From Scenedesmus sp. PABB004 (Eukaryota), in assembly GCA_014905635.1 (NCBI GenBank), contig JABVCE010000013.1:558001-622000 (forward strand): a stretch of 64,000 nucleotides of DNA, written 5' to 3'. How positions within the stretch are numbered: the stretch's first letter is position 1; every line of letters begins with the position of its first letter. Below the pieces are notes generated by a model. The model saw only the letters and a program-made list of their open reading frames with translations, had not been told where the DNA came from and did not search any database. Made by a program: the position numbers and the translations under genes. Below are positions 1 to 64,000 of this stretch, piece after piece.

Positions 1-3000
1 GCTGCTGCCGCCGCCGGCGACCCGAGCGCGGGCGCGCACTCAGCGCCGGCCGCGTCGTCAGCGGCTCCGCCCGCCTGGCTGCTGCGCGCGCTGCTGGCGC
101 CCCCGCCGCTGGCGCTGCTGTAGCGCGAGCTGCCCAGCCGCACCACGGCGTCGTCAGAGTTGGCGCGCTGCAGCGTCGACGCGGGCGGCGCTGAGTGGCG
201 TCCCAGCCCCACGGCCGGCCCGCCGTCCGCCGGCGGGCCCGGGCTCGCGGGGGTGCCACTGTCGCCGCCGCCGCCACCACCGTCGTTGCTGACACCACCG
301 CCCGCGGCGGCGGCGCTCGCCGGCGCAGCCACCGCCGGCACGACGGTGCCGCCGCCGCCGCCGCCGCCGCCAAGCGCCTGCCGCATGCCCGCGCGCTGGC
401 TGTCGGTGAGCACCATGGACGCCGTCATCGAGGCCGGCCCGTCCTCGGGTATGGAGGGGCCCATCGCCAGCAGGCCGCCGCTGCCGCCGCCGGGCGCATG
501 GGTGTCAGGCTCGAGCGCGCTGCGCGGCGCCGGCGCCGGCTCGGGCAGCGCCAGCTCGGCGGCGCCGCCCGACCCCGCGCGCCGCAGGCCGCCCGGCGCC
601 GGCGCCGCCGCGGGGCCCGGCGACACGAACGCCAGCGCCGAGGCGGGGCGCGGCGGCGGCGCGGCGGCGCCGAGGCCGTCGCCCGGCGCGCCCTCCAGCC
701 CCGCGCCGCCGTCGCGGCTGCCCTGGCGCGCGTGGCGGGCGCCGAAGAGAGTGCTCAGCCCGCCCTTGGCGCTGGTCGTGAAGGCCGACAGCGAGCCGAG
801 CGAGCTGAAGCGCCGGTGCAGCGACTTGTGCGGCGGCGCGCCGGCGCCCACCGGGCCGGCCGAGCCGGGCGGCCTGGGCGAGAGCAGGTCGCGCGCGCCG
901 CCGCCGCCCGCGCCGCCGCCGAAGCAGCCCACCGCGTTGGTCGGCGGGGAGGCGGCGTACAAGCCCAGGTCTGCGAGGCCGGGTCGGCGCGCGCGGCAGG
1001 GTCGGCACGCGCAGGCGCGGCGCGCGGCGCAGACCGCGACCACGCCGCCCTCACGGCTGCGCCCACGCACCTGTCCAGGCGCCGGTGAGGACGCTGTCGC
1101 CGTCCGAGTCGCCTGCGGCGCGCGTCGAGCCCGGCGACACGCCCTGCAGCCCCGGGTCCTCCCCGGGCCGCGGGCTGGGCGGCGGCGCGGCGCCGCCGCC
1201 GGCGCGCGCCGCCGAGCGCGAGCTGTCGGCGGCGCTGGCGGCGTCGCCAAGCGCGTCCGGCTCCGAGCCGGGGCTGCCACTCCTGCCCTCGGCGTCCACC
1301 TGCTGCTTGGCCGCCAGGCGCGCGAGCTTCTTCTGCTCCCGCGCCTCGCGCTGCGCCTCCTGCTGCTGCCGCCGGCGCTCCTTGTGGCTCAGCCGGGCCT
1401 TGCTGCCCTGCCCCGCGCCGCCGCCGCGCTCGCTCGCCTCGCCCGCGGCGCCCGCGCCCGCGCCGGCGGCGGGCTCGTCCGCCGCCTGTGCGACGCCCTT
1501 CTTCTTGGCGCCGCCGCCGGAGCGGCTGGCCAGGCGCGAAAGCAGCGAGCCCTGCGCGCGCGCAGCCGCCGCGGCGGCGGCGGCGGCGGCGTGGGGCCCG
1601 ACGTGGCGCCACGCGCGCTGCGGCCGCCGCGCCGGGGCGCCCTGCCCCGCCGCCGTGCCCCGCGCCTGCCGCCCGGGCCCCGGCGCGGCGCACCTTGCGC
1701 GCGAGGCCCGCCTCGCCCTCCACCGGCAGGGGGATGGGCAGGCTGAGGTCCAGGAACGGCTCGTAGCTCACGCTGGCGTGCCCGCAGCCTGTGCAGGCGA
1801 TGGTCGACACCAGGACGCCGCCAAACACGGCGTCCACGCCCGTCGCGCCCGCCGACGCAGGCGGCTCCGGCGGCAGCAGCGACCTGCGCAGCAGAGGGAG
1901 GCTGCTCGCCGCCGGCCGGCCCGCCTGCGCGGGCTGCTGCAGCGGATCGCCGCACGCCGCACAGGCGCTGCTGTCTCTGCCGCTGGCACTGCTGCTGCTG
2001 CTGCTGCTGCCGCTGCCGCTGCTGCTGCCGCTGCACCGCGCCAGGCCGTTGGCAAGGCGCTGGCCGCCGCCGTTGGCCAGGCCTGCCGCGTGGCTGCCGC
2101 GCTCGCCACCGCTGCTGCTGCTGCTCTCGCTGCTGCTGCTGCTCTCACTGCTGCTGCTGCTCCTGCCTGCCTCCTGCCGCACGCCAATGCCGACCCCTGC
2201 TGTGCCGCTGTCGTTGCCGCCGCCATCGCTGCTGCTGGTGCCGTCCGCGCCAGGCGACAGGTCGCCCTGAGAGGCGTCTGCTGCCAGGGCCTCGCGCAGC
2301 GCCGCAAAGCTATGGCTGCATGCCTGCCGGCTCGTCGACGCGCCGCTGCTGTCGCTGCTGCGGCCGCTGCTCCTGCTGCTGCCGGCATCGCCATCGGGCG
2401 GCGCGCCTGTCGTGGCCAGCGCCGCCTGCTCTGCGCCGCCGTCGCCGGCGTCGGTGCCGCCTGACGCAGAGCCGGCCTCGCTGCCGCTGCCGCCGCTGCT
2501 GCTGCTGGTGCTGCCGGCGTTGCCGTTGGCAAGGCCGTTGGGCGGCTTCTGCCCGCCGGGCCCGCCGCCGCTGCCGCGCTTGGCCAGGTCCTTGTAGCGC
2601 TGCTCCTGCGTCTGCGCGGCGCGGCGTGGCGCGAGCAGGGGTCGACCAGCCCGCGCGGCGCGGCGGGGCGTGGCGGGGCGCGGCGGCTTGCACGGTGCGG
2701 CGCCACGCACCTGCAGGCCGTCCAGCAGCATGCGCATGAGCTCGTGGCTGTCGTGCTGCTGCTTGCCCTTGAAGGCCGGCGCGTGCACGCACACGGCCGA
2801 CAGCAGCGACTGCGGGTTGTACGTAGCGCTGCCCCGCCCGCCGCCGCCGCCGCCGCCTGCGCCGCAGGGCGCGCGGGGCCGCACGGGCGGTGGCACGCGC
2901 GGGCCGTCGGCGCGCGGGCCGTCGGCTGGCCGCGCACGGCGCGCCCCAGCCCCGCCCCGAGCAACCGCGGCGCCGCGCGCACCGCTCGCAAACTTGGCGG

Positions 3001-3505
3001 CCTGCTGCAGCGCGTAGCCGAGCGGGCCCTTGGTGATGTCGTGCTGCGGCTGCAGCAGCACCTCCTGCAGCGGCGCGCACGCGAGCAGGAGCTGCAGGCT
3101 GCTGTTGAAGAAGCACGTGTTGCCCAGGTTGCTCAGCCCCACCACGCCGCCGCTGCTCGCGGTCCGCGCGCCGCCGCCGCGTCGCTGCCGTCGCCGCCTG
3201 GCTGCTGCTCGCAGGACGGGCCCTGCGGGGCGGCAGCGCGCGCACGCGCGCTGTCACACCAGCAGCGCGCGCGCGCGCGGCGACGGTGCTCCGGCCAGCA
3301 CGAGGGGCGGCCCGCGGCAGCAGCGGCGGCCCTGCCGCCGGCCAGCTTGGCGGCAGCGGCGGCGCGCGAGGTCTCGGCGCCCGCTCACCGGGATCGCGCC
3401 GGCGTTGGCGCCCTGGACCTTGGCGCCAGAGGCCAGCCTGGCCGCGTGCTTGAGGTACGCGCCCTTCTTGGGGCCCGCCTTGGAGCCCTTCTTGCCGCTC
3501 GCCAT
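1..3505 (-). CDS. Ubiquitin carboxyl-terminal hydrolase (USP/C19 family, USP16/45-like); 5' part only, gene continues beyond the left edge; spliced
   Basis: Cys box GLSNLGNTCFFNSSLQ, FKGKQQHDSHELMRMLLDGL, and VFGGVLVSTIACTGCGHASVSYEPFLDLSLPIP. Likely ATG at 3505 (MASGKKGSK). His box not within the window. Confidence 0.92.
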
Positions 3506-3918
3506 GCTGCCACGGCGCCCTGCGCTCGCCTGGCGCGATGCGGAGCCGGGGTGGGCGCGACGGGCCGGAGCGCGGCGGGCGGAGCGCGGTGGGTTGGTGG
3601 GCATCGCACAGGTGCGTTGTAGCCGCGACGACGCGCGGCGGCCGCCACGCGCACGCCCTGCCTGGAACCCACCTCCGCGCAGCTCTCAACACCTAGCGCG
3701 AGCCGCCAGGGGCCCCATCTGTCGTGCTGCTGCTGCTGCTGCGCGGTCGCCGCCGCGCTGTCCTGTCGCCCACGCGGCGGCTGCTGCGGCTCCCGGTGTA
3801 CAGCCGCCCGGCTCTGCCGCCCCGCTAGCACCGGCGGCGGACCCTCGGGGCTGGGGCTCAGGGCTGGCCGAACCACGCCACGCGCGCCCGCCGCCACGCC
3901 ACGCGCGCCGGCGCGGGG

Positions 3919-4523
3919 GGCTCGCCAAACCCCTTTGGTCAACCTGCCCGGCTGCTGCCCAGCTTACGTGTGCGTGACTGAGAGCGCGCGCGGCGCAAGC
4001 ATCCACGCACCTCTGTTGCATCGGGTGGAGGGGCTCTGTCGGCGCGCGACGGCAACCGGGCACGCAGGCACCAACGGACGCTAGCCCGGAAATGGTGCAG
4101 CAGCAGCAGCAGCACGCCTGGCGGCAGCGAGCGTCCGCACTCTCACCGGCCAGCCTCGGAGCCGGCCGCCGCCCGTCACGCCGCGCTGCGCGCCGCCGCC
4201 AGCACCGGCGGCTGCGCTAGAGCTCGCCGGCCGGGCCAGGCGCGCCGCGCGGCCTCCACAACCGCCCCAAGCGCGGCCGGCGGGCGGCCCGCCACGCAGC
4301 CAGCGAGTGAGCGGCGCTTGCCCGAGTCGCCCGGTGACTCCCGCCGCCCAGGCGCGCGCGGCCGCGCCGCGCGCGCGCACGGCTGCCAGGGCGCGCGAGC
4401 GCGCGCTGCACCCGCGCTGGTTGGCCCCCGGCGCGTTGCAAATCCAGGGGAGCCTGTTACATGGTCCTCGCTTTTCGCCCGCCGCGCCGCTGCCAAAGGC
4501 CCCGCGCCCCCGGCGCCGCCCCG
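3919..4523 (+). repeat. Copy 1 of a ~600-bp near-identical direct repeat
   Basis: GGCTCGCCAAACCCCTTTGGTCAA...GGCGCCGCCCCGT matches 7622-8232 with a few substitutions and small indels. Confidence 0.95.
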
Positions 4524-4581
4524 TTTCCAGTCCCCGCGACCTTAGGCAAGTGATCACCCTCGCGCAGCAGCAGGAGGCGCC

Positions 4582-5240
4582 ATGATCTGCGTCGTGGGCT
4601 TCGACGGCCAGGCGCGGCCCGCGCCGGGCGCCAAGCACCACCGCAACGTGCGGCGGCAGCGGTCGCTGCTCTCCGAGTCGCTGCGCAGCAGCCCCACGGC
4701 GCTGCAGGGGCGCGGCTGGAGTCGCGCCAGCCTGGACAGCGCCGGCAGCGACGGCTGGAGCGACGCGGGCGACGACTGCGAGCTCGGCGGCCCCAGTAGC
4801 GTCGGCAGCAGCGGCCCGGAGGACCCCGAGGGCGTGCCCATCAACTACTCCCTGTGAGCCCGGGCGGCGCCGGGCGGGCGTATTGGGCGCGCGCGGGGCG
4901 GCGAGGGCCCACCCCAACCCCCCACCGCGCGGGTCGACGCCGCGCCGGCCCGCGGCGGGGCCCCTGGGCGGCGCTTACGCGGGGACTTCGGCGCCCCTCC
5001 CATCGTGCGCCCGTTGCCGCGGCGCCGCGGGCCCGCACGCCCCGGCGACGCGTCCGGCGCGCTGCCTCACGCCCCCCGCGCTCCCCGCGCGCCCCGCGCT
5101 GCCGCGCGCGCAGCGCGGCCAAGGCGCGCATCGACGCGGCCGAGCAGAAGGGCCGCGCGCGCGACGAGCAGCTGGAGATGATCCACGCCGTGCGGCAGTA
5201 CATGGCGCAGGCCAAGCAGGCCGCCGCGCGCGCCATGTGA
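4582..5240 (+). CDS. Hypothetical ~133-aa protein, 2 exons (4582-4853, 5114-5240), helical/coiled-coil-like C-terminus
   Basis: The GTGAGC...CAG intron joins in frame (PINYSL-AAKARIDAAEQKGRARDEQLEMIHAVRQYMAQAKQAAARAM*), with strong GC3 bias. It could extend further if AT|GTGAGC near 5238 is a donor. Confidence 0.6.
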
Positions 5241-5828
5241 GCGCCGCGCCGGCCGGCAGCGGCGCGCCGCGCGCGCCGCGCCCTGCAGGCGCAGGGCCGC
5301 GAGCGCGCGCGCGGCCGCGCCGCGCCGCCGGGCGGGCGGGCGGGCGCGTCGCTGGCGGCGGGGGCGCGCGCGCGAATGTGCGCGCGCCCCTCCCCGGCGG
5401 CGCGGGCGCGCCGGCGCTCGCGCGCGCAGCGGGCGGCGAGCCCTTGCACGCCGCCGCCCCGGAGCATTTCCGGGCGGCGCATTGGACTCCAGGGGCCCCA
5501 GGACCTGCTGCGCAGCGAGCACGAATACGTTCTTTGTACAACCATCTCTCTGTACGACGCCGCAATCAAAAGCCGCCCCATTCTCGGCTCTACACACACT
5601 TGGCGGCCGGACGGGCGGCGGCGGCGCGGGCGCTGCCCAGCAGGGGCGCGCACGCGGCCGCCGCCCCAGGCGCCGGCGCAGCAGCAGCGGCGGCCGCGCG
5701 GGGGCGGGCGGGCGCGCAATTGCGCGCCCGGCCCCCGCAGCGGCAGCCGCGCGCGCCCGGCGCCAGGCGTCCCGACGCGCCCCCCGGCCGCGCCGCTGGG
5801 CCGCGCCGCTGCACTGCGCAGCGGCCGC

Positions 5829-5862
<34 letters not shown>

Positions 5863-7621
5863 AACCAAGGGGCGCACGCGCGCGGCGGGCCCCGGCAGGG
5901 ACCTGCGCGCGCGCGGGCCGCCCCACAATGCACCACCATAACCAACCGCGTGACGCGCGAGCGGCGGGCTCGCCGCTCGCGTCGAATCAAAGAGGTGACC
6001 GCGCGGCGCGCGCGCGGGGCCTGCCTGGCGCCCGCGCGCGCGCCCGCGCGCCCACGTGCGCGCCGGCCCCGCGCCGGCGCGCGCCTGCAGGGGGCGGGCG
6101 CGCCCCCTGCTTGGCTGCAATCTGTCGTTGTGCGCGCCGGCCGCTGCCCACGTGCGGTGCTGCGCGCGCCGGTCGGCCACGACGCACACACGTCAGCTCG
6201 CACACACACGCACCAACCCACGACCGCCCCCACGGCCCCGACCCGGGCGTGATTTCTGCCCGCGCCGTGCGCGCTGCGTCTGTGACGCTGTGATGATGCT
6301 GCTGTTCAGTGCGTGGCACCGTCCCCACCTGGTATGTATGCGCGCCGGCGCTCGCCGTCGGCGCGCGTTCGGGCTGCGGCCGCTCCGGCCGCGCCCGGTT
6401 GCCAGCATGGCTTGGGGCACGGCACGTGCGCGTCTCGCGCGCCATGCGTGCGGTGCACATCTCTTTTGCCTCGCGCGGCCGCAGCGCGCGGGGGTCACAT
6501 GGCCGCGCCGCCGCCGCCGCGCGCGCGCCCTCGGGCGCGGGCCGGCGGCGGCGCCGGCCAGGCCCGCATTTGGTCAGTTTCCGCGCCGCCAGCCAGCCGG
6601 CGGCGGTTTGCGCGGGGCGGGCGCGACGCTAGCCTGCGACCGGCGCGCGCTCTGCCGTCCGGCGGCGCTGCCCGGGTCTCGCGCGCTCTCTCTCTTTCGT
6701 TGGGGCACATGTATTGTGTGCGGGATGCCTGCGGGTCGGGGGTGCGTGTTGTTGACAATCCAATTGCGGGGATCGGCAGGGAGCGAGCAGCTGTGTTGAT
6801 GTACATGTAGGCGACGATGCGATGGATGCGCGCGGCGGCGATGATGCTGACGCTGACGGCAGAGCGCGTGCGGGAGCTTGGACAACACCAAACCACACAC
6901 ACACACACACACCACCACCACACACACACACCACCACGACGAGCGCTCGTCCTGGCCGCCTGCGTGCGTGCGTGAGGGAGGGTTTTTTCTCTCTGGGGGT
7001 CGATGCTGCGCGCGCTGCTCTGGGGTGGGTGGGTAGGTCTGCCGCGGCGACGATGACGCGCGTGGGACTGTGCGCCGGCCGCCCGCCCGTGTGCCTGCGC
7101 GGCGGTGGGCCGGCCGGCGCGGCATCCCTTCGCACTCCCCCAAACCCCTTCCGCCACCAGCTCGCCAGGCGCCCAGCCCGCCTGGCGGCGCGCCGCCCGC
7201 GAGCGAGCGAGTGTGTTGTTGGGTGGGGGAGCGAGGCGCGTGTGGGACCCGCCGCCTGCGAATTGTTTTCACCGCTAAGGAGGCGGCCAGCTCTGCAGGG
7301 CTGGGGGCCTGGGCGGGCGCGCCGCCGCCCGCACCTGCTGCGGGGTGGGCGCGCGCCCGACGACGTTGCTGGTCGCTTGCACAGGGCGGGGTCTTGAGCT
7401 TTGTTTGCGCGCCCTACCGCGCTCCCTAGCGAGTTGCTTGCCTGCCCACAGGCCGCCCGCCGCTCGCGGTGCGTGCCTCTGCAGCTCCTAGACAGGGCGC
7501 GCTCACATGCGTGTGTGGCGCCCATGCTTGCGTGCCGCCGCCTGTCGGCGGCGGCGGGATGGTGGTCTCTGTGTGCGTCCGCGATGCCTCCCCGCCACGC
7601 CACGCCACGCCACGCGCGGGC

Positions 7622-8232
7622 GGCTCGCCAAACCCCTTTGGTCAAACTGCCCGGCTGCTGCTGCTGCCCAGCTTACGTGTGCGTGACTGAGAGCGCGCGC
7701 GGCGCAAGCATCCACGCACCTCTGTTGCATCGGGTGGAGGGGCTCTGTCGGCGCGCGACGGCAACCGGGCACGCAGGCACCAACGGACGCTAGCCCGGAA
7801 ATGGTGCAGCAGCAGCAGCAGCACGCCTGGCGGCAGCGAGCGTCCGCACTCTCACCGGCCAGCCTCGGAGCCGGCCGCCGCCCGTCACGCCGCGCTGCGC
7901 GCCGCCGCCAGCACCGGCGGCTGCGCTAGAGCTCGCCGGCCGGGCCAGGCGCGCCGCGCGGCCTCCACAACCGCCCCAAGCGCGGCCGGCGGGCGGCCCG
8001 CCACGCAGCCAGCGAGTGAGCGGCGCTGGCCCGAGTCGCCCGGTGACTCCCGCCGCCCAGGCGCGCGCGGCCGCGCCGCGCGCGCGCACGGCTGCCAGGG
8101 CGCGCGAGCGCGCGCTGCACCCGCGCTGGTTGGCCCCCGGCGCGTTGCAAATCCAGGGGAGCCTGTTACATGGTCCTCGCTTTTCGCCCGCCGCGCCGCT
8201 GCCAAAGGCCCCGCGCCCCGGCGCCGCCCCGT
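7622..8232 (+). repeat. Copy 2 of the ~600-bp direct repeat
   Basis: Matches 3919-4523. Confidence 0.95.
8166..8170 (-). terminator. Putative chlorophyte poly(A) signal TGTAA for the 8277-9070 gene
   Basis: TTACA on the + strand, ~107 nt downstream of the stop. It is duplicated at 4457-4461 in repeat copy 1. Confidence 0.5.
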
Positions 8233-8276
8233 GCTCCGAGACGCACGCTTGGGTCGAGAGCTGGGCCGGCCGCGCG

Positions 8277-9070
8277 TTACACGCCGCCCTGTCCGCCGCC
8301 GCCGTCGTCGCCGGAGCCAAAGCGCTGCAGCCGTTCCGCGTCGGCGTCGGTCGTGCAGCACACGTCCACGCCGCTGCGCATCATGAGCATCTCGACCACC
8401 TTGTTGCTCACCTCTGCGGCGGGCGCGCGCGCGCGCGGCGGCGCCGCGCGGGCGTGGGGCGGCCGCCAGGCGGCCGGCGCGCGAGCTGCCCGGGCAGCTG
8501 CCCAGCGCACCAAAGGCGTTGACAAAGGTGTCCCGATAGTTGAACGCCAGCAGCTCGTTGGCGAGGCCGAGCACGAGCGAGCTCATGTCGTCGTCGCCCG
8601 CGCGCCGGCGCGCGACGTACGCGTCCCCCGCCGCGCGCCCCAGGTCTGCGTGCACCTCCTGCGGCAGCCACTCGTCGTCCAGCCACGACGTGACCATCGC
8701 AGCGATCCCTGCGCGCGCCCCCGGCCGCGGCGCGCGTGAGCGGCCGCCGCGCGCGGCCGCCGCTTGCTGCTGCTGGCGCTGCCGGGACGTGAGACCACTG
8801 CCCGCAAGCACGCCCGCCAGGCCCGCACGCACAGTGCCGGTCGCTGTCCAGGTCGCCCGCCGGCGCCGGCACGTCGGCGATCAGCTCGACGTCGGGCGCT
8901 GGCTGCCGCTGCACCGCGCTCAGAGCGCTGCTCCGCTGCTGCTGTCGCGCTGGCACGGACGAAGCTGCGCGGCGCCCGGGCGCCACGGGCGCCGCAGGCC
9001 TCACGAGCGCCGCGGCGGCACGCCGCTGCCACGCGCACGCGCCGCCGCGCGGCGCGGCCAATTGCGCCAT
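8277..9070 (-). CDS. Conserved hypothetical plastid-targeted protein (resembles a plant/cyanobacterial family); spliced
   Basis: Transit-peptide-like N-terminus, then WLDDEWLPQEVHADLG...GDDDMSSLVLGLANELLAFNYRDTFVNAF-EVSNKVVEMLM. Confidence 0.75.
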
Positions 9071-9299
9071 CGCCGCGCTGCACCCGGAGCTGTACAAGCG
9101 CTGCGCGTTTCAGGAGCGCGACGGGCAGGGCGCTGGAGCGTGCGGGTCGTCGCGGCGGGCAGCGGAGCAGCAGCGCTGCCGTGCGTGCGTGTGCGTGGCG
9201 GCGGGAGCTGCGGCGGCGCTGGGCTGTGTCCGGGCTGCGGCCCTGGACCCATGGTCGCTGAGCCCCGCCGCGCTGTGCCCTGTAACACCGGAAGCCCCG

Positions 9300-12170
9300 T
9301 CACGCCGCGGCGCGCGTGTGCGCGGCGGCGCCGAGCATGTGCAGCGCCAGGCCCTGCACCACCGCCTCCTGCGCCACCACGCCCTGCTCCAGCAGCGCGC
9401 TCAGCACGTCGCCGTCGGTGACCTCCGCCGCCGCGACCGGCGCCACGGCCGCGCGCGCCGCCTCCACGGCGCCCTCCACGTCCACGTCGGGCTCCTCGTA
9501 CGGCGGCTCAGCCTCGCCGTTGGCCTGAGCGCGCGGGCGCGGGGGCGGCCGGTGCGCGGCGTCGCGGCCGGGCGGGCCGCCTGCGGCCGTGCCGCGCTGG
9601 GGCCCGCGCCAGCGCGCGGCGCCGCACAGCCGCGCCCCGCGCGCACCCGCGCCTCCGCGACCGCCGCCTCGTGCGCCGCCGCCGCCGCGAGCTGCGCCTC
9701 CAGCTCCGCGCGCCGTGCCTCGCCCGCGGCGGCGCGCGCCGCCTCGAGCGCCGCCTCGGCGTCGCCGCCGGCCTTGGCGCCCAGCTCCGCGCGCACCGCG
9801 TCGATCTGCTCCTGCCGCGCAACCTGCGTGGGCACGGCCGCGGCGGCCCAAGGCCTGAGCGAGCTGCGAGGCCAGGGCCCCGGCGGCGCAGCCGGCGCGC
9901 GGCGCGGCGGGCTGCGCAGGCCGCGCCCCGCGGCGCACCGGCGGCTGCAGGTGGTTGAGAATGAAGGTCGCCTTGGCCCGCAGGTCGGCGAGCTCGGCCG
10001 CGCTGGCCGCCGCGGCCGCCTCGGCCTCCTGCGCGGCGCGGGCCGGGCGTGCGCCGCCGGCCGTGGGCGGCGGCGCCCGGCCACGCGCGCAGCCACGGCG
10101 CCCCCACCGCCACCCGTGCACCTTGGCTGCGTACGCCTCGACCGCCGCCGCCTGCGCCGCGGCGAGCTCGAGCGCGCCCGCCGCGGCGCTGGCCCGGAGC
10201 GCCACCGCGTCGGCCACGAGCGCCGCGACGACGTGCCGCGCCAGCAGCCCGCGCTCGATGTGGGCGACTGCCTGCTGCATGAGCCAGGGCATGAACTCCG
10301 CCTCGACCTGGGCGGCCGGAGCGGCCGGGCGGCCGGGCGCCCGCGTCAGCGGGCGCTGACGCGGGCGCCCGCGTCGCGGCAGGCCGGCGGCGGCCCGCGC
10401 GCCACCCCAGCGGCGGCAGGCCGGGCGGCGCGCGCGTGCGCGCGACGCCCCTCTGCCGGCGGCGGCCCCGCGCGCGCGGCCGGGCGGCGCGCCTCGCACC
10501 TCGCGCTGCGTGGGGTCATAGAAGAAGCCGCTGTCGGCGAGCCGGCCAAACACGGTGCCCACCATGCCGCTCAGGTAGCGCCGCGCAAACGCGGACGCCG
10601 CGACCTTGGCGCGCACGACGCGCTCGCGCTCCTTGCGCTCGCGCTCCTGCGGCGCCGCGCCGGCGCCGGCGGCGGCGTCGGCCGCGCCCCAGAGCCGCAG
10701 GGCGGCGCGGCGGCGCGGCGGGCCGCGCGCGCACCTGCTTGACGCGACGCTCCTTCTCCTCCACCTTGCGCCGCTCCGCCGCCTCCAGGCGCTGCGCCGC
10801 GACCAGCTCCGCGGACCTGCGCCGGCGCGGGGGCGGCGCGGGGCTCGGGCGCGCGCGCCGCCGCGGCCGTCCCCGCGCCGCCCGCCCACACGCCCGCGCC
10901 CGCGTGCCTGATGGCCTCGTAGTGCGCCTGGTGCGCCGCGAGCGCCGCGAGCTCCTCCTCCTCCATCACCTCCATCAGCGCCTGGACGCGGCACGGCCGC
11001 CACGGCAGCGTCACGTCAGCCCCAGCGCCCGCGCAGGCCGGCCGACCGCGCGCGCGCCGCGGGCGCGCCGCGGGCGCGCTGCGGGCCGCCGCACCTGCTC
11101 CAGCACCTTGCCGACCAGCACCTCCAGCAGCGGCTCGACCTCGGCGTCAAAGTCAAACAGCTCGCCTGGGGCGGTGGCCAGCGGGGCGTGCGGCGCGCGG
11201 GCGCGGCGCGGCGCGGCGCGGCGCGTCGGGCCACGCAGGCGCGGGCGCCCCTCCGCGGCCGCGTGGCGGCGCCCGCGTGGCCGGCGGTGGCCGCGCGCGC
11301 GCGCGTGCGCGCGCGCGCACCCGTCTCGATCTGTGTCGCCGCCTCGACGCCGTCGGGCGGCGGCACGAGCGTGGGCGTGGGCGGGCGGTCGAGGAAGGCG
11401 TCCGTCTGCGTGTGGCTGTCCGCCTCGGGCACCACGTCGGTCAGCTCCTCAAGGTACGTGTCCGTCTGCCGGGGGCGGGCCGGGGCCCGGCGGCGCGTGA
11501 GCGAGTGACGGGAGCGGCGGCGGCGCGCGAGGCGCGCGCCGAGCCGGGGAGGGCGGCGTGCAGCTGCGCCCACCCACCTGCACGTCCATGTGGCGCCGCC
11601 CGTCGACCGGCTCGGGCGTCGAGATGGCGCGCGCGCGGCCCGGCGCCCGCCGCCTGCGAGAGAGCGGCGCGGCGGGGGCGATGGGACCCCGCGCACAGCC
11701 AGCGCGGCGCGCGGCCAGCGCGCGGCGCCGCTCACGTGGCACTGGCGCTCGCGCTGCCGGCCTGCTTCGCGGTGAGGCGCAGCACCGGCTCCGCGGGCAG
11801 CACGCGCGACGCGTAGGTGTTGCCGCGCACGACGCGGCGGTCAAACATAATGTTGGGCGGCGCCGGCTCATCCTCGCGTTGCTGGCGCGCGGGCGGGCGG
11901 GCGGCGCGCACGTGCGCGCGGGTCGGAGCTGCGCCGCGCGGCCGGCCGCCGGCGGCACGCTGCCGCGCGCCGCCGGCGGGCGCGGGGCAGGCTGGGGCCG
12001 CCAGCGGGCGGCGCCGGGCTGCCGCGGCGACCCGTGCCCAGCCTCGCGTCGAGCGCTGCTGCTCTCCGCCGCGCGCGCGACCGCCGCCGCACCTTGGCGC
12101 GCCGCTGCTGCAGGGGCTTGGGCTCCGCAGCGTGACTGTAGAGCTGCTGCGTCTGCGTGTTCGGCGGCAT
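9300..12170 (-). CDS. RSP3: Flagellar radial spoke protein 3; spliced
   Basis: NIMFDRRVVRGNTYA, STPEPVDGRRHMDVQTDTYLEELTD, TQTDAFLDRPPTP, ELFDFDAEVEPLLEVLVGKVLEQALMEVMEEEEL, GFFYDP. Confidence 0.95.
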
Positions 12171-12616
12171 CGCACCGGCCGCGCCCGCGCCGCGCGCCGC
12201 TGCGTTCGGGTCAGCGGCAGTGCTGCTCTCCCTCCCTCTCACGCCATGCGGGCAGAACAGGCGCCCGCGAACGTTGCGGGCTCTCTGGCGCGGGCGTCCG
12301 GCGCGTTTGGCGTGCCGGGCGCGAGGGCTGACCGCAGCCGCTGCTGCGCGCCGAGCGGCGGCGCCGCCTGCTCGAGCGAGGGACTCGCGCGGCGAGGTGC
12401 TGCGAGGAACGCTGCTGTGGGTGTGGGTCGAGTCCGCCCAGCACGGGGCCGGCCACGCGTGTTGCGTGCACCGCGCCGCCCCGTGCCGCTACGCCCTGCG
12501 CCGCCACGCCCCGCGCCCCCTGCCGCCACGCGCGGCCAACTCCCCCAGGAGCGCCCCGGCAAGCTGGCGCGGGCGCGCGCCCGTGCCGCGCCGCCGCGCC
12601 GCCGCGGCGTCGCGTC

Positions 12617-12970
12617 TCACGCGGCGTCGCGCGCGTCGAGCGTGCAGTGGTCGACGATGGCCTCGCGGCAGATGGGGCACTCGCGGCTGTCCGCGAGGAT
12701 GTCGGCGCAGCAGCGCCGGCAGAGCACCATGTGCCCGCACGGCACGAGCACCTCGTCGCGCTCGCGCTCCATGCACACCACGCACAGCCGCTCGTCGTCG
12801 TGCTCCTCGCCGTCCATGCCCAGCTGCTGCATCGCCTCTGCAAGCTGCTCGTGCACCGACTTGCGCGGCGCGGCCGCCGGTGCCGCCGCCGCCTGGCGCG
12901 GCGCGGGCGCCGCCGGCGCGCCGCCTGCGCGGCGCCGGCGCGGCGCCCGTGAGCACGCGCGCGGGCCCCG

Positions 12971-13009
<39 letters not shown>

Positions 13010-13879
13010 TCCGCGTTCGCGCGCGCGCGCGCCCCCCCCCCCCCCCCGCGTGCCCACCTGCAGCGGCGCCGCGCGCCGAAGCCGAAGCCGCGCCGGCGCC
13101 GGCGCTCGCGCCGCCGCCGCGCACCGCATACGCCGGTACCTCCGCGCCGCCCGTGTACGCGGCGAGGACCTGCGCGCCGCGCCGCCGGTGGTCGGCGCCG
13201 CGCGCGGGCAGGACCATGCCGTCGGCGTAGGCCTGGCTGCGCCCCGCGTCGTCGGTCACCGCCCACGCGCCGCCGTCGCGGGCCCCGACGACGTGACCGC
13301 CATGCCCAGCGCGCGCAGGCCGTCGTTCAGCGCCGCCAGCGTGGTGGGCGTGAACCAGCCTGCCGCGGCGGCGGCGGCGGCGGCGGCCGGCGCGGCGGCG
13401 CGTGGGCGCGCCGCGGGCGGCGCGGCCCCAGCCGGGCCGGCGCGCGGCGCCGTCCCCTGCCCCCCGGCCGCTGCACCGCCGGTGTCCAGCACGACGTCGC
13501 CGCTCGGCTTGACGCGGAGCAGCGCCGCGCGGTGCAGGCGCATCACGACGTCGCCGGTCGTCGGCTCGCGCGCGACGTGCTGGAAGGCTCGGTAAAACGC
13601 CTCCGCGCTCGCCGCGCCGCCCCCGCTCCCCGCCGGCGCGGCGGCGCCGGGGTTGACCGGCTGCCACTGCGGCCGCGTCCACGGCGCCGCGCGCTGCGCA
13701 GCGCTGCCGCTGGCGCCGCCGCGCGGCCCGGCGGCGGCGGGCTTGGCCTTGGCCGGGGGCGGCCGCGCCGCCGCGCGCGGCGCCGCCGGTGCCGCCTTGT
13801 CGCGCGCCGCCGGCAGCGCCGCCACGTCCTCCACGTGCCCCTCCTCGTCCGCGTGCTCCAGCAGCGCGAACGCCGACAT
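12617..13879 (-). CDS. RING-HC protein (probable E3 ligase) with an uncharacterised N-terminal TGGW domain; paralogue 1; apparent 1-nt frameshift near 13280-13286
   Basis: C-terminal CVVCMERERDEVLVPCGHMVLCRRCCADILADSRECPICREAI. N-terminal DVVMRLHRAALLRVKPSGDVVLDTGGWFTPTTLAALNDGL after splicing. Confidence 0.85.
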
Positions 13880-14576
13880 AGCCGTGCTGTCCCCGCGGCG
13901 CCGCGCGCTGCTGCTGAAGCTGCTGCTCCTGGTGCTGCGGCTGCCGCGCCGCGCCTGCTAGCCAGAGCCTCGACCCGGGCGGCGCGGGAAGGCTGCGCCT
14001 GGCCCCAGGGGCCGGGCCCCGCCAGACAGGGGCTCGCGCGATGCGGCGCGCGCCGCTGCTGCGCCGCCGCGTGCCGCACCACTGCAGCTGCTGGCTGGTC
14101 CCGCTGCGCGATCGCGGGGCCGAGGCGCTTGAACTGCTGACGGGGCGCCGCCGCCGGCTGGCGCGGCGTGTGCGTGGCGCAGCTGCTGTCGGCGGGCGGG
14201 CGCCGCTGCTCGGCGCTGCGGCGGCGGCGGGCGGGCGGGCCAGCGGCGGGCGGGCGACGGATCGGCGCGAAGAGCTGGTCCGCGGCACGGCGCGGCTTTG
14301 CGGGGCTGGCTGGCGCGGGGCCGGGATCCCGGAGCTGGGCAGCCGCACAAGCGCGTCACGACCGGGTTCGGCGCGCCTCGACGGCTCGCGCGTGTTCGGT
14401 TGCCCCGCGCGCGCGCCCCGCGTCCGCGCTGCTGCAATGCCCCGCCGAGTGCTCACCCGCCCGCCTTGCGGCCCCGCGCTGCGTCCGCGCCCCTTCTCGC
14501 TCCCCCGGCGGCGCACGCACGCGTGCCGTGCGCTGCGCGCGGCGCGACCCCGCCGCCGCCCGCTCAGCCGTCGATC

Positions 14577-15845
14577 TCAGCCGTCGATCTCGACGTGAAA
14601 CTCGATGGCCTGGCAGCACATGGGGCACAAGCCGGTGCCGTCCATGACCAATTTGCAGCATTGCCTGTGGCGCGCGCACGGCCGGGCGGGCGGCGGCAGC
14701 TTGAGCGGCGGCGGCGGCGCGCGGCGCGCGCGCGGGCCCGCGCCCGCCGCCTCACCCGCAGAGCGCGAGGTGGCCGCACGGCACGAGCACGATCGAGCGC
14801 GGGCGCTCCATGCAGACGACGCAGAGGTGCAGGTCGTCGTCGTCGTCGTCGTGGGCTGCAAGGGACGCTTGCTGCATCTGCGCCGCGAGCTGGTCTGCCG
14901 CCGCGCGCGGCGCCGCCGCCGCCGCCGCCGGCGCCGGCGCCGCGGCCTGCTGCTGCAGGCGGCTGCGCGCGACGTCCAGGCCCCGCATGTTGTTGCTGCC
15001 CGCCGGCGCCGCCGCCGGGCGCGGCTGCGCCGCGGGCGGCTGCGCTGCCGCGGGCGGCTGCGCCGCCGGGCGGGGCTGCGCTGCCGCCGGGCGCGCCGCC
15101 GGGCCGGCTGTGGCGCCGCCGGGCGCGCCGCCGGGCGCGCCGCGGGGGGCGGCTGTGGCGCCGCTGGGCTCGGCGCTGGCGCGCCGAGGCCCGTCGCGCG
15201 GCCCGCGGCGGCGCCCGCGCCGGCGGCCGCCGCGGGCGGCGCCGCGCCCGCCGGGCGCGCCGCGGCCACGCTGGACCACTTGTCGACCGCGCCGTGCGGC
15301 GCCGCGGCGCGCGGCGCCGCGGGCTGCGGCGCCGGCCCGGGGCGCGCCGCGTGGTGGTGCACGGGCGCGGGCGCGTGCGCCGCGGGCGCCGGCGGCGCGC
15401 TCGCGACCGCGACGCGCGGCGCCGGCGCCTGCGCGGCCGCGCGCGGCGTGTAGGGCACGCCGTACGCCTCGGCGAGCCAGCCCGCGCGCTTGTGCGCGTC
15501 GGAGCCGCGCGCGGGGATGGTGACCGACGGCGCGGCCTTGGTGTTGGTGTAGGGGGTGACGCTGCCGTCGTCGTCGTACACGACCCACTCGCCGCGCGGG
15601 ACGTGCTGCGTCGTCGACGCGGCCCACATGTTGAACAGCTCGAGCGCGTCGTTCATGCTGCGCAGCGTCTTGTGCGTCGCCCAGCCGCCGGTCGAGAGCG
15701 TGACGTCGCCGCGCGGGGTCACGCGCACGATGTCGGTCTCGTGGAGGCGCAGGACCACGTCGTTGCTGCCCCGGTCGACAAACACGCGCTGGCTGCGCCG
15801 CCGGACCTCGGGGTTGTCCGGGTAGTTGGTCGTGTACGGCGGCAT
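14577..15845 (-). CDS. RING-HC protein (probable E3 ligase) with an uncharacterised N-terminal TGGW domain; paralogue 2; apparent 1-nt frameshift near 15101-15103
   Basis: DVVLRLHETDIVRVTPRGDVTLSTGGWATHKTLRSMNDAL, a P/A/Q-rich linker, then CVVCMERPRSIVLVPCGHLALC-(intron)-QCCKLVMDGTGLCPMCCQAI. Confidence 0.88.
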   Translation of the reverse strand: MPPYTTNYPDNPEVRRRSQRVFVDRGSNDVVLRLHETDIVRVTPRGDVTLSTGGWATHKTLRSMNDALELFNMWAASTTQHVPRGEWVVYDDDGSVTPYTNTKAAPSVTIPARGSDAHKRAGWLAEAYGVPYTPRAAAQAPAPRVAVASAPPAPAAHAPAPVHHHAARPGPAPQPAAPRAAAPHGAVDKWSSVAAARPAGAAPPAAAAGAGAAAGRATGLGAPAPSPAAPQPPPAARPAARPAAPQPARRRARRQRSPARRRSRPRQRSRPRRSRARRRRRRAATTCGAWTSRAAACSSRPRRRRRRRRRRRRARRQTSSRRRCSKRPLQPTTTTTTTCTSASSAWSARARSCSCRAATSRSAGEAAGAGPRARRAPPPPLKLPPPARPCARHRQCCKLVMDGTGLCPMCCQAIEFHVEIDG

Positions 15846-16495
15846 CGCGCCGCCGCCGGCGGCCGCGCGCCGCGCGCCGCGCGCCGCGCTGCCCGCTGCC
15901 CGCTGCCCGCCGCGCCGCCGCCGCCGCTGCGGCGCGACGTGCCCGCCCGCCCGCGCGGCCGCGGCTCGCGCGGCTCAGTCGTTGACGGGCGGGAGCCGCG
16001 GCCCAGGCGCGCTGCCGGGGCAGGCGGCGACGCCTGCCGCGCGCCGGCGGCGCTGCTGCGCCGCTGCTGCTGCCCCTGTCCACTTCCTGGCCGCGCGCTG
16101 GAGGGCCACGCGTCTGCGAGGCTGATCCAGACGGCGAGGGCGCGCGCTCACGCGGCCGCTCCGGGCGGGGGCGCGCGGTGGGCGGGAGCGTGATGGCCGC
16201 GGCCGCCGAGCCGCACGGCGGCTGAAGAGCCCCCCGGCCTGGCGCAATTGCGTGCTGTCGCGGAGGACGAGCGCCCAGGCCGACAGCGAACGCGTTTCAT
16301 GAGCAAGCGGCGGCGGTTCTGGGCGGCCGCCACGCGTCTAGGCCCCGGCCGCCGCGGGCCGGCCGCGCCGCGCTGCCGCAACCCACAGAGTGCACTGTCT
16401 CGGTCCTCCCTGCGACATCCTGCGTCAGCAATCGCGACCCCCCGCCTGTCCCTCACGCTCGCTGTCACGTGCCCCCCTCGCACTCCCCCCGCGCG

Positions 16496-18588
16496 TCAGG
16501 CGCCGGCGCCGGCCGCCGCCGCGCCCGGCGGCGGCGCGAGCCAGCGCTTGAGCGTCTCGTAGCTGCAGAACGCGATCGCCACGCCCGGCACGACCTTGCA
16601 GTACTCGGGCACGATGCCGACATAGAAGCCGGCGAGGCCGCGGCCCTGGCCCGTGATGGAGCGGATGATCGCGGCGTACTGCGCCGCGCCGCCGCCGCGC
16701 CCGCGCGCCGCCACGCCCGCGACCTGCGCCGGCGGCGCGCGCGCGCGCGCGCGAGTTGAGAGGGTGTGGGCAGGGACGGCGGCGGCGGCGGCTGCGCGCG
16801 CGGCCGCGCCGCGCCGCGCCTGCATGCGCCGCCGCACGACGTCGAGCGGGAAGGTCACGGTCGCGGTGAGGAACCCCGACGCGCAGCCCGACGCGAGGCT
16901 GATCGCCGCGGGGACCTCCACGGCCGCGCCCCCCGCGGCGCCGCCCGCCGCGCCGGCCGCCGGCGCGCGCTGGGGGGCGGCCGCCGCGTACGCGTCCGCG
17001 GCCGTCGCCGCCGCGGCGCCCGCGCGCGCGAGGCCGCCGCCGGCCGCGTCGCCGCCGCGGGCGCCGTCGCCGAGGTGCCACATCAGCATCTGGCTGTGGC
17101 TCATGCCCTGGTCCACCGAGCTCGCGACCGCGAGGCTGTGCGCGGCGCTCTCGCGCGGCGCCGCGCCGCGCAGCAGGCCCGCCCGCCGCGGCGCTTGCTG
17201 AGCCTGCTGCTGCTGCGCCTGCTGCTGCTGCTGCTGCTGCTCCTGCTGCTGCTGCCGCTGCTCCTGCTGCGTCTGCGGCTGCGCCTGCAGCTGCTGCGCC
17301 CGCTCCGGCTGCTGCTGCGCCTGCGCCCGCGGCAGCTCCTGCGGCCGCGCTGCCGTCTGCGCGAGGCGGCGCGTGTGCACCGCCATGCACGCGCTGCGGA
17401 TGGCGTCGTAAAGGCTGAAGTTCAGCGCCAGCGACGGCACCACCTGCGCGGCGGCGCGCGCCGACGCGGGCGGCGGCGGGCTCAGCGCGGCCGACCGGCC
17501 GGCGGGCAGCACCACTGCGCGCCGCGCCGCCCCGCGCCCCGCGGCGCGGCCCCGCGCCTGCAGCAGCGTCGCGCCGAGGCCGCGGTACAGCCCCGCCGCG
17601 CCCTCGTCCGCGACGACGCGGCGCAGCGTGGGCAGGATGCCCCGGTAGTAGGCGCCGTCCGTCTGCGCCGCGAGCCGCGTGCGCACCAGGTCGAGCGGGT
17701 ACGCCTGCGCCCGGCGGCAGCGGCGGGGCGTGACGGCGGCGTCGCGCCCGGCGGCGCTCGGCGGTGCCGCGGCGGCACCGCGCCGCGCTCGGGCGGCCGC
17801 CGCGGTGCGGCCCCGCACCGCGGTGCACGCGGCGAGCCCGGCGAGCCCGCCCGCCGCGAGCGTGCGCGCAAAGTCGGACGTCCCGGGCGGCAGGCGGCGG
17901 CGCAGCAGGTTGTTGGTGTGCTCGTAGGTGTAGAAGTTAATTGACGAGTAGGGCAGGCGGTGGAGGATGGTCGCGAGGTTGCCCTTCCACAGCGCGGCGG
18001 CGCCCTCGCGCCGCACGACCTGCGCGGCACGCGCCCCGCGCCGGCGGCCCCGCGTCAGCGCCCGGCCGCGGCGAGGCGCCGCTGCCGCGCAGCGCTCCCG
18101 CGACGGCCGCGGCGCGCGCGCGCGCGCGCCTGCATGAACGCGTGACGGAGCTTCGGCGGCTGCGCGACCGCCGCCTGCCCGCCCCCCGCGCCGCCCGCGC
18201 CGCCGGCGCCTGTGAAGCCCTGGACCTGCACGGCAGGCAGTGGGCGGCGGAGTGCGCACAGCGCCGGGCGGCGGCGGGCGGCGCATGGGCGGCGGGCGGC
18301 GCGGCAGCAGCCGCTGGCAGCGCCGGCCGCGCGTCCCCGCGCGCCGCCGCAGCCGCTGCGGGCGCCGTGGCGGCCGTCAGTGGCACCCGGTGTGCGCCGC
18401 ACCTGGTACAGGATCGTGAGCCGCGCGAGCGGGGCGGTGCAGGACTTGGCGAACGCGCCCGCGAGGCCGCCCGCCACGCCATAGCGCAGGCCCTCCGCCC
18501 ACGCAGAGGGCGCGGCGGGGAGGGGCGGCTGCGACGCCTGCTGGGCGCCGAGCTCCGCGCTCGGCGGCGCTATCGCGGCGGCGGTCAT
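16496..18588 (-). CDS. Mitochondrial carrier family (SLC25) protein, nucleotide/CoA-carrier-like; 6 exons
   Basis: Three carrier repeats: APLARLTILYQ, YPLDLVRTRLAAQ, FPLDVVRRRMQ; also EGAAALWKGNLATILHRLPYSSINFYTYE. Confidence 0.95.
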
Positions 18589-18782
18589 TGCGCGGCACCC
18601 CTGCGCGCCCGTGGGCGGGGAGGGAGCCGCCCGGTGGTCGCTTTATGTAACGCGGGACTGTGCGAGCGCCCTGGGAGGGGCGGCCAGGTCACAGAGCCGC
18701 CGCGCTGCGCCGCGCCGCGCTGAGCCGCGCTGAGCCGCCGCACTGCGCCGCGGCCGCGCGGGTGCGCGGCAGCAGTCGCCTC

Positions 18783-20640
18783 CTATGGTGGGTACACGCT
18801 CCACATGCTGATGGCGGCGTCGCGCCCGCCCGCGGCGAGCAGCGCGCCGTCGGGCGACCACGCGAGGCACGCGACCTGCTCCGCGTGCCACCGCAGCAGC
18901 GCGAGCGGCGCACGCCGCCGGGCGTGCCACAGCCGGACCTTGCCGTCCCAGCCCGCCGACGCGGCGAGCCGGCCGTCGCCGCGCACCACGACGTCGGCGA
19001 CGCCCGCGCGCGGCAGCGCGAGCGCCGCGGCGGGCGCGAGCCGCCCCGCGGGCAGGTCGAGGTCGAACGCAGCGAGCGCCGCGTCGGCGGAGCCGCTGAA
19101 GCCGCCGGCACAGGCGGGGCCGGCCGCGAGGCACATGACCGCCTCGCTGTGCAGCTTGGCGGCCGCGAGCGCGCGCGCCGGCGCGCGAGCGTCCCACAGC
19201 GCGACGCTGCCGTCCTCGTAGCCGGCTAGGGCGTGCAGCGCGCCGCCCTGGGGCCGCAGCAGCGCGAGCGCCATGCACACACCGCGGCTGGGGCGCTCCC
19301 GCGTTCGCTCCTGCCGCAGCAGCACCTGCGGCGTCGCGGCGGCGGCGCCGCCGCTCTCCTCGAGCTGCCACACGCCCACGTCCGCGGCGTCCTCCGTCGG
19401 CAGCGCCAGCAGGCAGGGCCCGCCGCACGCCTCCGCTGGCTGCCCGCCGCCGCCGCCGCCGCTGCCGCTGCCACCGCCGCCGCCGCCTCCGTTGGCCGCC
19501 GCCGCTGCGGCGTCCGTGGTCGCTGCTGCGCCGCGGCCGGGGCGGCGCATCAAGCGCTCCTCATCCTCCTCAGTCAGGTCGAGCCCGCCGCCGCCGGCCT
19601 CGGCCTCGCCCGAGCCCCGCCCCGGCGGCGCGGCGAGCGCCGGCGCGGCCGGCGCGCCCCCCGGCGGCCCGGCCAGCTGCCGCGAGAGCGCGCCCGGCGG
19701 CGGCGCCCGGCGCTGCCCCAGCTGCTCCAGCTGCTCCCGCGGCTGCTGCTCCGGCTGGGCCTGCTGCGGCTCCGCTGCGCTGCCAGTGCGGACGGCATGA
19801 TAGACTCGCCGCCCGCCGCCCCACGCGCCGTCGCCGCCGCCGCCGCCGCAAGGGTCGGCGCCCGCGCCAGCGCCCCCGCCGGCGCCCCGCCCCACAGCGC
19901 AGCTGCTGCTGGCCTGCCCCGGCTGCAGCAGCGCGAAGCGGCAGAAGTTGTATGACCCCGCCGCGAGCACCTGCAGCGGCTCGCTGGCGGCGGCGGCGGC
20001 GGCGGCGGGTCGGCGGCGGCGGGGTTGACCGCGGGCTCACTGCGAGCGGGGGTCAGTGCCAGGTGCTGCTGCCACGGGCGCCGCCGCACCTGCTCAGGCA
20101 GCTGCCGGAGTGAAGGCCCCACGTCTTGACGACGCCGTCTCTGCCCTGGCTGCCCAGCGCACGGGAGCAGCAGCAGCGGCAGCAGCGAGCTCAGCGCGCG
20201 GGCGGGACAGCGCCGCGCCCGCCGCCGCCCGCCGCCGCCCGCCGCCGCCGCTCACGCGGCCGTGGCCGGTGCCGCACCTGATCACGCGCGGTGCGCCGGC
20301 GGCGGGGACCGCGACCTGCAGCACGCCGGAGTGGCTCTCGTGTGCCCGTATGCTCACGACGGCACGCCGGCTGTCCAGGTCCCACAGCGTCAGCTGCCCT
20401 TCGCCGTCGCTGCGCGGCGGCAGCGCCGGCAGGGCGGCAGCGGCGGGCGGCACGCGGCGTCGGCCGCGCTGCGCCAGCACCACCGCGGTGGCGGCAGCGG
20501 CCCTTCGCCACCCCGCACCCCGCGGCGAGCAGGCGGCCGTCGGGCGAGAAGCTGACCGCCTGCACCGCCGCGCGGTGCCCGCGCAGCACGAACACCGGCT
20601 CCGGCGGCGGCGGGGGCGGCGCGGCCGCGGCGGCGGCCAT
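18783..20640 (-). CDS. WD40 repeat protein, DSE1/GNB1L/ASA1-like; spliced
   Basis: PEPVFVLRGHRAAV, GQLTLWDL, QGRDGVVKTW, YNFCRF, LAGYEDGSVALWD, RGDGRLAASAGWDGKVRLW, AAGGRDAAISMWSVYPP. Confidence 0.88.
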
Positions 20641-20928
20641 CGTTGTCAACACGTGTGCACACGATCGGGCAGGTGGCACTGGCGCAGGCGGCGGCACGCC
20701 CCGCTGACGAGCGCGGCGGGCAGCCGGTCGTCACGAGCTTTCCGCCGCTGCACCGCCGCCGCAGGGCCGCAGCAGCCCTGGCAGCCCACGCGGGCGCACG
20801 CTGCTCTCGCCACGCATCGCGACCACACGCTCCGATCGACTGCTCGATTGTGCGGCACGCACGCCATTCGATCGCACCCCGTCCTCGAGCCGAGCGTGGC
20901 GCCGTAATTCTGCGCCCCGCTGGCCGCC

Positions 20929-22329
20929 ATGAGGTGCAGCGCGTCTGTCAGGACCGGCGTGGCTGCACAGGCCCGTGCCACGCCGCTCCCACGCAGCGGT
21001 GAGCGGCGGCGCCGCTGCTGCCGCTGCTGCAGCCCACGGCGAGCCGCCGACGGCCGACTGCTCCCCGGCTTCCGGTCCCGCAGGCACCGTGTGCCGCGCC
21101 TGCTCTCGCCAGGCGGCGACCGCCAGCCGTCGCGAACTGGCGCTGGGGCTGCCAGCGGCGCTGCTGCTCGCGAGGTGCGCGGCGCCTCGTGGCGGCGTGG
21201 CAGGGCACGTGCGCGCCCGTGCCCGCGCGACGCGCCCGCGTCCGACCCCGCCAGCGCCCGACCTCGACGCCCGCCGCCGCCGCCGTCCGCAGCGGCGCGG
21301 GGCAGGCGCTCGCGCTCGAAGCGGCCGCGCCCGCGGCCGACGCCGCCGCGCCGCCGGCGCCCGCGCCCGCGCTGCCGAGCGCCGAGCTGCGGCCGTTTGC
21401 GGACAACGACTTTGCGCTGCAGGTGCGGGCCCGGCGCGGGCGGCCGCCAGCCAGCCAGCCGCCGCGGCCGCGCCCATTGCTCTCTCTCTCTCTCTCACAC
21501 AAACACACCCGCGCGCCCGCGGCCGCCCGTGCCCCGCGCCCGCCTGTGATGGCGGCGCCGCAGGTCCCCGCCAACTACGTCTACCTCGAGACGCCCATCG
21601 TGTCGGTCGAGCGCGGGCCGCAGCCGGAGCGCAGCCCCGTGCTCGCGCGCTTCGAGGCCCCCGGCGGCGCGGCGGGCGCGGTGTCGGTCATCGTGCGCAA
21701 GGCGCAGGCGTTCAAGCAGACGCTGCTGCAGGTTCGCGCCCCGCCGCCGCCGCCGCTGCGCGCAGCGCTGCACGCGGTGCACGCGCTGCGTGCACCACGC
21801 CGCGCGCCGCGCCCACATCAGGTGTCTGACATCAGCCAGCTCGGCAGCCCGCTCGAGGTCGCCGCGCTGCTGCTGCCGCGCGGGTCGACGCTGCTCGGCA
21901 GCGAGACGGCGGCCGTGCCGCAGCCGGCCAAGGAGACGCCGCTCGGCGTGGTGGAGCTCCCACCGCAGAATTACTACATGTGCGCCGCACACCGCCGGCG
22001 CCCGCCGGCCTGCCGCCGCGCCACGCGCTGCGCGCCCCGTGCCCGCCCGCGGCCGCAGCGCCGCCGCTGCGCGCCCCCGCCGACCGCGCGCCGCCCGCCC
22101 CGCCGCCCGCCCCGCTCCCCGCTGTGCCTCCCCGCTGCGCCCTCGTCGTCGCAGCTACGACTTTACGACGCCCGGCGGCGACCACGTCGCGATGGCGGCG
22201 GCGGCGAAGCGCGGCAGCGTGCTCATCTGCGGTGCGAGCGTGCCGGCGCGCGCGTGGGGCGGCGCGGGGCCGGTGTTCCGGGAGGTCGTGCGCAGCTTCC
22301 GGCTGCGCGACAAGGCGGCGATCACTTGA
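20929..22329 (+). CDS. PsbP-domain thylakoid lumen protein; spliced
   Basis: Transit peptide with twin-Arg RRELALGL; SDISQLGSPLEVAALLLP, YY.YDF, C-terminal VVRSFRL typical of the PsbP/PPD fold. Confidence 0.8.
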
Positions 22330-22593
22330 GCGGCGCGTGCAACGGCAGAGCCAGGCGGGCGGCCCCGCCGCGCGACAGAACCGCGCGCCGCGCTTCAGCC
22401 GTCCTGGCGCCCGCCAACCTGTCGCCGCCGACTGCCCCGTGCCGCCATACCTCCGCTCGCGCGCCGCGCCCACGCCCGCGCCCGCGCCCGCAGCAGCGGC
22501 AGCGCGCGCAGCGCCAGCCGCTGCTGTCGCCGCAGCGCGCCGCCGCCGCCGCCCCTACGCGCCGGCCCGCTCGCGAGTGACGCCCGTGACGCC

Positions 22594-24904
22594 ATGGAGA
22601 CGCGCCAGGCACGCCCGCGCCCCGCATGCGCCGCGGCGGGGACGCGACCGCGTTGCCGCCGCCAGCTGCGGCCGCCCGTCCCCCGCCTGTGGCGCGGCTG
22701 GGCGCGCCCCGCCCCTCCAGCGAGCCTGGTTTCGCCGCCCGCGCGCCGCCGCCGCCCGCCCGCGCGCGCCGCTGCCGCCCCTGCCACGCAGCGCGCGCGC
22801 GCGCGACCGCGGGCGGCGGCGGCCGAGGCGCTGCCCGTGCTCCTCGACCACCTCCCCCTGGCCTTTGACAACGCCCACCGCGCGGTGCAGCTCCTCACGG
22901 GCAGCCGCGGCCTCGGCCGCCTCGTCGGGCAGCGCCTCGCGGGCCGCCTCCGCCTCGCGGTCACGACGCGCACCGTGGAGGAGCTGCAAGGCGACCCGCC
23001 GCCGGGCATGTGGGGCCTCTGCATCTGCTGCTGCGTCAAGCGCGTCCCGCCGGCCTGGATCGCCACGCACGCTGGGCTGCTGCGCGAGCTCGTGCTGATG
23101 CTGCAGCGGACCGCGGCGCCCATCACGCCCGCGCTCGAGCAGGCTCCGGCGCCGCCGGGCCGCGCGTGCTGCGGCTGCTGCGGCTGCTGCGGCCAGTGCG
23201 ATTGGGGCGAGTCGTGCATGCAGGGCTTCTACGCCGGCGAGGCCATCGACCCGCGGCAGGAGGCCGAGTTCGCCGACGCGCTCGCCACCGCCGCGGCCGC
23301 GCCGGGTGCGCCGCGCCCCTCACGCGCGCGGCGCCCGCGCCGCTCGCGCGCCGCTCACGCGCGCGCGCGCCGCCGCCGCCGCCGCCGCCCCCGCCCGCCG
23401 CGCCCCGCAGGCGGCCTGCCGGCGCTGCAGCGCGTCTGCATCACGCCGGCAAGCGCCGCGATCCTGCGCGCGCTGCCCGCCACGCTGCGGGAGGTCTGGC
23501 TTCAGTGGTACGACGACGACGACACCACCGACCTGCCCGCCGCCGCGTCCGCGCTCTGCGCGCTGCGCGGGCTGCGCAGCGTCGAGCTGGTCGCCGCGCC
23601 CGCCCTGACCTGGGGCTTCGCGGCGCTCCGGCTCGACCCGCTTCTCAGCGCGCTGTGCGGCGGGCTGTCCGGGCTCACGCGCCTCGTCGTCGAGCGCGTC
23701 GCGGACGTGCCCGCGCTGCGCTGCCTGCCGGCGAGCCTGCAGGCGCTCTCGCTGAGCTTCCTGGCGAGCCCCGCGGGCGCGCTGCAGCTGGGCCACCTCA
23801 GCCGCTGCGTGTCGCTCGGCCTCGACCTGGGCACGCCCGCGGACCTGGCCAACTCCGCGCGCTTCACCAGGGTGCGGGCCGCGCCCGGGCGCGCGCGCGC
23901 GCACGCCGCGTCGGCCCCGCGGCGGCTGAGCCGCCCGCCCGCCCGCCCGCCCGCCCGCCCGCTGCGCGCGACTGCTGCGCGCGGCGCGCGCGCAGCCCGC
24001 GCCGCTGCTCGTCGGCGGCGAGGTGCTGCCGCCGCGGCTGACGCGGCTCAGCGTGCAGGACGTGGCGGTCGGCGGCATCGCCGCCACGCTCGCGGCGCTG
24101 CCGGGCCTGCGCTGCCTGTCCATCCTGGAGGCCACTGCGCCGGCGGGCGACCTGGTGGAGCTGACGCGCCTCACCGCCATCGACCGGCTCTGCCTCGGCT
24201 ACAGCGACGCGCGCGCGGCCGCGGCCGCGGCGCCCGCGTGGCTGCGCCTGCTGCCGTCGCTGCAGCGCGTGTGGCTGGGCGGGCAGCCACCGTGGCCGTG
24301 CGCCGCGGAGGGGCAGCACGACGGCACCTCTTTCGGCGACGGCTGGAGCGCCGACGACCTCGCTCGCTGCACGAGCGCGCTGGCGGGCCTGCAGGAGCTG
24401 GAGCTGCACGCGCGGCGGCGCAGCCAGGAGCCGGTGCTGCCCGAGCAGCTCGCGGCGGCGCTCGCGCCCTGCACGGCGCTGCGGTCGCTGAAGCTGCGCT
24501 GCACGGAGCAGTGGGCGCGGCAGCCGGTCGATGAGGAGGCGGGAGGGGAGGCGGGCGGCAAGCACAGCGCAGGGCTGGACAAGCTCGTGGACGTGCTGGT
24601 CGCGCTGCCGAGCCTGACCTCGCTGCACCTCGGCGTCGACGAGGACGCGCTCACGGTGGAGCAGCTGATCAAGCTGGAGGACCGCGGCCTCACGAGGCTG
24701 ACGGTGCGGTTGGGCGCGGTGTGGGGGTGTGAGGGCGTGTGGGTGGGGGCCCGGCGGGGCTGGCCGCGCGCGCTGCCCGCGCCTCACCCACTCACCCACT
24801 CACCCGCTCCGCCTCGCCGCCCCTGCGCGCGCGGCCTCACGAAGGTTGACTACTTCAACTTTGGCCCCGCGCCCAGCGTGGCGGCGGAGGCGTGCGGCAG
24901 CTGA
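22594..24904 (+). CDS. Leucine-rich repeat (RNI-like) protein; start uncertain; spliced
   Basis: Repeated LxxLxxLxL motifs (LPATLREVWL, LSGLTRLVV, LPASLQALSL, LPPRLTRLSV, LPSLTSLHL). Confidence 0.7.
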
Positions 24905-25357
24905 GCACGAGCGCCGCGGCCCCGGCCAGAGGCGCGCGCGGGGGCGAGCCGGCCGCGCCGCCTGCTGCCCGAGTTGAGGCGGGAGATGCTTGAGTTGAGC
25001 GTAACCGCGAGTTGCTGCCAGCAGCAAGGCCATGTCGCTTACACGCCGCCCGCCGCGCGGGTGCGGCGCCGCGCCCGTCCCGCCGCCGGCCGCCGCGCCT
25101 GTCCTATCGCGCGGCGCGCGCCCCGCGGCTCCCCTGCCTGCCTAGCCGTCGCCGCCCCAACTGCGTGCCCGCTGCCCCGGCTGCTGGCCCCAGCGGACAA
25201 TCAAATCGCTGCCATTGCCCAACAGGCAACCGGGCGCCCACACGCCCCCCTATCACGCACGCCCGGGCGGCCCGGTCCGCCGCCGCCGCCGCCGCAGCAG
25301 GCCGCCGCAGCCCCCCCCCCCCCCGAACCACCGCGCGCCCGCCCCTCCCCCGCCGCG

Positions 25358-28300
25358 TCAGCCGCGCTCGCCGCCGCCGCCGCCGGGCGCGCTGCTGACG
25401 GTTGTGGGCGCGTACGCGACGCCGCTCGCGGGGCCGGCGCTGGGCACGTTGTCCACGATGTACACGCTCGCGACGCTGTCGCTGCCCGCAGCGCCGAGGT
25501 AGAGGTTGTAGGGGTGCCACGCCATGCAGCTCACAGGGCCCATGCCGTGCGGCAGGCCGGGGCTCTGCGTGCGGATCGCGCCGACCTGCGGGCCGCGGCG
25601 CGCGGCGGCGGGGAGCGCGGCGCGCGCGTCGGCGGCTGCGGTGGCTGCGGCGGCGGCTGCGGCGGTGTCCCCGCCAGCCAGCGCGCGCCGCCGGCGCCGC
25701 CGGCTGGCCCCCGGCGCGCGCGGCGCGTGTGGGAGCAGCGGACGCACCACGTCGCCGGCGTCGGTCCAGACCTTGACGACCTGGCTCGTCGTCCCCGTCG
25801 CGAGCAGCGGCGCGGTCGGGTGCGCGACGAGCACCGACATCCCGCCCTTGCTGTGCGCGTCGACGCTGCGCACGACGCTGCACGAGAGCGCCTCGCCGCC
25901 GCCCGTGCCGCCGTGGCCGCCGTCGGCGTCGGCGAGGACGCGGAGGTCCATGAAGCGAATGGAGCCCATGCAGGTGCCTGCGCGCGTGAGTACGTGTGTG
26001 TGTGAGCGTGTGAGTGTGTGTGCGTCAGGTAGGGGCGAGGGTTGCGGCGCAGCCCGCGCGGCGGCGCGGCGCGGCGGCGCGCCGCGCACCCGTCACGATG
26101 GTGCCGGGCTTGCCGCACGGCTCCAGCTCCATGCCCGCCAGGCCGCCCTTGCCCGCCGCGACGCTCGCGACGGGCGCGACGCTCGCGCGCAGGTCAAAGA
26201 GGCGCAGCAGGCCGTTGCTGCAGCTCGCGAGCAGCAGGCGCGGGTCGCTCTGCGCCACCGACAGCCGGTCGACCGCCACGGGGCAGCCGCTCGCGCTGGG
26301 GCTCGAGCGCACGGGGATCTGCGGCGGCGCGGCGCCACGCGGTGGGCCGCCCGGCGGCGGGGCGCGGCGGCGGCGGCCCGTCCTGCGGGGGCTGCGCAGC
26401 CCCGCTCCGCGCCTCGCGCTGCGCGCACCTGCTGCATGACGTGCTCCGACGTGAGGTCCCAGCACTGCAGCAGGTCCGGGTGGCAGCCGCCCGCGGCGTA
26501 GAGCAGCGGCGGCCCGCTGCTCGTAAGCGCAAACGCGGCCGCCTGGCGCACGGGCACGGGCGGCTGCCGGATGGGCACCGCCTGCCAGGCCGAGGCCATG
26601 CGCTGCAGCCCCTGGTTGAGGTAGGCCCGCCAGATGCGCACCGCGCCGTCCGCCGCGCCCGTGAGCAGCAGGTTGCTCTCCGCCTCGTTCAGCTGCCGCG
26701 CAAACGTCACGCGCGCCACGCCGCCGCCCAGCCCCGGCGCGCCGCCCGCGGGCGCGTCGGCGCCGCCGGCGCCCAGCGGCGCGCCTGCGGGGCGGGCGCG
26801 CGGCGCGCTCAAACGCCAGGGCGCGGGCGCCGGAGGCGCGCGGCGCGGCGCCGCGCCGCGCGCCGCCTGTGCGTGCGGCGTGCGTGCAGCCCGGCGCCCG
26901 CGCCTGTGGTGACGTGGAATGCGTTGAGCAGGTTGCCGTCGGCGCCGTTGTTCACGCGCACGACGCCGCGCGTGTCGACGCTGATGAGCAGCAGGTGGAA
27001 GCTGTGGAACACGACCGCGCTCAGCGCCTCGGCGCCCGTCTCGATCGCGTTCACCTGTGGCGCGCGGCGGCGCGCGGCGGGCGGGCGGGCGGCGGGCTCG
27101 GCGCGCGCGTGCGGGGAGGCGCAGGCGGTGGCGCAGGGCGGCGGGCGCGCGGGGAGGCGCAGCAGGCGGTGGCGCGGGGCGGCGGCGCGGGCGCGCGCGC
27201 GCGCCTGCTCGCGGATCTTGGGGCTGTGCGCGCTGCGGCAGCGCAGCCGCGCCGCCTCCATCTCGCGCAGGCGCTGCGCCTTGCGCAGGCCGTCGGGCGG
27301 CTGCGTCCAGGGGCTGAGCTTCACGCCCTCGAGCTCGCGCCACGCCGACGACTGCGCGCGCGCGCGGGGCGGCGCGTGGGCGCCGCGCGCGCGGGGGCAC
27401 CGCCGCGGAGCGGCAGTCCCGCCCGCCCCCGCCCGCGCCGCCCGCGCCGCCCGTGCCTCCCGCGGCGCCCGCGCCGCCCGCGCCGCCCGTGCCTCCCGCG
27501 GCGCCCGTGCTGCCCGCGGCGCCCGCGCCGCCCGCGCCGCCCGTGCCTCCCGCGGCGCCTGTGCTGCCTGCGGCGCCCGCGCCGCCGCCCGCACGGCGCA
27601 CCATGGGCTCCAGCATGGGGCGGCTGAAGCAGTCGGCCGCGAGCTTGACGAGCTGGCTCGCCGGCAGCTCCGGCAGCGCCGCGCCGTCCTCGCCGAGCAG
27701 CAGCGACATGCTGCCCGCGCGCGAGGGGTCCAGCGACGCCGCGCTGCCGCCGAGCGCGCCGCTGTCGCCGCTGCCGGCGCCGCCGAGGCCGGCGTCGCTG
27801 CCGGCGTGCCGCAGGCTGGCGAAGCTCGTGCTGCCGGACGCGGGCGGCACGCCCGTCGGTGCGCCGGGCTCGCCGCCCACCGCCGCGCCGCTCGTGCTGC
27901 GCAGGATGTAGGGTCCCCGGCTGAAGCCCGTCTGCATCAGCTCTGCGTACCCGGCCGCCGCCGCCGCGGCGCCGCCCGCGCCGCCGCCGCCGCCGCCCGG
28001 CTCGGGGCGCTGCGGGCTCGGCGGGCTGCCGCTCGACGGCGGCCCGCCGACGCCGCCGGGGACGACGCGGCCCGAGCTGCTCGCCGCAAAGCCCGACCGC
28101 CAGCTGCGGCTCGACTTGACAAACTTCTGCGTCAGGCTGCCGAGGCTCGCGCCGACGCCGCCGCTGCCGGCGAGGCTGTGCGCGCCCGGGCCGAGCGCGC
28201 CGCCGCTGCCCGAGAGCTGGAAGCCCGCCGGCGCGCTGCCGCCGCCGGCGATGGCCTGCCCCGGCCGCGCGAGGGGCACGGCGACGGGCGCGAGGTCCAG

Positions 28301-31300
28301 CCCCGCCAGCGCCAGCACCTGCCGCCCCAGGCGCGCGACCTGCGCGGCGGCGGCGGCAGAGGCGCGGCGGCGTGGGCGGCGGCGGGCCGAGCGGGCGCCC
28401 GCCGACGGGCTGCGAGCGCGGCACCCGCGGCGCCCGGGGCACCGCCCGCCGCGCGCACCTGCAGCGACGGGTCGGTCGCCAGCAGCAGCACCTGCTCCAG
28501 CAGCGTGTACAGCAGCGCCGCGCCGTCCGACATGCTGCCCGGCAGCGGCGCCGCGTCCAGCGCGCCGTCGAGCTCCGCCGCCCAGCCCGCGAGCTTGCTG
28601 GGGCTCATGTACTCGGGGCCGAGCCGCCGCCCCAGCCGCCGCCGCCGCCGCCGCGCCCGGCGGCGCCGCCGGCGCCAAAGGATCCGTTGGTGGCCTGCGG
28701 CTGCGTGGGTGGCAGCCCCTGCTGCTGCTGCAACCCCTGCTGCTGCTGCCCCTGCTGCTGCTGCACCTGCTGCCCTTGCTGCTGCTGCTGCTGCAGCTGC
28801 CCCTGCCCGCCGCGCGGCTGCACGGGCGCGCCGTCGGCGTCGGTCGCCGGCATGCTGCTGCCGCTGCCGGTGCGCCGGATGCCGGCGCCGCCCGCCGCCG
28901 CGGCCGCCTCCTCCGCGGCCGCCTGGCGCGCCTGCTGCACGTGCAGCTGCTGCAGGCGCAGCAGCTCGAGGTGCTTGCGCTGCTGCACCGCGATGGTGTC
29001 CTGCATCACGCCCACCGCCTCAGCGAGCGCCGGCCCCGCGCCGCGCACGAGCCGAGCAAACGCGACCGCGAGCTCGCCGCGCACGAGCGGGCTGGCGTCG
29101 TACACGACGTTGCTCTTGACGAGCAGCGACACCACCAGCATCTCCAGCAGCGGCAGCGCCTCGTCGCCGCCCGCGCCGGCGCCGCCCTCGCCGCCCGGCG
29201 GCGGCCCGCCGCCGGGCAGGCCGGCCGGCCCGCGCGCGCGCGGCAGCGAGTGAATGAGGCTGCCGAGCGCAAAGACCGCGGCGCCGCGCAGCTCCGGAAG
29301 CTGCGCCTGCAGCAGCCCGGCGAGCAGGTCGGCCGCGCCGTCGCGCACCGCGGCGGCGCAGATCTCCGGCTGGTTGTCGGCGAGCTTGCCGAGGCAGATG
29401 CAGAGCCACTTGCCGAGCAGCGTGTTGCCGGGGCTCGCCGTGAGCACCGGCAGCAGCGCGCGCAGCCACTTGAGCAGGATCTGCAGCAGGTTGGCCGCCG
29501 CGCAGAGCGCCTGGCCCTTGGGGTGGCCGTCGCAGACGGCGGCGAGCACGAAGACCGCCTGTGCGCGCGCGCCGTTGTCGATGCCTGGCTCGGGGCTGTC
29601 GACGTACTTCAGGAAGTAGAGGTGCCCGCTGTCCTTCACCAGGTCCGCCTGGCGGGCGGGTGCGTGCCGCGTGTGCGGGCGCGGGTGCGGACGGGTCGGC
29701 GCCAGGGCCGGGGCGCGCTGCGGCCTGCGCCCCGGCATGCGAGCGCCGCGCGCGCGCCGGCGGCGCGGCCCGGCGCGGCCCAGCGCGCAGCAGCATGCAC
29801 AGCGCGCGCGCCTGGCATGAGCGGTCGAGCGCGAGTATCTTTGCCCATATGAACACGAGCGTCGTGCGCAGGTCGGACGAGGTCGTCTGCAGGAGCTTGA
29901 GCACGTAGGGGAAGATGCCGACGCTGAGCGCGAGGTCGACCGCCCAGGAGCCCATGTCGAGGAAGCGGCCGAGCAGCACGAGCGCGCGCAGGCGGTGAAC
30001 CTGGCTCAGCAGCACCTGATAGTGGTGGCGGCGGCGGCGGCGGTAGTGGTGGTGGTGGTGTGTGTGGGGAGGGGGGGGGGGGGGGGGGGGGGGGGGGAGG
30101 GGCTGCGCGCGGGCAAAGCCTGGCGGGCGCGCGCGCGCGCACCTGCAGCACGATCGGCAGCTGCTCGGGCGGCTTCTTGTCGGCGCTGCCGTGCGCGAGC
30201 CAGAGCTCAAACGCGGTCAGCTGCTCGCTGAAGAACGAGCTCGGCACAAACTCGGCGGTCGGGTCCGCGAGCAGGCCCGGCAGCTGCGCGGCGCGCAGCG
30301 CGCGGCGGCGGGTTGGGTCGGACCACGGCCCACGCGGCGGCGGCACCTGGCGCGCGCACGGAGGGCAGCGCGGGGCCCTGCGCCGCGCGCGCGCCTGCAG
30401 GAGGCACATCTCTGCCGCGAGGTCCCACGCCTGCCACATGGGGTGCTGGTGCGTCGGCGGCAGGCGCGGGTAGGACACGGGGCTGCAGTTGCTCGCCGCC
30501 ATGATGCGCTCCGCGAGCAGGAAGTTGCGGAACAGGCTCGCGACCAGCAGGTCCTGCGGGGCGCGCAAGTGTGACAGCGCGGACGGCGGCAGCGTCGGTG
30601 GGCGGCGGCGTCGGCGGCGGCGCGGCGCGGGCAGCGCTGGCGCGGGCGCTGGCGCGTGCGGGCAGCGCTGGCGCTGGCGCGGGCGCGGCGGGCGGCGGGT
30701 GCGGGTGTGCGCGCCTGTCGGAAGAGCTTTTGGAAGAGCGCGCGCGGGAGGCAGTTCCAGGCGATGGTGTCGGTGATGGCCGTGAAGATCCAGTTGAGCT
30801 CGCCGAGCGGCGTCTTGCGGTCGGTCTGGCGGCCGGGGATGCGGTCCAGCAGCTCCTTGCTCACGCCTGGCGGCGCGCGGCGGTTTGGGTTTTTTGGGGA
30901 GGGGGAGAGGAGGGGCGGCAGGGCAGAAGGGCGCGGGGAGGGGCGGGAGGCCGGGGTGCGGGGCGGGGGCCGTGAGCGCAGGGTGCGTGGGGCTGGACCG
31001 GGGCGCGGCGGCGCCGGCGCGGCCCGGCGTGGCGCGCCGCGGCGCACCGTCGTGGCGCAGCAGGCTGCGGCTGCAGAACCAGCGCAGCGCGACCTTGATC
31101 GGCGTGGTGAGGCAGGCCGTGAACACGTCGGCCGGCAGGTCCGGGTTCTGCTGGGCGCGCGCGCGGCGGCGCGGCGGGCAGCGGCGGCGCCTCGGCGCGC
31201 GCCCGCGCGCGCGCCGCCGCCCGCCGCCGCCGCCGCCCGCGCGGCCGCACCTGCGGCAGCAGCTCGTTGCCGCCGCACGCGCCGAGCACCAGGATCTCGC

Positions 31301-32868
31301 GCATCGGGTCCGGCGGCGCGCCGGCGCCGCCGCCGCCGCCGGGCGCCGGCGCGCCGCCCGCCGCGGCGGCCGCGGCGGCGGCGCGCTGCTCCATCATGGC
31401 GCGGAAGTTGTTGATGATCAGCCCGGCGGCGCTGCAGTCGAGGACGTAGATGCAGGGCGTGCCCATCCAGGTCTGCAGCTCGTACATGGAGAGGGGGATG
31501 TACTGCGTGTAGCGCGAGTTGAAGACCCAGACCTCGCCGTTGACGGTCGGGCGGGGCACGCCGTGGCCGTTGTAGTGGAACAGCACGCGCTCGCTCTGGG
31601 GATGGGTGTGGGTGGTGGGTGGTGGGTGGTAGAGAGCCGGGGGGAGAGCAGGGAGGGCGCCACGGAGCGCGGGCGAGCACGCGCGCCGCCGTGTCCCCGC
31701 CGCAAGCCCGCGTCCGCGCCGCGCCGCACGCCCGCACCTTTGCGGTGCGCCTGCACGACACGCAGAGCTTCTTCACGTCCTCCATGGTCGGGTCGAGGTG
31801 CATCTTGTACTTGGCCCGCGGCTGCCAGCGCTCGTACTGCGCCTGAAGGTTCTTGCCTGCGCGCGGCGCGGACGCGGGCGCGGGGAGGGCACGGGTGAGC
31901 GCCGCGCCGCTGCCGCCCTTCTCCACTGCCATGGCGCCGCCGTGCCGCCGCCGCCAACGCGGCCGCCGGCGTGAAGCGCCGCTGCCGTGGCGCTGCCGCC
32001 GCTGCCGCCGCCGCCGCGGCCGCCACCGGCGCTGAACCGCGGCGCACCGATCGTCTCGAGCGCCTTGGCGGGCTGCATGCTGAGCGGGTCGACCCAGCAC
32101 TCGAGGCGGGCGCAGGGGCTGATCTTGATGACGTCGGGCGGGTCGACGCCGATGTTGAGGCACAGCACCAGCGCGACCGCGGTCGTCTTGAGCTTGTCCT
32201 TCTGCCGCCACTTGCTCACCAGCCCGCCCGCGTCGCCGCTGCGCCGCTCCGCGAGGTCGTCGCCCGCGTCGTGGCGCTCCTGGGGAGGGGAGGGGGGAGG
32301 GAGGGGGGTCGTGGGGGTCGCGGGGTCGCGGGGGTCGCGAGGGCGCCGCCGGCCGCCGCCGCCGGCCGCCGCCGCCGGCTGCGCCGCGCGCCCGGCGCCG
32401 CCGCGCACCTCGCAGAAGAGGCGCTGCTGCAGGCGCGCGATGGCGCTGCTCGTGCCCGCCGCCATGAATGCCTGCGCGGCGGGCGCGGCGGGCGCGGCGC
32501 GCGTCGTCGCCAAGCGCCCGCTGCGCAGCCGCCGCGCTGCACGGCGCGGCCGCGGCGTCCCGCGTGCCGGGAGCCTGCACGCGTCGCAGGCGTCTGCGCC
32601 CGCTGGGAGGGCGCGGGGAGGCCCCAGGCCCATGATCTGGCGGCGGCGCGGCCGCTGCTGCTGCTGCCCCAAAACGTGAGCTGCTCGCCCGCTGGCCGCG
32701 CAGCCGCCTGCGCCACGCGGAGCGCGGCCTCCAGTCCCGCCCGCCCGCGCAGGGTCCCGGGCTCACCGGGTGCGCTAGTGCGAGCTGCTGGGGCGGGGCA
32801 TGGGCCGGGGCCTCCCGAGCGCTCCCTGGCGCCCCACTGGCCCGCTGCTGGGGTGCTGCCTCATCCAT
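25358..32868 (-). CDS. RAPTOR: Regulatory-associated protein of TOR; at least 17 exons; 5' exons uncertain; apparent 1-nt frameshift near 28615
   Basis: RNC domain ([96 protein letters not shown]), HEAT region and C-terminal WD40 repeats. Confidence 0.97.
27428..27590. repeat. Intronic GC-rich minisatellite (~36-nt units) in RAPTOR
   Basis: Reiterated GCCCGCGCCGCCCGCGCCGCCCGTGCCTCCCGCGGC. Confidence 0.7.
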
Positions 32869-33302
32869 CGCGCCGGTCCGGCCATCCAGGCCGCGGCCAG
32901 CCGGAGAGCAGGTTCAGAGCAACCCTGGCCGCCTGCCAGGCCGCCCAGCGCGCGCCCGTGACGGTGCAGAGCGCCTGTGAGCGCCACCCGGGGCGCGCCG
33001 CGGTCCAGGCGAGCTGCCGAGTGCTTGAGCCCGAGAGGCATAACGAGACGAGCGGGCCTCCTGCCGCGCAGCGGCCGCCCCGCCCGCGCCCACTCCCCGC
33101 CCCGCCCACTCTCCGCCCCGCGATCAACGTCCCAGCTGCAGACGAGCACAGCGCGCGGCCCCCAGGCGTCAGTTGCAACCGCTGCTCGCGCGCCGCCGCT
33201 GTCGCCGCGCCGCCCAGGCGCCGCCGTGATCCGCCCCGGCGCCCGGGGGACCCAGATCCCGCGCCGCACCGCCCCCAGCGCCGTCGCAGCCGGGCGGCGG
33301 GC

Positions 33303-34529
33303 ATGGCAGACCTGAACGCCTGCGGGCGGCGCGCGTGCGCGGGCGACGGCGGCGGCGCGGGCGCGCCGGGCGCGGGCGGCGCGGAGCCGCACACGGGCAC
33401 GACCATCGTGGCGTGCGCGTACGCCGGCGGCGTGGTGCTGGGCGCGGACGGGCGCGTGAGCACGGGCAACTACGTGTCCAACCGCGCGAGCAACAAGATC
33501 ATGCAGCTCACAGACAGCATCTTCCTGCTGCGCTCCGGCAGCGCCGCCGACACGCAGGCCGTTGGCGACTACGGTGCGGGGATGCGCCCGCGGCGACGGC
33601 GGCGGAGCGCGGCGGCGGCGGCGGCGGCGGCGGGGCGCGGCGGAGCAGCGGCGGCCGCGCGCTCTCGACGCGCGCCCGCCGCGCCGTCCGCGCGCCGCAG
33701 TGCGCTTCTTCTCTGAGCAGCTGGCGGGCGAGCTGGGCGAGGAGCCGTCGGTGCAGACGGTCGCCAACCTGGTCGCGACGGTGGGCGGCGCGCGCGCGGG
33801 ACCGCGCCGCCGCTGGCCGTGCGCGCGCCGGCCGCACCATGCGCGGGCGCCAACCACACACACACGCGCGCGCGCGCGCGTGGTGCGGCGCAGATGAACT
33901 ACAACAACAAGAACAACCTGGTCGGCGCGCTGCTGGTCGCGGGCTACGACGAGGCCGCCGGCGGGCAGGTGCGCCGCGGCACCGCGCGCCGCGCGCCGCG
34001 CGCCCCAGGCCCGCGCGCGCACAGCGCGCCCACGGCCCTGGCGCCCTGTCCCCTGCGCGCCTCGCCCAGGTCTATGGCATCCCCATCGGCGGCACCATCG
34101 TGCGCGAGGCGTGGGCGATCGATGGCTCGGGGTCGACGTACATTTGGGGCTACATGGACGCGGCGTGGAAGTGCGCACCGCGCGGGGGCTGCGGGTGTCG
34201 GCGGCACCGACGCAGCGGCGGCGGCGGCAGCAGCGGCGGCAGCGGTGGCAGCGGCAGCGGCGGCAGGGGCGCGCGGCGGCGCGTGCACGCCGCCCACGCC
34301 CCGCGCCGCGCGGCGCAGGCCCGACATGACGCGCGAGGAGGCCGAAGCGTTTGTGGTGGAGGCGCTCGCGCTCGCGATGGCGCGCGACGCGTCGAGCGGC
34401 GGCGTCATCCGCACCGTCACGCTCGACAAGGACGGCCCCACGCACCGCTACATCGGCGGGAACGACGTGCCGCGCTTCCATGAGGAGCTGCCGCCGCCGG
34501 CGCCGCCCGCGAGCATGGCCGTCGGCTGA
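33303..34529 (+). CDS. PBA1: 20S proteasome subunit beta 1 (beta type-6); spliced
   Basis: Propeptide cleavage [51 protein letters not shown]. Confidence 0.96.
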
Positions 34530-34702
34530 GCGCGGCGCCGGGCGCCGCGACCGCCCTTGCGCGAGGGGCGTGTGACGCGCGGCAGGCACGTTTACCGTCC
34601 GGCCGCGCCGCGCCGCGCCGCGGCCGCCGCTCGCTCGCTCGCTTCGAAACATGGGGACAGGTCGCCGCTCCCGCGCGTGCCGCACGCTGCGCTCCCCAAA
34701 AC

Positions 34703-34736
<34 letters not shown>

Positions 34737-34763
34737 GCCGTTCCCCGCTGCCCGCCCTCGAGC

Positions 34764-36070
34764 TCACGCCGAGCTGTTTCTCCGCCGCGCCAGCTCGGCC
34801 TCGAGCTCCTCCATCGACAGCTGGCTCAGCTCCTGCGGCGTCCACGTCGGCGCCGCGCGCGCGCTCAGCGGCGCCGGCAGCCCAGCCGACCGCCGCGTGC
34901 CGCCGGCACGCCGCGCCGCCCGCCCCGCGCCGCGCGGGCCCACCTTGGCGGCCGGCGCCGTCGGGGCCGCCGGCGCCGCCTGCGCCGCGCCCCCGCCGGC
35001 AGCCGCTGCTGCCGTCGCCGCCGCGCTGGCGCCCGCGCTCGCGACGGGCATCTGCCCGCCCCACGCCGCCTGCTCGCTGAGCGCGCGCTTCAGCTCGATG
35101 TCGGGGTCCGCCGCCAGCGCCTGCTCGTCGGTGACGGGCTGCAGCGCCGGCGCGGCGCCGCCGTCCGCGCCGCCGTCCGCGCCGGCGTCGGGCGGCGCGG
35201 CCGCGTCGGCGCGCACCGGGCGCGGCGTGGGGCGCAGGCTCGCGGCGTTGCGGATCTCGTCCAGGCCCAGCTCCTGCGCGGCGCGGCGCGGCGGCGCTCG
35301 GCGCTCGCCCCCGCTGCCGCCGCTGGCTGGGCTGCGCGCGCTGCGTGCGCCGGGCGCCGCACCTGCTCGAGCGTGCCCTTGATCTCCTGCGACACCTCCA
35401 CCACCTCGCGGATGGTCGGCTGGAACGCGCGCAGCGTCTGGCCCACGCTCTTGGCCGCCTGCGACCGGGCGCGCGGCGCGCGCTCAGCGGCGCGATGCGT
35501 TTCCCCCGCGCCGTTGCGCTGCGGTGCTCGCCGGCGGCCGGCTCACGTCGGCGAGACCCTTGGGCCCGAACACCACCAGCGCCACCACGCCCACCAGCAG
35601 TGCCTCCGGCGCGCCCACGCCCAGGAAGGACTGCATGACCGTCTGCTCGCGCGGCAGTCGAGGCGGCAGCGGTCGGGCCGCGGCGGCAGCGGCGCGCGGC
35701 GGCAGCGGTGGCGCGCGGCGCTGCTGAAACCATGCGGCGGCGCCCGGGGTGATCCCTGGCCAGGCCCACCTTCTGGCGCGGCCTGTCGCGGCCGCCGTGG
35801 GCCAGGCTGGCGCCTGCGGGCGCAGCAGCAGCAGATGGCGTGAGCGTGTGGGCTCCAGCGCGCCCGCACGCGCGGTCGCGGCGCCTCCAAGCACGCACCA
35901 TGGCCCAGCGGTGCCGGAGCCAGGGGGCCCAGGGCGCCCCGGCCCGGGGCGGGTCCGCACGGCGCGGCCGAGCGGGCGCCGAGATGCGGGCGCGCGGGCA
36001 GGCCGCGGCACGCCGCGCGGCCGCGACCAGCGACCACCCGCACCGCGGGCGCGCGCTGCAGCAGCGCCAT
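34764..36070 (-). CDS. TatB: Chloroplast Tat translocase subunit TatB/Hcf106; spliced
   Basis: SFLGVGAPEALLVGVVALVVFGPKGLAD-AAKSVGQTLRAFQPTIREVVEVSQEIKGTLEQ-ELGLDEI; transit-like N-terminus MALLQRAPAVR. Confidence 0.92.
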
Positions 36071-36474
36071 GCGGCTCGCGCGCGCGAGATGTGGCGGGCG
36101 GCCTGGCGCTTCGGGCGCAGGGGGCGCGGCGCGGGCGCTTGGCGACGCGCCGGAGAGCGCTCTGGTGCTCGGGCGGGGCGGGCGGGCAATTGGCGCCGCC
36201 GCGGTCTGCGCCGCCGCCGGAAACGCGGCCAGCGCGCGCGCCGGCGATCGGCCGCCCTGTAGCGAGCGGCGGAGCCCGGTGAGGGCGGCGGCCGACGGTG
36301 TTGTTGCCGGCAGCGATATACATATACTCGCGTGGCCGCCGCTGGCTGGCGCCCGCCGGCTGCGGCGGCGCCAGCCAGCGCCGCGCGCACGCCATCTCCA
36401 GCTCAATCCCCAGCGTTCACGCTGCGCGTCTCCCAACACCGGCGGTGAGGTTGGTCAGCGAGGAGGTCGGTCAG

Positions 36475-36570
36475 CGAGTCAAGGTGCGAGTCCAAGGTGC
36501 CCTGCGGTGCGAGTCCAAGGTGCCACGCGGTGCGAGTCCGCAACGTGCCGCACAGTGCGTCGGGGTGCCC
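36475..36570. repeat. Short degenerate tandem repeat (~23 nt, GCGAGTCCAAGGTGCC core)
   Basis: Four degenerate units between TatB and the secreted-protein gene. Confidence 0.6.
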
Positions 36571-36694
36571 TGCAGTTGCGTCGTCATGACACGATCATGA
36601 AATGGGGGCGTACGCGCTCGGGCCAGCCCGCCGTCGGCGGCGGGGCGGCCGTCCGGGCTGGCCCCGCCGGCGGGCGCGCTCCAGGTCGCGGCGC

Positions 36695-37707
36695 TTAGAG
36701 CTTGGGCTTGATGACAATGCCGGCGTACGGGTTGACCTTCCAGCACACCTTGGACCAGGGCGAAGTGGCATTGAAGCCGCCCGCGACGACGCAGTTGGTG
36801 CCGTTGGTCACGATCGAGCCGAACACGGGCGCGCCCACGCCAGTCGACTCGCGAAGGCACGCCGCCGTGCCCGCGTTGGTCCAGGCGACGGTGGAGTTGC
36901 AGCTCGCGGTGGAGGGCACGGTCGCGACGACGTTGGTCGGGCAGGCCCACGCCTTGCCGTCGCGGTTCACGGTGCCACAGCAGCCGCACGTGTAGCTCAC
37001 GCCGGCGGTGGCCGAGTCGATGGGCGTGCCGTCCGCGAGCGAGCCGGCGCAGGTGTCGGTGAGCGTAATGAGGCCGGCCGGCGCGGCGGTGCCGTACACG
37101 GGGGTCTTGGTCGCGGGGTTGGTGAAGCTGCAGAGCTGCGGGCCGCCGGCGGGGCCGACCGAGAGCAGGCCGTACTTGGCGCACGCGTTGACGCACGACT
37201 GGTCGCCCTGCGCCGCGGCGAGGCGGGCGGCGACGGCGGTGAGAAAGAGGGCGCGCGCGCAGGCCCGCGTGCGCGCCGGCGGCACTGAGCGGGTCGCGCG
37301 CCGGCGGTGAAGAGAGAGCGCCCGCGCGGGCCCCCCTCGTGCGCGCCGGCGGGGGGGCCGAGCGCGCCCGCACAGGGCCGCCCGCGTGCGCGCCGGCGGC
37401 GCCGCGCGGCGCGCGCCTCGTTGCCGTAGTCGACGACGATCTTGGCCCAGGCAAAGGTGGTCACGGGGGGGTCGATGACCTCGTTGCCGTGGTGTTTCTT
37501 GCCGCCGCTGCCGTTCCAGGTCCAGTTGCCGTGGGTGTGGTTGCCCCAGGTGTGGTTGCCGTGGGTGTGGTTGCCCCAGCCGCCCTTGTAGCGGCCGTGG
37601 CGGGGCGAGGAGGGGTCACCGCTGAGCTGAGGCAGCGAGCGCGCGCTCGCCGCGGCGGCGGCGGCCAGGAGCACGAGCGCCGCGAGGGCCAGCGAGGAGC
37701 GGGCCAT
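36695..37707 (-). CDS. Secreted Cys-rich hypothetical protein with a His/Trp/Asn repeat; 2 exons
   Basis: Signal peptide [47 protein letters not shown]; Cys-rich second exon [11 protein letters not shown]...VIKPKL*. Confidence 0.8.
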
Positions 37708-38523
37708 TGGGCCTGCGGGCGCGGCGCGGCCGGGGCGGCGGCAGACGGCATGGCGGGCGTCAGCTGGGATGTCGAGGCGCGTCGGGCGCGCGATCGGGGG
37801 GCCGGGCGGGCGGCGCCCCCGGTGGGCTGGGCGCCCCGTCGCGGGCGCGCGCGCGCGCGCGCCGATGGCACGCGGCGGCGGCGCGACCGACAGAGCTGCC
37901 ACGCCCAGCGCCCGGGGCGGCGGCACCAGATCGGCCGGCCGCCGCACGGCGCCGGGGCGGCGATGCAGCATTTAGGGTCGGCGTGCGCGCGCGCGCCAGC
38001 CGCTGAAAATGCAGCGCGGCGCGCCTCAAAGATGGAGCGGCATGCCAGCGGCGGAACGCGCCGGCGAGCGCGGCCAGCGCGGGCCATGTGCCACCGCAGC
38101 TCACCTGGTGGATGGGGAGGAGGCTTGGTGGAGCGAGTAAGCGTTCCGAACGCGAGGGGACGGGCGCGGTCGACGGCTGGGCGAGTGGGGCGCTTGGATC
38201 GGTGCCGGGCCGGGCCGGGGCGGCGCGAGGGGCGCGGGTTCGGGCATCTCCTCGCCTCAGGTGTCACTAGGGGGTTCCTCGATTCACGGCTGCTGCAGCA
38301 ACTGCAGCAACTTCGCGCGCAAACAACGCCCTCAAACGGGTCAGAACGGTAGGTGAAGCGCGCGCCCGCCGCCGTGGCCGGTCACGCGCCGGTGACGCCG
38401 CTGCTGCTCGCAGCGGAAGCAGCCCGCGTGCCGCGCAACGAGCAAGAGCAGGCCTCCTGACCAGCCTCCTGAACAGCTGGAAGCCTGCTGGGTGTGCGTG
38501 CGTTGCTGGCCGTGCATGCGTGA

Positions 38524-41500
38524 TCAGGGCACCGCCAGGCGCCGCGACGCGCCGTTGGCTGCGCTCGGCGTTCCGCCGGCCTCGGCAGCGCTGCCGTTGG
38601 CGGCCGCCGCCGGCGGCGGCGTGGGCGAGCTGCGGCGCCTGGCGAGCGCCGGCGCGGCGGGCCGTGCGGGCGGGGCCGCCTCGACCGCGTGCAGCATGCG
38701 CGCCTGCAGCGCCGAGCTCAGCGTGGCGGCGCGTGGCGGGGCCGCGGGCGCGGGCGCGGGCGCGGCCGCGTCCGCGGCCGCCACCGCGGCGGCGGCCGCC
38801 GTCTCGGTCGCGCCGCCGCCCTTGGCGCTGGGCCGGCTGAGGCTGCGCGTGAACATGACCGCGTTGGCCCACCGGCTGAGCTTCTTGCGCGCGCGGAACG
38901 GCGTCCACGCCTCGGGCGCGCTGTTGGCGACCTGCGCGCGGCGCAGCGGGGGCGGGCCAGGATGGGCCGGGCGCGGCTCGCCGCGCGCGCTGGCGCGGGG
39001 CGGCGGCGGCGGTCCCGGCCACCGCTCTCGCTTGCCTGCCAATGATAGTCTGCGGGAAGGTGGTCGTTCAGCCCAGCGATGAGGAAGGGCAGCCCCACGG
39101 CAGCGATGCGCATGCCAAACCGAAGGTAGTTGTCGGAGCCGCGCCAGCCGGGGCGGCGCCCGAGCTTGACCGCGGCGTGGTGCCAGAGCTTGACGAGCGA
39201 GCTCGTCCATATGCCCATGAGCACAAAGAGCGGCTGCTCCGTGAGCCACTTGACGGTGCCGGGCACCATCTGCAGGTACAGCAGGTCCCCTGGCGCCGGG
39301 CGCGCGCGCGCGCAAGCATACGGGGTGATTGACCTCGACCCTGACCTTGGGCGCCGCGCCCGCCCCCTGGCGCGAGGCGGGGCGCGGCGCGGCGCGGCGC
39401 GGCGGGGCGCACCGCCGTGCTGGTAGAGGTTGCACAGCGTCGGGGGGATGTGGGGCACGATGTCAAAGCTGCGGCGCGCGGGGGCGCGCGGGGCGCGGGC
39501 CACGCTGCTCGGTGCGCGGGGGGAGGGCCAGCGCGGCGCGACCGCGCGCGGCCCGCTCGGGCGGCCGGGGGGGGGGGGGGGTCAGTGCCCCCGGGTCAAC
39601 GCCCCCCGGGTCAACGCCCCCGGGTCAACGCCCCGCCTCACGTGTTTACGACCCGGATGTACCGGCTTGTGAGGGGCGGCCCCGCCGGCTCGTCGCCCGC
39701 GCCCGCGCCGCGCCCGCCCAGCAGCGCGCGCAGGCGGCCCGCGCCGGGCGCGGCGTCGCCGCCGCTCGCCGGCGACGCCGCGGCGGGCGCGGCGCCGGCG
39801 GCGGATGGCTCCAGCAGGCTGACCTGCGGCGGCGGCGGCGGCGCATGTGCGAGCGTGCGCGCGGGGGTGAGGGAGTTCGCCCTCTGCCCTCGGCGCCGGG
39901 GGCGGGCCGGCGGGCAGCACGCGCGCGCGCGTGGAGGTGTGCGGGACACGGCCGGGCCTCGCCTGGAGGTGCGACAGGAACTCGTAGTCCCCCACGCGCG
40001 GCTGGCCCCACGTGTAGAGCGCGCCCACGCGCGCGCGCGCAGTGGCGGCCTGCGGGCGCCGCCGGTCGTCCATGACGCGGGCGGCGGGCGGGGCCGCGAG
40101 TCGGCGGGCGGGGCCGCGAGTCGGCGGGCGGCCGTCTGGCAGGCGGGCGGGGGCAGCGGGCGCGGCGCGGCGCGCCTTTGGCCCCGCGTCGTGCATGAGC
40201 GCGCCCATGAAGACGACCGCGAGCGCGCCGCCCAGGCTGTGCCCCGTGACGTACAGCCGCGCGCCGGGGTGCGCCGCCATGTACTCGTCGACCTGGTCGC
40301 GCAGCACTGCGCAGCGCAGCGCGTGTGCGGCGGCGTCGGCGGCGGCGGCGGCGGCAGCGGTGCGGCCGGCGGCCGCGCGCGGCGTGGCCGCACGCGCCGC
40401 ACCCTCGTACGGCGTCGCGGGCCGGTCGGCGACGACCGCCGCGCCCGGCGCGGCGCCGAGGAGGCAGTTGTAGGTCGTCAGCGTGTGGCGGTAGGGGTTG
40501 AGGTTCGGGTCCAGCCCCAGGGCGAGCAGGAAGCCCGGGTGCAGGCAGCCCCACTCGCCTGCGCGCGCGCGCGGAGGCGGGCCGCGTCGGCGCCTTGTAC
40601 AAGCCCCCGCCGCGCCGCGCCGCGCCGCGCCGGGCGCGGAGCACGGCAAGTGATCACGGTCCCCAAACGGGGTGAGCAGACGCACCTGCTTCGGGCACGG
40701 CGTCAAAGTCGGACTGGAAGTCTGCGAGCTCGAGCGGCTCCGTGCCCCGGAACGCGAGCACGAGCGCGACGCCCGCGCCCGCCGCGCCCGCGCCGGCCGC
40801 GGCCTCGCTGCTCGGCTGCCCCGGGTCCTCGACCGCGATCAGGCACGCGTCGCTGTCGACGTGCACGTGCGACAGCTCCGCGTTGCTGCCGGCGCCTGCG
40901 CCGCGGCACGGCGCGGCGCGGCGTGTCTGGCCGCCGAGGGCGGCGGCGGCAGAGGGGGAGCGCTGCGGCGCCGGTCGTGCGGCGCGCGCCGTGCGCCGCC
41001 GCCGCACCCGCGGGGCGCATGAACTTGAACGAGCACCCCGCCACGAAGCGCGGCGCGAGAAAGGCGCGGCGCGCGGCGCCCGGCGGCGCGTCGGCGGGCG
41101 GCGCGAGGCGCCACTCGTGGTTGACCACGTCGCGCACGACCGACCAGTCCTCGTAGCTGCGGGCGGCCGGCCGGCCGGGCGGCCGGGTGGCACGCGCGCC
41201 GGGGCGGTGAGGCGGGGGGCCGGCTGGGCTCGCGCGCTCACTCACACGCCCACAGGCTCACAGTGGGGCTTGCGCCACTTAGAACCCATTTAGAACCCAC
41301 TTGGAAACCACTTGGAAACCGCCTAGAACCACACCGCCGCGCTCACCTCAGCTTCATGCACAGCGCGAGGAAGTTGGCGTTGCCCCAGCCCGCCGCGGCG
41401 CGCGAGGGGAACGCAAGCTCGCGCTCGGCCTCGCTGCGCGGCACGCACAGCAGGCGCTTGTCTGCGCCGCGGCGGCGGCGCGCGGGGTGGCGCGGCTGGG

Positions 41501-42225
41501 TTGGCGCGGAGCAGCCGGCATCCCCCGGGTGGTGGCGGGCCGCCGCCGCCGCTGTGCCCCGCGCGCGCCCCGCCCCGCGCGCGTGCCCCGCGCGCCTGGT
41601 ATGCGCCCCGCCGCTGTGCCCCCCCCCCCCCCGCGCTGTGCCCCCCGCCGCCGCTGCGCCCCGCGCGCGCGCGCCGCGTGCCTGGTATGGTGAAGTTGGG
41701 GTCCAGCGCCCCCGCCACGCTGTACAGGGAGCTTTCGCCGGTGGGGCGGCCGTCGGCGTCGCGCAGCTGCGCGCGCTTGCCGCCGAGCATGATGCAGAGC
41801 GCCCACTCGGCCGCGCGGTCGGCGGTCTCCAGCATCCAGGCGGGCAGGCACGAGAGCGCCGCGAGCGCGAGCAGGAGGGGCGTGAGGGGCAGGAACTCGG
41901 CGAGGCGGTAGCTGGTGAGGAACGCCATCGCAAAGTGGAGCAGGGCCTTGAGGTCCTGCTTGCGCGCGGGCAGCGAGCGCGGGGCAGCGAGCGCGGGCAG
42001 CGATCAGAGCAGGGGCCGCAGCCGCGGCGGCGGCCCACGCGTGTGCAGCCACCTCTGCCGCCGCCGGCGCCACCGCCCGCGCCTCCAGCGCCCGGGCGGG
42101 CCGGCCCGCGCGCGCAGCAGCGCCGCCGGTCGGTGACGCCGCCGCCGAGGCGCGGCGAGGCGAACCTGGATGCGGTGTGTGATGCGCTTGCCCAGCCGCG
42201 CTCGGAGGTGGTGGCCTGAGCCCAT
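38524..42225 (-). CDS. Class 3 (Lipase_3) triacylglycerol lipase, OBL-like; spliced; start tentative
   Basis: LAFRGTEP, HPGFLLALGL, LYVTGHSLGGALA, YTWGQPRVGD, FDIVPHIPP, NDHLP, giving a Ser-Asp-His triad. Confidence 0.92.
41275..41333. repeat. AT-richer ~11-nt tandem repeat in a lipase intron
   Basis: CCACTTAGAAC CCATTTAGAAC CCACTTGGAAA CCACTTGGAAA CCGCCTAGAAC. Confidence 0.7.
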
Positions 42226-42636
42226 CTTGCCCGCGGTGGGTGCGTGCACCAGGCGCGGGCGCTGGCGCCGCGTCCAGGCCGCGTCGGGGGCGCGCCGAGC
42301 CGCTCCCACACGCCTCAGGCTGGATGCAGCAGCTGGGCGCGATCGGCGGGCAGCTGCGAGCTGGACAAGTGCACAAGTGACGGCGCGCCAGTTGAGTGTG
42401 TTCAGCGGCGCCGCGGTGGTTGCTGAGACGCCCAGCGACAGGCGAGTGTCAGGGGCGCTGTTGAGCTGGGTCGCAGCGGTTGGAACCCCGGCGCCGACGG
42501 TTGACGCTCGCGGCGGAGCCGAGCCCGCCGCCAAAACCCCGCTGCTCCCGTCGCGGCCAGGGGAATTCAGCTCGCTCAGCTGCAACTCACTTGCAACAAC
42601 AGCACGCCGCACGGCCACCCCTCACCCACAAGAGAA

Positions 42637-42775
42637 CTACAGGTCACCGTAGTCGAGCAGCGCGCGGCCGGGGGCGGCGCCGGGCGGCGCGGCGGCCGCA
42701 CCGAGCAGGTGGTGCACGGCGGCGGCCTGCAGATGGTGGTGCGCGACAGCATACGTCGCAGGCCCAGCGCCGCCT

Positions 42776-42814
<39 letters not shown>

Positions 42815-44565
42815 CGCTTCCAGCCCGGCAGCGCGCCGCGCGCCCAGGCGGCGCGGATGGGCCCGCTGCCGGGCAGCACAAAGCCGGGATCGCCCGCGCG
42901 CACCAGCTCAAGCGCCTGCTCCGCGTCGGCGGCTGCGCCAAACTCTACAAAGCCGTACGACTGCCCCGGCTGGACCCGCGCGCCCGTGACGCGCCAGCCG
43001 TACGCCTCAAACAGGCCGCGCAGGTCGGCGCTGGTGAAGCCGGCCGGCGGCAGGTCGCCCAGGAAGAGCGTGTGCGGCGACTGCTGCGGCTGCTGCTGCT
43101 GCGGCGCGCCGCCGCCCGGGCCCCACGCGCGCGCGCGCCGCGCGCGGGGCTGCTGCTGGCGCTGCGCCCGCGCCGGCGGCCTTGGCTGTCGCCGGGGCTC
43201 GCGCTGCGACGCGGGCCGGGGCTGGCGCGGCCGCTGGCGCCGCCAGGGCCATAGTCGGGGCTCGCCCGCCGCCGCGCGCCGCGCCAGGCGGGCGAGCGGC
43301 TGCGGCTGTAGCTGCGGCTGTGCCGCCGCCGGCTGCGGCTGTGCCGCTGTCGACTGCGGCTGCGGCTGCGGCTCCGGCTGCGGCTGCGGCTGCGGCTGCG
43401 GCTGCGGCTGCGGCTGCGGCTCCCGCTCGCGCTACGCCTGCGCAACGCAGCAGCGGCGGAGCCGCGGCGCAGCTCAGAGGGCGCCGTGGCTGGCTGCCGC
43501 TGGCCGTGCGCGCCGTCGGCGCCGCTGTCGCCGCCGCGGCGCGACGAGCGCCGCTCGGGCGGCTCGGGCGTGCCCAGTGGTGGCGGCGGTGGCGGCGGCG
43601 GCGGCGGCGTGCCGGCGGCCGCCTCTCCGCACGTGCCGCCGCCGCCCCCGCCGCGGGCGCCGCTGGGCGCCGGCGAGGCGGGCCGACTCACATCAAACTC
43701 CGGGCTGCTGACTGCGTCATAGTCTGGCTCATCAAAGTCGGGGCTGCTGACCGCGCCATAGTCAACCTCGCCAGCCGCCGGCGGGCTGCGGGCGGGCGCC
43801 GGGCGGGGCGCGCGAGGGCCGTGGGCGGCGGCGCGGGAGGGCGGTGGGCGGCGGCGCGGCGGGCGCCGGGGCGGGGCGCGCCGGCGGCGGCGCGCGCACC
43901 CGCCCGCGTCGGCCATGGCCACGTCGCGCCCCGGCGTGGGCGCGCCGGGGACGGGGAGCTTGGGGAAGGGCTTGCCCTCGCGCCCGCCGGCCGCGGCGGG
44001 CGCCGCCGGCGCGGGCTGCTGCGCCGCTGGCGCGGCGTGCCCCAGCGGCGGCGGGTCCTCTGCCAGCGCCGCGAGCTGCGCCTCGCGCTCCTTCTTGCGC
44101 TTCAGCAGCAGCGCCGCGAGCTCCGCGCGCGAGACGGTCGCCTGCACCTGCTCAGCGCTGCTGCCGCCGCCGGGCGTCGGTGGCTGTCGCGTCGGTGGCG
44201 ACGTCGGCGGCGGCGAGCTGGGCGTGCCGGCGGCCTGGCCCTGCTTGGACGCCTTGAGCTTGATGCGCGCCGGCTTGGGGGCGCCCGCGCCGGCGGCCGG
44301 CGGCCGCTGCGCGGCAGGCAGCGGCGGCGGCGCTGCTGCCGGCGCCGCCGCGGGCTGCTGGGGCTTGCGCCGGCCCTCCTGCGGCGCCGGGAGGCACCGG
44401 GCGGCGGCGGGGGCGGTGTCAAGGGCGCTGCCTGGGAGCGGTGCCGCCGGGCAGGCGCCGGTTGCGGCCGAGCCGCCCGGCGCAGCGCCGCACCTTGAGG
44501 TCGGCGAGGTACGCAAATTGGTCAAGCAGCCGCTCCTCGGACTCGGTCAGCTGCTCGCCCGGCAT
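42637..44565 (-). CDS. RS-rich RRM RNA-binding protein; apparent 1-nt frameshift near 43118-43149
   Basis: MPGEQLTESEERLLDQF; long (RS)n tract; RNP2 TLFLGDLP and RNP1 SYGFVEF; ends LLDYGDL*. Confidence 0.8.
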
Positions 44566-44949
44566 GCGCCTGCTGCTGCGGCGGCAGCGAGCAGCGGGCA
44601 CTATGACGACGGCGCCCGGGCAGCGAGCAGCGGCGGCGAGCAGCGGCGGCGGCAGGCCGGCGGCGGCAGCCAACAGCGGGGCGTGCGTCCTCCCCACCGG
44701 GAGCGGCGGCTGTGGGGGGCGCGGCAAAAGAGCGGCCGCAGCGGCATGCCGGGGCGCAGCAGCAGAAGCGCCGCCGTTTGACGCCAGCGTGCGCGAGCGG
44801 GCTGCAGCGCACCGGGGGGCCCGTGCCCCGGCCCGCTCCATCTCCAGCCCCGGAGTCTTCCGCGAAGCCGGCGGCCCATCAACCCGCGCGCCCGCAGCGC
44901 CGCGCCGCCGCCGGTCCACGCCGCCCGCTCCGCTGAACGCGGCGCCAGC

Positions 44950-47900
44950 ATGCCGGAGCAGTACCTGCCCGCCGCCGACGTGCAGCGGCGCTACGGCCGC
45001 TGGCGCCCGCCCGACGAGGACAAGGCGGCGTGAGCGCGCCGTCCGGGCGGGCGCACCAGCAGCGGCGGCTGGCCGCGCACGTCGCCGAGCGCCCACTGGC
45101 GCCCGCCGCCGCGCGCGCGCAGGCTGGCGCACCGCGCGGAGCACGCGCACCACAGCTTCTTCGACGTCTGGTCGAGCCGCGCGCGCGAGTTCAAGGAGTT
45201 TGGTGCGCCGGCGCGCCGCACGCGGGCCGCCGCGTCGCGCGCAGCGCTGCGAGCGCGCCCGCGCGCGCCCGTCCGCCCGTCCGCCGTCCGTCCGGGCAGG
45301 CGTGGGGCACATGATGTACTTCCACTTCCTCGCCTGGATGGCGTGGCTCTTTGGCCTGCTCGCGCTGCTCGCGGGCGCGCCAAACATGGCGCTCTGCTTC
45401 TTCGGCCGGTGCGCGGCCGCGGCGGCGCCCGGCCGGCGGCGCGCCCGGCCAGGAGCCCGGTCCCGCCCTGCCAGCAACGCGCGCGCGCACACGCGCGCGG
45501 CTGTGCCAGGTACTACGACTCGGGCCTCGTCGAGCTGACGAGCCTCGGCAACTTTGGGCGCGTCGGCGTCGCGCACAGCAACGACGGCGCGGGGGTCATG
45601 GCCGCCGCGCTCAACGCCACGCTCGACGGTGACCGCGCAGCAGCGCCCCGCCGCCAGCGGGCGCGCCCGCGCCCCGCGCCCACCGGGCGCCGCGCCCCAC
45701 AGGCTGGGAGCGCGAGGCGGCCGTCTCGGCGGCCTTCCTCGCCGACGCGGGCGCGGCGCCCGCGACGGCGCCGTTCAACAAGGCCGCCGCGGTGACCGCG
45801 ATGTCGGCGATCGACTGCGTCGCCGCGCTGGCCTACTTTGCCGCGACGCTCGCGCTCGGCGCGCGCGCGCGCACGCTCGCGCGGCAGGCCGACGTGCACA
45901 CCGTGACCGCGCACGACTACTCGGTCCGGGTGTCGCGCCTCCCGCGCGACGCGGGCGCGGTGGAGCTGGCAGAGTTCTGCGGGCAGTACGGCGAGGCACG
46001 GCGCGCGGCGGCAGCGCGGGGGCGGGGCAGCTGTAGGGAGGGGCGGGCCGGCCGTGGCCTGCGGCGGGCCCCGCCGACGCCAGCGGCGCTCCACGCACCC
46101 CGCCGCCCCGGCAGGTGGTTCGCGTTGAGGTCGTGCGCGCGTACGGGCGGCTCGTGCGCCTCGTGCTGCGCCGCGGCAAGCTGCTGCGCCGCCTGCAGGC
46201 GGCGACCACGGGTGCGCCGGCGCTGCGGCGCGCGGCCGGTCGCGCGCGCGAGCGCCGCCGCTCAGCCCCGCGCGCGCCCTCCGCGCTGCGCTGCAGCGCT
46301 GCAGAAGGAGGCGCAGACGTGGGAGGTCGTGCCGGCGAGCCGCGAGGCGGCGTGCTACACAATCAAGGCCCAGATCGAGCAGCTCAGTGCTGAGATTCAG
46401 GCGAGCCGCCGCAGGGTTCAACGGCACCGCTATGCCGCCGCCGCCGCCGCCGGGCACCATGCCGAGCGCAAGCAATTGTGCTTGCGCGCGCGCAGGCGGA
46501 GCAGGCCCTCGCGGACAGCCACCGCGTGGTCGGCGCGTTTGTCACGTTCCGGCACGAGGCGGGGAAGCTCGCATGCCTCCAGGCGCAGCCGCACAGCCGC
46601 ATGCGGCAGTGGCTCACGCTCAAGCCGCAGCACAAGCTGCGCGGCCGGTGCGCGCCCGCGCGCCGGCTCTGCGCGTGCTGCGCGTGCCGGCCACGCCGCG
46701 CCGCCGCCATGCCTCACCCCCCTCGCCCGCGCACTGGTGCAGGCACGCGCTTGACATCAGCGACGCGCCGGAGCCGTCGGACGTGCAGTTTGAGAACATG
46801 GAGCACGGCGCCTGCAGCCGCGCCGCGCGCGCGGGCCTCGGCGCGTGCGCCGCGTACTCGTGCCTCGCCGCCGGCTTTGCCGCGATCAGCCTGGCCAGCG
46901 CGACGCGCTTCAACTTTGGCAAGGCCGCCGGCGTGAGCGCGGCGCAGTGCGCCGCGAGCTGCCGGCTCACGGTCGGCGGCGCGCTCGGGCTGGACCCGGC
47001 CGACCGCGAGCGCTACGCGGCCTGCGCCGCGGCGGGGCCGGGCCTCTTCTCGCTCGTCACCGGCGGCGGCGGCGCTGCCAGCGGCGGCGCCGACCCCGCC
47101 GCGGGCTGCGGGGCGGGCGAGGACGCCTGCTATCGCTGCTACTGCCTCAAAGCCATCACCGCGGGCATGCTGGAGTGAGCCAGCCACTGCAGCCGCTGGG
47201 CCCGCGCCGCCGACGCGCTCGCCCGTACGCGCGCGCAGCCCCACCCCCGCGCCCGCCGCCGCTCACCGCCGCCGCGCAGGGAGACGCTCTTCTGCCGGGG
47301 GTCGGCCAACCTGCTGCTGCTGGAGTGGGGCAGCCAGGCGGCGGTTGTGCTCGTCATCCTGGCCATCAACAGCCTGCTCAGCGTGACGTCGCGCCTGCTC
47401 AGCCAGTTTGAGAAGCACCACACGCGCAGCGCCGAGGCGCGCTCGCTCGCGCACAAGCTCTTCCTCGCCCAGGCGCGGCGGTGGCGGCGCGCGGCGCGGC
47501 GCGGCGGCGGCGCTGCCCCCGCGGCAGCCCCTTGACGCCGCCGTCACCTGGCTGAACACCGCCGCCGCCCGCGGCCGCCCCGCCCCTGCCGCCGCCGCCG
47601 GCAGTTCCTGAACAGCGCGCTGTCGACGATCATCGCCAACGCGCACCTGCCCTTCCTGTCGGGCGCGCTCGACGGCACTGCGCTGGGCGGGCTCTTCTTT
47701 CAGGGCAACTTTCCAGACCTCACGCCCAGCTGGCGCGGCGGGCGCGCGGGCCCCGGGCCGCCCGCCAGCCGGGCGGCGCTCGCTGGGCCAGCCAGGGCGG
47801 GGGCCGACCGTCCGCGGCGGCGCGGCGCGCTGCGGGGCGCGGCGCGCGCAGGTACAAGGCGGTCGGGCGCTCGCTGATCATCTCGCAGTTCGTCGCGGCG

Positions 47901-49734
47901 CTGCTGCGCGGCGTCACGCTGGCCACGCGGCTCGCGCGGCGCCGCTACCGCATGTGGCGCCGCGGGCGCTGCCTCACGCAGCACCAGCTGCAGAAGGCGA
48001 TGCGCGGCCCGCGCTTCGAGCTGGACCAGCGCTACGGTGCGGCCGCCGCCGCGCGCCAGCCTGCTGGCGTCGCCGCAGCGCTCGCAGCGCGCCGACGCGC
48101 GGCGCGCCGACGCGCAGAGCGCCCCGCCGCGCCCCCGCCGCCCCGCCGCCCCCCCCCCCCCCCCGCCGCCGCCAGGCGAGCACCTGAACGTCATCTACGT
48201 CTGCCTCCTGCTCTCGGGCGGCCTGCCGGCCGCGTACGGCGCGGCGGCGCTGTGGTTTGCCGCAGCCTACTGGTGCGGCCGGGGGCGGCCGAGGCTGGGG
48301 GCCGAGGGTTGCGGCCGCCGAGGGCTGGCCCCGCGCCGCACCGGCCCGCGCCGAGCCCGTCGTCGCCGCTGCGGGCGCGCTGCCCCCCGGCGCCCTCACC
48401 GGCCGCGCAGGTGTGACAAGTACGAGCTGCTCACGCTCAGCCGCCGCCCGACCGCGTACGGCGCCGACCTGTCCAACATGGTCATGGGCATGCTGCCCTT
48501 TGCAGCGGCGCGTGGCGGGTCGAGCTCGGCGGGCTGCTCGCGCGGAGGGCGCTGGGCTGCGGCGCGCGCGCGCCCACGTGCCACCGCCGCCGCCGCGCGC
48601 GCGTGCGCAGGTGTGGCACGTGATCTTTGCGCTGTGGGCGTTCAGCCTCTTCGGCCTGCCGCGCAGCGGCCTCATCACGCAGGGCTTTGCAGGGCTGATG
48701 CTCCGTGTCTGCGCCGCGGCGCGCCGCGTGTGGGCGAGCACCGCGGGCATGGCGCCCGAGGCCGCGGCCGCGCGGCTGCTGTCCGCGAGCGCGGCGCACC
48801 TGCTCGTTGCGCTCGTGGTGCTGGTGGGCGTGCTGCTCATACAGGTCTCGACCACCACCTGGATGAGGGTGCGCGGCCACGACGCGCCGCAGCGCGGCGC
48901 CGGCACGGCGCCGGCGGGGCTGGCGCAGCACGCCGGCACGCGCGCGCGCCCACGCGCGCCGCATCCGCCCGCCGCCGGCGCCGCGCCGTGCAGGCGGGCC
49001 GCGCGCTGCTGTCGGCGGTCGGCGTCATCGCGGACAGCGAGGGCGGCGAGGCGTCGGGCGTGCCCGAGTTTGGCGTCGCCGTGCGCACGCAGCTGCTGGT
49101 CGGCGAGAGCAGCTACGCGATCCAGGACCAGCCCAGCTACGCCGCCGCGTTTGCCCGCGACGACGGCGTGGTCGGCGACGTGCTGGTGCAGGTGGTGATG
49201 CGCACCGGCGCGGAGAAGCTGACGGGCAGCCGCGCAAAGCCGCCGGCGACGCCGCCGCCGCAGCAGGCGGCCAGCCCGCGCGCGCCGTCGGAGCTCGCAG
49301 CGGGCGGGCCGGCCTGCCCGCCGTCCGGCTCGCTGGCGGCCTCCGCGGCGGCCGCCCTCGCGCGCGACGCCGGCCCGCAGCAGGCGGCGCGCGAGGCGGG
49401 CGAGCCGCGGCAGCGGCGCAGCAGGGCCAGCGCCAGCACCGCGAGCGAGGGCTGGGCACCAGGGGCGGGGGAGCGAGCCGACGAACCGGGCGGCAGCGTG
49501 GCCGCCGGCGACGTGCCGCCTGGCCCGGAGCCGCCGCCAGCGTGGGAGCAACCGCAGCCGCAGCCGCAGCCGCAGCCGCAGCGCGCGGGGCTGTCGGCCC
49601 AGTATCGCGCGGCGCGGGCCAACCAGGTGCTGCCGCTGCCGCCGGAGTACCTGGCGGCTGCGCGCGCCGGCGGCGCGGCGGCGCCGCCAGCAGCGGACGA
49701 CTGCGGCGGGCGAGAGGACGGCGGTTGGTCGTGA
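44950..49734 (+). CDS. TMC/CSC1-OSCA-like multi-pass membrane channel; spliced
   Basis: GVGHMMYFHFLAWM, TAHDYSVRVSRLP, GAFVTF, APEPSDVQFEN, KLFLAQFLN, DLTPSWYKAVG, GPRFELDQRY, YWCDKYELL. Confidence 0.85.
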
Positions 49735-49962
49735 CGCCCGCGAGCAGTTGGCGTGACGATCGAGGGTTCAGCTTGTGTCAGTTCAGCTTGAAAAGGCTGT
49801 GCCTGAGCTTACTGCGACCGCCTTGTGTCCCCAGGCAGCTCAATCTGCTGCGCGCGCTGCCCCGCAGACAGCGGCAGCGTCGACCGCTGACGCTGCAGAC
49901 ACGCCGCCGCCGCACACGCGCTGCCGCGCACCGTTCGCCGGCCGTTCGCCGCCAGAGGCTCC

Positions 49963-51268
49963 ATGTCGCTGGCCTCGAGCTCTCCCGCGCCGCTGCGCTC
50001 GGCCCGCGCGGCGCTGCTCGTGACGGCGCACCCGGACGACGAGGCGATGTTTTTCGCGCCCTGCCTCCACGCCCTGGTGCGGCAGGGCACGGACGTGCGG
50101 CTGCTGTGCCTCTCCAACGGTGCGGTCGCTGGGAGCCCCGTCCTGCAAGCAGCAACCTCGCGGCCTGGCCGCGGCGCCCCGCCAACCGACGGCGCCGGCG
50201 CTGCTGCCACCGCACGCGCGCGCGCAGGCAACGGCGCGGGCCTGGGCGCGGTGCGGGAGAAGGAGCTGGTGGCGGCGGCCCGCGTGCTGGGGGTCCCGGC
50301 CAGCCGCGTGGCCGTGCTCGACCACCCGCAGCTGCAGGCGCGCGCGCGGTCTCGGGCCAGGCTGGCGCAGCGCGGCGGCACGGCGGCGGCGGCTGAGCCC
50401 CGCGCCGGCCCGGCCCGCAGGACGGCATGACGATCGCCTGGCCGCCCGAGGCGGTGGCGGCGGCGGTGGAGGCCCACCTGCGGCGCCACCCGAGCGACAC
50501 GGTGCGCGCCTGGCGCACGGCGGACCGGCGGACCGGGCTGCGCCGCCCCGCCCGACGCGGCCGACCCAGGGGCGCCGCGTGGGCGCAGGTGCTGACGTTT
50601 GACGCGCACGGCGTGTCGGGGCACATAAACCACCGCGGCGTGCACGCGGGCGTCGCAGCGCTGCTCGCGACCAGGGGCACCGCGCTGGGCGTGTGCGCCG
50701 CGTGGCAGCTGGTGCGGCGCCGCCGCGCCTGCGCGCGCACGCGCCTGCGTGAGCCCAGCGCGCCGCGCCGGGATGACCCCAGCGCGCCGCGCCGGGATGA
50801 CCCCAGCGCGCCGCGCCTGCCTGCCGCAGGTGAGCGAGTGCCTGGCGGTCAAGTTCAGCTGCGCCGCCGCGGTGCCGCTGGCCGCGGCGCTCGCGCGGCG
50901 CGCGCCCGGCCACGCGCTCGTGCGGGGCGGCGACGTCGCGGCCAGCGTGCGCGCCATGGCCGCGCACGGCAGCCAGTGGGTGTGGTGAGCGCCGCGCCGT
51001 GCCGCGCCGCGCCGTGTGTGCCGCGTGCCGCGCGGCGCCCCCGCGCGCGCTCGCTGCCGAGCGTTGCGGCCGCGGCGTGGGCCGCGGCGTGAACCGCGGC
51101 GTGGACCGCGGCGTGAACCGCGGCGTGGACCGCGGCGTGAACCGCGGCGTGAACCGCGGCGTGCACCGCGGCGTGTACCGCGCCGCCCCGGCCAGGTACC
51201 GCAAGCTGTTTGTGCTGCTCTCCAGCTACACCTACGTCAACCGCGTCGCGCCGCTCGAGGTCGGCTGA
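49963..51268 (+). CDS. PIGL: N-acetylglucosaminyl-phosphatidylinositol de-N-acetylase; spliced
   Basis: LLVTAHPDDEAMFFAP, LCLSNGN, REKEL, LTFDAHGVSGHINH, AMAAHGSQWVWYRKLFVLLSSYTYVN. Confidence 0.95.
51071..51182. repeat. 12-nt tandem repeat (CGCGGCGTGRAC) x ~9 in the last PIG-L intron
   Basis: Directly visible. Confidence 0.85.
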
Positions 51269-51486
51269 GGCGGCGGCCGCGCCGCTCACGAACCGGCTCA
51301 TCGGCCTCCCGGCGCGGCGGCGCTGCGCGGTGCGGCGCAGCGCAGCGGCTCCCCCCTCCTCCCTCCCGGTGCGGGCGGCGCGAGGTGTGCGGCCCGCGGC
51401 TGTTGCCGGGCGCGGGTCCGCGGCGCAACTTGTCACCCTCCGATACGCGCCCCGCCTGCTGCTGCCCGCACCACAGGCTGCATCGC

Positions 51487-52310
51487 TCACGCCTCGAGCG
51501 GCGCGGCCTGGCCGTCGCCGCCGCTGCTGCGCGACTCGCACACCTCGTCCTGCGGGCGGCGGCGGGCGCCGTGCAGGGCCAGCGCTGGCACAGCGCAGCG
51601 GGGCGGCGTGCGGCGCAGCCCGCGCCCCCGGCGGCCGCGCGCGCACCAGGATGCTGCGCGGGCGGGGCTCGCCCCAGGCGCGGCGAGGCGAGCGGTGGAT
51701 GTAGATGCTGCGGCAGTCGGCGGCGGTCGGCGCACGCTGCGCGCGGTTGGCGGCGGGCGGCGCGCGCTGCGCCCGCGCGGCCGCTCACTTGGCAAAGTGC
51801 TGCACGCCGGCGCGCCCTTGGCCACCCTGGCGGTGCCGCGGCGCGTGAGCGGCGCGCGCGGCGGCGGCGCTCGCGCGCGGCGCGCCGCGCTCACGTCTTC
51901 GCGCGGCCTCGCGCCATCTTGGGCAGCGGCCGCGCCAGCGCCCAGGGCGGCCGCACGCCGTACGCGGCGCGCGGCGCGGCGCCCGGCTCGGCGCCGGCGC
52001 GCCCCTCCTCCTCCGCGGGGGGCAGCGCCACGGCGTCGCCGCGCGTCGCGAGCCCGCCCGAGGGCGCCTTGACGGTGGTCGTGAAGGCGGGGCGCGCCTG
52101 GCCGCCGCGCGGCGCGTCCTCTGCGGGCGCCGGCGAGCCCTCCTCCCGCGCCTGCGCCGGCTCGGCGTCGGGCGTGCCCGGCCCCTGGTCGCGCTCGTGC
52201 ACGCGCGCCGTGTCCGGCGGCGCGGCCTTGGCGTCGCCCGCGGCGCCCTTGCTGCTGGGCGCCACGGCCTCGGCCGCGTCGCCCACCGCCTGCGCGATCG
52301 CGGAGAGCAT
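51487..52310 (-). CDS. Hypothetical protein; spliced; possible 1-nt frameshift near 51815
   Basis: MLSAIAQAVGDAAEAV...KMARGRAKT, then GTGAGC/GTGCGC donors and exons reading VQHFANIYIHRSPRRAWGEPRPRSIL-DEVCESR...LEA*. Confidence 0.45.
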
Positions 52311-52487
52311 TGTCGCTGCGGCGGCGGAGGGCGAGCGAGCGTGGGCAGCGCCGGCACGCGGGGGCGAGCGAGGGCGGCAGCGCGGGGGGGGGGGGGGGGG
52401 GGGGCGGGTCGGGGCGAGCGAGTGCAGGGGCGGGGGTGGAGAGGCAGCCTGCAGGTGGGTGCGGCGCGGCCACATGTGCCTCTCAGG

Positions 52488-52654
52488 AAACTCGGCGATT
52501 TTGGCCGAGTTTCACGTTCGCGAATCACGGCGCGCGCCGCCGTGTTTCCCTGAATCTCGGCAATCCCCGCCGCGTTTCGTGGCCTGCCGGCGCGCCTGCA
52601 GCGCCGGCCGCGGCCCCGAATCGGCGCCCCGCGCGCCCCCCGCGCTGCACAGCG
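52488..52654 (+). repeat. Left inverted repeat (167 bp)
   Basis: AAACTCGGCGATTTTGGCCGAGTTTCACG...CGCGCTGCACAGCG. Confidence 0.95.
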
Positions 52655-53031
52655 TCAGCGGCGGGCCCTCCCGACGCAAAGTCGTCCCCGCCGCCCGGAG
52701 AGCGGCAGCCCGCGCCCCCTGCGCCTCTGGGCGGCCGCAGCAGCAGCCCGGATCAGCTGGAATCAGCGCCCCGGCCCTCCCGCGCGCCGCCCGCGCTGCA
52801 CAGCGTCAGCGGCGGGCCCTCCCGACGCAAAGTCGTCCCCGCCGCCCGGAGAGCGGCAGCCCGCGCCCCCTGCGCCTCTGGGCGGCCGCAGCAGCAGCCC
52901 GGATCAGCTGGAATCAGCGCCCCGGCCCTCCCGCGCGCCGCCCGCGCTGCACAGCGTCAGCGGCGGGCCCTCCCGACGCAAAGTCGTCCCCGCCGCCCGG
53001 AGAGCGGCAGCCCGCGCCCCCTGCGCCTCTG
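52641..53031 (+). repeat. 151-bp tandem repeat, ~2.6 copies
   Basis: Units start at 52641, 52792 and 52943 (CGCGCTGCACAGCGTCAGCGGCGGGCCCTCCCGACGCAAAG...). Confidence 0.95.
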
Positions 53032-53091
53032 AGCCGCACAGCAGCGGCAGCAGCGGCGGCAGCAGTTGCGGCAGCAGCTCGGGCGCCTGAG

Positions 53092-55457
53092 ATGGAGGCT
53101 CCAAAGGAGGAGCCACCAAGCTCGCCACGCACGGCTGGCGAGGCCAACAGCAGCCGCCAGCGCGCAAGCAAGCACCGGCGGCAGATCGGCCTGTCCCTTG
53201 CGCAGTGGAAGAAGGCGGCGCGCGCCCTGCGCTTGGACCTGCCGGAGCAGCTGCTGGCTGGCGTGACCATGCTGTGCGTGCTGAACGCATGCCTGCTGGC
53301 CCTACACGGGCTGGGCCTGGGCGACGAACAGCTGGCGACGTTCTCTAGGCCTGCGTGCCCGGAGCACATTCAGGTGCGCGCGCCGCTGCTGTTGTGCCGC
53401 GCGCTGCGGCCGGCTGCGGCGCGCACGCGCTGCCGCCGGCCTGCTGACAGCAGCTGCTGCTCTCGCGCCGCGCAGGTCTTTGCCGCAGCGATTGCCGCGG
53501 CGACGGCGGCGCGCTGCGCAGCCAAGGCAGGGCCAGCAGGAGACAAAGCGCAGTGCTTGAACGAAGCTGCTGTCACGGCGAGCCTGCTGCCCCTCCTGGA
53601 CATAAACATCTGGAGCATCATCAAGGTGGGCATGACCATTTGGAACGGCGAGGCAGATCGCTCCGACTGCTCGGCCCCCCCCACTGTGAAGCCGTGCCCC
53701 AAGTGCGGCACCGTCATCGCCAACGGGTGCGCGCGCGCGCGCGCAGGCGGGCGGGCGTCGCGCCGCGCCCCAGCATGCCCGCAGCGCCCACGGCGCCGCC
53801 GCGCATGCACCTCAGGGCAACAAAGTGCCCGGACTGCAAGCACGACATGGTCAAGGAGAAGCGCAAGGAACAGCGGCGACAGCATGTGGAGCAGCTCGCG
53901 GAGGACATGGGCATTCAGCTCCTGCTGGCGGGCTTGGATGGCGTCGAAGACGCGCAGCTGCCCGGATGGGGCAACCGCAAGTCTGAGTCAAATATGTGCA
54001 AGGACGCAATGGCACGATTTCACACCACGGTGAGGCGGCGCACATACGCGCGGGTGCGCGCCGGCGGGCGGGCAGGGCGGGCGCGCGCCGGCGCGCGCTC
54101 GCGGGCGGGCGGGCGTATGTGCGCTGCCTCACCGTGGTGTGAAATCGTGCCATTGCGTCCTTGCACATATTTGACTCAGACTTGTGCAATTCGGAGTCAA
54201 ACATGTGCAAGGACGCAATGGCACGATTTCACACCACAGTGAGGCATCGCACATGCGCGCGCCGGCAGGCGGGCAGGGCGGGCGCGCGCCAGCGGCCGGG
54301 TGGGCGGCACACCCGGCTGGGCGCGCGGCGCTGCGCGGCGCCCGCCAACCGCCAACCGCCCTGCCCTGCCCCACAGCTGGCCCTCTTTGACGTGTCCATC
54401 CACACCCGCATTGTCGTGCTTTCCAAGAAGGCCGACACTTGGGATGAACACACGCCCCTGTTTACCACGACTGGCGAGTCCGTCGCGCTGGTGTCCGACC
54501 TCGCCATTCCCCAGTTTGGCTACGAGTCAAAAACCAGACGCGTGTATGTGGTGTCGTTCGTGGGCATTGGCCCGGGGGCGTACAGCCACCTCAAGCAGCT
54601 CCCCGGATACGCTGAGATCGTCAAGGCACAGGTCGCCTTGTCACAGCGCGCCGCACAGGTGCACCTGCAGTTCCTGGAGGCCAGCGCGGGCGGCGGCGGC
54701 GAGGGCGGCAGCGGCGAGGCGGACGACGGGCAGCGCGGCGAGGTGCGCGGGGCAGCGCCCGCTCGCCGGGCCGGGTCGATGCGGCGCGCGGCGCGCGGCG
54801 CTGGCACCGCCGCTGAGCTCAGACCGAGCCCTCCGCCGCGCGCCGCAGGAGAGCGCGCCGCGGGCCGAGGCCGCGGCGCCAGACCGGCCCCCCGCCACGG
54901 CCGCTGGCACGGGCAGCATGGACGTGGACGGCTACATGATGATGCACGCTCCGCCCGGGCCTGATGTGCCAAGGACTCACCGCCCGGTGGAGCGCTTCAT
55001 CGAGGAGCGGGACGACGCGCTGCTCGGCCAGCTCAGCGTGCTTGGGCAGGAGGAAAAGTGGAGCGGCATCATGGTGTTTCGGTCCGTGCGCCGCGGCCTG
55101 CAGGAGCTGCCGCAGGTGGTCGAGGTGGACCGCGGCGTGTATGAGAGAGATGCGCGCAGCGCGTGTGTCCTCCTGTCGCACGCCGAGACCGAGTGCCTGA
55201 GCAAGGGCGGCATCGCCGGTGTGGTCGTCAGCACCACCTACCTGGACGTCGTGGTGCGCACGGTGAGCCATCCGCGCCCGCGTGCGCCGCCCTTGCTCCT
55301 GCCGCAGCCGGCCGCGCTGTGCAGCGCGGGGGGCGCGCGGGGCGCCGATTCGGGGCCGCGGCCGGCGCTGCAGGCGCGCCGGCAGGCCACGAAACGCGGC
55401 GGGGATTGCCGAGATTCAGGGAAACACGGCGGCGCGCGCCGTGATTCGCGAACGTGA
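53092..55457 (+). CDS. Element-encoded hypothetical protein with a CxxC-CxxC zinc ribbon; exons 53092-53373, 53476-53726, 53816-54029, 54377-54742, 54849-55262 (or read-through to 55457); probably 3'-truncated
   Basis: Four GT-AG introns keep the frame; KPCPKCGTVIANGATKCPDCKHDM. A final GTGAGC donor at 55263 runs into the right inverted repeat. Confidence 0.7.
53978..54290. repeat. Direct-inverted-direct triplication: arms 53978-54049 and 54113-54184 (inverted), diverged third copy from 54187
   Basis: CAAGTCTGAGTCAAATATGTGCAAGGACGCAATGGCACGATTTCACACCACGGTGAGGC... is followed by its reverse complement and then by a diverged direct copy. Confidence 0.95.
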
Positions 55458-55481
55458 AACTCGGCCAAAATCGCCGAGTTT
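55315..55481 (-). repeat. Right inverted repeat (167 bp)
   Basis: Reverse complement of 52488-52654. Confidence 0.95.
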
Positions 55482-55709
55482 GGGACGAGGCAGGGTTGGG
55501 CGCGGCAAAGGCGCTATGACGCACGCGACGCGGCCGCCGCACTTCCCGCCGCCACCAGCACGCACTCCCGCGACTCTCGACCCGCCCCATCGCCCCCAGC
55601 TCGCGCCTCAGGTGCGCGCCGCCGCTGCCGCGCGACGCGTCGCCGCCGCCCGCCACGCGCCGCCGCCGCCGACGCGGCCGCCTGCGATCGCCCGCAGCGC
55701 CCTCCAGAC

Positions 55710-56369
55710 ATGGCCGCCCACCTCCCCCGCGCCCTGGCGGGCGCGGGGCCGCGCGGGCAGCTGATGGCCGCCGCCGCGTCCGCCATGACCGCGCAGCACG
55801 CCCCGCGCCCCGCCCGCGGCCTCGCGTCGCGCCCGACCGTCGCGATGGTGGGCTCCAACGTCTCTGACAACGACCCGGGCGTGCTGGAGGCGGAGAAGCA
55901 GCGCAACCTCGAGGGCCGCGCCGCCGAGGTCATCCCAGGCGCCCCGGGGCACAACCCCGCGCTCGCCAGCGAGTCCGAGGCCGTGGTGAGCCGCGCGGCG
56001 CAGCGCGCGCGGCCGCCACGCAGCCGTGCCAGCCGCCGCGCGGCCGCCGACCCGCCGCCCACGCGCGCCCGGCGCAGGTCGCGGCGGAGCGCGCGCCGTC
56101 GCTGAGCATGGAGGAGCTGCAGGAGCACAGCGTCAAGGTCATCCAGGTGCGGCCGCGGCAGCCTCAGCGCGCCGCTGCCGCCGCGCGGCGCTGCGCGATT
56201 GCGCTCGCGACGCGCTGTGCCGCCGCCGCCGCCCGCGCAGCACCTGCACCACGGCGCGCCGCCGCCCACGGACGAGGCGGCGGCGCACGACCCCAGCGGC
56301 GCGCCGGCGATCCAGGAGAACATGGCGCGCAGCGCCGACACGCTCAAGGACGCGCACAGCCCGCTGTGA
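55710..56369 (+). CDS. Small conserved hypothetical protein, probably mitochondrial; 3 exons
   Basis: Presequence-like N-terminus; GSNVSDNDPGVLEAEKQRNL...APGHNPALASESEAV-VAAER...MEELQEHSVKVIQ. Confidence 0.75.
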
Positions 56370-56919
56370 GCCCGCGCGCGCGGCGGCGACGCTCCAACCA
56401 GATGACGGGGGGCTCTCTTGCAGAGCCAATTGAGGCCGCGGCGGCGCGGCTCCCCTCGGCAGTGGCGGCGCCGCGCTGCGGCGGGCCCGGGGTCGCGCGC
56501 GCGGGGCCTTGGCTGCGTGCGATCGCGAGCGTTGCGCGCGCCTGCGTGATACAACATTGGTGCTGCTTGACCGCCCACGCCCAGCTGCACTAGGCCCTGC
56601 ATCGGCGGCGTCCACGGCCGGCGGGCGCGAGAGTTGGGCCGTTTCACCGGCCGCGCCATGCGGCGCTGCAACACGCAGGACCTCCCCTCGCGGCTTGAGC
56701 CCGGGCCAGGCTGGAGAGGCTCGGCGGCCCAGCAGCGCAGTCCTGCAGCAGCGATCACCCGCGCGCGCCGCGCGCCGACGACACCCAGAGCGCCCAGCCC
56801 AGCCCGCCCAATTTGGTCAAGTGCGCAGTGCGCAGTGCGCAGTGCCGAGCTCGCTCGCAGCGCTGCGCGGGGGATTGGTTTGGCCCGCCCTCGCCCTGTT
56901 GAATTGCGCGACGCCGCAG

Positions 56920-59044
56920 CTACGCCGGCGCCAGCTGCTTGCCGCCGCCGCCGTCGCCGCCTGCCGGCTGCTGCTGCTGCTGCTGCGCCGCCGTCGCCGC
57001 CGCCGCCGCCGCCGGCTGCTGCGGTGCCGCCGTGTACCAGACGATGCCTGCCATGGCGCACACGAGGCCTGCGAGCTTCTTGGGCGCGATCGCGTCGCCG
57101 AAGAAGACCACGCCCGACGCGACGATGAACACCGTCTTCAAATGCCCGACCACGTTGTACGTGAGCGGGCTCGTCGCGCCTGGTGGCGCGCGCCGCGGGT
57201 CGGCGACCGCGGGTCGGCGCGGGTGGGCGGGCGGGGCCGCGTGGCGGCGCCGGCCCGACGACCGCGCCGGCGCGCGCGCAGCTGCCGGCGGGCGGCGCGC
57301 CCGGGCGGCTGCCGGCGGCGCGCACCGATGAAGAGGTAAGTGGACAGCGTGACGACGAGGCCGAGGCACGACGACAGCAGGATCCAGGCGGCGGCGCCGC
57401 GGGAGAGCTCGTACCCGAGCACCGTCCCCGGCCCGCCGCCCCGGAGACCGAGCGGCTCGACAGCGGGCACGAGCGCGGCGAGCAGGGCCACCGCGACGGG
57501 CGCGACCTGGTGCAGCAGCTGGTTGCCGTTGACGCCCAGCTCGGCCTGCTTGCGCCCCGCCCAGACCTGGTACAGCGCGCTCGCGAGCACCGCCGCGCCC
57601 GCGACGAGCACGCCGAGCGGGTTGGCCGACACCTGGCGCGGGCGGGTGCGCGGCGGCGGCGGCGGCGGCGTGAGGGCGGGCGGCGCGGGCGGCGCGGGCG
57701 GCGCGGCCAAAGCGCGGCGCGGCCAACGCGCGGCGCGGCCGACGCGCGGCGGGCGCGCGCGCCTGCGCGTCGCTGACGGTCGCGACGGCGATGCCGAGCA
57801 GCAGCAGCGCGATCGCGGCGAGCTTGGGCCCCGACACGGTCTTGCGGTACGCGACGTACTCGACGCCCACGACGACGGGCGTGATGGCAATCTTGCTGAT
57901 CTGGTAAAAACCCACCGGGTTGACCTGGCGTGAGCGAGCGCGCGTGCGTTGTTGGCGTGATGCGAGTGGGGGGCGAGCGCGAGGCGCGGTCTGCGCAGAG
58001 CTGGGCGCCCGGCCTGCGCAGAGCCGCGGCGCCGCGGCGCGGCGCCGGGCGCCCGCCCGGGTCGACACAGGCGCGGCGGCGCGCCTGGATTGAGAGGTTG
58101 TTGAACACCACGAAGCCAACGTACGCAGCCGCGACCGGCAGCGTGCGCCGCAGCGGGAGGCGCTTCGGCGTGAACAGCCCCCCGCGCGTCATTGCCGCCA
58201 TGCCGAGCGCGGTCACGACGCTGCGGGCGCGGCGCGCGCGCGGACGGGCGGGCCGCGAGTGGGGCGGGCGCGCGGGCGCGCGGCGGGCGCGCGGCGGGCG
58301 CGCGCCGTGCGCGCGCCGGGCGGGCGGCGGCGGCGGCGGGCGCGCTGCGCGGCTCGCCTGTGGCAGAGCGTGAGCGCGACGGGGAAGGAGAAGCGATAGG
58401 TGCTCATCACCACCTGGGGGGTGGTGGGCCGGGGGCGCGGGGCGCGGTCAAGTGCGAGGGCGCGAGGGCGCAGCGAGGGGCGCGCGCGGCGAGCGGGGCG
58501 GGCGCGGCGCGCGGGGCGCGCTGGCGCCGGCGCCGCTCCGCAGCCGCGGCGGCGGTGCAGCGCCCCCCGCCCCGCGCGCCTTGTTGGCGCAGACGATGGC
58601 CACGACGCTGCTCAGGTTGGCGAGGCCTGCGGCGGCGCGCCGGCCGCGGCGGGCGCGGGGCCTCTGCTCGCCCCGAGCCGCCGCGCGCGCCGGCGGGCAG
58701 CGCCTGGCCGGTCCGCGCGCACCCAGCGACCCCGCCGACCGCGCGCGCAGCCCCGGGGGGGGGGGCGCAGCGCACGCACCGTAAACGATCGCTGGCAGCA
58801 GCTGGCGCACGCCCGCGCTGCTGAGCACCGGCGCCGCCGCCGCCCTGGCCTTGCCGCCGGCGCCGCCGAGCAGCGCGGCGTCCTCGCCGTCGCCGCCCTC
58901 GCCCGACGGCGGGTGGTGGGCCGCCGCCATGCCCGCCGCGGCGCCGGGCGCGCCGCCGCTGCTGCTGTCGCGCGCCCCGCTGCCGTGTCGGCGAAGCTTG
59001 GCGTGGTGGGCGAGCGCTTCGCTGGCGCGCAGCTCCAGGAGCAT
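56920..59044 (-). CDS. Nucleotide-sugar transporter (TPT/SLC35E3, URGT/UXT-like); 7 exons; alternative start 58930
   Basis: SSVVAIVCANK, FSFPVALTLCH, NNLSIQVNPVGFYQISKIAITP, GATSPLTYNVVGHLKT. Confidence 0.93.
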
Positions 59045-59338
59045 GCTACGCGACGGTGGGCCCCGGGCTCGGCACGGCGCGCGAGCGGCGGCGGGCGCAA
59101 CCGACCGCTGCTGCTGTGCCTCGCTGGCTGTCGAACCGGCCGCGAGGCGGGCGACCAGCCGCCTGGGGAGATGCAGCGGCGGACTGGCCCGCCGGTCGCG
59201 AGGCCCGGCGGCGCGGCGGTGCGGCGAGCCAGCTGACGGGGCGTCACGACGGCGGGACAAACGCACCTGCTGTCAGCGCGCCCGCCCGCCGCCCACACTC
59301 GCGCGCGATGCAGGACGCCCGCGGCGGCGCGGCGAGCG

Positions 59339-61287
59339 ATGCAGGACGGACCCGCCGCCGTGCGCGCGAGCGTGGCCTGGGTCGTCAGCCAGGCGGGGAG
59401 CGTGCAGATCGACGCGGCGGCCGCGGCGGCGGCGGCGGCGCGCGTCGCGGCGAGCGCCGGCGCCGCCGGAGCCGGCTTCGACACAGGCGAGTCGATCTCA
59501 GCGGCATCAGCGGCAGCAGCGGCACCGGCGGCCGCCGGCTGCAGCGGCAGCGGCGGCAGCGCGAGCGCCGCTGCCACCGCCGCTGCCACCGCGCGCAGCG
59601 CTGCACTTTTTCGACGGCGGGCCCCTGACGGCGCAGTACCTGCTCGTCGTGGACGCGCTGAACTTCTGCTTCTGGCCCGACGGCGAGCTTGAGTACGAGC
59701 ACCTTGCCCGCGGCGTCAAGGTGCGCGGCGCCGCAGCGCGTGTGCGGCCGCGATCGGGACGAACGCATGGACGCACGCGGCAGGCTGACGGCGCCGCGCC
59801 TCGTGCGCCGCGCCGCGGCGCAACCCAGGAGAGCGTGCTGTCCGACCCGCGCTGCATCTCCGCGGCGGCGCTCGCGGGCATCGACGGCGCGGGCGTGCGC
59901 GCGCTCGTGCGCTGGCGGCGCGACCTGCCGGAGCAGGACGAGCGCGCGCGGCTGCTGCGCGAGGTGCGGCGGCGCGGGGCGCGGGCTGGGCGCCCGCGGC
60001 GGTGCCCGCTCGACGCCGCGGGGCCAGCCCGGCCCCCGCGCCCGCAGGTCGGCGACGCGCTGCTGCGCCACTACGGCGGCGAGGCGGCGGCGCTCGTGCG
60101 CGCAGCGGGCGGCTCGGCGGCGGAGCTGGTGCGGCTGCTGGCGGCGCGCTGCCCGGGCTTCCGGGACTCTGCAGTCTACCGGGGCCGCCAAGTCTTTTTC
60201 TACAAGCGAGCCCAGATCTTCTGTGCCGACCTGTTTGGGGCGTTTGGGGGCCAGGGGCTCGGCAGGTGCGCGCCGGCGCGCGGCGGTGGGGCTGACGCGG
60301 CGGCGTGGCGCAGCGCGCACACACGCGTGAGAACCGCACCACAACCTCCACTGCACTGGCTCATCCAGCCCAGGCCGTGGCATGGCGGTGCGCAGAGCGA
60401 CCCCCGCGGCCGCCCGCGCCCCTTTGTTGTTCCCTGCCGGCCGCGCCAGTGCCGGCTGGGGCGGGCGGGGCCGACAGACGCGCGCGCACCCTCCCTCGCC
60501 CGCCCTCCCTCGCCCTCCCTCGCCCTCCCTCGCCCTCCCTTGCCCGCCCGCCTGCACCTCCTGACCAGCGCCGCCGCCGCGGCACCGCCCGCGGCCGCTG
60601 CCGCCGCCGCCGCCGCCGCCGCCTCCTCAGCTTCCATGACATCCACGAGCTCACAATGTGCGCGCCCGCGCCGCGCCCTGCTGCGCCGGGCGGCCCTGCT
60701 GCGCCGGGCGGCCCTGCTGCGCCGGGCGGCCCCGCTGCGCCGGGCGGCCCGCGCGCCGCGCGCCCCCCTGTGCCTGACGCGCGCCGTCCGCCGCCGCCCA
60801 GGTTTGCTGACTACCGGGTGCCGGTCGTGCTGCGCCTGCTGGGCGTGCTGCGCTACGGCCCCGCGCTCGCGGCGCAGGTGGGCGTGCTGCGCGCCTCGTG
60901 TGCTGCGCCTGCTGGGCGTGCTGGGGAGCAGCAGCACGCAGCACGACCAGCCTCGCGCTCGCGGCGCAGGTGGACGGCCGGCAGGAGCTGCCCGCGGGCT
61001 GCGAGGCGGAGCTGGAGATCCGCGCCGCGTCGGTCGTGGCGGTGGAGATGATCAAGGGCGCCGCCAACGCCGCCCTCGCGGCGGCGCGGGCGGGCGAAGA
61101 GCAGGAGCAGCAGCGGCAGGGGGAGCAGCAGCGGCAGGGGGAGCAGCAGCGGCAGGGCGAGCAGCAGCAGCAGGGCAAGGCGGGGGAGCTGCTGAGCTTG
61201 CACGTCGACTGGTTTCTGTGGGGCGAGGGCGAGCGCATGCGCGACCAGCACCCCCCGCACCACCGCGTCCGGACCATCTTCTATTGA
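59339..61287 (+). CDS. QNG1: Queuosine salvage protein (queuosine 5'-phosphate N-glycosylase, DUF2419); spliced
   Basis: QYLLVVDALNFCFWP, PGFRDSAVYRGRQVFFYKRAQIFCADL, ELTMFADYRVP, ELEIRAASV, DWFLW, PHHRVRTIFY*. Confidence 0.96.
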
Positions 61288-61461
61288 GCGCTGTGACGCT
61301 GCGCCGCGGCTGCAGTGTTTACAGTCCAGCGCCGGCCCGGCGCACGTGCGGCGGCGCCGTCAGCCGTCGGCCCCAATCGGGCCGCCCTCGCCCCCGCCCC
61401 CGCCAGCTCCCCTCCGCTCGTGCTGGTTATTGGGTCGTCGCCGCCGTCACGAAGTGGGCGT

Positions 61462-61466
61462 TGTAA
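61462..61466 (+). terminator. Putative TGTAA poly(A) signal of QNG1
   Basis: TGTAA ~175 nt after the QNG1 stop. Confidence 0.5.
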
Positions 61467-62045
61467 GCAACCTGTTTGTGCAAGCGGGGCAGCGCACGCC
61501 TCGGCCAGACGGGACGCACACCGTTGCGTTCAGCTGGGCGTGGGCCAGCCTGGGCCAGAGATCAACGGGGGGCAACGTCGGCACACCACGTGCGCGCGCA
61601 CACGAATAGCAGGGCAGAACACACACACACACGCTCCGAGCGCAGGGTTGGGTTGGCTGCAGATAGGTCCCAAGCAAATGGGCACGCGCGTGCGTGCGCC
61701 GCGATCACTCCTCGCCCGGCGCCGGTGGCGGCGGGCAGCCGAGCGGGCACGCGCCCGCGGCGGGTGTTGGGTTGCGCTCCCTCTCCTCCTCCTCCGAGGC
61801 GCCGCTGCAGGCCCGGGCGCGCGCCAGCCAAGTGGCGGCCGGCCCGGCAACGGCCGTCGCAGCCCCCGCGGTGCGCCTGCAAGCGATGCAGACCGCAACA
61901 GATCCCCGCTCCCCCTCGCCGCACCACAAACCAGGCCGCCGCCGCCGCCGCCGCGGCCTTCTACTATACTAGATCCGCGGCGCCGGCGCCGGCGGGGCGC
62001 GCGGCACGCGCAGCACGCGCGGCGCGTGGCGCGCGCGGCGCGCGC

Positions 62046-64000
62046 TCACGGCTCCGAGTGCTTGACGCGCGGCGCGGGCCGCTTGCAGCCCTTGAAGACC
62101 TTTGGCTGCGGCATGGAGAGCCACGCGGGCGTGTGGTCCTCGAGGAACTGCAGCACCGGGCGGATGACCGGCATGAGCACCGGGTCGACCAGCTTCTTCT
62201 CAACCTGTGTGTGTGTGTGGGGGGGGGGGGGGTGGGGGGGGGCAGAGGAGGGAGGGAGGCAGAGGAGGGAGGGAGGCGGAGGAGGGAGGGAGGCGGAGGA
62301 GGGAGGGAGGCGCGGCGGGGCGGCGGTGGGCGGTGGGCGCGGGGCGGACGCGAGAGCGGGGGTCGGGCGGGCAGCCTCGGCAGGGGCCGGGCGGGGGTCG
62401 GGCTGGCGGCGGCGCGCGGGGCCCGTGCGGGGGCCGCGCGGGGGCGCGCGGGTCGCGGGTCAGATCATCACCTCGACGATGACGTAGACGATGACCATCG
62501 ACACGATGGCCCGCGCCCACTGCACGCCGCTCATGCCCTCGCCCATGTGCAGGAAGGAGGAGACGCCGGGCGTGTAGGTCAGGAAGAACTGCAGCGCGAC
62601 TGCGGCAAGCAAGGCGGGGGCGGGGCGCGCGGCGGGGCGGGGCGGGGCGCGTTGTGAGTGGGGCGTGAGCGCTCGAGGCTCAGGGGGCGAGAGCCAACCG
62701 GCTGGAGCCCCGCAAGGCCGTGCGGCGCCGCGCGGCGCGGCGCGGCGCGGCGCGCACTCGTGACGCCGATGGAGGCGTAGCACCAGGGGTTGCCGCGCAG
62801 CGCGCGCGGGTGGAAGGTGGAGGCCTTGATGAACCTGGCGGCGGGGCGGCGGGGTTCAGGGCCCAGGGGCGGGGCGCGGGGTTTAGTAACGAGGCGCTGG
62901 CCGTCACGCGGGCCGGCCCGTGGGCAGGGCCGGCGGCGGGCCCCGCTGGCGCCGCGGTCCGGGCGCCGCGCCGCCGCGCGCCGCACCGCGTCGTGACGGC
63001 GTAGCCGATCTCACCAAACACGAGGACGTTGAACGCCTCGGCGCGGCGGCGTGCGAGCGAGAGGCCCTCGGTCGCGCCCCAGTAGAAGCAGCCGAGCACG
63101 AGGATGACGAGCAGGTGCGTCACAAACACGCAGCGCCACAGCACGAGCTTGCCCTGCAGGGCGGAGGGAGGGAGGGCAGAGAGGCGGAGGGAGGGCGGAG
63201 GGAGGGCGGAGGGAGGGCGGAGGGGCAAAGCGGGGCGGCGGTGGTGAGCGGCGGGCGGCCCGCGGCGGGGGCGCGGCGGCCGAGGCAGGGCGCGGCCGGG
63301 GGAGGGAGGGGGCGCGGGCGCGGGCGCGGGCGCGGCGCGCACCAGGAGGCGCTTGCCGGGGCGGCGCGGCGGGCGGTCCATGACGCTCGGCTCGGCCGGC
63401 TCGGCGGCGAGCATGATGCCTGGCGACCGGCGGGCGCGGCGCGGCGCGGCGGAGCGGTGCGCCGGGCGGCGCGGTGGGCCGCGGGCGGCGCGGGCTTGCG
63501 CGGCGCGGGCTCGTGCGGTGCTGGGCGGCGCGGCGCGGCGCGGGCTCGTGCGGCGACGGCGGCGCGGGCGCGTGCGGGGTGCGGCGCGCCGCACCCATGG
63601 TGACCGCTGTGACGAGGTTGACGTAGAGCACCTGCATCGCTGTGAGGGGCATGTCGTGCAGGCCGAACACAAACGCCCAGAAAATGCTCCCGCCCTGGTG
63701 ATGATGGCGCGGACGACGCGACGGACGCGGCGCAGGGACGTCGGACGTGGCGGCGGCGGCGCGGCGGCGCGGCGAGGGTGGGGCCCGCGCGCGGGCGCGG
63801 AGCGGCGGCGCCCGCCCGGGTCCGCGCCTGCGCAAAGTTGACTGGCAGGTTGAACAGCAGGATCTTGCGCAGGTTGTCCCACACGCTGGGGGATGGAGAG
63901 CAAGGGCGGGCGGGCGGGAGGAGAGGAGAGTCAGCACGCGGGGGGCGCAGCGCTGCGGCGCGGGGCCGGCCGTCAGCGCCAGCGGCGCGGGCGCGCGGGC
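62046..64000 (-). CDS. P-type (P2) cation-transporting ATPase, C-terminal part; gene begins beyond the right edge; spliced
   Basis: VWDNLRKILLFNLPVNFAQ, PLTAMQVLYVNLVT, LAAEPAEPSVMDRPPR, AFNVLVFGEI, LQFFLTYTPG, IVEVEK. Confidence 0.92.

Follow-up and report, generated by a model that had tools for sequence, protein, structure and literature searches.

A tandem pair of putative RING-type ubiquitin ligases with a phage-type N-terminal domain in Scenedesmus sp. PABB004

Organisation of the gene pair

The analysed window, a stretch of 64,000 nucleotides from Scenedesmus sp. PABB004, contains two paralogous genes on the minus strand, at 15845–14577 (gene 2, type A) and 13879–12617 (gene 1, type B), with the type A gene located upstream and the type B gene downstream. 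Both follow the same layout, in which an N-terminal domain of ~110 aa is joined through a linker of low complexity to a QLA..MQQ helix, accompanied by an acidic patch, and the C3HC4 RING lies at the C-terminus. Both coding frames are marked by a GC content of ~100% at the third codon position. Within the window, a tblastn comparison of the domains of gene 1 and gene 2 gave an E-value of 2e-18, with 39% identity across 113 aa, and an HMM of the N-terminal domain built from its relatives matched gene 2 with an E-value of 1.1e-41 and gene 1 with an E-value of 2.8e-35 (spliced, with X at the frame break). A preliminary description of this DNA had proposed paired genes of one architecture with differing intron positions; the coordinates, strand and motifs were confirmed in both genes, the similarity is far beyond chance, and predicted splicing places the introns of gene 1 in TGG|W and in the linker, and that of gene 2 inside the RING. 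The genes around the pair are ordinary housekeeping ones (RSP3, a mitochondrial carrier, WD40 and UCH).

Gene 2 (14577..15845, minus strand) begins with an ATG at 15845 and ends with a stop codon at 14577–14579, as indicated by the ORFs, the GC3 frame signal, stop-free spliced models and orthologues of 67–70% identity. The PF23790-like N-terminal domain (residues 1–135, conserved core ~15–128; 15441..15845), delimited with Pfam, phrog_554, hhalign, AF2 and BFVD, and the motifs DVVLRLHETDIVRVTPRGDVTLSTGGWATHKTLRSMNDAL, GEWVVYDDDG and PARGSDAHKRAGWLAEAY characterise the product. The linker contains W-S-S-V-A (15264..15278), the window's version of the (G)SWANIA motif conserved in type A; motifs of this kind were found in 19 of the 167 collected proteins, every one of them type A. 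The frame changes in the Ala/Pro/Gln linker (15095..15111), as read from the A/T phase list and the repeat, and two models accommodate this: model i (about 392 aa) has a 1-nt break in CCGGCCCGG, and model ii (358 aa) has a GT-AG intron at 15269–15169 in the linker in place of a 1-nt correction near 15100. Both translate without internal stops. The helix ADQLAAQMQQ and the acidic run DDDDDD (14833..14898), also kept in Tetradesmus P0016, directly precede the first part of the RING (C1 to C4, ...GHLALCG; 14756..14823; PF13920 E 1.3e-8). A predicted intron of 91 nt inside the RING (GTGAGG...CACAG; 14665..14755), whose removal restores the C3HC4 pattern CVVCMERPRSIVLVPCGHLALCGQCCKLVMDGTGLCPMC, is followed by the second part of the RING, the C-terminal tail and the stop (14577..14664), placed with the sequence and the spliced model.

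Gene 1 (12617..13879, minus strand), with an ATG at 13879 and a stop codon at 12617–12619, was delimited by tblastn of the orthologues P0043, P0026 and P0065 and encodes a product of ~337 aa with one frame break. Its N-terminal motif MSAFALLEHADEEG (13838..13879), which aligns with P0043 and P0026 at their N-termini, represents the xAFALL sequence with an acidic run common to type B relatives. The xAFxLL and acidic N-terminus may resemble a Stm1/SERBP1-type motif; the search for Stm1_N (PF09598) gave no match in gene 1 of the window at E ≤ 1, and the matches in three of the 16 relatives scanned are all sub-threshold (P0031, E 0.001, 20.2 bits vs 23; P0153, E 0.056; P0058, E 0.62).

The conserved motifs of gene 1 are DVVMRLHRAALLRVKPSGDVVLDTGG|intron|WFTPTTLAALNDGL, GAWAVTDDAG and PARGADHRRRGAQVLAAY. 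The first part of the domain (FYRAFQ...VVLDTG-G; 13477..13597), located by sequence and the domain HMM, is separated from the second part (WFTPTTLAALNDGL ... GAWAVTDDAG ... PARGADHRRRGAQVLAAY; 13150..13359) by a predicted in-frame intron of 117 nt (GTGCAG...GGCAG; 13360..13476), where the GC3 periodicity is lost; together the two parts cover HMM positions 6–114 at the E-value of 2.8e-35. This intron splits the near-invariant GG|W, GGW being conserved in 93–98% of alignment rows. The 39-aa Ala/Gly-rich stretch that reads through inside TGG..W corresponds to this GT-AG intron and was rejected as protein. Within the domain, the frame is broken in tcGGGGCCCgcgacggcg (13266..13295); the break equals one missing base and needs a 1-nt correction, and it is not an intron because there is no AG there. 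The second predicted intron (133 nt, GTGGGC...CGCAG; 12925..13057), located in the linker, contains a run of 16 G and (GCGGGC)n. The helix HEQLAEAMQQL with the acidic patch DGEEHDDE (12791..12853), identified in the sequence, and the C3HC4 RING CVVCMERERDEVLVPCGHMVLCRRCCADILADSRECPIC (12668..12784; PF13920 E 1.1e-15; cIAP2 3eb5 E 1e-9; regular expression) complete the gene.

The RING fingers

The RING exon of gene 1 matches PF13920 (zf-C3HC4_3) with 57.5 bits against a gathering cut-off of 27, and the first RING exon of gene 2, taken by itself, reaches 34.9 bits across positions 3–26 of the 49 in the profile. The pattern C-x2-C-x(9-20)-C-x-H-x(2-3)-C-x2-C-x(4-20)-C-x2-C is present in both genes, in gene 2 only after removal of the 91-nt intron; thus, both have eight zinc ligands in C3HC4 order with canonical spacing. 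The closest solved RING chains are those of cIAP2 (E 1e-9), cIAP1 and XIAP, in agreement with the earlier assignment to the IAP/MDM2 kind, and the RNA-binding E3 MEX3C is within the top 12 solved RING matches. Judging by these sequence features, both genes encode putative RING-type E3 ubiquitin ligases. Like the IAP-type E3s (cIAP1/2 and XIAP, and also MDM2, MUL1, MYLIP and MGRN1), the predicted proteins have a PF13920 RING at the extreme C-terminus with a helix before it, but they lack BIR, CARD, p53-binding or other known substrate domains and carry the phage-type domain as the candidate recognition module instead.

The N-terminal domain and its phage and bacterial relatives

The domain of gene 2 matches Pfam PF23790 (Kyano_Gp96) with an E-value of 0.037 and 14.6 bits, below the gathering cut-off of 27, so it is not a PF23790 member by the curated cut-off; the match to phrog_554 has an E-value of 6.9e-4, and the exon-1 ORF of gene 1 gave no match to PF23790 at E ≤ 1. 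An hhalign comparison of a 20-sequence eukaryotic alignment with a 22-sequence phage/bacterial alignment clearly indicated their relatedness (probability 99.6%, E 7.5e-24, 82 columns), and the members tested from the latter match PF23790 or phrog_554 directly. A phmmer search against 1.84 billion representatives yielded 241 matches at E ≤ 1e-3; among the 63 matches scanned, 30 contained PF23790 at E ≤ 1e-3, with the gathering score reached by 14, and all 30 feature matches in the ESM Atlas were PF23790 clusters. By its sequence, the window domain belongs to one superfamily with PF23790/phrog_554, in which it represents a diverged eukaryotic branch.

AF2 modelling of the algal domain (pLDDT 89.7) predicted an alpha/beta fold composed of two beta-meander-plus-helix halves. 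A Foldseek search of BFVD with this model revealed six matches at E ≤ 1e-3, all to uncharacterised phage proteins; the comparisons with phage models, themselves predicted, reached a probability of 1.0 and a TM score normalised to the target of up to 0.73, and the predicted model of a phage member has its secondary-structure elements in the same order. The resemblance to phage and bacterial proteins, noted in the preliminary description, is therefore borne out by the hhalign result, the phmmer matches hitting PF23790 or phrog_554 and the Foldseek comparisons. Among solved structures, the best PDB matches reached only Foldseek E 0.06 and VIA Z 4.2 for the algal model, and Foldseek E 0.44 and VIA Z 3.8 for the model of the phage member; as far as these two confident models indicate, the fold has no solved counterpart and corresponds to no recognised nucleic-acid-binding fold. 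The window domain also matched no characterised eukaryotic family, in line with the earlier reading, and no enzyme family.

Phage and eukaryotic members share the signature H-x-T...G...GGW-T-x-x-T...N...W (RLHxTDIV...G...GGWxTxxT...N...W). At each of the positions H35, T37, I39, G46, L50, G53, G54, T57, T60, N65 and W87, conservation is 70% or more in the 104 eukaryotic and in the 51 phage/bacterial rows alike, while D38 is conserved in only 57% of the eukaryotic rows; the residues H35, T37, G46, G53, G54, T57, T60, N65 and W87, conserved on both sides, are polar or glycine. PF23790/phrog_554 proteins, all of them uncharacterised, come from T4-like cyanophages, from Caulobacter, Burkholderia, Campylobacter and actinobacterial phages, and from bacterial genome bins; they are standalone proteins of ~100–130 aa or have a CxxC...H...H extension at the C-terminus or a basic tail, and they contain NNT and TTKxR motifs. 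The signature and the predicted order of secondary structure elements of this homologous domain are common to the window proteins, but the latter are encoded by spliced eukaryotic genes and possess an additional C-terminal helix (the last helix is absent from the phage and bacterial forms), a linker and a RING. Of the proposal that the module was derived from a virus or prokaryote, the homology is supported; transfer from virus to alga would be one possible direction, the tree only separating the phage/bacterial side from the eukaryotic side.

Orthologues and phylogeny

Both window genes are located inside one clade of 49 rows (SH-aLRT 98), and type A forms a clade of 27 rows (SH-aLRT 99) nested among B-like rows. 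Types A and B have separate orthologues in chlorophycean algae, the named ones being from Tetradesmus, Hariotina, Raphidocelis, Volvox, Gonium, Astrephomene, Sanguina and Haematococcus, and type A orthologues are 58–70% identical across genera. In the Hariotina gene model P0014, a type A domain runs into a type B domain, in the order found in the window. The well-supported separation of the two types and their orthologues in other chlorophycean algae agree with the suggestion of an old, maintained duplication. The joining of the domain to a RING holds for type B at the transcript level, since the complete transcriptome ORF P0026 contains both; for type A it is seen on gene models, namely that of the window and Tetradesmus P0016, which is the only full-length example outside the window, and the transcript-derived type A ORF P0021 (250 aa) stops before any RING.

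Eukaryotic fusion partners

The fusion partners of the domain among the 63 scanned matches are a DEAD-box helicase (two proteins), CCHC or CCCH zinc fingers (two), ankyrin repeats (two) and BSD (one); a further zinc-finger fusion is Tetradesmus P0025, and the DEAD-box fusion P0051 is named DDX3X by one source. The ankyrin and BSD partners are not RNA-specific and count against a link with RNA or RNPs.

An N-terminus of the form xGLxMSLDDII was found in 14 of the 167 collected proteins, and nine of these 14 are also RGG-rich. It equals the N-terminal peptides as printed for human THOC4/ALYREF (ADKMDMSLDDIIK; PMC4661793) and Arabidopsis ALY2 (SGGLDMSLDDIIK; PMC6283158); in ALYREF, the N-terminus is the UAP56-binding motif and the central domain is an RRM (PMC12823420). 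In the ALY-like algal proteins, the phage-type domain occupies the position of this RRM. Compared with ALY/REF adaptors (N-UBM, RGG, RRM, RGG, C-UBM), this sister algal group starts with xGLxMSLDDIIK followed by RGG repeats and has the phage-type domain, whereas the window genes themselves have no ALY motif and possess a RING instead.

Discussion

The present study establishes how the genes are built, that their N-terminal domain is homologous to phage proteins, which type of RING they carry, that the duplication is old and which fusion partners the domain has in eukaryotes; from these results we infer RNA or RNP binding, ligase activity and the kind of targets. We give about an even chance to the reading that the locus represents an old tandem pair of IAP-like RING E3s whose phage-type module binds RNA or RNP components. 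Both genes would then be nuclear, in a green-alga-like eukaryote of very high GC content, and would have arisen by an old tandem duplication; the C-terminal IAP-like RING would recruit ubiquitin-charged E2, and the N-terminal ~110-aa alpha/beta domain would serve as the target-recognition module, possibly binding RNA or a component of an RNA-protein particle. The conserved Gly-rich loop and the Thr/Asn-lined helix start are a plausible binding site, which could hold a phosphate. If the module does bind RNA or RNPs, the pair may ubiquitinate proteins on mRNPs or ribosomes.

The suggested link with RNA is one of guilt by association, with which we also count the long Lys/Arg-rich tails of some phage members (P0112 and P0137) and the polar or glycine nature of the residues conserved on both sides. 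The domain is present in RNA-handling proteins of other algae and is therefore probably an RNA- or RNP-recognition module, and the DDX3-like, CCCH/CCHC and RGG/ALY-type fusions lead us to read the pair as probable RNP-directed ubiquitin ligases and not as defence sensors. The layout is the same as that of MEX-3, which has two KH domains and a C-terminal PF13920 RING: a putative RNA-recognition module at the N-terminus, a disordered linker and an IAP-like RING at the C-terminus. The resemblance to RNA-binding RING E3s of the MEX-3, Roquin and MKRN kinds is architectural only, an analogy and not a membership, as Pfam searches at E ≤ 1 found no KH, ROQ, CCCH or RRM domain in either window gene.

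Perhaps the domain is an adaptor that binds a protein, a peptide or a small molecule and brings a protein substrate to the RING, the RNA-related fusions being coincidental. Many RING E3s use protein-binding domains, ankyrin and BSD fusions exist, and the fold matches nothing known; we nevertheless consider this rather unlikely, since partners linked with RNA (DEAD-box, CCCH, CCHC, RGG and the N-terminus of ALY) turn up repeatedly in separate architectures and the invariant residues are polar or glycine instead of those of a hydrophobic groove.

The role in nucleic-acid sensing or defence that had been envisaged earlier lost ground. An antiviral E3 system, in which the domain senses foreign (viral) nucleic acid or a viral protein, appears improbable: a search of PADLOC-DB, a library of prokaryotic systems only, gave no match at E ≤ 0.01 for the window domain or for any of 14 phage/bacterial relatives, 15 proteins in all, and the 58–70% identity of type A across genera, together with the retention of both types across Chlorophyceae, looks like housekeeping and not rapid diversification. 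The neighbouring genes are of the housekeeping kind too, and the other fusions (ALY-like, DDX3-like, CCCH/CCHC) belong to core RNA metabolism, pointing to RNA or RNPs and not specifically to defence. What speaks for such a system is the abundance of the domain in phages (47 phage records for one member, and all the top BFVD matches), a tandem duplication with divergence that could fit an arms race, and the RING itself, as its nearest solved counterparts belong to IAPs, whose type of RING takes part in the innate immunity of animals.

One or both window copies could also be broken in this genome, as the break at 13295–13266 in the domain of gene 1, with no splice acceptor nearby, and the frame change near 15100 in the linker of gene 2 might suggest. 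That they are decaying pseudogenes and the architecture a relic here is very improbable, given that the third-position GC is near 100% in the correct frame on either side of each break, the corrected frames contain no stop codons, the residues past the break are intact (W, DG, PARG..R..L.AY), both breaks correspond to one missing base in G/C runs, a usual assembly error, and gene 2 can also be modelled without a break by means of a GT-AG intron. Least probable of all is a small enzyme, acting for example on a nucleotide or an RNA end and coupled to ubiquitination by the RING proteins: H35, T37, D38, T57, T60 and N65 do cluster around the Gly-rich loop and are conserved across phage and eukaryotic members, but no enzyme family or fold was matched, only 57% of the eukaryotic rows retain the Asp, and the domain, of only ~110 aa, takes the place of the RRM in ALY-like proteins.

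Returning to the RNA/RNP reading, the observations can be joined in a wider scenario, which is speculative and, taken as a whole, doubtful. A phage-born fold with a Gly-rich, Thr/Asn-lined pocket may be a new RNA-, RNA-end- or nucleotide-binding module, acquired once by photosynthetic protists, possibly via a cyanophage gene with the plastid ancestor, and then wired into ALY-like export adaptors (replacing the RRM), DDX3-like helicases, CCCH/CCHC proteins and the tandem IAP-type RING pair, in which types A and B might form a heterodimeric E3 marking mRNP or ribosome components.

For PF23790/phrog_554, a widespread family of phage 'dark matter', the analysis offers a first functional lead: eukaryotic relatives occur in RNA-handling and ubiquitin-ligase architectures, and therefore RNA, nucleotide and RNP binding become concrete targets for testing. 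It also defines an uncharacterised conserved RING ligase pair in green algae, including relatives of Chlamydomonas, for which mutant libraries exist, and indicates an ALY-like adaptor family with a non-RRM domain in place of the RRM. Since neither of the two confident models has a solved counterpart, a structure would probably be informative. The family may also illustrate cleanly how a domain of phages or bacteria was domesticated in eukaryotes and radiated there.

Structure of the gene pair and its surroundings

The two genes located at 12617–15845 on the minus strand are of like build and encode predicted RING E3 ligases, the recognition module of which most likely belongs to a phage/bacterial domain family and has been domesticated. 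The G+C content is 74–83% across the whole window; coding frames are marked by a third-codon-position G+C content of about 100%, and this signal is lost within the introns. The pair is surrounded by spliced eukaryotic genes, which encode a ubiquitin hydrolase, radial spoke protein 3, a mitochondrial carrier and a WD40 protein. The gene for radial spoke protein 3 (9303–11840, minus strand, at least three exons and frames) lies directly downstream of gene 1, and its presence means that the organism has, or formerly had, motile flagella. The mitochondrial carrier gene (16499–18376, minus strand) appears as a single open frame of 626 aa and contains three Mito_carr repeats; its long Ala/Gln-rich stretches probably represent introns that stay in frame, or inserts of low complexity. 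A functional link to the RING pair is evident neither for the fragment of a ubiquitin C-terminal hydrolase (UCH) gene (758–3253, minus strand) nor for the WD40-repeat gene (18786–20730, minus strand). At a GC content of about 80%, all six frames are mostly open; an antisense open frame of 90 aa (15553–15822, plus strand), lying over the domain of gene 2, has a third-position GC of 0.99, a strong signal that reflects the codon bias of the sense gene and does not speak for a gene of its own.

Gene 2 (type A) extends on the minus strand from the ATG at 15845 to the stop codon at 14577. The first 135 aa contain the conserved domain and are followed by an Ala/Pro/Gln-rich linker bearing W-S-S-V-A, the gene 2 form of the (G)SWANIA motif, which is found in 19 of the 167 collected relatives, in type A only. 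A helix, ADQLAAQMQQ, with six Asp residues stands between the linker and the RING, and the RING is interrupted by a GT-AG intron of 91 nt (14755–14665). The linker contains a frame change, for which two models both yield open frames; the first places a 1-nt break near 15100 and gives a product of about 392 aa, and the second includes a GT-AG intron (15269–15169), gives 358 aa and would split the conserved motif between W-S-S and V-A.

Gene 1 (type B), also on the minus strand, starts with the ATG at 13879, its product beginning with MSAFALLEHADEEG. Intron 1 (13476–13360, 117 nt, in-frame GT-AG) splits the domain after TGG, and the 39-aa stretch that it would contribute inside TGG..W was rejected as protein. 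Intron 2 (13057–12925, 133 nt) is located in the linker; the last exon, ending with the stop codon at 12617, encodes HEQLAEAMQQL, an acidic patch and an unbroken RING. The frame of gene 1 changes between 13295 and 13266, within the domain, in tcGGGGCCCgcg. An intron removing this break was considered and rejected; there is no AG in 13295–13266 and an intron reaching further would remove the invariant Trp, so the break corresponds to one missing base. Such a loss could reflect decay of the gene or an assembly error, and the latter is more likely, since past the break the codon bias and all conserved residues carry on undisturbed, and the spliced domain, with X at the break, matches positions 6–114 of the family HMM (E 2.8e-35). 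Intron 2 of gene 1 contains, on the minus strand, a run of 16 G (13047–13032), a (GC)n stretch and (GCGGGC)n repeats (about 13012–12971). G runs and GC repeats are tracts prone to assembly indels, and their presence bears on the nearby frame breaks.

Searches against Pfam matched the last exon of gene 1 to the RING family PF13920 with 57.5 bits (cut-off 27), and the first RING exon of gene 2, taken by itself, with 34.9 bits; both spliced gene models contain the full C3HC4 pattern. The closest solved chains are those of cIAP2 (E 1e-9), cIAP1 and XIAP, followed by PEX10, MGRN1, MEX3C, RNF4, MYLIP, MUL1 and MDM2, in agreement with the preliminary description, where the RING had been assigned to the IAP/Mdm2 type.

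Relationship of the N-terminal domain to phage and bacterial proteins

Direct family scans gave weak signals: the domain of gene 2 matched the Pfam family PF23790 (Kyano_Gp96) with an E value of 0.037 and 14.6 bits (gathering score 27) and the phage family phrog_554 with an E value of 6.9e-4, and NCBIfam contained no family for the N-terminal region of either gene. Deeper sequence comparisons settle the homology of the domain to PF23790/phrog_554 proteins. When the 135-aa region served as a phmmer query for 1.84 billion representative proteins, 241 matches had E ≤ 1e-3, including 18 with E ≤ 1e-10 and seven with E ≤ 1e-30. A subset of 63 of the 150 matches listed (of 241) was scanned against Pfam; PF23790 was found in 30 of the 63 at E ≤ 1e-3, and its gathering score was reached in 14. 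All ten small or prokaryote-type hits tested matched phrog_554 (E 1.1e-6 to 6.9e-17, nine of them at 1e-8 or better). An hhalign comparison of profiles made from 20 eukaryotic and 22 phage/bacterial sequences gave a probability of 99.6% (E 7.5e-24, 82 columns), and in the ESM Atlas the domain fell among PF23790 clusters (30 of 30 feature matches), with a low recognition value for the query.

A tblastn search with the phage-type protein P0052 found 47 phage records, comprising phages of Synechococcus (25), Caulobacter (9), Burkholderia (4) and Arthrobacter (1), as well as records labelled cyanophage (5), marine (2) and uncultured (1). Among the best 30 of these 47 records, the matching gene was hypothetical, unnamed or a gpN in 24, unannotated in four, "21: hypothetical protein" in one and a putative transcription regulator in one. 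In two genomes, the phage-type gene sits amid small genes of unknown function. Long tails of Lys/Arg occur in some of the phage members. A longer bacterial form of about 230–270 aa, with a C-terminal CxxC...H...H extension, was found in four genome bins (loci L004–L007) when its alignment, A5, was compared with genome contigs; the C-terminal region contains the conserved residues GDCWxC ... H...H.EE.Y.VPSL and is likely to form a zinc site. In a Chloracidobacterium bin, the long form is encoded in a phage-like region together with a D12 DNA methyltransferase, T5orf172, an S77 prohead protease and DUF6744. No carrier was found in genome contigs with the protein P0126 as query, and no giant-virus carrier was found among viral contigs in a single-domain search that reaches close relatives only; a single partial match to the viral contigs, of 26 residues, was not counted.

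Predicted fold and conserved residues

An alignment of 84 sequences was used for the AlphaFold 2 model of the window domain (mean pLDDT 89.7, pTM 0.81), in which each of two halves is a meander of four strands with a helix after it. A comparison with predicted viral structures revealed six matches at E ≤ 1e-3, all of them uncharacterised phage proteins (probability 1.0, rmsd about 2.5 Å, TM-score to target at most 0.73). Together with the phmmer and hhalign results, these matches bear out the link to phage and bacterial proteins of unknown function proposed in the preliminary description.

Among solved structures, the 84-row domain profile found a single chance-level row in the PDB (E 0.28). 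Neither model had a Foldseek match at E ≤ 1e-3 (best E values of 0.062 for the window model and 0.44 for the P0052 model), nor did either reach Z ≥ 5 in VIA-align with any of 48,161 chains. The best VIA-align match of the window model was 2qzi_A (Z 4.2, rmsd 3.3, 82 aligned) and that of the P0052 model (pLDDT 86.8) was 7n6g_4E (Z 3.8). The failure of these models to find a solved counterpart does not prove that the predicted fold is novel.

Eleven residues, H35, T37, I39, G46, L50, G53, G54, T57, T60, N65 and W87, reach at least 70% conservation in the 104 eukaryotic rows and likewise in the 51 prokaryotic rows. They form a Gly-rich loop leading into a Thr/Asn-lined helix start, beside a His-x-Thr strand, and this arrangement resembles a pocket that might hold a polar or anionic ligand.

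Relatives and phylogeny of the domain

Orthologues of gene 2 share 58–70% identity; one of them, P0016 of Tetradesmus obliquus, is a gene model of 342 aa that shares with gene 2 the domain, the linker motifs and the PF13920 RING. Among RING-bearing orthologues of gene 1, those with a named source come from Raphidocelis, Volvox, Gonium, Astrephomene, Sanguina and Haematococcus, and another, P0026, is a 423-aa ORF from an MMETSP transcriptome, marked complete. The Hariotina model P0014 contains, in this order, the type-A domain, type-A linker motifs, the type-B N-terminal motif and the type-B domain, so the A-then-B tandem is conserved in Hariotina.

The domain phylogeny started from 178 sequences matching the HMM, namely the collected proteins and the two window domains; 158 remained at i-E < 1e-4 and at least 60 HMM positions, and 155 rows at a length of at least 75 aa (124 columns, SH-aLRT support only). 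A phage/bacterial side of 51 rows, a label given from motifs and clade membership and not row by row from source records, stands apart from a eukaryotic side of 104 rows (support 95); the tree is unrooted and thus does not give the direction of transfer. Both window genes belong to one clade of 49 rows (support 98), which contains 10 of the 12 rows labelled RING type B. The 27 rows of type A make up a clade of their own (support 99), which is nested within B-like rows.

In Pfam, a single eukaryotic protein (P0014) is annotated with PF23790, and the eukaryotic link therefore already exists in the database. Literature searches under the names Kyano_Gp96, PF23790 and phrog_554 found no paper naming the family, and the eukaryotic radiation of the PF23790-type domain appears to be undescribed in the literature searched. 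The pair would add to the known RING E3 ligases a form with a new recognition domain.

Fusion partners and putative function

Among the 63 scanned matches, a C-terminal PF13920 RING was found in eight, a DEAD-box helicase in two (including P0051, 859 aa, named DDX3X by a source), ankyrin repeats in two (one from the haptophyte Chrysochromulina), CCHC or CCCH zinc fingers in two (one from the haptophyte Chrysotila) and BSD in one (Haematococcus). An organism is named for a minority of the matches. The proteins P0051, P0169–P0174 and P0034–P0037 are DDX3-like DEAD-box helicases of marine protists with the domain at the N-terminus (RLHQTNIV...SSGGWRTHQTLKGIN), and the domain-bearing helicases of this type make up one 13-row clade in the domain tree.

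A further group begins with xGLxMSLDDII, present at the N-terminus of 14 of the 167 collected proteins, nine of which are also RGG-rich; named examples come from Chlorella sp. A99 and Polytomella. The same start is given for the N-terminal peptides of human THOC4/ALYREF (PMC4661793) and Arabidopsis ALY2 (PMC6283158); in ALYREF, the N-terminus is described as a UAP56-binding motif and the central domain as an RRM (PMC12823420). In this algal group, the phage-type domain therefore occupies the position of the RRM of ALY. The algal proteins P0042, P0060, P0175, P0079, P0135 and P0166 combine the ALY/REF-type N-terminus xGLxMSLDDIIK, RGG repeats and the phage-type domain in place of the RRM with a conserved C-terminus, VFxRLG...RRLxxQGR[YF], and possibly represent an unrecognised class of mRNA export adaptor. 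A Pfam scan of ten ALY-like proteins at E ≤ 1 gave no match for nine and chance-level rows only for P0064; a phmmer search with P0135 against PDB chains gave no ALY match, because the motif is too short.

Since RNA-linked fusion partners recur, putative recognition of RNA or RNP is the best guess for the domain, one that might equally prove right or wrong. The role in defence entertained in the preliminary description keeps a low probability and found no support: PADLOC, with its prokaryotic library, matched none of 15 proteins, the orthologues show conservation, and the pair lies among housekeeping genes.

Relatives of type B begin with xAFALL and an acidic run, an N-terminus that may be Stm1-like; the Pfam family Stm1_N gave sub-threshold matches only, in three of the 16 relatives scanned, and did not match the window genes. 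In Tetradesmus obliquus, P0016 and P0025 have consecutive locus tags and are thus neighbouring type-A genes, P0016 with a RING and P0025 with the type-A domain joined to CCCH zinc fingers, which suggests that tandem duplication has shuffled domains at this locus.
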